DNA of 45,652 nt from Picochlorum sp. SENEW3 (taxonomy: Eukaryota), in the NCBI GenBank assembly GCA_034226945.1, contig CP120462.1, positions 930,001 through 975,652 on the forward strand, given 5' to 3'. This document shows, piece after piece, positions 1 through 45,652 of this stretch. Every line of letters begins with the position of its first letter. Position 1 is the stretch's first letter. A program made the position numbers and the translations under genes. The notes beneath the pieces were generated by a model. That model had not been told where the DNA came from, did no database searches, and worked only from the letters and a program-made list of their open reading frames with translations.

Positions 1-839
1 CACCACCGAGCCAGGCCCGACCATTCTTATCGACAAAAACTCCATTAGATATGCCAATCGAACAAATGCGACGCACAAGTTCTTCACTGGCATGTTTGGA
101 CGGCTGAGCATGCAGGCTCGCAGACTCCAATATAGCTTCTCTGGGATTTCTGCAACCTCGGACTGACAAGACGTTGGAGCTATTATTCAGCAGTGTGCAT
201 TCGATCGCAGGGACCATGATACCTCCCTCCGAGGCTGTTTCTCGCGGTATGCAATTCATAGCGCACCAGCAACGAAGATCAGTCTCCACCAGCGGCATCA
301 TGCGTTGTAACGCCTCCTCGTCCAGGCTTTCCAATGCTGCGGACACCTGGAAATCCCACTGCTCGACATCTCCCCTGTTGGCCCTTTTGGAAATATCTTT
401 TGACTTGACATCCATGATTCGTATGCCATCGTTCGAGGAAAGGGAGACGGACGCTTCATGGGCCATGATGGCATCATTGTGAATGCTTGCACGTACTCTG
501 GACTCGTACTCAACCTTCAGCACCTTTGTCACATTGGATCGGAGGAGAGAGATAAAACTCTTTCCGAAACAAAGGGGAGATATATCGTGTTGCGCTTCAT
601 GCCTTGATTCCGCAGAGAGCTTGATGTTGACTGCATGAACAACAACATTATGCATGAGTACCTCGGAAACGCGTGGGAAAGACGCACCGAGTGCAAGCAA
701 AACAATAAAGACACGTACAAGTTATAACATATTTTTCTGAATTATTGCTCGATTGATGCACGCGCACGTGGATATTGTGGCACATGTATTGAGAGACCAG
801 GTTCGACAGACTTGCCACGATGCTCTGAGAAAGTGACAT
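1..839 (-). CDS. Uncharacterised protein, 3'-truncated by the window edge. Exons 839-719 and 630-<1. Weak resemblance to degenerate GHKL / MTOPVIB-like proteins.
   Basis: ATG at 839 (MSLSQSIVASL). Intron 718-631 (GTACGT...CATGCAG) joins in frame (KYVIT-F-NIKLS) to a stop-free frame running off the left end. Confidence 0.65.
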
Positions 840-948
840 TGCGTGCTCCTCGTTAATCTGTATTGACAGGATGGATATCTAATATACAATAAAATAATAC
901 TTGAATATAATAATACAGTGCACGAACGGGCAGTGCCATCAAAATGAG

Positions 949-2283
949 TTAACACCCGACGGGTCTTGGCGTGTACATCTCAGAAAGGTACAGCAAGTGG
1001 TCTGCCAGGGAGGAGCAAAAGCCAAAGCGACAAGCACCTCTGTGGCACTTTGGATCTTCACCAGATCCGTCGCAGACACCTACTAGAGTTCTACTAGGAA
1101 CCACGTCTACGATCCATATTTCTTGCGCGATATGAGAGAATCCCATGTACATGGGCGGGAGAGAAGGTATCATGTCTCTGTTATGGGTGAACCTGAGATG
1201 CTGCGGAATGGTCTTGCCGTACCAAGATGCAAACACAGAGTTTCCCACCCGCGGGGAACCAAACGTTATCAGGCGAACATCCGGAATTTTTAATCTCAGT
1301 TTCATTTCGAGGGCGCACAGCGTGGCAAGCGCACCTCCCAGGGAGTGTCCCGAGACAAAGACGGTGGGCATTGACCCAAGGTTCTCATCACCAGCGTCCC
1401 TCAACATGCCCTGGTCCCATCCCGCGCCCGAACCTCCACCTGAGCCCCTCGGGTGTTGTCGTCGCTTTGATATGATATTTAGAACAGCCTCTGTCACGTT
1501 CCCCGCCAGGTATGAACTATTGTACGAATAAAAGAAACCCCCGTGCACAAGGGCCTGTGGTGGCATTGCTTCGTATGAGAGTGATAGGTCCGTCCTCCAT
1601 GTCTTCATGTTCTCCACCCAGTTATAATACGAGTGACTGTCAGTCCCTCTGAATGATATGATAATCCCGTCCAAATCATCACTCCATCCTACAAAGCCTT
1701 GCAAATCCCACAGCGGATCAAAAATAGCCCTTTCCAAGACAAAGCCATCCGTGCAACGAGAACAGTTCCAATTTTCGATGTTCTCCGGACGGCAGTACGA
1801 TGCCGCGACGAACTCTGAAACAGCTTTTGCCACGCCAATATCAAGCAATCCACTGCCAGCCTTGGCGTACATGGCTTTGCTGTCGAGCAGCCAGGAGAGG
1901 CTCCCTGGTACCAGGTATGCAGCGTCCGAGGAGTTGTACGTGTACCAGGGGACTGGTTGATCCTTTGGATTCTTTCTATGTGGCCACCACCAAGAAAATC
2001 TGTCGTCTACGCCGTTCGACCGTCTGACCATGCGTTGTTCTGCTATAAGAGACTCTGGAAGCCACAACCGCGCTGTGGCACCAAGCCTGCCGTCCGAACC
2101 CATCGGAGAGACGTCTATCGCCTTGAGTTCGGCATTCCAAGGCCACCACCATCTCATATAGTTGTAACATTCTCGAGCCGTAGGCATTCCAAGTCCTCCC
2201 GGTGCAAGAGCCAAAGCCACAACAACCACCGAAACCAGGAGTGCCCCGCTTGCCAAGGTGAGGCAGCAGCGATTTCTATGCAT
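949..2283 (-). CDS. Class 3 (fungal-type) triacylglycerol lipase with N-terminal signal or anchor
   Basis: 444 aa ORF with SFRGT, VHGGF, GHSLGG nucleophile elbow, TFGSPRVGN, HNRDMIP and DHLLY, plus a hydrophobic N-terminus. Confidence 0.92.
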   Translation of the reverse strand: MHRNRCCLTLASGALLVSVVVVALALAPGGLGMPTARECYNYMRWWWPWNAELKAIDVSPMGSDGRLGATARLWLPESLIAEQRMVRRSNGVDDRFSWWWPHRKNPKDQPVPWYTYNSSDAAYLVPGSLSWLLDSKAMYAKAGSGLLDIGVAKAVSEFVAASYCRPENIENWNCSRCTDGFVLERAIFDPLWDLQGFVGWSDDLDGIIISFRGTDSHSYYNWVENMKTWRTDLSLSYEAMPPQALVHGGFFYSYNSSYLAGNVTEAVLNIISKRRQHPRGSGGGSGAGWDQGMLRDAGDENLGSMPTVFVSGHSLGGALATLCALEMKLRLKIPDVRLITFGSPRVGNSVFASWYGKTIPQHLRFTHNRDMIPSLPPMYMGFSHIAQEIWIVDVVPSRTLVGVCDGSGEDPKCHRGACRFGFCSSLADHLLYLSEMYTPRPVGC

Positions 2284-2688
2284 CTGCTATGGCTTCTTTT
2301 TTAAATCTCCGTGTGTGTATCTTCGCGACGGAGCCGTTCCAGGACCAAAGGCGTCCTACATGACACCTGTGCTTTTGAAGCAAGGTGTTGCTCACGTGTG
2401 TTTTCAGAAGGTGCACCTCACCACGTACTGTTGGAGCAGTGTTTGAAATTTCGGATTATTCCTGGTGCAGCTTTTGGTCAGCCTTGTAGAGGAGTGGCCT
2501 TATCGGATGCCATGATTTCAAACGCACAAAAAAAAACCTGATCGATATCGATCGATCCGGGCTGCACAATTCCAAACTGCGCCATGGACAATGCTTCAAC
2601 GATCATTCAAGTGCTCATGAGCTGCTGATGGGAGAGAATATATGATTGATAAGTCGTGTAGATAGATAGATACGCGCCAAGTCAGGAC

Positions 2689-3561
2689 ATGTCACACACC
2701 GCTCGTGGTAGTAGCTTTGTGTGCTCTAGCGCAGGAGCCAATGCAAGTGACAGAAAATATTGGTCCCTCCTTCCTCCATTTTCGTCGAGGATCACTCGAA
2801 TGAAACAGGTGCCTCGCAAGGAGGGTGTGCACGTGTTGACACAGCCTCTCAAGCCCCCTGGCTTGCCAGACATTCGTTTGAGCATGGCAGCAGTTGAGCT
2901 AGAGCATGAAAGCGGGCTGGCCTTGATCGGCGCACTGGCGCCAACGAATGAGTTGCTGTCGCATATAGAGATGCTGGGAAAGCCCGTCAGACATATTCTT
3001 CTGCCCAACACGTCTCCTGAGCACTGGATATTTGGCCCCGATCTTTCTCGTTGCTACCAAGATGCAAAGATGTGGGTCGTCAAAGGTTTTATGGAAGGCA
3101 AGGGTGTTCCTCTTCCTGGGAGATCGCTGCTTTTTAGAGAAGCACAAAAAAGGGGTATCCTGAAAACGATTCCTTCAGGTGGTGAGGTGAACGATGAATT
3201 TCCCCTGCAAGATATTGGAGCATACACTCTAGACGTTCCATTTTTCATCGAATCGCTCATTCATTTGAAAGAAAAAGACATCATCATGGTCGCAGACACG
3301 GGAATTTTCCTGTCTTCTGATGACGACGAGTACAGTTCTGGCAAAGTGAACACAGCACTTGCGGAGTCTCTAGGGATCTGGAACAAGCTCGGGCCGATCA
3401 CGAAAGTTGTGCAAGAAACATACGATGTAGAATCTAGAAAATGGGCTCAACAAGTGCTGGATGATGCCGAATTTGATATGGTTCTTGCTGCACATGGAAC
3501 CCCAATTGTGGCTGACGGAAAACATCAGTTTCGACAATGTTTCTCGTTCTTATTTGATTGA
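2689..3561 (+). CDS. DUF4336-family protein (metallo-beta-lactamase-like fold)
   Basis: 290 aa ORF with KYWSLLPP, ALAPTNELL, VRHILLPNTSPEHWIF, VADT and AAHG motifs typical of algal/cyanobacterial DUF4336. Start uncertain. Confidence 0.65.
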   Translation: MSHTARGSSFVCSSAGANASDRKYWSLLPPFSSRITRMKQVPRKEGVHVLTQPLKPPGLPDIRLSMAAVELEHESGLALIGALAPTNELLSHIEMLGKPVRHILLPNTSPEHWIFGPDLSRCYQDAKMWVVKGFMEGKGVPLPGRSLLFREAQKRGILKTIPSGGEVNDEFPLQDIGAYTLDVPFFIESLIHLKEKDIIMVADTGIFLSSDDDEYSSGKVNTALAESLGIWNKLGPITKVVQETYDVESRKWAQQVLDDAEFDMVLAAHGTPIVADGKHQFRQCFSFLFD

Positions 3562-3589
3562 TTTGATTTGATTCTCAGATTTCCATACA

Positions 3590-5149
3590 TTATAAATAAA
3601 TAAAGTCGTTTTTTTCTAAGAATACAATGGTAGGCTTCCCGAACACATCAACCTCTGCCTTCACCTTGTTGGAATCCTGTGAGTCCTCCAAGACAACCCC
3701 TTCAAAATCTTTGAAGGCCCCGGAAACAACCTCGATTGCTGCACCTAAAGAATCTCCTTCTCGCTCTACATTTTGTTGTGGAGTCTCCATACCAGCCGCG
3801 CTACTCACCGAGGACGTGTCCCCTTGGTTATCATCCCACCAGGCCAAATCATCATCATCATCCACATGTTTTGCTTCTAAATCACTCCAGTCGCTTGCAG
3901 CTTGGTCATCAAATGCATTCAGCCATTCGCCATTATTTGAATCGCTTGGGTTGCCAGCCTGCAAAGACCAGATTTCTGTTGGAGAGTTTTCCTTGCCACG
4001 GTCAACATGTGTGACACTGGAATCATCATCTGTGAGGGAGCCCCCTGACTCGGCTAGCCAGACAGACGAGCTGCTGTCGTCGGCCCACATATTTCCCAGT
4101 TCTTCAGACCACGAGTCTTCATTTGATGAATCCCCTCCATACCAATCATTGGAATTATCCTCCCAGGAATCGTATCCGTCATTAGAAGAAAACAAGCCCG
4201 ATCTCTTCTGGGATTTTTGTCCTTTCCTGCTACTCCTAGATGTGTTCTCCTCGGCAAAATCAAGAAGATCAGTTGGAGGAGGAGGAGGAGGCAGGCCCAT
4301 TTCCTCGCGAACTTGCTCTTCCAGGATTGGATCCAGGTTATTCTCCCATTCCCGGAGGCGGGCTAGAAGGTCATCATCGGCAGGCAAAGGGAATTCTTCT
4401 CCACGAAAAACCTCTCGATGGTGAAATCCCAAAATATTTATGTTTCCCCGAAGTATACCTGCAATGTGCGAGTCCAGATTCGCCCTCAGCATAACCCAAC
4501 CTCCACCATCATACCTGATCAATTTGTTCCCCATCTTCTCCGTCTTTGGACTCCACGCGCGAACACCCTTGGAAATATCCCATGTCTCAATTTCCTGCAT
4601 TCCATCAGGGTCTTCCAGGGCCTCCCGCAACTGCTGATACCTTCTCTCGATCGCCGCACAGGTCTGCTTCTCTCTTCCTATGGTGACTCTGAGTGCCCAC
4701 CAACAAGGGACGTCATCGCCGTGCACACCAACCCTCGGCCGCCATGTGCCGTCTTCCACCCTGTAAAAATATTTGCGGAATTTCCTTTCCTGCTCCTCCT
4801 GGCCCTCTACAAACGAGATTTTCGGCTCCTGCCGTCGAGAACCACGAGAAGCCTGCTTATCCCGCTTGCGACTCTGCCGAGCCTCCAATTCCTCTTTCTG
4901 GGTCTCCAAGTCTTCTTTTGAGTACATTTTCAAAATATTAGCCAATCTATTCGGACCATCTGCCTCAGTTTCCTCGGGCTTGGTCGCCCTCGTGAGACAA
5001 AAAGAATGCCAGTTGCGGTATGAAATTTTGGGCCGCTGCAGTTGTCGACCCCTTCTAAAGTTTTCTGCCACATTTATCCTTCTCGAACTGAGCATCACAG
5101 TGTCCTCCCGACTCGATCCGAGCGAAAAACACTTTGCAGTGACGCGCAT
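3590..5149 (-). CDS. Plastid NusG-like transcription factor (pTAC13-like): NGN domain, acidic linker, C-terminal KOW
   Basis: WWALRVTIGREKQ (NGN start) and C-terminal IEVVSGAFKDFEGVV...KVKAEVDVFGKPTIVFL (KOW). Transit-peptide-like N-terminus from ATG 5149. Confidence 0.85.
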   Translation of the reverse strand: MRVTAKCFSLGSSREDTVMLSSRRINVAENFRRGRQLQRPKISYRNWHSFCLTRATKPEETEADGPNRLANILKMYSKEDLETQKEELEARQSRKRDKQASRGSRRQEPKISFVEGQEEQERKFRKYFYRVEDGTWRPRVGVHGDDVPCWWALRVTIGREKQTCAAIERRYQQLREALEDPDGMQEIETWDISKGVRAWSPKTEKMGNKLIRYDGGGWVMLRANLDSHIAGILRGNINILGFHHREVFRGEEFPLPADDDLLARLREWENNLDPILEEQVREEMGLPPPPPPTDLLDFAEENTSRSSRKGQKSQKRSGLFSSNDGYDSWEDNSNDWYGGDSSNEDSWSEELGNMWADDSSSSVWLAESGGSLTDDDSSVTHVDRGKENSPTEIWSLQAGNPSDSNNGEWLNAFDDQAASDWSDLEAKHVDDDDDLAWWDDNQGDTSSVSSAAGMETPQQNVEREGDSLGAAIEVVSGAFKDFEGVVLEDSQDSNKVKAEVDVFGKPTIVFLEKNDFIYL

Positions 5150-5237
5150 GCCCAAAGCGATTTCTACTGAATTTCTTGCATCAAGTATCAAAACAATTCA
5201 TATGAGTATTATTATATGCGTGTAGAGCAATGTGACT

Positions 5238-5486
5238 TTATTTTATTTTATTTCGAGTTTCGTCTTCTTCTAGTTTCTGAGGCCTTTGGAAGACTTTTGC
5301 TTTCTCCTCACCATTGACTGTTTCCCACAGGAAAAACTTGGCAAGATTGATGGCTGCATTCACATCTCAGAGTTGCCAGAAAGCACGCTCACGTCCGTTG
5401 TTCGTGCCGCAGTGTATACACATTAAGATTCGTTTCCAAGTGTGCGGTGTGCATGACAGACGATTGTTTGGCCATTTGCTGCAACA
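5238..5486 (-). pseudogene. Degenerate C-terminal fragment of a Fanzor/TnpB-like nuclease (zinc finger plus RuvC-III)
   Basis: Translation CCSKWPNNRLSCTPHTWKRILMCIHCGTNNGRERAFWQL*DVNAAINLAKFFLWETVNGEEKAKVFQRP. In-frame TGA at 5367-5369 falls where the R of RDxNAAxN is expected. Second copy at 39284-39418. Confidence 0.7.
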
Positions 5487-5705
5487 CCTTTCCTCTTTCC
5501 AAATGTTGTTGCCTTGTTCAACAAAAATAAATGCACAACATGGTGTGCATGAATGCCATATAACATCAGTGACGCTCATAGTAACTGGGAATCGTACCGG
5601 CAGACGTGCATGCAAAATTTGTCAGCAAAACCCCTACATGCAAAATTTTCACATACAAATCTTGGACACGACGACGCGTCCCAGCCACCGCGTGGCAAAT
5701 AACGG

Positions 5706-6497
5706 ATGAAAGTTTTTGAATGGACATCAAAAATATTTTTGACAATGATGATGAGAGGGTCCGCGTTTGCTTCCCTGTTTTTACCGCTTTTGGCTGTGTG
5801 CATCCAAGGCAATGCACAACCTGTTATCAATGTTGGAGCTGGCTGTGGGGACTTGCCACCAGGACCGCCTTCCAATTTGAAAGCTGTTCCAGGAGACAGG
5901 CAGGTGACGCTTTCTTGGGACAAACCAGCGAATGGTGCTTGTGTCAGCATTTACACGGTGAATGCAATTCCTCTTGGGGCTGGAGCTCTGTACTCTTCAC
6001 AGAGTACACCCCAAACACCAGACGTGTCGTATGTGGTCTCAAACCTCCAAAATGGACAACCCTATAGATTTGTTGTCACTGCTGTCAGCACAAAGTATGC
6101 CTCGTCCGGAGGGAATACGGCCTCGATCCAAGCAACACCCCAGGCTACCCCAGCACCGCCACCGTCACCACCCAACAGGCTCTGCCTGAACTGGGTGAGG
6201 CCGAGCGGACCTGGAGATCTCCGAATCGTGGATAAGGGGGCAACATATGCGAAAGCTTGCTGGGATACGCCCACCAACTATGGATGTGCAGACTACTACA
6301 CTGTCAATGTGCAACCAAAGATGCCAACCATGTTGGCATCTGCATTTACTCCAATCAAGATTCAGAGCGGCCAGTGTTACACCGTGCAGAATCTCAGCCC
6401 CAATACTGAGTATGTTATGACAGTCAGTTCTTACAGAGAATTGTATGGAGGTGGTGGCAGTAGCAGTATCGATTTCAAGACCAATTACAGGGTGTAA
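5706..6497 (+). CDS. Secreted protein with two fibronectin type III domains and a Pro-rich linker
   Basis: Signal-peptide-like stretch, PPGPPSNLKAVPGDRQVTLSWDKP...NLQNGQPYRFVVTAV, and a second repeat ending NLSPNTEYVMTVSS. Start could be 5745. Confidence 0.85.
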   Translation: MKVFEWTSKIFLTMMMRGSAFASLFLPLLAVCIQGNAQPVINVGAGCGDLPPGPPSNLKAVPGDRQVTLSWDKPANGACVSIYTVNAIPLGAGALYSSQSTPQTPDVSYVVSNLQNGQPYRFVVTAVSTKYASSGGNTASIQATPQATPAPPPSPPNRLCLNWVRPSGPGDLRIVDKGATYAKACWDTPTNYGCADYYTVNVQPKMPTMLASAFTPIKIQSGQCYTVQNLSPNTEYVMTVSSYRELYGGGGSSSIDFKTNYRV

Positions 6498-6606
6498 TTG
6501 GACACCCAATTGGGATTTTTGTTTTTTTCTTGTTTCGGCGTTCTTTATCAACCGGTTGATGCAAGTTTCAGCTACATGATGTAAGGAATAAAATACGTTT
6601 GTACAT

Positions 6607-8172
6607 TCATTCGTATCGAGTGGTGTTGCCTAGTTCCACTCCATCGTCCACAATACCAGAAATTGCCTTGGATGTGGTCGGAGGTAAATATCCTTGGCTC
6701 TCTAAAATGTGGGCCATGTGCAGGAATAGCTCTATCTGATCCGAAGCTTTCAGTTTGAGGGCAATAGTCAGGACGGATCCCAGCGTGATTGCACTGCGGT
6801 CGGTGAAGGCATGATAGTAGATGTACGAAAATGTCGCCATGACCACTTGGCAGTCCATCCTGTCCGTCATGCCGCCATGCCCTGGAATCGAATGACCAAA
6901 GTCTTTAATATTAAATCCTCTTTTGAATCCAGACGCAAAAAATCCCCCGAAAGGAGCTATGGCAGAAGCAAACAGTGCCAGTGCAATGGCATGGAACTGC
7001 ATTGGAGCAGCATGGATGTGAATGCTATTGATCCAGCTTTGAACATCAGCAGGCAAAAGATTGTGAAAAAGCTCCACTCCTTTAATAAACTTGTGTTCTG
7101 CAAAAAGACTGAGAATATCTATCGCGTTAAAATCGCGTGGTTGAAAAGTTTCAGGAGGTTCTGTGCACTCCATAGGTTGGAAAATCGACAAGTCCGTCCT
7201 CGGGCATGTGAGCCACGCAGATTGCGACATCCATCCAGACAGAAACCAAGAAGCAATCAGTGTCCCCACAAAACCTCCTATGAAGCCTTCCCATGTCTTC
7301 TTCGGTGACAGTTTTATCAGCGGGGTTCGCCCAAAGAAAAACCCTGCAAGGTATGCGGCAATGTCGTTCACGATGACGAGAGCGCACGGCAACAAAAACC
7401 ATATGATTCCCTCAAAAATATTGGACACAAAAAACGATGACGGTAGGAAAACGGTCATCAATATCATGTGTGTCCAGGCGAATTGGCCAAACTGATATGT
7501 ATATGCTCCCTTGTTCAGAGTCAAGACAAAAGCAACAAAGCCGCCAGTGTACAAAGAGAACGAAATTAGAGTGTGCCTCCGTATCATGGTTCCCAAAAGT
7601 CTTGACAGAGCTGCGCTGCTCGTTATTTCTACGATCAAGTTATTCTTGATGAACCTCACGTACACCCAAAATGCAGCCACAAAATAAAAGTACCACTGCT
7701 GTGCACGAAAACCTGGTAGAGAACGCTCTCGCTGCGCCTCCCGTGCCAATTGGAATAATTCTTTCACCATGACGGTCTGTATCGCCAAAACCATGCCCAT
7801 CAGAGGAACATGACCAGCATATATGATGAACGAGAACGATGCTATCAAAACAATGGTCGAGTACAACCTAATCCGAAAAGACTTTAATTTATTTGAGTGT
7901 TCCTGCATATCCAAATATAGAGAAAATGATGGTTATCCTCCGAGGTCCCGTATCTATCAAGGTGCATGAAAATGGGCTTTAATCAAAAGGAAATACTGTA
8001 TGTAACGGACCGACAGAGGTGTTGCCCCAATTCTTGACGTATCTTTGCCGGCTCCTGAGCTCAAAGAGACATGGCCTCTATCTGACATATCATTGTTACT
8101 CTTGCTGCGCGTTCTAGAAGCGATGCATTCGTTGCGGGAGACTGTGTCCCCGTTTCTTCTCCTTGTAGGCAT
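6607..8172 (-). CDS. CDS1: Phosphatidate cytidylyltransferase (CDP-diacylglycerol synthase). Exons 8172-8011 and 7902-6607.
   Basis: LSPKKTWEGFIGG, IKDFGHSIPGHGGMTDRMDCQ and multiple TM segments. Phase-0 intron 8010-7903 (GTCCGT...ATGCAG). Confidence 0.93.
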
Positions 8173-8574
8173 CCACCCCAAAGTTGTTCACACAGGTACA
8201 GTGAGTCACCGCTCGACCACCAAATATTGCCGATGGAATCTGTCCTTGGCCTCTATGAAATTTAATGTGATATCAGCCTTCCTGACTGCGACCTTTTCTC
8301 ACGGGCTGAACTGCGGGCAACCAACTGTGCTCATGCGTAAAGTGCCAGGACTGGTGACCACGGTGTGAGGTGATGGATATTATTATTTGACTATTTGTTC
8401 TTGCCCTTGGTGGGGACCAATGCGCCGGTGGAGCCGCGCAGATTTGTTCATTTGGTCGTAATAATTCGGAGCCCATGGAGTGGCCCATGCTTGGATTGCA
8501 CAAACTCTGCGCTGCTCGATACCTTCGCCGTGATACAATCAATTTAATTTACTATTTAAAGTTATAGAGAGACA

Positions 8575-9057
8575 ATGTCGGCCAAAAAGCTCATCCCCCT
8601 GCTCGATCGTGTTCTCGTCCAGAAGGTTGTCCCCCCAACCAAGTCTGTTGGAGGGGTTCTACTTCCAGACTCCGCGGCGCAAAAGGTATTTGTTTTGTAG
8701 AAATCCTAATTTTTTGTTATATTTGTGGCGTACAAGAGGCGAAACACCGATACATCGCCCATGGAACTAACAAGGGTCCTGTGTTGGCCTGAAAACGTCT
8801 AGAAGCCACCGCCTTGTTGTTCTCACGAATCGCTTCCTGTGCAGATTAATCAAGGGTCAGTCGTGGCTGTGGGGCCCGGTCGAAGGTCGATGAATGGTGA
8901 GATTATTCCAGTGAGTGTAAAGGAAGGGGACAAGGTCCTGCTGCCCGAGTATGGGGGAGTTCAGGTCAAACTTGGAGAGACGCCAGCACCTGGCTCTGAT
9001 GCCCCAGAATTCTATCTGTTCAGGGATGAGGAGCTTCTTGGAATATTGACAGAATGA
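8575..9057 (+). CDS. HSP10: 10 kDa chaperonin (mitochondrial-type HSP10/GroES). Exons 8575-8685 and 8845-9057.
   Basis: [17 protein letters not shown]...GGVLLP joined to [12 protein letters not shown]...[14 protein letters not shown]. Intron 8686-8844. Confidence 0.95.
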
Positions 9058-9096
9058 GGCCGTATAATGGTGTAATTTTCACATAGTATTTTACAA

Positions 9097-10149
9097 TCAT
9101 CCAGAAATTCGGATTTCTGCACCCAGAAGCTCTTTCATTTGCTCGTAGGTCACAAAGGCAATTGCAATCGATGGAACCACCTTGAGGTAATTCGGTCCCA
9201 GTCCCTTGAACAGAGCTCCCAGGCCTTCTTCCCTAAATGTCCTTGCGAAACAGTCTAACATACCCCTATATGCGATGGCATGGCCACTTTCTGCGTGCAA
9301 TTTCTCTGCACCACTCCACCCAGACACCTGCAGTCTTCGGCGAACAACATCAAATGGATACGCAACAGTCTGCCCAGCTGTGCCTGCAACAGCGCCGCAA
9401 GACAATTTTGTGGCTATACTCAAATCTCTTTCATCTCTGTAGTTGTTCGACTTTATCAGCCAATCCTTCAAGGTTTCATACACAGCAAAGTTGAGGCCAA
9501 CATATGGAACAACGCCAATCACAGATGGAAGCCATCCCCTCCACAGAGCCAAGACACCCTCGTTGGCAATAATACTGCGAGTGGCATGCATCATGCCACG
9601 ATACTGCTGCTTGTTTCCCTCTTGAATTGTGATCCTGCCTCGCACCATATCCATGGGGTATGTAGCTGACATTCCTACAATTCCTGCTCCTGCTCCGGCA
9701 CCTAGCCGCAGCAATGGAGTCAGCTGGCCATCCCCACCATTATCGATGAGATGATGTGATATTCTCCTGGAGAGCTGCTCATAAGACATGAACTTGATCG
9801 CCTGGTTCGGGAAAATCCGGATGCAATTCAACCCATTCCCTTTGAACAGGCCCTTCAGCCCATCTGTCCTCCACATGTGCATGGTCCCCTGCCAGATGCC
9901 GGTGTACACCTTTTCATTCCCCTGAATTTGCATCAAAATTTTTAATCTCTCGAGAGGTGCCACGGCAGTTCTGCTCACAGCCCCCGCGACTCCACCTGCA
10001 AGTAGCGACTTTGTAATTTGGGACCATGACAAGTGTCTCTTCTCGGCCTTTTTCTCTGACGCAGGCATGCCCAACTCAACCTTGCTATTCGCGGCCACAC
10101 TCGTCGAATTCTGTCCAGTCACACGGCTGACGCTTGTCTGTACTTGCAT
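9097..10149 (-). CDS. Mitochondrial carrier family protein, ADNT1-like adenine nucleotide carrier
   Basis: Three PX[DE]XX[KR] repeats (PLERLK, PMDMVR, PFDVVR), plus GNGLNCIRIFP and KVVPSIAIAFVTYE. Start uncertain (10149 or 10068). Confidence 0.9.
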   Translation of the reverse strand: MQVQTSVSRVTGQNSTSVAANSKVELGMPASEKKAEKRHLSWSQITKSLLAGGVAGAVSRTAVAPLERLKILMQIQGNEKVYTGIWQGTMHMWRTDGLKGLFKGNGLNCIRIFPNQAIKFMSYEQLSRRISHHLIDNGGDGQLTPLLRLGAGAGAGIVGMSATYPMDMVRGRITIQEGNKQQYRGMMHATRSIIANEGVLALWRGWLPSVIGVVPYVGLNFAVYETLKDWLIKSNNYRDERDLSIATKLSCGAVAGTAGQTVAYPFDVVRRRLQVSGWSGAEKLHAESGHAIAYRGMLDCFARTFREEGLGALFKGLGPNYLKVVPSIAIAFVTYEQMKELLGAEIRISG

Positions 10150-10725
10150 AACCCGATACTCAAGTAAACGTGTCTCCACTCAGAGAAGAAGCGTCTGCTG
10201 AAATGCGAGCAACGTTGCCTTGCTCATACAAGCCAAACCCAGTTCGATATTTCTCCACCAAACTCTTGTTTGTTTGTAAAACGAAGAATTTCACAGTTTT
10301 GCAGGGGCAATCAAGCTTGTTTGTCTGGGTTGTGTGTCAGAGATTCTCTGCAGAGATTGTCGCGCAAACCTTCCGTGCGAGTATGGTAAAGAATTCAATG
10401 ATGTGGTGGACACAGCGAGCCTACAAGGTACTAGAGAGCATTTCTCCAAGAGCATCATCAGGCATCGGGCATCATCGACACTGCAGAGCGAATGGCAGAT
10501 CGTGAGGACCTTGCTAGGGACATTCTAGATTATTAGTCGGCTGAGGCTGTCACTGGACCGGACGGCCTGCAACAAGTTCCGTCGTTGTCATGGTGTGGTG
10601 CATGTACAACCATGTGCAGTGGAACCAGGTCAGTTTTGGAATATATATGCATACATGAGCGGTGGACATTGTTTTCTGAGCAATTCGACGTGACGGGTCC
10701 CCAAGGAGGCAGCACATTTGGACAC

Positions 10726-12912
10726 ATGGCAAAACCTCCTCAGCAGGTCTGTGGACGGGCTGTCCCCGTACGGGTGGCTGTGCATGCAGCGCATGGCCAT
10801 CTCAAAAACGGTAGCTTTAAATGTGTTCCCTGCACGAGGCATACACCAACACTGAGTGGACCATCGTCTGCCTACAACAGGCAGTGCTTACGAAGGTCCA
10901 GCGACGGCAGGAGCACCATACAGGTACCTTGTGCTTCAGGGGATGCAGGAACAAGTCAGGTGTACTGGCACGATGAAGATTACGATGTGGTCGTCGTCGG
11001 CGCTGGACATGCAGGATGTGAAGCGGCGTTGGCTTCAGCCAGGCTGGGGGCGAAGACGTTGCTGTTGACCATGACTCTGGATAAAATTGCGTGGCAACCA
11101 TGCAATCCCGCTGTCGGAGGTCCCGCAAAAAGTCAGCTTGTACACGAAGTTGATGCGTTGGGCGGGGAGATTGGAAAGGCAACTGATGCATGCTACCTGC
11201 AGAAGCGGGTTCTGAACAGGTCCAAAGGCCCTGCTGTGTGGGCTCTGAGGGCCCAGACAGACAAACTTGAGTATTCATCATACATGCGCAATGTTCTTCA
11301 AAACGCAAAGGGGCTGCATGTAAGGGAGGGCATGGTGGTTGATCTTCAAGTGGACAGTAATGAGTCCATTTGCGGGGTCACAACCCACTTTGGCCTGAGT
11401 TACAGGTGCAAGGCCGCGATTCTAACGACAGGGACGTTCATGAGGGGACAAATATGGGTGGGGAAGTCCAGTCTATCTTCTGGGAGAGCCGGAGAAAGTG
11501 CTTGCACCGAACTGACAGAATCATTGATGAGATTGGGATTTGAAACCGGCAGGCTCAAGACAGGTACTCCTGCGAGGATAGATAAAAGGACTGTAGATTT
11601 TTCTGGAATGGAGGAGCAGCCAGGTGATGAGGATGTTCGGTGGTTCAGCTTTGATTCCCGTGCTCACAAGCTTCGGGATCAAGTGAGCTGTTGGCTTACC
11701 CACACCACCCCAGAGACCCACAGGCTGCTGCGAGAGAATCTACACGAAACCCCAATCTACGGCGGGTGGGTAGATTCCGTGGGACCACGGTATTGTCCAT
11801 CGATTGAGGACAAAATTGTGAGGTTTGCAGATAAGGATAGTCACCAGATCTTCTTGGAGCCAGAGTCTAGGTCGACTCCTGAGTTGTACGTGCAGGGCTT
11901 GTCCACAGGCTTGCCTGAGAGATTACAGCTCTCGTTGCTCAGGACACTCCCCGGATTAGAAAGATGCACCATGATGCGACCGGCATATGCCGTAGACTAT
12001 GACTACTTGCCCGCCCATCAATGCCATTCAACCCTGGAAACAAAGAAGATTTCTGGCCTCTTTTTCTCGGGGCAACTGAATGGCACGACGGGCTACGAAG
12101 AAGCAGCCGCGCAAGGAATCATTGCAGGTATCAATGCGTACAATATCGTTGCAGAAAAGAAACACCTGGTTCTTTCCAGGGAGTCCTCATACATTGGAAC
12201 CCTGATAGATGACTTGGTCACCAAGGACCTTAGAGAGCCATACAGAATGCTCACCAGTAGGTCTGAATATCGCTTACTACTCCGTGGAGATAACGCAGAC
12301 AAGAGGCTGACGCCTATTGGAAGAGCTGTGGGCCTTATCGATGATTCACACTGGTCATGTTATGAGAACAAAATGAACAGTATTGCAAGAGAAATGGAAA
12401 AACTGAGTTGCACTCGAGTCCGTGAAACGAGTCCGATTTCGCAAGAAGTGGAGAAAATTTCCGACCAGAAGATCAGTCAGATGATATCATTGGCGGAAAT
12501 ATTAAAGAGACCTCATATCCATTATGATTTGCTAGATGCATTCGGATATGGGGACAGCAGCCTCACCGAGTCGGAGAAGGAAGCTGTGGAGATTGAACTT
12601 AAATATTCCGGTTTTATTAAGAGACAAGAGAAGCAGTTGGCTTCCGTGGCATCAAAGCATGCAAAGAAAATCCCTGAGGACATTGACTATGATGCTATCG
12701 GGACGCTGAGCAAAGAAGCAAGGGAGAAACTTGAAAAAATGAGGCCCTCCACCATCGGTCAGGCAGCACGCCTCGGTGGAGTGAACCCTGCAGACATTTC
12801 AAATTTGCTAATTCATTTGGAATCTGAGAGGAGAAAGAGGTCCAGAGAAGAAGGAAGGACCCACATCACCAAAAAACAAGCCAGGAAAATGTTGATGCAA
12901 CAGAATGCATAA
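10726..12912 (+). CDS. mnmG: tRNA uridine 5-carboxymethylaminomethyl modification enzyme MnmG/GidA, probably plastid-targeted
   Basis: [40 protein letters not shown] and [16 protein letters not shown]. The N-terminal extension from ATG 10726 is inferred. Confidence 0.96.
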
Positions 12913-12957
12913 TATATGGATATGCTTGTGAAGTTTTTTTAAAAAGTGCAGATTTCC

Positions 12958-14005
12958 TCATTCTAACTCAGCCTCAAAGTCCTTTTCGTCCACGAAAACC
13001 ACCTTCCAGCCGTCCGGGTCGGTACAGGCAACAATTTTTGTCCCAATGCCAGGCACTGGCCCTGGTTCCCTTGTCACCGTTCCTCCGCAAGCCTTGATCT
13101 GTTCAGCCGTCTTGTAGACATCCTTGGTCGAGATGGCAACCTGCGCATATGCATCTCCCTTTGTGTAATTGCTGGAATCCTTTCCATAGTTGTATGTCAA
13201 CTCAAACACTGTGTTATTTTCCTCATCCCCATACCCCAGGAAGGCCAGAGTATATTTGTACTCTGGATTGTCTCTCGTTCTAATCAACTTCATGCCCAGC
13301 ACATCTGTATAGAACTTGATAGATCTGTCCAGGTCACCCACCCTGAGCATGACCTGAGCAATGGGTTCAGTTATTTCTCCTTGCCTCTGAATCAATTCCC
13401 AACTGAATCCTGTGGGGTCTTTAACAAAGGCAATATTTGTTTTTCCACCCTTCACAGGACCAGGCTCTCGGGAAACAACGCCACCTTTGGCCTTCACACC
13501 ATCGGCTGTCTTGAACACATCATTGACCGCGAGTCCAAAGTGTCCGAATCCCGAACCAATATCATACTCCTCCTTCCCATAGTTGTACGTGAGCCTACAA
13601 TAGGGGAACCAGAATCAATAGAACATGTTCGAATGTGCTGCACTTTTTCTATGCAATAGAAACGTACTCCAGAGCAAAATTGGTGAGCTCAGATCCATAT
13701 CCGAGGAATGCGTTCGTATACTTGTCCTCTTTGATGTCCCTGTACCGCAACAGCTTCATTCCAAAACAGTCTTGCATGTACTTGATGTATGTGTCCATAT
13801 CTCCGACCCGATACACCGCGTGGAGCATCCTCCTCTTGTCCTGAGAAACCCAATCCTCCGCTCCACTCATTGCTTTCACTTGGAAATTTGATACTCGTCG
13901 TTTATTTAAGCAAGTAGAACCCACAAGCCCGACTTTACGACTGGATGGTACCTTGGCCACGATCCGTTTCACAGTGCTTACTGCTTGCCTGGAGATTACT
14001 CTCAT
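12958..14005 (-). CDS. GLX1: Lactoylglutathione lyase (two-domain glyoxalase I) with transit peptide. Exons 14005-13668 and 13594-12958.
   Basis: RRMLHAVYRVGD, FALE-LTYNYG across intron 13667-13595, and a second domain QVMLRVGDLDRSIKFY...DPDGWK. Confidence 0.95.
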
Positions 14006-14220
14006 CGAATTGCCTTGTCTTTGGTGATCACTCGGGGTCTCACGCGAATGAAACGAATTATTGCTGATTAATGGATGGCCAGGGTCGTGCCCATCCCTGA
14101 TCGAATTCTGTGGATGCCGGATCCGCTCCATCCTTAAAAAAAGATGGAATGGAACCCAAGGAGATTCAAGCAAAGAACGTGGGCTCTTCTGCCGACACTC
14201 TAATCGTTACTTTCGAGAAG

Positions 14221-14739
14221 ATGAGGATGATTGCCAGTACATTGTCGAGTGCACCCAAGGTATCGAGTGGACTTGCTGCGAGGAAGGCAAGTTGCCTTGC
14301 TCTAACAAACTCTGCGTCCAGGCGAATGGGCTCTCGCATCGCTTCTTCTGTGGGTGAAATTCTCACCTGTTCTGAATCGATTATGGAGGCGTGCAAAGGC
14401 TTGCACCCATCGCAGCCAGTTGGCGACCTGGCAGAACTCGACTCGGCAACAGCTGCGACGTTGGCGCTTGTATTGAAACCCACGTTATCAGTCTACTCTT
14501 TGCTGATGATTGTCCGAATCGTGATGACATGGTATCCAGAGATTGATGGGAAATCCTTCCCATGGTCAATAGCGTATAATAGCACGGAGGGACTTCTGGC
14601 AGGAACCAGGAAGGTGGTCAAGCCTTTCAATGGGCTGGACGTGTCACCCATCGTGTGGGTCGCTGTCCTGAGTTTTGTGAATGAGATCTTGACAGGACCC
14701 CAAGGAATATTGAATTTAATTGCGAGGAAAGGATTGTAA
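14221..14739 (+). CDS. CCB3: YGGT-family protein, CCB3-like (cytochrome b6f heme ci assembly)
   Basis: LDSATA...RIVMTWYP...FPWSIAY...TRKVVKPFNGLDVSPIVW...EILTGPQGIL. Start uncertain. Confidence 0.8.
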   Translation: MRMIASTLSSAPKVSSGLAARKASCLALTNSASRRMGSRIASSVGEILTCSESIMEACKGLHPSQPVGDLAELDSATAATLALVLKPTLSVYSLLMIVRIVMTWYPEIDGKSFPWSIAYNSTEGLLAGTRKVVKPFNGLDVSPIVWVAVLSFVNEILTGPQGILNLIARKGL

Positions 14740-15789
14740 AGCATGAAATGGTATTCCCCTCCCTTTGCCCCTGGTGAGGTGGCACAAGTACTCTATGTTG
14801 CCCGAAGCCGCCCCTCTGATTGGCGATTGTATCAAATTCTGAAAGGCAAATCCCGCATCCTGCCAGCCATGGATGACAGATGCGACTATCTCCCTGCGCA
14901 CATCGGGGTCCCTCACAACCCCGCCAGCCCCCACCTGGCCCTTGCCTGCTTCAAACTGAGGCTTTATGAGCAGTATCAAGTCCCCTTCCTGCTCCATAAT
15001 GTCGCATATTGCTTCCCGCATCTTCAAGGTCGAAATGAAGGACACGTCTAGGCTCACAAAATCAATGTTCGTGTTGCTATACTCTGAAAACTGCTCAAAA
15101 TCTACCCTTCTCAAATGCCTCAAATTGGTCCTCTCCATCACAGTCACACGCTCGTCCACCCGAATCTTCTCTGCTACCTGACCGTAGCCAACGTCCACTC
15201 CAAAGACATGATCAGCCCCGTGCTGCAAGATGCAGTCAGTGAAACCACCAGTCGAGAGCCCAGCATCCAATGCAACTCTCCCACGCAACACATCCTGTCG
15301 CCCAGCGATTTCAACATCTCTATCTGCAAAAAACTCTTCCAAAGCCCGCTCCATTTTCAAGCCCGCTCGGCAGACATACTTTGGGACTTGAGCAGTCACC
15401 CTCACCTCTGCTCTGGTGGGATCTACTTGGGCTCCAGATTTGACCACCGGCTTATCGTTCACCAAGACTTTTCCTTGCGCTATGAATGATTGGATCACAT
15501 TTCTACTGAATTCGGGGTACAGCTCTCGGCACACGTCGTCTAATCGCCGCTTCCTGCGCACAGAACCCGAGCCAGGAAGGTTGGCACTCGCACCAGAGCC
15601 AGTTTTGCTCCCCGTGCACCGCGCTATACATCTGTGATGAGGTACTTGTCCATTACATGTACCATTTGCTGCTTCAAATCCTATGCTCGTGCTTGTCGGT
15701 GCACGCAGGCGCCCAGAAGTTGCCACACCAGTGACCCTGAGCTGGCATGACAGCAGCACTGGCAAGGGCAATAATCTGGCCATTCTCAT
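14716..15789 (-). CDS. TlyA/YqxC-like rRNA 2'-O-methyltransferase (S4 plus FtsJ domains), organelle-targeted
   Basis: KRRLDDVC...IAQGKVLVND (S4), YVCRAGLKM, LDAGLSTGGFTDC, LDVSFIS, LIKPQFEAG and GNIEYL. Confidence 0.92.
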   Translation of the reverse strand: MRMARLLPLPVLLSCQLRVTGVATSGRLRAPTSTSIGFEAANGTCNGQVPHHRCIARCTGSKTGSGASANLPGSGSVRRKRRLDDVCRELYPEFSRNVIQSFIAQGKVLVNDKPVVKSGAQVDPTRAEVRVTAQVPKYVCRAGLKMERALEEFFADRDVEIAGRQDVLRGRVALDAGLSTGGFTDCILQHGADHVFGVDVGYGQVAEKIRVDERVTVMERTNLRHLRRVDFEQFSEYSNTNIDFVSLDVSFISTLKMREAICDIMEQEGDLILLIKPQFEAGKGQVGAGGVVRDPDVRREIVASVIHGWQDAGFAFQNLIQSPIRGAASGNIEYLCHLTRGKGRGIPFHALQSFPRN

Positions 15790-16147
15790 CCCAACTACCA
15801 CAATATCGATATTATTTCATACTTAATCTGAAATGCGTAGGAGCATAGCCCCTACGCTTCTCTTCTGGCAGGCATGGGTTCCGAGGGACTCCCTCATGAG
15901 GGAGTCTCCCTGGGGCTGATCTCACTGATTTGTAACCAAGGTTACAAAATAAATGCATACAGTATACTAGTGTAAATTTATATTCGTAATTCCGGTTTTG
16001 GGTAGCAACTATATGGCCAGTGCACGCCATACGAGTGCTTGCGAGATCCTGGGAACGTTGCGACCATTGTCTAGGTGCCTGCCCGCGACAGGGTAGCTTT
16101 AGGATCATTTTATTAGTATATTAATCATAGATACTTGGTAATTTAGG

Positions 16148-19100
16148 ATGGAAGAAAGCTCTGAGAATATCAGGTACGTCGGTTCGATATTGTCGAGGTG
16201 GTTGGCGGTTGGTTGGTTCGTTCGAACCTGTGCATGGCGTCATGGAAAGAGGGCACGATAGACTGAGCGATCAACCATCATCGTGCAGGGTGTATGTGAG
16301 GCTGCGTCCTCTCCAGGGAGGGGAAGAGAGGTCATGGAAGGTGGAGGGAGGCAACACAGTGGCCCCCTTGCAGAGATGCCAGGGCGAAGGATATTCCCTG
16401 GACTCTGTGTTTGATGAACAGTCTAAAACGAAAGATGTGTACGACATGACGACAAAAAAATTGATAGAGCAAGTCGTAGAAGGATTCAACTCGACTGTCT
16501 TTGCGTATGGGCAGACATCCAGTGGCAAGACGCACACGATGAAAGGAAATGAAGAGGAGCCGGGGATAATTCCATTGTCTGTCAGGGATCTTTTTCGAAT
16601 GATGCAGCAGCTATCCAATGAGCGCGATTTCTTGGTCCGAGTCTCCTACATGGAGATTTACAACGAGGAAATACGGGATCTCCTTGCAGCTGGTGATGTG
16701 TGTGGATCACAGGTTGCGATTAAGCAGAGTGCAGAGCAAGGTATATTTGTGGATGGTCTACAAGAAATTATTGTATCATCGGTCGACCATGTGCTGCAGC
16801 TTGTCGAGCAAGCAGAGCAGGAGCGACATGTGGGAGAGACAAAAATGAACAAGAGGAGCTCCAGATCCCATGCCATCTTCAGGATGGTGATAGAATCCAG
16901 GGCACATGCTGGCGGGAATACGCCGGTAAAAGTTGCAACCCTTAATTTAGTCGACTTGGCTGGGAGCGAGAGGATTTCAAAGACCGGGGCTGAAGGCCAA
17001 AGGAAAAAGGAGGGAGCTGCCATCAACAAGTCTCTTCTGAGCCTAGGGACAGTGATCAGCAAATTGAGCGAAGGAGCCTCGCATATTCCATATCGTGATT
17101 CGAAATTGACCAGAATTCTTCAACCTTCCCTGGGAGGCAACGCGAAGACTGCAATCATTTGTGCAATCACTCCTGCTGTGGAGCATTGTGAGGAGTCCCA
17201 CAGTACTCTTCGATTTGCCTGTAGGGCAAAAACTGTTGTCAATAGAGCCACCATGAACGAAGTTCTGACAGATGCTGCTCTTTTAAAGAAGCAGGCCAAG
17301 GAAATCGAGGAACTGAGAAAACAACTTGGGACTGGATCAGGTGTCGACCCAGATGCGATCAAGAGGAAAGTTGCAACTATTACGGGCATTTTGCTCACAA
17401 AGAAGAGAGAAGCAGGTAAGCTGGGCGGTAAAGTTGTGCGAGAGCCTGGACGTCGTAAAACATGGTGTCCAGAGTCGTTTGAGCTGGAAAAGCCCGGGAA
17501 GGTGCGCCGAATATCAGACGGGCATCTGATGTTTCAGGATCACCTTGAACGCCTGTGCATTCCATCTGAGCCTCTTGCTTCAGAATGCGCGGGCAAAGAC
17601 TCTCTGAACAAACAGATTGAGCAATTACAGAGCGCAAACCAATTAATGCAGAGAGAGCTAGATGCCATGAGCGCTTTGGCTCAAAAGAAAAAGAAGGAGT
17701 TGCGAGCAAAGGAGGATGAGGTGAAAAAGTTGATGCAAGATAAGGGCAGTGTGTTGCCGGCCCTGAAGGAGGCGGAATGGAAGAATAGACAATTAGAAAA
17801 GACTGTTGATCGTTGCAAGATAGATCTCGAGGATGCTCTGGACAGACTGTCGAAGCAAGAGTCTAAGTATCTACAGATGCTTGCAGACAAGGATGCAAAA
17901 CTCGCAGAGGTTGAAGAGCAATCCAAGAAAGTACTGGAGGACATCGCGAATATAGAAACTAAAACCACGCATACCTCCAATTCCGAGGCCGAGCTCATCG
18001 AGGCCAAAGCGGAAATTGAAGCTCTTTGCCACAAGAATGAGAGGTTGCAAGCATCGCAGGAGACTGCAATGCAACAGCTTGCTGAGAGGACAAGGGAGGT
18101 TGAACGTCTGGAAGCCGAATTGAAAAATACCTTTCAAAGCGATGAAAAGTCTAGAGTTCGGTATCGCGATATGGAAGATGAAATCCATAGGTTGAACTCA
18201 CATATTGCTGACCTGGAGAAGAGAAAGCGGGCCCCTCTCTACCAGAAGAAACAGGAGGAGGAGCTCAAGGCAGCATTGGGAAAGGCATCCGAGGCGCAGC
18301 AAAAGGCTTCTCGCGCAGAAGAAGAAGCAAACATTGCAAAAATCGATCTCACCCATGCCCAAGCCAACATTGAAAAGATGAAGAAGGATCATGAAGAAGA
18401 AATGCTCAATGTGCAGGACGAGATGTTTGCACTGTCGAAAAAGTTAGAAAGGGCGATGGAACAAGCATCCAGCAGACAAGATGTTGGCCTCCAAAAAGAT
18501 CTCGATGCTGCTAAGGAAAGAGCGGATCGGCTGGAGAGGAGTGTGAAAGAAAAGGAGGATCTATTCTCATGCCTGCAATCGGAAAGAGACAATCTTCAAT
18601 GCAAATACGACAATGCCATCTCACAAATGGAGGAGATTCAGGCGTGTGCAGATGCTGCATCGTCTCATGTTAGATTTTTAGAGGAGAGATTAGAGAAAGA
18701 GGCTGAAGAAGCCGAAGTAAGCATGCAGCAACTCTGTACAAATCATGCAGAGCAGATCCAGGCCTTGGAGAAGAATGTCAGGGAGCAAGAGGACCTGTAC
18801 GAGAAATCCAAAATTGAAATCGAAGCACTCATTTCCGAGAACAGAGAACTGAAAGAAACCACGGAATCCCTTGAAAGGAGGATTGGCCTGGCTTCGTCCT
18901 CCTTGAATGCAGCTGACGAGCTGAGAGAGTTGAAAAGGAAGCACAAGGAGGAAGTGGCAAAGTTGAATGCGCAGCTCAAATCCGCAAAAATAGGAAGTAA
19001 AGGCAACGAGAAGGCAATGGAACGCGCCGCAAAAGATTCGACAAGGCTCAAAACCCAGATCAAAGAAGTGGAGACCAAATTGAGAAAGGCTATTGCAGAC

Positions 19101-21125
19101 AAGAGCTCGCTTCAGTCCGAAAAGGCAACTCTGGAGAGGGAACACCGAACTGTCAAAGCACAACTTGAAAGGCTCTCGAAAAATGCCGAGAAAGCTGCCG
19201 CGCTCGAGGAGCGCAAGAGAATGCCGCTGGTCAAGGAACTCGAGGAAACAAAGCAGAGACTTGTAGCTCTGGAAGTGGAATTCAATGCATCCCAGGTAGC
19301 AATAGAAGAATCAAAGGCGCAGTACAGCGAGCTGCAAAAGCTTTTGGAGAATGAACGCGAGAAGCACGATGATACCCTGGCCGCCATGGAAGGGTACAGG
19401 CAAGATTTGGAGACTTCAAATGAACGAGGTGATGATTTGGCAAAGACTCTGGAGCAGAGGCAAGTTGCTCTTGAGGAAGCAACCCTGCAAATATCCAGCC
19501 TCGAAAACTCTCTTATTGATGCCAACAAGGAAATAGCCCGTTTCAACGAGGAAATCAGCAGGCAGCAGTCCGCACTCAGAGTTGAAGCTGAAAAACAGAA
19601 TGAACTCCAGAGACTTGTTGAAACTCTGCAAGCCGATAAAAAAACCTTGGAGAATGCGTTGACAGAGGCAGAGGCCAATGTAGAAATGATGGACTCTCTT
19701 CGACTAGACCTGCAGGCGGAAAAAGCACATGTGGTCACAATCCAACAAAATTTTGAGCTGCTGGAGAAGGGACTTGAGGTATGTTGTTTCGCTTGAGTAA
19801 TGAAGTACAATGAGATCACTGTCCCGTCAGAAACATCTCGTTGATTTCTTTTCATGCAGGACCATAAAAAAGAGTTGAAATTATCGGAAGAAGCACGCAA
19901 GAAGGCCGAGGCAGCCGCTGGGGCTTCCAAGACCACCCTAGCGGAAAAGGAGGAGTACATCTCGAGTCTGGAGGCACAAGTCAATGAGGCCATGGCAAAG
20001 GCCATGGAAATGGAAGCAACTCTGGACGCTTCAAAGTCTGAGGTCAAAAAATTGAGCAGTCTTTTGTCACAGGCTGAGCATGCAATCGAAGAGCATGACA
20101 ATACCATCACTGAGATCCATCAGGAGAAGGTTGCGATGGAGAAATCATTGATAGCCACTAGAGAGCATGCTAAAGAATTGGAGGATCAAATTGAGCGGCA
20201 TGAGGGCCAAATTCAAGATCTTGAGCATAGATTGCAGCAGGAGGGTGAATCCCTGAGAAATTCAGAAGTCTCCATGGAGAAGTTGATGGCTGCATTCCAG
20301 GAGGAGAAAGACAGTCTTACGAATAGAGTTCGCTCTCTAGAGGAAGAAAATGGTCTTCTTGAAAAGAGGTTGGTGACTGAGATTGAGCAAGTTCGAAAGT
20401 CGAAAGAAGAACAGCAACAAAGATTCGAACACGATATAGCAGCGTCCAAGGAGACAGCCAATGGCAATCTAGAACTGGCGCAGCAGAGGCATCAGGAGGA
20501 GCTGCAGGAATTGCAGACCAAGCTGATTTCATGGCAGGAAAGACTGACCTCCGAGCAAGCCAAGCACCAAGGAGCAATTGACAGACTCCAAGCCAGTCTG
20601 GAAAGTGGTGAGCGTGCCAGGCACAAGTTGATTGAGGAGAGGGACATGGCACTCCAGGAGAGAAGCAACATTCTCTCGGAGCTTCAGGATGTGGTACAAC
20701 AAAAAGAAAGGGCAATAGCCCAGAGTGCGGATCAAATAGCCTCACTAGAGCGCCAGGTCAAGGGACTGCAGTCCCTCAAGCTCAAGAGCGAGACCCATGG
20801 CATCAAAGAGGATTCCAGGACAAAGCGCATTGATTCGCTCGAGCAAAAGTGCTTGATGCTGGAAGGCGAGCTACGCAAAAGCAAAAGACGCGAGGAGAAA
20901 CTCCAAGCATTGCAGTATAGATTACAACAAGATTTCAAACAGTCTTCAGGGTCGCTCGAAATGCTTGCAAACCTCCGAGACGTCAGGTCCTTGGAGTACG
21001 AGCTCGATCGAACAGCCAACCGAGCAGAAAAAGAGATTTCAGCCCTGAAGAAAGCCCTGAAGAAAGCCACAGAATCATCCAACGCCAGGAGCGCCCTTAT
21101 GGGAAAGGAGAATCAGGATCCATAG
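16148..21125 (+). CDS. Kinesin-7 / CENP-E-like motor with a long coiled-coil tail, about 1593 aa. Exons 16148-16173, 16289-19778, 19860-21125.
   Basis: ENIRVYVRLRP formed across intron 1. FAYGQTSSGKT, SSRSH, LVDLAGSE, HIPYRDSKLTRILQPSLGGNAKTAIIC and LLKKQAKEIEELR. Intron 2 (19779-19859) joins the two long ORFs in frame. Confidence 0.92.
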
Positions 21126-21691
21126 GAACGTCCGTCTGCTCTCTTCTGCCCATGAATTGTAACCTGAATCCTGCGAGATCCGCCGTAATTCCGGTGTTCA
21201 TTCAAGTAAATACCTTGCCATGTACCCAATGCCAACCTCCCGTGGTGGATTGGAATCGTCAGAGAGTTGCCCATCAGGGAACTTTTGATATGCGCAGGCA
21301 TGTCGTCAAAGCCCTCATCGTCGTGCCTGTATTGCACCTTGTCTCCCTCGGGAGCCAGCGTATCTAAAGCATCAGCCAAATCCAATAGCACATCAGGTGA
21401 GGCATTCTCGTTCAAGGTGAGAGACGCCGAGGTGTGCTGGATGAAAATGTTCGCCAAACCAACCTCGAACTCTGAAATCTCAGGAACCGCCTCTGCCACT
21501 TTCCGGGTAATCAAATGACATCCTCTCGATACGGCAGGGATCGAGATATTCTTCGATACCCATTCAGTCGCACCGGTCATCGCTGAAGAACTCGCGGCAC
21601 GCACTCTGAAAGATGCCTTTACAGTCGATCGACTTCGCGAAGTTCGCCCGTACAAGAACTTGGAATGTCTCGCCGCAACACGATCCAGCAT
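21113..21691 (-). CDS. yjbQ: YjbQ / UPF0047 family protein (secondary thiamine-phosphate synthase-like)
   Basis: RGCHLIT, QHTSASLTLNENASPDV, HDDEGFDDMPAHIKSSL and LGTWQGIYLNEHR. Confidence 0.93.
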   Translation of the reverse strand: MLDRVAARHSKFLYGRTSRSRSTVKASFRVRAASSSAMTGATEWVSKNISIPAVSRGCHLITRKVAEAVPEISEFEVGLANIFIQHTSASLTLNENASPDVLLDLADALDTLAPEGDKVQYRHDDEGFDDMPAHIKSSLMGNSLTIPIHHGRLALGTWQGIYLNEHRNYGGSRRIQVTIHGQKRADGRSYGS

Positions 21692-21786
21692 TATCAATCA
21701 AAAAAGACTTTACAGAATGGTGTGGGTCGCATGTCAACACGATACATCCAATGCAAACTGTTTTGTTTTGTTAAATATGCATCAAT

Positions 21787-22334
21787 TTATGCATCAATCA
21801 AACTATGGAGATCGTTTTCGTGATTTTTTCGAAAGGTCTCCATGGCTTCTTTCAAGTGAATCCCTTCTTCATCTTGAATTTTTGCAATGAGCCTCTCCCC
21901 GACCGACAGGGACTGTTCCTGGCTGGAGACATCCTTGTATGCCTGCTCCTTGGCCTCTGCCCTAGACATTCCATGCTCCTCCATGAGTTGCACTGCTCTA
22001 TACGCGAATTGCTTTGCTACTGGTGGGTAAAATGACCCTAGATCTATTGGCTCCAGCGTCGCAGCAGGATGCCGACGGTAGTATTCTTCTATGAACTCGT
22101 CCTCTTCAAACACAATCTTGGGTGGTCTCTTTCCCTGAGCTTCCAGGTGTTCCGTTGGAGGAGGCGTCCTGCATTGCGAAAACAAATCAACTCGTGAATG
22201 TCTCACCAACACCATGGACTGTCACCCGCAACGTACCGTTCCAGAGCTTCCAACCACGTTGGTCGCTTCATGACCCCAGCCTCAGACAAGCGCTTCACAT
22301 ACTTTGTGATTTCAAGGCTACTGCGCTTTGCCAT
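21787..22334 (-). CDS. Mitochondrial ribosomal protein mS23-like. Exons 22334-22237 and 22168-21787.
   Basis: KRPTWLEALE-R-TPPP...PPKIVFEEDEFIEEYYRRHP...AKQFAYRAVQLMEEHGMS. Intron 22236-22169 (GTACGT...TGCAG). Confidence 0.75.
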
Positions 22335-22513
22335 GTTTTTTTCCTTAATTTCTACGACGCTACTGTACGCATCGGTTCCCATGACCAATCATCTCGCAAG
22401 CAGCGCTGCTGGTAATCAGGGATTGGAAGTCGCAATGAGCGCCATCCGAAAATCCGATTCAATGGACACGGACCACACTGCCATTTCATTATCGATTCAA
22501 ACAATATAAAATA

Positions 22514-23824
22514 ATGAATTTCGCAATCCAGACCAAGCCTGGAACAGGACACAGTACCGTTCGCAGGGCACTTCCGTTGACACAGCAGCAGCGGTATCGC
22601 CAGTGCCGTCAAGGCCACGACTTGGATGCGTATGCGACATTGAGTAGGAGACAGGGGGCAAAATGCCTGGCTGCGGCACAAGAACAGCAGCCCTCGCCAT
22701 TCGCAGCTGTGGACAGCGAAGAGGCTCTTTTTGCCATTCTCAAGGCTGGGCAAGGCTCCGGTAAGATTCCGGAAAGGTTGATCGGGGCGGTCAATGAACT
22801 CTACATGAATTACAAAAAGGCGATTCTGGGCAGTGGAGTCTCTGGCGCTGATGAGCAGTTTGTCGCCAAGGTCATGGCCAGCGTGTGCGAGAGGGTGCTG
22901 CTTCAGCTCAATCCAGAGGCGTCTTACACCTTCCCTTCGTATCATGAGCGCATCTTGGAGCCCTATAACTACTACAATTTTGGCCAGAGGTACATCAGAG
23001 GGTTGGTGGACTTTCATACTTCAATACTTGGCAATGAGGATGGGTTTAGAGAGGTTGAGGAGCAGCTCAAGAGAGGGGAGAACGTGGTACTGCTGGCCAA
23101 CCACCAGACTGAAGCTGACCCGGCGGTGTTTGCGTTGCTCCTGGAAGCACGATTCCCTGATCTCGCAACGGATGTCATCTATGTGGCGGGGGATCGGGTC
23201 GTGACCGATCCTTTGTGCAAACCATTCTCTATGGGGAGGAACCTGTTTTGCGTCCACTCCAAGAAACATATGGATGATGATCCCGACACGAAAGCAGAGA
23301 AGATGGCTACGAACCGTAAAACTCTCCGCGCCATGCAAAATAGCCTGAATGAAGGTGGAAAACTGCTATGGATCGCCCCTTCAGGAGGTCGAGACAGGAG
23401 TGTGGATCCCAAGACGGAGGAGAACATTCCAGATCGATTCGATCCTTCTGCAGTGGAACTGATGCGAGCCTTGATAACAAAGGCAAAACCTGAAGGTCAT
23501 CTGCGACCATTTGCGATGTATTCATACCGAATCATGCCTCCACCAAAGGTGGTAGAAAAGGACATTGGGGAGAAACGATTGGTGTTCCATGCTCCTGTAG
23601 GAATATCGATTGGCAAAGAACTCGAGGTCGATTCCATTTTGGATGGCGTTGAGGAAAAGGAAGCTCGTCAGAAGGCACTTGCTGAGGTTGCATGGGAAGA
23701 AACCATGGATGCATACATGAAACTGGTTCATGCCATCCACAATCCTGACGAGGCCAAAAATGATCCATCTTTCAGCCAGCCATGGCTGGACTTCCCAGCA
23801 CCTCCTCTAGACCAATGGCTGTAA
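22514..23824 (+). CDS. ATS1: Plastid soluble glycerol-3-phosphate acyltransferase
   Basis: NHQTEADP, VAGDRVVTDPLCKPFSMGRNLFCVHSKKH and WIAPSGGRDR, plus a transit peptide. Confidence 0.96.
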   Translation: MNFAIQTKPGTGHSTVRRALPLTQQQRYRQCRQGHDLDAYATLSRRQGAKCLAAAQEQQPSPFAAVDSEEALFAILKAGQGSGKIPERLIGAVNELYMNYKKAILGSGVSGADEQFVAKVMASVCERVLLQLNPEASYTFPSYHERILEPYNYYNFGQRYIRGLVDFHTSILGNEDGFREVEEQLKRGENVVLLANHQTEADPAVFALLLEARFPDLATDVIYVAGDRVVTDPLCKPFSMGRNLFCVHSKKHMDDDPDTKAEKMATNRKTLRAMQNSLNEGGKLLWIAPSGGRDRSVDPKTEENIPDRFDPSAVELMRALITKAKPEGHLRPFAMYSYRIMPPPKVVEKDIGEKRLVFHAPVGISIGKELEVDSILDGVEEKEARQKALAEVAWEETMDAYMKLVHAIHNPDEAKNDPSFSQPWLDFPAPPLDQWL

Positions 23825-23860
23825 TCACCTTGCATTTTATACATAAATATAACAGAATTT

Positions 23861-24724
23861 TCACCAACCATACTTCTTCTGTGTTTCTGCCTTTGTCTTG
23901 ATACCGCTAGCTTGCTTTTCCATCTGCTCAATCTCTTGAGATTTCGCGCTCTGGAAAAGTGAGGATAACTGGTTTTTTCGTTTCGCTAATTTCGACACAC
24001 CCCCGACCCTAGCGGCTTCCGCACGCAATTTGTTGTCATACTCAGCTCCCAGGGCAGCTCTCATGCCAGAACCCTCTGTGCCCATCAGGGCGCCATTGCC
24101 TCTCAACTCTGCACCGGAGATCTCTTTTACATTAACACCTGCAGGCAAAATTCCAGCAAACGCATCGCTGCTTTCGTGGACCTGGCGTGTCTGTGCGGAT
24201 GCGTGCCATTCTCTGACAGCAGGTGCAGGGTCCAGTCCCACCTGCTCGCCTGTTGTAGGCACAGGCCGCAACACCTCTGGTTCTCGCTCTGTGGCACTAC
24301 CAGGAGGCTCTCTTACTATTTTTCCGTCACTCTTATCATTCGTTTCGTGGACCGGGGCCGGCAAATACTGAGACAGTGATGGTCTCCCACCACCAACAGA
24401 GGTGAGTTTGACACCTGTATCCTGTTCCTCATCCTCCTCCTCGTCCACAACATCTTGTTTATCATACGATATTGGTGCTAAGAATCCTGAAGCCTTTCCC
24501 CACCTACTCCCCCTTCCAGCCTTTCGCAGAGCAGGACGCTTGCTCTTTCTGACATTCCTGCTGTCTCCGCTCACCAGACCCGCAGCAGGCGCATCGGCTT
24601 CGGCGCCGGTGATCACAGCAGACGAAACGCCATTACCACTGACGTCCTCATGCTTCACGCGTTTCAAGGGTTGCTTGATGTCTTGGTCTTCTTCGTCAGA
24701 ACCGTACCCAGCAAGAAACTCCAT
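23861..24724 (-). CDS. PRCC-like (mitotic checkpoint / spliceosome-associated) protein
   Basis: N-terminal LAGYGSDEE and C-terminal AKRKNQLSSL...KTKAETQKKYGW characteristic of the PRCC C-terminal domain. Confidence 0.78.
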   Translation of the reverse strand: MEFLAGYGSDEEDQDIKQPLKRVKHEDVSGNGVSSAVITGAEADAPAAGLVSGDSRNVRKSKRPALRKAGRGSRWGKASGFLAPISYDKQDVVDEEEDEEQDTGVKLTSVGGGRPSLSQYLPAPVHETNDKSDGKIVREPPGSATEREPEVLRPVPTTGEQVGLDPAPAVREWHASAQTRQVHESSDAFAGILPAGVNVKEISGAELRGNGALMGTEGSGMRAALGAEYDNKLRAEAARVGGVSKLAKRKNQLSSLFQSAKSQEIEQMEKQASGIKTKAETQKKYGW

Positions 24725-25101
24725 TCTTCTCTCCTCCTCAGCCCATCCCTTTCTCCAGCAGTGCTCAGAGAGGTATCGTCGTACGGCTTAAATTTTATTT
24801 GTCGCTTGTTCAGCATGCCATGCGCATCCATCAGAGAAACCAACGGAGCTCCCTGTGTGCGAGACTTGGTCACCATCCAGCCGACCAATTGATGGGAGCT
24901 CCAGACATGCCGAATGGCACCAGTCCCGTGGCCGCCTGCCCAGGCCGTCTGTGGTGTTGCTTCATCTGATGCGGTTATCCACACCAGCACCATCAGCCAT
25001 CGTTTGCAACCGCATAGACACACAGTTTTTATCTCAATCATTTGTATTACAACATACATTGCGCGATTGTCAGGCAGCCAACAAACAAATAGTCTGAGGG
25101 C

Positions 25102-25952
25102 ATGTTCGCGTCGTCTTTCGTTGCCACTGATGTGGCCAGTACCTTCAGAAATACCGCCAGCAATACAAGAGGACCCAGAAATGCTGCTATTGTCTCTAAA
25201 ATGAGCCGCATTGGGAAGAAGCCAATCGAAGTTCCCGATAAAGTGAAAGTCACATTGAACGGAAATACTGTCGTCGTCAAGGTGCGTAGAACACGGAATA
25301 TTGCCTCATCTGAACTATACATTATGTATCTCCTCCTCATTAGCACTTGCTATTTTAATGCTGGAAGAGGGAAGGACATTCTTCGACAAGAGCCTCCCTC
25401 CTAAAGGCAGTAGTAGGGTGTGAATATGCTCACCCCCGGATGACGATTTTTCTTTCTTTTGCTCACGACCCTGCTGTAATAATGATGATGATGCAGGGAC
25501 CTAAAGGTGAATTGACGCGCACATTGCACCCGCTCTCGACAATCAGTCAGGAAGGGAGTCTCCTGATGGTTGGGAAGGCAAAGGACCACAAGACAGCCAA
25601 TGCCATTCACGGACTCTCAAGATCTTTGGTGAACAACATGGTGGTTGGTGTTAGCGCAGGTTACGAGAAGACGCTCTCTTTGATTGGAGTTGGGTACAGA
25701 GCAGCTGTGTCTGGAAAGACCCTGACACTCAGTCTGGGCTACAGTCATCCTGTGGAGATGACTATTCCAGATGGAATCAAGGTGGAAGTGATGAAAAATA
25801 CGACAGTGGTCGTCAGTGGCTTTGATAAGGAACAAGTTGGTCAATTTGCGGCTGATATTAGATCCAAAAGAGAGCCAGAGCCATACAAAGGAAAGGGTGT
25901 TCGTTATGCTGATGAGTACGTTGCACGCAAGGAGGGCAAGCGTGGAAAGTAA
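25102..25952 (+). CDS. rpl6: Plastid 50S ribosomal protein uL6. Exons 25102-25281 and 25497-25952.
   Basis: Transit peptide, then MSRIGKKPIEVP...VVK-GPKGEL, LSLGYSHPV and REPEPYKGKGVRY. Intron 25282-25496. Confidence 0.95.
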
Positions 25953-25984
25953 TTTTTTTTACAATGTAATACGTCACGAAACAA

Positions 25985-28111
25985 CTATGCCATGGCGAGG
26001 CTTGTGGCTTTTCTTTGGATTGCCCTCTCCAGAAACAGACCAGCGCCAAGACCTGGCGCATACCTTGCCATGAGATCTTTATAGTACTCGGTCATTTCGG
26101 AATACTGTGATACAACCTTCTCCGCCTCTGCCCCCTTCTCCTCCATGACTTGCATGGCCCTCGTCTTATCAGCGATGGAGGACTGGGCACTCCTCAGCTC
26201 CTGTTGGAGGCTCTCAAACCTGTCAATCAACTCTTGTTTCTCCACCGCATGGTGCTTCTCTGCTTTTTCCAGAGCGCTCGCGATTCCCAGCGAAAGAGTC
26301 TCGGGAGCATTCCTTTTCAGTTGAAGAACCTCTTTTTCCACTTCTACCAGCCTTTCAGAACGAGATCGCAAACATTCCTGAGTTTCCTCCAGTTTATCCT
26401 TGGTCATCATCAACTCGACATTTGTAGCCTCGCATTGCTCCTCCAACTCGGCTTTTTCTTTCACGAGAAGATCCATTTTCGCATTGTATGATTTTTCCAC
26501 ATTGGAAATCGCCTCGTCCCTGGAAGCCTCCAACTCTTTCACCTTGGACAGCAGACGCCCCTGCTCAGCGAGGACAGCCTCCTCTACCATCTTTGTGCTG
26601 GCTTTCTGGACGTTCTCCCGCTCTGTCTGCTCCATAATGAGCCTTTCTCGAAGTGCAGCAGCTTCACCACGTAGGGCTGTTTGCGTGCGCTTCAGATCCA
26701 GTTGAATCTCGGATGACTCTGCTGCCATGGATTCCATGGTAGCCTCTGCCCCAGATCTGACAGCGTGTATTTCGCTCTCGAACTCGGCCCTGGCTCTTTC
26801 AACTTCCTCTTCCAGTGCTTCCTTGTGCCTGTTCTGCAATATATCAACGCGAGATTGCAATACTTGAATCTTTTCTTCGAGACTCTTCTTCTCAGACCTC
26901 TCTGAGGCCAGACCCTCCTGGTACTCCTGCTCCAGGGCCCTGATCCGAAGCTGGACCTCAGCCTCCTGTTCCGTCTCTTTGCTTGAATACGATCTCTTCA
27001 TTGTCTCCAAAGACTCTTCAAACTTCCTCACGCGTTCCCGAAGCCTGATCTCGAAATTCTGATGCTCTGCAGCGAGTGCTGACCTGAGGGACACAAGCAC
27101 ATTTGTGAGCAGCAGCTGCTGATCATGCAGCACCATCCTCGCAGCAGAGAGTTCTTCTAACAATCTTGTTTCCCGGATGGATAAAACCCCGTCCACGGAA
27201 TTCTTGACATTGTTAGCCTGCCAATCAAGTGAGTTTAGTCTCCTCTGCAGCGTCTTGATCCTGGTGGACAACTCTGCACCCAGCTCATTAGCGCTCATAT
27301 GGGGGATTTTTTCCATGAAATCTTTGTCCACAATCGTCTCAACCTCAGTCGTGACCTGCCGTTTGTCCGTGGCGGCATTCATTGCTCTAGCATGCTCGGT
27401 CTGCAACGAGGCCAGAGCAGCCTTCAGTTCGTTGATTTCCTTCACATGCTGGGCCTGTTTGTTTTCATAAGATGTCACTATACTTTGAATACCGTCATCG
27501 CACCGAATGTGGCGGTTTCCAGATGATGTGGAGCTTCCTCCACCCTTGACCAGTTTCCCAGCAATATCGGTTGCCGCCAACTCACACTTTTTCTTATCCG
27601 TCAAATACTTGGATAGCCTTTCCTGTAGCTTTTCGTATTCTTTTTCCTTCTTTTTCAACTCATGCGCCATGTGAACCACTTTGCTCTCGCTGCCTTTGAG
27701 CCTTCTCCTCAAGTCCTCTACTTCTCTCTTGGCTTTCGTTGCATCGTCCTTCCATGTCTCATCCTTAACCCGCGCTTTTGCTTCCCACGACTTCAGCTCC
27801 TTTTCTTTAGAATCTAGATGATTTCTCAGCTTGAGTTTCTCCTTCTTTTCTAGCTGCAGAAATTGCCTCGTCTCCAACAGCTCCCCCTTTAGTTTTTCCT
27901 TATACTCAATGTCCTTTTCATGCTTGACCAGCAGCGTATAAATCGCATCACACGTTTCCGCGACATCTTCCGGTTGGTTAGACATGAGATTGATGGACTT
28001 GTCGATGCCAACCCGCTGCAGCGCAGAGGACACAAACTCCACACTTCTAGGAAGGGACTGGCCCTTGCTGGGAGAAAGGATTGCGTGGTCCTCGGCGTAC
28101 GAGTCGCCCAT
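25985..28111 (-). CDS. Long coiled-coil protein with a probable ADIP/SSX2IP (afadin- and alpha-actinin-binding) N-terminal domain
   Basis: FVSSALQRVGI...TCDAIYTLL...HELKKKEKEYEKLQERL resembles the ADIP domain, and the remainder is heptad-rich. A probable 5'-UTR intron lies at 28320-28148. Confidence 0.65.
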   Translation of the reverse strand: MGDSYAEDHAILSPSKGQSLPRSVEFVSSALQRVGIDKSINLMSNQPEDVAETCDAIYTLLVKHEKDIEYKEKLKGELLETRQFLQLEKKEKLKLRNHLDSKEKELKSWEAKARVKDETWKDDATKAKREVEDLRRRLKGSESKVVHMAHELKKKEKEYEKLQERLSKYLTDKKKCELAATDIAGKLVKGGGSSTSSGNRHIRCDDGIQSIVTSYENKQAQHVKEINELKAALASLQTEHARAMNAATDKRQVTTEVETIVDKDFMEKIPHMSANELGAELSTRIKTLQRRLNSLDWQANNVKNSVDGVLSIRETRLLEELSAARMVLHDQQLLLTNVLVSLRSALAAEHQNFEIRLRERVRKFEESLETMKRSYSSKETEQEAEVQLRIRALEQEYQEGLASERSEKKSLEEKIQVLQSRVDILQNRHKEALEEEVERARAEFESEIHAVRSGAEATMESMAAESSEIQLDLKRTQTALRGEAAALRERLIMEQTERENVQKASTKMVEEAVLAEQGRLLSKVKELEASRDEAISNVEKSYNAKMDLLVKEKAELEEQCEATNVELMMTKDKLEETQECLRSRSERLVEVEKEVLQLKRNAPETLSLGIASALEKAEKHHAVEKQELIDRFESLQQELRSAQSSIADKTRAMQVMEEKGAEAEKVVSQYSEMTEYYKDLMARYAPGLGAGLFLERAIQRKATSLAMA

Positions 28112-28562
28112 CTTTTGTTCAATCAAATCGATTTCCTATGTATTGTTCTGCACATCCACGCATACAATTGCGTCAGAACCGTCAACCGCTGTCACGTTCA
28201 TCCAGTCGGTTGGTCCACCGAACTCTTCCATCGGTCCCCGCGCATCCACAAAATCGCATCCATATACTGTATAATTTTATTTCCAATAAATCATCATACA
28301 TCGTCCATGAACCACGCACCTAGTATCTTCCACTTCGAGACAATGACTGTTGTTGTCGTCAACCGTCAGAGTTACAGAGCATGCAGAACAACCCAACCAC
28401 GATCAATGTGAATTATAACCATTAATATTCGTAATTTAAATTCAATATACCTGCTGCTAGGGAAGAGGCGACCGCCTTGTGCGTACCGTCCGAGCTCGAG
28501 CGAGGTCGGATTTCTTCGATGCGGATTTCGATTGCATGTCATGCTGTACGATGCGGATCCCC

Positions 28563-29013
28563 TCATTTTCTTTCCTGATCTCGCTTCCGTGACTGTGGAT
28601 CTGCTGGATATCCAGAGGCCGGAAGAAGACGAAGTCTGATTGGTCCCTTGACTGCACCATGCAAGACGTTTCCTTTCTGCAAGATCTCAATCTTGCCTTG
28701 TTCTCTCAGGCCCAAAGCAACCCCTCTCGTTTGATCCATCTGTACAAATGCAAGAACCATCCGTTAGTAACGTCGCTAATCGCTGCGAAAACAACAAAAA
28801 TCAAAAGACAAAACACACAAAGTCTCTCCAGTTCTGTGGGAACAGTTTCCTGGGAATCTCGCTGGGTCAACACGTTTTCTCACACCCCCTTGCTTCCAAA
28901 GTCTGTAATATCGAGCATTCAAGCAAATGCTCCGTGTCACGTGATCTTTTGACTTTGTGGTTTGGGACATCGGAGTCAGGGACGTCCCTGCCAACTTTGC
29001 GCTTTTTCTCCAT
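28563..29013 (-). CDS. DUF3253-family protein with in-frame TGA at the conserved Cys (candidate selenoprotein), 123 aa. Exons 29013-28819 and 28739-28563.
   Basis: MEKKRK...LLECSILQTLEARGCEKTC*PSEIPRKLFPQNWRDF|MDQTRGVALGLREQGKIEILQKGNVLHGAVKGPIRLRL. TGA at 28869-28867. Intron 28818-28740 has a perfect TACTAAC branch point (28769-28763). Matches the DUF3253 pattern KTICPSE...WR...M...G.IEITQKG...GPIRLR. Confidence 0.85.
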
Positions 29014-29148
29014 CGATACTCGGTCACAGGGCTTCGATCTATTCGTAGTATGACTACTGTACGTATGAGTTTTTTACAATTGTTTTTACAAATTTGTACA
29101 GGGCGAACAATATGCATCCATCGTTGACATTCGAATGCCAATTTGAAG

Positions 29149-29197
29149 TGAGAATTCCATCCGATCCAACCCTTAGTTGGATCGGCGGGTCATCCCA
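29149..29197 (-). promoter_or_regulatory. SECIS-like stem-loop (ATGA-N11-AA-N19-GA)
   Basis: The minus strand reads TGGG ATGA CCCGCCGATCC AA CTAAGGGTT GGATCGGATG GA ATTCTCA, with a CCGATCC/GGATCGG helix and a TGGG/CTCA lower helix. The position upstream of the TGA-containing gene is atypical. Confidence 0.4.
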
Positions 29198-29357
29198 GTG
29201 GCATAGCCCATGAGCTATGGCAATCACACGAGTGCATACCGAGCATTCTCACTCAAGAAAACGTTATACAAAAATATCGTTCGGAATAACCTGTTAGGGC
29301 TACAACCGAAGCTTAAACATCTTTCAGGAGCCGTACTCTCAATCACTTGAATAAAAC

Positions 29358-29850
29358 ATGAAGGTTGCTGCTGCTTACCTCCTCGCCAAGCTCGGTGGAA
29401 ACGACGCTCCATCTGCTGATGACATCAGCAAGATTTTGGGATCCGGTACGTGGTTTATTTTTGACTGTCTGTCGGGAGACTCGTGCACCATGAGAGCGTG
29501 AATGACTTCGCCAGGCGACGCCGGCGGAGCCGTCACGGCCTCCCACTCTCCGGCCACTTCCACAGCAGGTGTGTGTGTTGACCCTGATATATTCGTATTT
29601 CTGTTGTGCAGTTGGTGTTGACACGGACGCTGATGCCGCTGCTCTCCTGATCAAGGAGCTTGAAGGAAAGGACGTCGAAGAGGTCATCGCCGAGGGCCGG
29701 GAGAAATTGTCCTCCGTCCCCGCCGGGGGTGCCGTCGTCGCTGCTGGAGGTGCTGGGGGAGCTGCTGCTGATGGAGGCGCAGGAGCTGCCGAGCCAGAGC
29801 CAGAAGAGGAGGAGGAGGACGAAGACATGGGATTCTCCCTCTTCGATTAA
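29358..29850 (+). CDS. RPP2: 60S acidic ribosomal protein P2. Exons 29358-29445 and 29612-29850.
   Basis: [33 protein letters not shown]...[14 protein letters not shown]...[14 protein letters not shown]. Confidence 0.97.
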
Positions 29851-30170
29851 GCTCCTCTGTGGGCTAACCTTCTTGAAATGGCGATATATCTATCTATATA
29901 TACATGTTAGAACATATATATATGTATCCCTTGATTTTATCCTCCTCACGCGAACAACGTGAGAGTTTCCGTGCCCCACTCTGAAAGCAAAAGCTTCTCA
30001 AATGGTGGACAAACAAATATTCGTACCCTCCGACCACTCGTGCAAACGCGTTTGCACCATTCGTTTCTGTTTCAAAAATGGAAAAACGTTTTGAGTTCTA
30101 TTCAACAGTCAGTTTCGAGTAGAAACACTGCGGAGCAGAAAAAGAACCTGCCCCCAGGGAGTCGCGCGAC

Positions 30171-30927
30171 ATGGCGTTAGCAGCGTCCGATTTGCATGGC
30201 TTTGTGCTGGTCAGAGATAGCGTCGAAGCAGACTCGAGTTATGTGCTGTCCAGTATACTCAAACAAGTGTTGGGGGCGGCCCAGCGGGATGGGAACGTGC
30301 TGGTAGTCACCACAAAGCACTCCACGTCTCATTACTCAACGATGCTCCGACGGCTAAACCTCAACGTCACAACCATCGCGTCAGAAGGTCGTTTTAAAGT
30401 GCTGAATGCGCTTCACTTCGGTCAAGTGAATGGGGAATGCGACACATTTGTAGTTGATAGGAATGCACTCATGGACGCCATCGCTCAAGACCTCAAGTCC
30501 CTGGGCACTGGCAATCCTAATGAGTACTCGATACTACTATTTGATGATATCCTGGTACGTGCTTAGGAATCCGCCGATTCTGTGGGCGGATACTTTTCTG
30601 ACACGGCTTCCGTGCACTGTGCAGAGTCTGGTATCCGTGTGTGAGGCGAGTCCCATGGACGTAGGGGTCGAGAAAACCTTCATTGGCCTTGGGTACTCAG
30701 TAGGAGCTCGGTGCACAGTGATGGTGGCGCATGCAGACGTATCCACCTATGCTGGTGTCACTCGCGCCCTCGGTACCCTGGCGTCGTCCCTGGTGACGGT
30801 GAAGCCTCTCGGGACTGGGACATCCGCGGAAATTGAGTCGCAAATTCAAATATTTAGGCGATCCTGCACGCCGATCGCGTCTGAAAAGTGGACATTAGGA
30901 TATGCTGAGCATTCAGTCAGACGATAG
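30171..30927 (+). CDS. ELP6: Elongator complex subunit 6-like (RecA-like fold). Exons 30171-30554 and 30625-30927.
   Basis: FVLVRDSVEADSSYVL, SHYSTMLRRLNLN, LLFDDIL-SL, VAHAD and VKPLGTGTSAEI. Intron 30555-30624. Confidence 0.7.
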
Positions 30928-31146
30928 CACAAGCAAAAGAGGTTTTCTCCTCCGATCGAGTGCCACCAGAGACCGATCACATGGTCATCGGATGTTAGGG
31001 AATGGACGTACCCTACCCTTGCCCTAATCCACCAACACGTTCGCCCGTCCACAAAAGAGACCACGGCCTTCCCGATCCATCTAATTTGAATCAACTTAAG
31101 TAATAGTAATCCTGTTAATCACCGAAGGAGTTGCAAATTTGTCACG

Positions 31147-32607
31147 ATGGTCGCCGTTTTTACCCAAAAGGTGCGTGGTCTACCGGGAATAGGAGTAGCT
31201 TGCAATTACTCTCCCGCATCGTGGCCTTCAAACAATGTGACGCCATCTAGAATATATGTGGGTGTCTGCTGCCAACAAATGTGGATCGAGCCTGGTGGGC
31301 CGTCGGCCCATCCTCGTGCTGGTCAGGCGTGTGCGGACTGAGATGCTCATGACTCCTGTATGACTTGCAGAGCGTTTTGGCTCAGAGAAAGGTTGAATGC
31401 AACGCATTTGCTTCTGGACGCCAGGTATGTTGACTCGCGCTGTCTGCCCCGCCCTTGTCGGTCCTACCTTCCGAAAGGCATGCCGCTGAGTCCGGTACCT
31501 TACCCGCCTCACCTGCCAAATTGTCTTTTGCAGGGACGTTTTGTGACATTCAGAGTGAATGCATTGACTCAGAGGGCAGAGTACATCTGGTACGACGGTC
31601 AGGAGGGCTCCGTCCAGAAGGGAAACACGTTCAACGAAATGCGCTCCAAGACCAAGTGCATTCCAAAGCCAGTCACCTCAATGAACCCAAAAGATTTCCC
31701 AAACTGGTCCTTTGATGGTTCCTCCACTGGCCAGGCCGAGGGAAACAATTCTGATTGCATCCTTCGCCCATGCTTTGTGTGCCCAGATCCAATCCGTGGA
31801 GGAGATGATGTCCTGGTGATGTGTGACGTCCTCGATCCGCAGGGAAACCCACATCCAACCAACACTAGAGCCATGTTAGAGGCCGTGATCAATGACAAAG
31901 TTAAGGCAGAAGCCCCACTCTTTGGTTTTGAGCAGGAGTACACTATGCTCGGTAAGGGAGGATCCTCCGTTTACGGATGGCCACTCGGAGGATACCCCGC
32001 ACCACAGGGCCCATTTTACTGCGGTGTAGGAAATGAGTCTGTTTACGGCCGTGACCTCGCGGAGGCACACATGGACGCTTGCATCAAGGCAGGCCTCACC
32101 ATTTCCGGTATCAATGCCGAAGTGATGCCAGGGCAGTGGGAATTCCAGATTGGTCCAACTGGACCTTTGGATACGGGAGATATGGTGATGGTGGCCAGGT
32201 GGCTCCTCCATCGCCTCGGCGAGGAGTTCGGAATCATCTCCACCTTTGCCCCAAAGCCAGTCAAGGGTGACTGGAATGGTGCAGGAGCCCACACCAATTA
32301 CTCCACTGAGAGCATGCGCCGCGATGGAGGTATGGTTGCGATCGAAGCTGCCATCGAGAGACTCTCCAAGTGCCATGCGGAGCACATCACCCAGTATGGA
32401 TCAGGTAACGAGGACCGTCTGACCGGAGCACACGAGACTTGCGACATTGACACCTTCAGGTCAGGTGTTGCCGATCGTGGATCCTCTATCCGTATTCCTC
32501 TCCCAGTCCAGTTGGCAGGAAAGGGATACCTTGAGGATCGCCGTCCTTCTGCCAATGTCGACCCATATGTCGTGTGCAGATTACTCATCAAGAACACTCT
32601 GTTGTAA
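31147..32607 (+). CDS. GLN2: Glutamine synthetase type II, plastid-targeted. Exons 31147-31170, 31371-31424, 31534-32607.
   Basis: AEYIWYDGQEG...FNEMRSKTK, WSFDGSSTGQA, INAEVMPGQWEFQIGP, DWNGAGAHTN and GYLEDRRP. Two short phase-0 exons encode a transit-like peptide. Confidence 0.95.
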
Positions 32608-32791
32608 GAGTGTGTCTCTGCACGCGATAGGGGAGTGCCTCTGCTGCCTGTGCCATTGGAACCTCCTTTTCCTTCGGGAAATGGCTGCATTCTTCTTGGA
32701 CATGTATACCATTTTGTACATTGTACAGTTGTACTACAGTTGTTGTTGCCAACAATGTAAAAAACGACATTACAAAAAAACAAACAACTTC

Positions 32792-33612
32792 CTAATGATG
32801 GCCACCACTACTTGGTAACCTTTTCAGCACAAAAAATTCACCACCTTCGATAATTTGCTTGGGAGGCTGCCCCTCCTCGATGACACCCCACCAGACGGTG
32901 GAGTCATCGTCTGGGTCAGGAACACCTACAATCCTCTCTGAGAACTCTGACGTGACCTCTACTGGATTGGTCTCGGTCCCGAAGGGAGCGTCTAGCCATG
33001 CTTCATGAAACAAGTCTACGCCCTTGTTCGCAGATTCCAACTGTGCCTTCTCTAATCCTGTCGCGTGCTCAATCTCAGCATCAAGGTTGGTGACTGCCCC
33101 CGATGAGGCAAAACTTGTGGTAGACACGTTCGCCTTGCTGACCACGTTCCACAAAGACGCCTGCAGACAGGAAAAAATACAGTCATCAGAAAAAGCAACA
33201 TCATGCATCACCATCGGTCACCACCGTTGCAAGACCCGGTAGGCCTTTGGCTGGGTTGGGAGCAAGCGCCTCAGTTCGGCATACACACGCCCTCGCCTAC
33301 CACGTCTTATTATTTCCCATACGTTTGTCTTTTAAAATCCTTGCATGTTGACCCCAACCCTGCCAAACCAAATGGAGTCCCTCGGGGATCCACACGTGAC
33401 AACGCGACCAGTCTGTCGAGCTGGTGAAGCCCCAAATCAGCGACACAGCGCACCCCAATCCCGATCAAATTATTCGTTATTCGTCAAACGTATGACACGC
33501 AAAAGTCACGTACCCCACACTCGCGAGCCCCTGGCACAGCACTCTGGCCCTCCCCCACGAGCCCAGCCCCAGCACGTGCCACGCGGACGATAAGGGACCC
33601 AAACTTGTTCAT
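32792..33612 (-). CDS. COX5B: Cytochrome c oxidase subunit 5b. Exons 33612-33514 and 33160-32792.
   Basis: HATGLEKAQL, PFGTETNPVEVTSEFSERIVG and VWWG, with an N-terminal presequence MNKFGSLIVRVAR. Intron 33513-33161. Confidence 0.82.
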
Positions 33613-33856
33613 GTTTTAATACCTCACGCTTTTTGAAGAAGGAAAGTTTTCCGTCTGCTCCACTGCTGACAAATTCACCGTGCACAAACCTCCTGGTATA
33701 CAGTGGAGATTTGCCATAGTCAGCCCATCAGGCAACCCCTTTGGTCGGGTCGTTTTTTCCTGCACGTATCCAGACCCAAGGCATCCTTTTTTGGTAGGGA
33801 TATTGCGATGATGAGACGACGTCGTCGCTGGTTATTGCCTGTATTACTTCTTGGAG

Positions 33857-35491
33857 ATGAGTGACTCTGCAAAGGATGGCGGGTCCCCGTGCGTTCCTTG
33901 TCTTCTCAACCTTGCTCCATGTTCCGTGTCCTCGTAACCCGTTGTTTCCGATATGCAGGCACGGTGGGCTCTCTAAGAATCATGAGAATGCAGGAACCTT
34001 CAAACGTCTCAAGAAGAGCATGTCAAGGATGGCAACGAGGAGGAAGAACAAAACGGTTCCTCCTGAATCTGCACCAGACGTTGTAGCTGAAGAGACCACA
34101 GGACCAGTTGTACCCGCATCTGGCCGGGCCGAAAAGGGACAGAGGAATCTTGCGCCCCCCGTAAGTCGTCAGTGGGAGGTGAACTCGGAGCTGAGGACAT
34201 TCTCAGACACTTTGCATGAGGTGTTGCACGTCCACGGCGTGATCGAGAGGAGCAGAAAGTCTCTCAAAGCTGCCGAGAAACTGACGAAAACTCTCAAAGA
34301 GCAATCTTCTGCATCTCTGGAGATATCAAAGCAGGATTTTGGACCATCTGGAAACATTGACAATGCCACAGGAAAAACTAGTGTGCGCACGACTTTTCGA
34401 GAACTGCCCACGCATGCAGAGAGCCAAAAGTTGCTAGACTCGCTGGAGCACAATATTCGCCATAGTACGGTAGACAACATAGAGATGGCGATCGATCGCA
34501 TGATGAGAGTACGCAGTGATATTCAGACGAGCACAAAAGCCCCTGAGAAGAACACAGCACTGGGAGACCACCGCTTGCACCGCTTGGCGGATCTGGATTC
34601 TCTTACCACTCGATTGTGTGGATCGCTTATAGAAAAAGACGACTCGAATAAAGGGGTCTGCGTCGGCCAGATTGACCGGGTTGCCAGGCTGTTGGGAAAA
34701 TTGGCATCTCCCCGGATCCAGCTTCAGTATCTGTTGAATTACCATTCAAACAGAATGCGACAGAAATTATCCTCGAATATTGTGTCTTTAAGTGTGCCTG
34801 ATACTTTTCATTTTTCCTTGGAAGAAGGAGGAAACAAGTCTCCTAGCAGGATATCCAGTGATATTGGCTTTGCAATGATGGGGATGCTCTTGGATGCAGA
34901 GGAACAGGTCCACCATCTCATCGACCCTCACTCGAACCCTTCTCTGGAACGAATATTCGCCCAGTGGGTCCAAACACGAGTTAAAGAGACGTGCGATGTT
35001 CTTCTGCGTCTAGTGGTCCTGCCAATGGCCACTCCCATGGGTCTGTTTGTGGTCTCCAGATGCTTGGCATTATTTCAGGCCTACTGCAGAGCTGTGGAAT
35101 GCGCACTCAAAGTTCCGATTCAGAACACTGTTATGTCCGTACTATATCGACCATTTATTGACCTGCTAGAAAGAAAGGTCGAGCAGCACAACTTTCTTGT
35201 TTCATCAGAGCAGAGTTTCCAGGCGGAATGTGCGCCCATCATGAACTGCCTGCAGTCCAATGCATTTATCATGGGCCATACGCTCTCAGAAACGCGGGTT
35301 TGGGCCGCGACAATATTGGCAGAGGTGAGATATATATATATATACATGGTTTGTCTGGTCTGGTCTCACAATCCACCTTTTTGGGAGTCTGTATGCAGAG
35401 ATGCGTGGCCCGTATCAAGCCTTCCAGTGACGCGGATAGTTTTGCTCTAGTGGAGCTGCTGAGGGACTCTATTGCCGTTGACAATCTCTGA
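33857..35491 (+). CDS. Exocyst subunit Exo84-like helical protein. Predicted exons 33857-33888, 33959-35324, 35399-35491.
   Basis: The segment RVARLLGKL...LLNYHS...FAQWV...GLFVVSRCLALFQAYCRAVE...LYRPF resembles the plant Exo84 C-terminal region from recall. GT-AG introns keep frame. Confidence 0.55.
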
Positions 35492-35676
35492 CAATCTTGT
35501 CTTGCTTTAGCAACCTACTGTAGATCCCACTCTCATCAACCTATGGACCTACCCTGCTCGCTCTGATACCTCTGCGCCTGCGCGCGAGCTTATTTATAAA
35601 AAAAAAGAAAGTAAAGCTTCATTTAATTATTTATCACGGGGAGAAACATTGAAAATCCCAGACTTGGTACAGAACC

Positions 35677-36992
35677 ATGAGCCTCTGGAACGTCACCACA
35701 GCAAAGAGTCGGGGGTGCATCAGTGGGCCGAAATCGGCACCCCTGCCGGTTGAATCTCCTCCAAAAATGTATCGTGGCAAAGTGTGCCGCAAGGGTCAAG
35801 CGCGCGCCGGCTCCATGGGCATCGGGTTCACAGCAGGCGACGAGGACCTGCTGTTGGAGAACAAGAACCTCGTGTCTCCAGAATATGGACTCACTGTGCA
35901 ACAGATGCATGTCTTGGGCCTCACTCCTGAAGGATTGACCAAAGCCCCGGTTGTGGAAGCCGTACGTTGTTTGCCTCGTCATTCGCTGCAGCAGTGCTCT
36001 AGCGACCGAAATGGAGCACGCGGGCATGGCAGAAGAAATCTAACAAGGCATTTTGTATGTTGCAGAGTGATCTCACTGCCAAGGCTTTCTATGTCGGCGA
36101 CGAGGTGAGTGCTTCGACTCGGCAGTCTGTTCGGATGGCCGTCGATACCAAAGCCCCAGGCCAGGCCCCTCCAGACCTGCCATCGCTCCTGTTGGATGGC
36201 CGTATCTGCTATATCGGAATGCCTCTGGTTCCGTCTGTGACGGAGCTTGTTATTTCGGAGCTGCTGTGGCTGAACTATGCCAACCCAGAGAAACCTGTGT
36301 ATTTGTACATAAATTCGACTGGTACGCCACATGTTGATCTATTCCGTTTCGTTTTGTGTCTCAAGAACAGAATATTATGATTGTATAACTGTCCTGCTCG
36401 TGAAGGTTCCCAATCCGCTGATAAAGAAGCTGTCGGTTTTGAGACCGAGGCCACGGCCATTTTGGATACAATGTCTTACATCCGCCCAGATATATACACT
36501 CTGGTACGCTGCATCATATCATGGGTCGTTTTTGGTGCTGATTTTGAGCAAACGTGTGCATCTGCTGTTCAGGTAATCGGGCAAGCTTTCGGGAATGCAG
36601 CCATGATCCTGGCATCTGGTAAAAAAGGCCACAGATTCGCGCTCCCGCACTCGAGAATCATGACATGCCCTCCTAGGTTGAATCGCTCTTTTGGTAGTGT
36701 AAGAGATGTCATGATCAAAGCCAATGAATTGGAGAAGTCGACAGAAATCTACGTGGATCATTTGGCGCGGTACACAGGGCAGGATAAGGCCTCATTGAGG
36801 AAGGACGTTGGAAGGAACAGGTATTTCACGCCAGAGCAGGCCATCGAATACGGACTCATTGACTCAGTAGTTACTCCAAGTAGCAATGTCGCCATGGAAT
36901 CGAAGGATTACGAGGCCATGCTGCGCGCCTCTCAAGCTAGGATGTCCAGCAGCAGAGGTGGCGGAGGAGGGCCCGCCCCAGCAGATGCATAA
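35677..36992 (+). CDS. Plastid Clp protease non-catalytic subunit ClpR. Exons 35677-35961, 36066-36321, 36406-36503, 36573-36992.
   Basis: APPDLPSLLLDGRICYIGMPLVPSVTELVISEL, YLYINSTG and FETEATAILDTM. The catalytic Ser and His are replaced (QAFGNAA, RIMTCPP). Confidence 0.9.
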
Positions 36993-37107
36993 ATGACCCC
37001 GAATGATTTCTGTTGTATATTTTAATTTAAATTAAAGAGTGAAACCCATGGATGTGTTTTACGCGCCCTGTGTTTGATGCATGAACTGTTTTTGTTAGTG
37101 TTTCGTC

Positions 37108-38878
37108 ATGGCGGAGCACGACCTGGAGGACCCCTGGCTGTTGGAGGCCGCGGAGCCCGCAAGCGACCTTGAGCAATTCAATGACGATGTGGAGCAAGCA
37201 CCAGATGAGAATAGAGACGCGAAGGAGGTCGGCCTGCAGCCCTCGGCCACGTGGCTAGGCAAAGTACGAGGATTCCACCCTGGTTTCTTCGGTTTCGAGC
37301 GAGCCTACAATCGCTATTTTTACACACTCTTGATTTCTATGAGATACTTTGAAAGCATACGTGACGACGAGCGACTGGGAAGGGTTTTGCTAGCGCTCTT
37401 GCAAGGGGAGGTAAGTCAGTGGCATTCATTGTTGTTCTTGTTGTTTTGTCCTTATTTCCTGCTCATTCAATAATGCATAAATGTATTTTTCAGAGACCTT
37501 GGATGTTGAATCTAGTGTGGCAGTATTGGAAAACGTCCCTCCACGACAGATTTTCAGAAGTTTTGATGGTATTGTATCGATTTCTGCTGCGCCACAAGGA
37601 GCTGGTGTCTGAGGACGACCTGCGTAGATTTCTTCGAAAAGCCGAGCAATATCAGCCACATGAGGATAAAAAGGTCCGGTTGAGAGAATTAGGAGCGACG
37701 CTGTTGGCACACCAGGGCAGAGTGGCAGATGCCTATGACATGTTGCCGCAGCCGGCAGCCCTGGTATCCACAGCCCTGAAGAATCCCAAGACGCACCGAC
37801 ACGACAAAATGCTTGGTCTTTTGAGGAAGAAACAACTGTATAATCTTTTGAGATCGAATGAGGATGGTGCATCCTGGGACCCCTTGCGCCACGATCCTGA
37901 ACAATGGGGGAAAGCTGGAAGGAATGGACGCCAGTTGGCTGTGGAGTCAAAAATGCATTTACGCCGAGCCTTGCAGAAGGATCCTGAGGACACGATGCTA
38001 TACATTCACATGATAGAAATATTTCTGAACGAAGGAGACCTGGCCGGTACGGTGCTTGCGCTCGCTGTTTGGGGGTGGAATGGGCGTTTCCAGGAGATGG
38101 TCAACATGTGTGTGTGTGTGTTGCAGGAGCCAGAGAAGTGGCCTCCACCATGATCGAGGCGGACGACAAGACAAAAAATCTAGACTTTGATGCGAATGCA
38201 TACTATTTGATGTTTCTCTTGAGAGACTTAGATGAACAGATGGGATCCAACAGCAATCTGGCGGTGCAAAGCTGCCTTGAACAGGCATTTGCATGCTGCT
38301 TCAGGATGCTGCGAATGGATCCGAAATCAGTTCCAACACTGCGAGTTGTCATCAACCTGTGTGACGCGTTTGAAGAATTTGCGATGGACTTTCAAGAGGA
38401 TGTACTGGAGTCTCTAGTCTTGTCAGTTGGTGTGGTTTTACCCTTTCCAGTTGATCACGATGATTTGAGTCCAGATAGGACGGTACAGATACGTGCGCTG
38501 GTCATTATTGAAAAGATCCTTCATGAATTTTCGATCCATTATCTGGAGAGTTTTGAGCGCGAGGGGACGAGGCCAGGCAGTATTGGGACCAAAAATCCAT
38601 GTGTCAACGCCTTGATGTTGATATCAGCCCAGAGATACTGGCATCCTACGATGTTCCAAATACCGTGCACAGAAGAAGGGCATGCCCGCCTGGCAGTTCT
38701 TTATATCGTGTGGCGATTGCAGAGGGACAGGAAACTCTTCTGGGCCTGTATGTCCGATCCATCTAGGCTCAGCACCATTCTACATGAAACACTCACAGCC
38801 GATGGTAGGGCAAAAGCACAGATGCTCTGGATAGAGACTCGGTTGCAATTGTACATGAAAATTCTTCAAAGGATCTGA
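37108..38878 (+). CDS. Uncharacterised TPR/helical-repeat protein, possibly TAF1A/Rrn11-like. Exons 37108-37410, 37494-38046, 38127-38878.
   Basis: Three ORFs are joined in frame by GT-AG introns, with a TPR-like KMHLRRALQKDPEDTMLYIHMIEIFLNEGD. The gene model is solid, but the family call is weak. Confidence 0.55.
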
Positions 38879-38931
38879 GAATTCCTACAGATTATTGTTT
38901 GTTTATTTATATGTACTGAATTCGTCTGCAG

Positions 38932-39011
38932 TGAGCTTGCTTGATTTCAACAAGGATGGTGTTGTGGACTTGAATGAATTCCCCGGCTGGTTTGCAAGCC
39001 AAAAGATGTAG
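38932..39011 (+). pseudogene. Orphan EF-hand-encoding exon-like fragment
   Basis: After a CTGCAG acceptor it reads SLLDFNKDGVVDLNEFPGWFASQKM*, a canonical DxNxDGxxxxxE loop. No matching upstream exon found. Confidence 0.45.
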
Positions 39012-39283
39012 CAAATATCGGTTATTTTTAATTTGATTGAAACCATGAATACATACCACATGAGGATCGTCATCATGCGCCTTGATGACAACACAGACTT
39101 TGCTTCCAATTTTGATGGAGCACTAACAACAAGTTGTGTCTGCTACAACGACACAGGGTTGATTGTGTTCTTTCTCGAGAAAGAAGACGAGATGAGATTG
39201 ATCGTCAATCAGAATAAACTCTTGACTCTAAAGTTTGCCTGTGTTGGTGATTGAGGAGTTGCAGGGTCCCACAACAAGAGATA

Positions 39284-39418
39284 TGAGGCCTTTGGAAGAT
39301 TTTTTCTTGCTTTCTCCTCACCACTGACTTCCCACGGGAAAAACTTGGCAAGATTGATGGCTGCATTCGCATCTCAGAGTTGCCAGAAAGCACGCTCACA
39401 TCCATTGTTGTGTACACA
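39284..39418 (-). pseudogene. Second degenerate Fanzor/TnpB-like C-terminal fragment (repeat of 5278-5422)
   Basis: Clear nucleotide match to 5278-5422. Reads CVHNNGCERAFWQL*DANAAINLAKFFPWEVSGEEKARK, then a frameshift before FQRP. Confidence 0.7.
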
Positions 39419-39446
39419 GAGAACCTTTGCCTTCGGAAACAGTTCT

Positions 39447-39666
39447 GGTACTTGGGTATGTGTGTCGATCAGTCTACTAGAGTGTCCAATTGCATTGAAC
39501 ATGCCATTATACTTGCAAAAACGTCCTGCTGACACCGCGAGGAATGAAAATCCCCATGAAAAACACAGGTGGTCGTCGTCAGTTCCGTTCACATAAGTTG
39601 GGACGAGGAGGAGGGGCCTGCAGAGCTGTCACCCATGGGCAGGAAGGGCCAGTAATATGATTCATA
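39447..39666 (-). repeat. Inverted copy of subtelomeric repeat 40820-41037
   Basis: About 220 bp aligns in reverse complement with 40820-41037, for example TTATACTTGCAAAAACGTCCTGC and GCTGTCACCCATGGGCAGGAAGGGCCA. Confidence 0.9.
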
Positions 39667-39673
39667 TTCATAC

Positions 39674-40309
39674 TACTGTACTCGATTAAATTATTAGGAC
39701 GATTTAAGACTAGTTGTCATGACACCCGATTTCATATTAGACGCTGGATGATCTGCCCCAGAAACAGGCCTTAATGTCACTCAATTGCTCCTTTTCCGGT
39801 GTTACATGATTACTACAAGTCTAATGAATACATTGAATCCCACTCCTATCACAAGACACTGTCACAACGGCGATTTGGAGGCCATCATGAGGCATGGGCC
39901 TCTTCACCTTCCTGCAAAGTGCACTCCACTAGTACATCATTGCTCTACTCAATATCTATGGTTCCTTCTTCTTCGTCTGAACACTCTGATATTTCCTGAG
40001 ACTATTCTGCTGTTTATCAGCCTTTCATGTCAAATTTATCAACAATCTACGCAATTGCATGACCATGTATGGTGGGAACTCAGTGGAGGATGCCACAGAT
40101 GCCAGATCTCATCCTGAGGGCGTTTGATGGATCGCGGGCCGGGTTAAATCGATGCAAGAACGTATTAGTATGCTCTGGAGCAAGTCTCTAGCCTTAGGTC
40201 GCCATGTAAGCCAAGTTATGGGCGATCAAAGATTCGGGAGATTCGATATTAGGACAATTTAAGGATGCTTGTCATGACACTTTGTCTAATAATTTAATCG
40301 AGTACAGTA
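39674..40309. mobile_element. Non-autonomous Tc1/mariner/pogo-type element (MITE-like): 632 bp with 22-bp perfect TIRs and flanking TA
   Basis: TA-CTGTACTCGATTAAATTATTAG (39674-39697) and CTAATAATTTAATCGAGTACAG-TA (40286-40309) are exact reverse complements. No intact transposase inside. Confidence 0.8.
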
Positions 40310-40347
40310 AAATAATTATACCACCCATGTATGGCTACGTCCAGAGA

Positions 40348-41981
40348 GTGTTTTTCTGCTGTAATTGAACACAATAAAAAATTGTGACCATGCCCATTTG
40401 GCCATTTGCACATTTGCACATTTGTCGCGTGGTCGTCTTTTTTTATTGTGTCTTTTTACAGACTAATATCACGACGAGCGTTGTTGACATTGTGTCTCCG
40501 GTCGAATGGATGACAGGAGCGGACATAGTTCAGTGAGACCCACGAGGTTGAACAAGCTAGCGTGCTCTTGGCGCGACACACTCGCTGCCACCCGCCTGCT
40601 TGAGCTTGGTTTTGTTTCTTTCTGCCGTCTCATTGATTTGATTCAAAAGTATTGCAATATCAATCAACGATTCGTGCAGAAACCCATCAGGAGAAACAGA
40701 GGTCCTGGAAGTCGTGGCTCTGTCCACTGTAATTGCCAAGGCATTCCCGTGGAACAGCTACGGGCCCCTCTCTGTGAATGTGGCCATACGTGGGTCGTAT
40801 GATGGACTTGTTATGAGTCTATGAATCATATTAATGGCCCTTCCTGCCCATGGGTGACAGCTTTGCAGGCCCCCTCCTCGTCCCAACCAATGTGACGCGA
40901 ACGGAATTGACGACGACCAGCTGTGTTTTGAATGGGGACTTGCATTCGTTGCGGTGTCGGCAGGACGTTTTTGCAAGTATAATAACCCATATTCAACAAT
41001 TGTACACCAGACTGATAAATACACATTCCCAAGTACCCAAGTGTTTTTCTGCTGTAATTGAACACAATAAAAAATCGTGACCTTTCAATTTTAACGACAA
41101 CTTTAACGACAATTTTAACGATTTCACCCCAGTGTTTTTGTTGTAATTGAACACAATAAAAAATTGTGACCAAAAAATTGGGCTCGAACCCTGGACCACC
41201 GTCGCTCTTTTTTATTGTTCCCATTTACGGAGAGAAACGAGTAGAGTTGAGTCAAAGTGACTTATTCTACTACCATCCAACGGGTCGACGGACCGGACCA
41301 TTGTGCTATCAAAAATTTAGGGTATAGCCCTATACCCTTCCACGCTGGTGTCAGAGGCTGTCCACTTTTGTCGCGTGGTTGCCTTTTTTTATTGTGTCTT
41401 TTTACGGACAGAGACGACGAGCGTGCCAGGCGTGATATCTCCGGTCGAATGGATGCCAGGAGCGGACACTGTCAGTGAGACCAACACACAGACTCTCCTC
41501 CTCTACTCCGCTCCCATCAAGTACTCCTCCTCCTCTTGAAGAGTAATAAACACCACCATTAACCTGTTACATGGTTTATGTGTCCACAGTTTTCCGTGGC
41601 GACGACAGATGCTCGCAATTAGCAAGCTTGGCTTTCGTTGGCATTCTTGGCAACACTCACAACCATTCGCTTTCTTGAGGTTTGGAGTAGTCTGCCGTCT
41701 CCTTAATTTGATTCAGCGATATTGTGAAATAACAATCAACGAGTGATTCGTACAGAAACCCACCCGGAGGAGAACTTCGTCTTGGCTCTCCAGACCTGTC
41801 AATGGCATTCCCGTGAACCTGTTGGGGACCCCTTTCTCACTCTCTCTCTCACTCTGTGGACGTGGTGGTCATACGGTGGTGATAGATTTGGTTCATTGTG
41901 AATATATACAAATAATCAGCGTGGCCCTTCGTGACAACTGCAGGCTTCCTTGTCTCAACAGCCTTGACGCGAACGGAATTC
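40348..41981 (+). repeat. Diverged tandem-like subtelomeric repeat units
   Basis: 40421-40540 matches 41367-41482, and 40552-40910 matches 41621-41981. A 40-42 bp motif GTGTTTTT...TGTAATTGAACACAATAAAAAAT(T/C)GTGACC occurs at 40348, 41041 and 41132. An inverted partial copy lies near 42435-42497. Confidence 0.85.
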
Positions 41982-42799
41982 GTGTTGATAGGACATTCAA
42001 CTCATTGACAAACGGGAATACCCCTGTATCATTTCACTACATACATCATGAGGGTCATATTTAATGCCAAATATGGTGCTCTGACTTTTTTCTACTCGTT
42101 GCACTACCTCGGTCACTGAGGTGTCATGGCCCATGGCTGTAGGTCGGGTTGGTATGGCCAAGGTCTTTTCTACCACCTTTAGTAGTAAGTAAGTACCACT
42201 ACTAGTGGTATGTATGCAATCATCGTGTGTCATCATCGTGGTTTGGCAATGTACGCATACATTCTAAGGCTATGGATGGACGGTCCATCTGAGGGGCAGA
42301 TGGACCATTGTGTTGTGTAGCATGTGGACATCCATCCATTCTCATGTGGACTCTCATGTGGACCGACCCTGAGTCCCACCATTTCTCTGCGCAGTATTGA
42401 TTGTACATTACACGTGTCAATCCAACATTTAAAAATAGTATCGAATCAAGTCAAGGAAACGACAGACGAAAGAAAACCAAGCCAGCGGGTGGTTGTGGGA
42501 TGCACCTCTGGGCCTCTTGTGGTGAAACTACCCCTTTGTTTGTCGTCGAACGTTGCACTTTCCCTGTGTGCTTTCCGCTCTTAATTTTTCTTTTCTTTTT
42601 CGAACAGATGGATCGATTTGTCCTGCGAGCCTGGCTCGTGGCTTCTTATTCTTTTTTTTTCTTGCCTCGGTTTGAGGCTGTGCCTGCTCTTCCAATCTTC
42701 TCAACTCCTTTTCTTGTTCTTGTTGCTTGGCAGCCTTTTGAATTTCGACTATTCGACAAGGTGTCAAATACTAGTAGAGCCCCATTCAACAACCAACCT

Positions 42800-45545
42800 A
42801 TTGAGGGTTAGCTCACCTCCTTTCTTGTCACAGGCTCTTTTTGTATTGTTGTTCTATTACATTCCGTTCAATGTTGTTGACTGGTATACAAACGCATGAT
42901 AATAAATTTTCTTTGTTCTCGATGTTTTACTTTTGAATGTTGATCGTTGTGTAGCAGAGAAGCCTTTCTTTTTTTTCTTCTGTAGTAGTTGTAGCTCCTA
43001 CATTCATTCATCCAGGTCAGAGCAGCTCCTGTGGTGGCCAGATTCCCTAATAGTGTGTGGTGGACAGACAACACTTATCATTTCCATCCAAACCAGATTG
43101 ATTCTGTTATATATCTTTTGTTCTTGTATTGTTGATGTACAAGGATACGACATACTACTAGAAACACTGCTCAAAAAGCAGTCGCGTGTCAGGACAGCAG
43201 GGTGTGTTGCATGATTCCCAACAGATCCCTGTGCAGCATAAGTGTGTGTGTCCACATCCATCCTTATATTCACACGTTGTCCTACTTACCATACGATAGA
43301 ATAGATCGATTAGAACATATTTTTTCATCATTCGTGTTATTCTTGTGTTTTCTGAATCCACGAATCAGTGTGTGTGTGTGTGTGGAGATATGTATGGAGC
43401 TGTTTTGCTGTTTTGTTGGTTGAGTCTGTGGATGGTGGGTGAGCACACATTGTGTGCTATTGCTATTACTACTACTCTCTTCGTTGTTTCGTTGTTTCTA
43501 CCTCTAGAGCAGCAACAGCAGTAACTATTGTTGTTTGTTTTTAGTAAACCGACAGTAATAGTAATAGTTGTAGAGAAGAAGAAGAACAAAAGGTGTGGTA
43601 GCAGAAGAGGTATCTCGTCAAAGGTCTTGTCTCCATCGGGAGGGGTAGATAGACTGAAGGCATCGGTCCGACAGAGTATTGGATCGATCAGTAAGGTCGG
43701 CCTCTTTTTCTTTTCTCGCGAGGCGTGTCCGTCCGTAAATGAGGACAATAAAAAAGGACGACCATGAAACCACACGCTTTATCCGCTCGGCCACACTCAG
43801 CGTGCTTTTTGTGGCTTTTTTCATCTCCCATCACAAGGGACGTTTGACCGGCAGTGTAGTTCTCTCCTCCATCAAACACCTCTTCTGATGGGAGCCTGGA
43901 TACGGAGCACACACAGGTGGAGGAAGAGAGAGCTGTGGAACAGTCTTTAAACACGACGAGATCTTCCCCAAAGAAGCGTCGCAATTGTATATATATATTA
44001 CTATCCTACTACTATTCTATCCTCATTGCAACTCATGAAGTCTAAGTAATTAAGTAAGCGGTCCATGCATGATGATGATACTGATAGTTGCTTCAGCATT
44101 GTAACTGCTGCAACGGTACTCTAGTGCTTGCCACAGCTTGGTTCTTGTTGTTGTGAAGAAGACGATTTCCTTTCATTCTTTTTCTCCTTTCCTGTCTCTT
44201 GTTTATTTATTCTTTTCATATACTTCTTATTATACCTCTCTCTGGTCTTCTTGTCGCTGTTGTTCTTTGTGGAGACAGACTTCATGGCACCAGCTTGTTG
44301 TGAAGACGACGATTTGTTTTCATTTCATTCTTGTTCCATGATGTCTTTTCCTTATATATTCATTTCACAGTTATTATTCTAACTCTTATATAATAAACTC
44401 TTTCTCTATCTCACATGTTGTCTGTGAGTCGAGCTCCAGGTTGTTCTTCTTGTGTGCTTTGTTGTGTTCTGTTATTATTGGTTGCTATTATTGGTCATGT
44501 CGATTGTTGTTGTGCATGTTATTATCATTATTACATTATTACTACTATTATGAGATATTTACTTTCTTCTTCTTTTGATTGCTTTGCTTCTTTGTTTGTT
44601 GGTGTGTTGTCTAGTGTTATTATAGCAGCAGCAGTAGTAGTAGTAGTAGTGGTGGTGGTGTGAATGCTGGATGGTTGTTGATTTATTGTATTGTTGTTGT
44701 TGTTGTTGTTGTGTGGGGTGGCTGTTTTAGACACCCTTGCTTGGTTTGGTTGGTATTTTTTGGTGGTGGTCCCAGTCAAGTCCTTTAAGAAGTCAAGGGG
44801 TGGTGATGATGACAGGAAGATCGCCATTCTTCTTGTTCCGAGATGCTCCCTCTTCTTCCAGACATGTGGCAGCAGACCACTGTTTGTTTTGCACTGGGTG
44901 TGCGACGCTTTTTTTTAATGATGGGTGTTTATTATTATTATTATTTATATTGGTACTCTTCTTCTTACTTACTTACTTCCTTACTTACTTAATATTGTGT
45001 CCTTCTGTTGATGTTGCTGTTGTTGTTGTGAAAAAGGACAGAGATTCTTTTCATTCATGCATAGCATAGTATAGTATAGATTGTTGTTGTGTCATTATGA
45101 TTATTATGAGATTTGTATCTATTGATTTTGGTTTTGCTTTGCTAATTTTTGTGTTGGTTGCTGTTGTTGTTGTTGTCTTCTCTTGTTGTAGTAGTAGTAG
45201 TAATAGAGGAGGAGGAGCAGTAGTAGTAGCAGAGCTTGTGGTGTGCCGTGTCTTTTGTTGTTGTCGTTGTTGTTGTCGTTGTCGTTGTCGTTGTATATAT
45301 AGTATAGGTGGTTATTATACTACTACTTATTCTTCTTGATATTGTATTGTATATTTTCGTTCTTTTGGTGGTGTTTTTGGATGTTTTTTGGTTGGTGTGT
45401 TTTTTTGGTTAGGGTATTTTGGTCTTGTTGGTGGTGTTTTTTCTTGGCTTTATTTTTGATTTTTTGGATATTTTCTTATTTTTGGGTAGTTTTGTGTTTG
45501 TTTTATTTAGAAATTGTGTTTATTTTTGTTTGTGTGGTGGGAAGT
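42800..45545. repeat. Low-complexity, strand-skewed region rich in (TTG)n, (TAG)n, (TTA)n and (TG)n microsatellites
   Basis: Plus strand is strongly T/G-rich with many short trinucleotide runs and no credible ORFs. Confidence 0.8.
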
Positions 45546-45604
45546 AGGGTGACTATGTGGCAATATACCCTCATTACCCTCCTGCCAAGAACGACGGTAT
45601 GCAC

Positions 45605-45622
45605 AGGGTATAGGGTATAGGG
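45605..45622 (+). repeat. Telomere-like repeat AGGG(TATAGGG)2
   Basis: G-rich strand runs 5'->3' toward the contig end and directly abuts the sequencing adapter. Only about 2.5 units. Confidence 0.6.
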
Positions 45623-45648
45623 AGCAATACGTAACTGAACGAAGTACA
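45623..45648 (-). other. Untrimmed Oxford Nanopore ligation adapter (technical artefact)
   Basis: AGCAATACGTAACTGAACGAAGTACA is the reverse complement of the ONT adapter TGTACTTCGTTCAGTTACGTATTGCT. Confidence 0.95.
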
Positions 45649-45652
45649 CTGA

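Follow-up and report, generated by a model that had tools for sequence, protein, structure and literature searches.

Does the UGA codon that interrupts a small DUF3253 gene end translation, or is it read as selenocysteine? The question is raised by a stretch of 45,652 nucleotides (hereafter the window), in which an earlier note had pointed to a two-exon gene of 123 codons on the minus strand, opening with the ATG at 29013 and broken once only, by the TGA at 28869-28867. The window holds genes for a kinesin, a mitochondrial carrier, a plastid-type GPAT with a GPAT_N domain, a glutamine synthetase and an ADIP coiled-coil protein. It is eukaryotic and compact and, to judge from the plastid-type GPAT_N and the compact spliced genes in its sequence, fits a green-lineage picoeukaryote. 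Public runs were compared over 28000-29400 of the window, and the features of the locus are the following.

29014..29074, minus strand: 5' UTR between the 5' ends of the contigs and the ATG; no upstream ATG
28819..29013, minus strand: coding part of exon 1, 65 codons from the ATG at 29013-29011, with the basic N-terminal tail and the first DUF3253 half
28867..28869, minus strand: in-frame TGA, codon 49, in the context TGT TGA CCC and the motif T-C-U-P-S-E; candidate selenocysteine codon
28740..28818, minus strand: intron 1, 79 nt, phase 0, GTGTGT...TACTAAC...TACAG (GT..AG)
28563..28739, minus strand: coding part of exon 2, 58 codons (28739-28566) plus the stop TGA at 28565-28563, with the second DUF3253 half and the C-terminal tail
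28320..28562, minus strand: first part of the 3' UTR, present in contigs of X17 (to 28474), X18 (to 28513) and X15 (to 28320)
28148..28319, minus strand: second intron (GT..AG, 172 nt), separating the stop codon of DUF3253 from the ATG at 28111 of the downstream gene, which is on the minus strand too
28068..28147, minus strand: stretch that the X15 contig places directly after the 3' UTR sequence; it overlaps the start of the ADIP-domain coiled-coil gene (ORF 28111-25988)

The DUF3253 gene is expressed and spliced, with two exons and 123 residues. One contig each in X18, an oligo-dT metatranscriptome, and in X17, taken by guess to be RNA, contains the joint 28819|28739, in which 79 nt bounded by GT..AG on the minus strand are skipped. 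The coordinates first proposed for the ATG and the intron, and the count of 123 codons, were correct. Upstream, the contigs begin at 29074 (X17) and at 29069 (X15, with adapter sequence beyond); reading of the sequence between these 5' ends and the ATG at 29013 disclosed no other ATG, which gives a 5' UTR of about 60 nt. In the X15 contig intron 1 is kept, the sequence being colinear across 28740-28818, and X17 and X18 represent the spliced form. Retention of intron 1 may be regulated; with it, the frame would close five codons into the intron, where it meets a TGA.

The 3' side is more complex. The X15 contig (843 nt) joins 29069-28320 to 28147-28068 and thus connects the DUF3253 exons with the ATG region of the downstream gene; the joint 28147/28320, corresponding to the second intron, is present in X15 and X17 contigs. 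The contig may represent a single mRNA whose 3' UTR is spliced, or two overlapping transcripts that were assembled together; the transcripts of the two genes thus either overlap or are read through. The X18 and X17 contigs end at 28513 and 28474, respectively, and some bins in 28188-28281 had no cover. On the other side of the locus, a divergent gene for an acidic ribosomal protein P2-like product, with an intron, starts on the plus strand at about 29358 (29251-29400 and beyond), some 300 bp upstream of the DUF3253 start. In all three RNA-type runs, contig depth was far higher over the region of this gene.

We scored each exon alone (exon 1 with U read as C) against the Pfam profile of DUF3253 (PF11625; gathering cut-off 22.1 bits). 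Exon 1 matched with an E-value of 2.7e-5 (24.7 bits, profile positions 4-40) and exon 2 with an E-value of 2e-9 (37.9 bits, positions 42-80). Both exons thus exceed the cut-off, which bears out the family assignment made previously, and the match is far beyond chance expectation. The two segments adjoin on the profile, and joining the exons as proposed therefore reconstitutes a single domain.

A HMMER search with exon 1 against 1.84 billion representatives returned 18 matches, 15 of which were full-length DUF3253 proteins. These 15, together with the near-identical cluster member P0021, form an alignment of 16 sequences (A2), all 16 of which have Cys at the column of the TGA, as expected if the codon stands at the conserved Cys of the family. 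The invariant columns of A2 are R37, C43, P44, E46, W56, R57, M60, R64 and R96. By reading of the alignments, the window protein retains all nine, with U standing at C43. Seven of the invariant residues lie downstream of the TGA, and four of these (P, E, W and R) belong to the 16 codons that separate the TGA from the splice site. In BLASTP comparisons with P0004, a homologue with Cys, exon 1 was identical at 28 of 52 positions, in an alignment spanning the U column, exon 2 aligned to residues 60-98, and 12 of the 16 codons from TGA to splice specified identical residues. A second Cys often precedes the invariant one, most homologues reading T-C-C-P-S-E; the TGT TGA of the window gene gives the corresponding vicinal Cys-U pair in T-C-U-P-S-E that had been noticed at the outset. 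DUF3253 is mostly bacterial in the resources searched, and its clusters in the protein atlas are all bacterial.

The TGA itself is genuine. Positions 28867-28869 are covered by contigs of X18, X15, X17 and X7 (the latter a DNA metagenome contig of 47.5 kb), which come from four studies, and not a single base difference was found there. Because the codon is unchanged in four runs, including RNA-derived contigs, it reflects neither an assembly error nor RNA editing. All four runs share two departures from the window sequence, at 28885 and 28888, both synonymous by frame (GGG>GGT at Gly43 and AGG>AGA at Arg42). The TGA is thus also present in a slightly different strain.

We considered the possibility that UGA has been reassigned throughout the genome. 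TGA terminates at least four other Pfam-supported ORFs of the window (DUF4336, CDP-diglyceride synthase, mitochondrial carrier and PRCC), and their Pfam matches extend to the last or last-but-one position of the profile. The DUF3253 gene also ends with TGA. TGA is therefore an ordinary terminator elsewhere in the window, the code is the standard one, and the TGA-ended ORFs rule out a genome-wide reassignment. The kinesin ORF apparently crosses a TGA as well; by its sequence this is an ordinary two-exon gene, in which an 81-nt GT..AG intron (19779-19859, plus strand, GTATGT...CATGCAG) holds the TGA.

Three related proteins end at the same place. According to their protein records, P0003, P0022 and P0013 all have ...R-G-C-E-K-T-C as their last residues and end immediately ahead of the U column.

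P0003: 48 aa, 90% identity, on a contig of up to 6.7 kb
P0022: 66 aa, 73% identity, on a contig of up to 54.5 kb
P0013: 84 aa, 56% identity, on a contig of up to 5.2 kb

P0003 differs from the window protein at five positions, all before residue 28. In the three relatives together, the differences concentrate in the N-terminal tail and the half-domain before the stop is conserved. The idea that the stop recurs at this column was thus supported at the level of protein records, and we infer that the codon is TGA in these relatives too. Conservation of a stop at an invariant-Cys column over such a divergence, combined with an intact downstream domain in the window, argues for recoding; the same pattern argues against a pseudogene and against a 48-residue product.

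The gene had been predicted to escape ordinary gene callers, and the databases agree with this, as the only proteins that they hold for the locus are a 48-aa N-terminal stub and a 58-aa exon-2 piece. The latter, identical to exon 2, is recorded as a called gene in a metagenome. A word-index protein search with exon 1 recovered P0003 and P0022. The same search with exon 2 returned only the sequence itself at lengths of 31-102 and nothing among longer proteins, and a metagenome scan with exon 2 gave, among the matches listed, two 14-residue chance matches (L001 and L002). A scan of viral contigs disclosed no relatives.

A eukaryotic selenoprotein mRNA requires a SECIS element in its 3' UTR. No SECIS was detected by Rfam in the whole window at gathering thresholds, and no SECIS family was found at E<=10 in 27900-29100, in the whole window or in 28310-28575. 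Descriptor scans of the spliced mRNA model (29074-28819 + 28739-28320 + 28147-28040) likewise gave zero SECIS. The descriptor called for UGA...GA flanking a helix of at least 7 pairs with unpaired AA, and was applied in a gapless and in a constrained-fold version. Over the whole window, the descriptor scan returned 23 SECIS-like sites, counting both strands, and none of them is usable. A single one is near the gene; it occupies 28293-28225, within the spliced-out intron. The downstream candidates of ATGA/GTGA type (28296/28293, 28200 and 28194) all fall within the 172-nt intron that is removed in the contigs. The best SECIS-like hairpin of the window, at 1512-1586 on the plus strand, comprises AUGA, a 12-bp helix II, an A-rich bulge and UGAU, with an inner fold of -16.3 kcal/mol; it is antisense to a class-3 lipase ORF (952-2283, minus strand) and probably due to chance. 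Close to the gene, the best site is the following.

28328..28369, minus strand: SECIS-like site, CUGAC...GGAA, around an interrupted hairpin of 9 bp whose loop is CAACAGUCA; inner fold -5.0 kcal/mol

A SECIS combines the kink-turn core UGAN/KGAW with a helix II and apical A's; the core consensus is that of the available text of PMC3753652. The site at 28328-28369 agrees with the UGAN/KGAW core, but has a C before the UGA, a 2x3 loop adjoining the core and almost no helix I, and was not counted; it also failed the stricter descriptor. The 3' UTR as a whole folds no better than shuffled sequences (z -0.45). The hairpin directly after the UGA was not significant either (z -1.13), with 22 of 200 shuffles folding equally well. 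No tRNA was found in the window, and hence no tRNA-Sec there.

How much weight this negative result deserves depends on the performance of SECIS searches in related algae. The available text of PMC2375036 describes lineage-specific features in the SECIS elements of Ostreococcus, namely a core preceded by G and a mini-stem that is long, and these elements were left out of the SECISearch3 consensus model, as stated in the accessible part of PMC3753652. For some predicted selenoproteins of Mamiellophyceae, e.g. in Bathycoccus, SECISearch3 found no SECIS (PMC6627142, in the portion available). As published tools miss some of the SECIS elements of Mamiellophyceae, the failure to find one here is no proof of absence. 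This literature may not apply to the lineage of the window.

The closest structural reference for the protein is PDB 2ns0, a DUF3253 protein of Rhodococcus sp. (RHA04536) deposited as a 'hypothetical protein', which was matched by the profile of the homologues with an E-value of 3.5e-26. The AlphaFold model of P0004 (pLDDT 84.1), the homologue that is 54% identical, is a winged helix in which the Cys sits in a loop just before helix 46-51. In a Foldseek search, 2ns0 was the top match of this model (TM 0.85 on the target, rmsd 1.8 A), and further matches were the winged-helix domains of Fur, MarR, kleisin, DsrD and O-methyltransferases. The window protein has the x-C-P-S-E/D loop in common with 2ns0. 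In contrast to 2ns0 and other DUF3253 proteins, the window gene has UGA in place of the invariant Cys, belongs to a eukaryotic host, contains an intron and encodes a basic tail of about 27 residues ahead of the domain. In this model-based picture, a Cys that caps a helix, can be replaced by Sec and often follows a second Cys suggests a nucleophilic or redox centre. The description of the KKRK motif as NLS-like is a remark on composition only.

We also looked at the neighbours of bacterial DUF3253 genes, in 159 flanking frames from 83 of 86 loci (70 frames hand-picked from the first 150 of 443 candidates and 89 taken from 101). The commonest neighbour was a short-chain dehydrogenase, at 17 loci that belong mostly to one clade. 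Photolyase-family domains flanked five loci (L016, L022, L027, L065 and L088), these being raw counts without a background control. Among the other flanks were Tag at two loci (L037 and L073), UDG at one (L064) and the H2TH domain of Fpg at one (L027); DNA ligase, RuvA and PriA each flanked one. Neighbours of the photolyase family or DNA glycosylases were thus seen at 8 of the 83 loci, in several phyla. A functional link of bacterial DUF3253 to DNA damage is possible.

Taken as a whole, the selenoprotein proposal of the earlier note retained its gene model, the alignment of UGA with Cys and the conservation on both sides of the codon. None of the methods applied detected a SECIS in the 3' UTR. 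We hold it likely that the UGA of codon 49 is recoded. We also favour, with more reserve and on the strength of the sequence, the view that it would specify selenocysteine in a previously uncatalogued winged-helix protein with the motif T-C-U-P-S-E. Such a protein would carry a selenol beside Cys48, in the loop capping helix 2, where its full-length relatives have the invariant Cys. Insertion would proceed through the SECIS-dependent machinery, with a SECIS that is lineage-specific or was missed. The Sec/Cys residue would serve as a nucleophilic or redox-active centre, possibly forming a selenenylsulfide between C48 and U49. As a weak lead, the protein might be nuclear, associated with nucleic acids and involved in the response to oxidative or photo-damage, because of its fold, the conserved Arg/Lys, the basic N-terminal tail and the photolyase and DNA-glycosylase neighbours in bacteria. 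A variant of this reading, which we deem unlikely, is that the UGA is read as Sec, or otherwise efficiently recoded, on an mRNA truly devoid of a canonical SECIS, the signal being either an unrecognised one of different structure or one that lies across the spliced 3' UTR, and that DUF3253 is a selenol/thiol winged-helix enzyme tied to the response to DNA photodamage or base damage.

Could the UGA simply be a true stop? The gene would then yield only a basic peptide of 48 residues, or be a recently disabled gene or a regulated unproductive transcript, with the rest of the domain as a relic. This would account for the fact that the database products are all truncated and for the failure to find a SECIS, and it could draw on the X15 contig, with its retained intron 1 and spliced intron in the 3' region, the latter being a typical trigger of nonsense-mediated decay. 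Yet the part after the TGA matches Pfam with an E-value of 2e-9 and keeps the seven downstream invariant residues, in frame across a phase-0 intron. The stop is shared by relatives down to 56% identity, and over that divergence a downstream half without function would be expected to have decayed here. From the model, furthermore, half a winged helix ending at the active-site loop would be unlikely to fold. We therefore regard a true stop as improbable. Even less credit is due to the expression of the gene in two pieces, i.e. the 48-residue peptide and a separate C-terminal product from the ATG of exon 2 (28739), which would perhaps associate. Exon 2 does open with an ATG and the identical 58-aa protein is recorded as a called metagenome gene, but the 16 codons between the TGA and this ATG would be untranslated, though 12 of the 16 are identical to P0004 and the invariant P, E, W and R are among them. 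Nothing here supports the reinitiation, past an ORF of 48 codons and an intron, that this would take, and we consider this explanation very remote.

The evidence against termination does not by itself designate the inserted residue, since conservation after the UGA shows translation past codon 49 and not the identity of the amino acid. The codon might be recoded without selenocysteine, by programmed readthrough with a near-cognate tRNA (Cys, Trp or Arg), which would give a low yield of full-length protein and need no SECIS. That none was found by any method tried agrees with this explanation, as does the C that follows the UGA, since of all UGA contexts the one with a following C is the leakiest. 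No promoting structure follows the codon, however, the hairpin having a z of only -1.13. The stop is held at the invariant-Cys column in four diverged lineages, which is the classic Sec/Cys signature. Moreover, TGC or TGT would yield Cys fully, and there is no obvious reason for keeping TGA. Readthrough of this kind appears to us improbable, if far less so than the two-piece scheme.

With selenocysteine as the preferred reading, the window protein may be compared with known selenoproteins. Thioredoxin reductase has a C-terminal Gly-Cys-Sec-Gly redox centre. By analogy, the vicinal Cys-Sec pair of the window protein could cycle through a selenenylsulfide. The two differ in that the folds are unrelated and in that the pair lies in a flexible C-terminal tail in thioredoxin reductase and in a helix-capping winged-helix loop here. 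The likeness to algal selenoproteins is broader. As far as the available parts of the Ostreococcus study (Lobanov 2007, PMC2375036) and of the survey of 137 algae (Jiang 2020, PMC7539508) go, these proteins share with the window protein the UGA at a conserved Cys, the small size and the compact genome of a picoeukaryotic host. In the same portions of these two papers, green algae of the Mamiellales are credited with more than 20 selenoproteins. A C-U dyad is present in two selenoproteins of Ostreococcus, which end with GCUG and PCUGR according to the accessible supplement of PMC2375036. The C-U pair of the window protein recalls these hypothetical selenoproteins 1 and 2, although it is internal and theirs is C-terminal.

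None of the three 'hypothetical' selenoproteins of Ostreococcus is a DUF3253 protein, as judged from four supplement files of PMC2375036, in which UPSE, CUPS and GPIRLR gave no match. In the available text of the 42-family algal survey (PMC7539508), whose supplement was outside the comparison, the family abbreviations include nothing resembling DUF3253. Both catalogues, in the parts at hand, required a SECIS (PMC2375036, PMC7539508), and none was found for the window gene. DUF3253 appeared in no selenoprotein list that we consulted; a prior listing is possible, since supplements were generally outside the search. No paper naming DUF3253, PF11625 or RHA04536 was found in the literature searched, and the matches to '2ns0' were, to judge from titles and abstracts, unrelated strings.

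We also asked whether a Sec form of the family exists in bacteria. The sample comprised 36 DUF3253 matches in 35 of 401 genomes from one phylum (that of G001) and 47 matches in 46 of 401 genomes from another (that of G005). An internal stop was found in none of these 83 matches, and the sampled genomes thus contain no independent Sec form of DUF3253. A separate scan of bacterial genome contigs used a Cys-containing pattern and was thereby blind to Sec forms. At G325:C13:387516-387741, in one genome of the sample from the phylum of G001, the DUF3253 match is split into two segments with a 2-base overlap (profile positions 2-28 and 31-80), which resembles a frameshift and not a stop codon.

If confirmed, the reading of codon 49 as selenocysteine would make DUF3253 a new selenoprotein family. 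In a family with a solved structure (2ns0) but a blank function, it would point to a catalytic or redox role of the invariant Cys, and thus provide a handle for its biochemistry. It would also mean that pipelines combining homology with SECIS prediction still overlook selenoproteins in marine picoalgae, whose SECIS elements are atypical. The missing SECIS in itself makes this gene a useful test case for the signalling of Sec insertion in picoalgal lineages.
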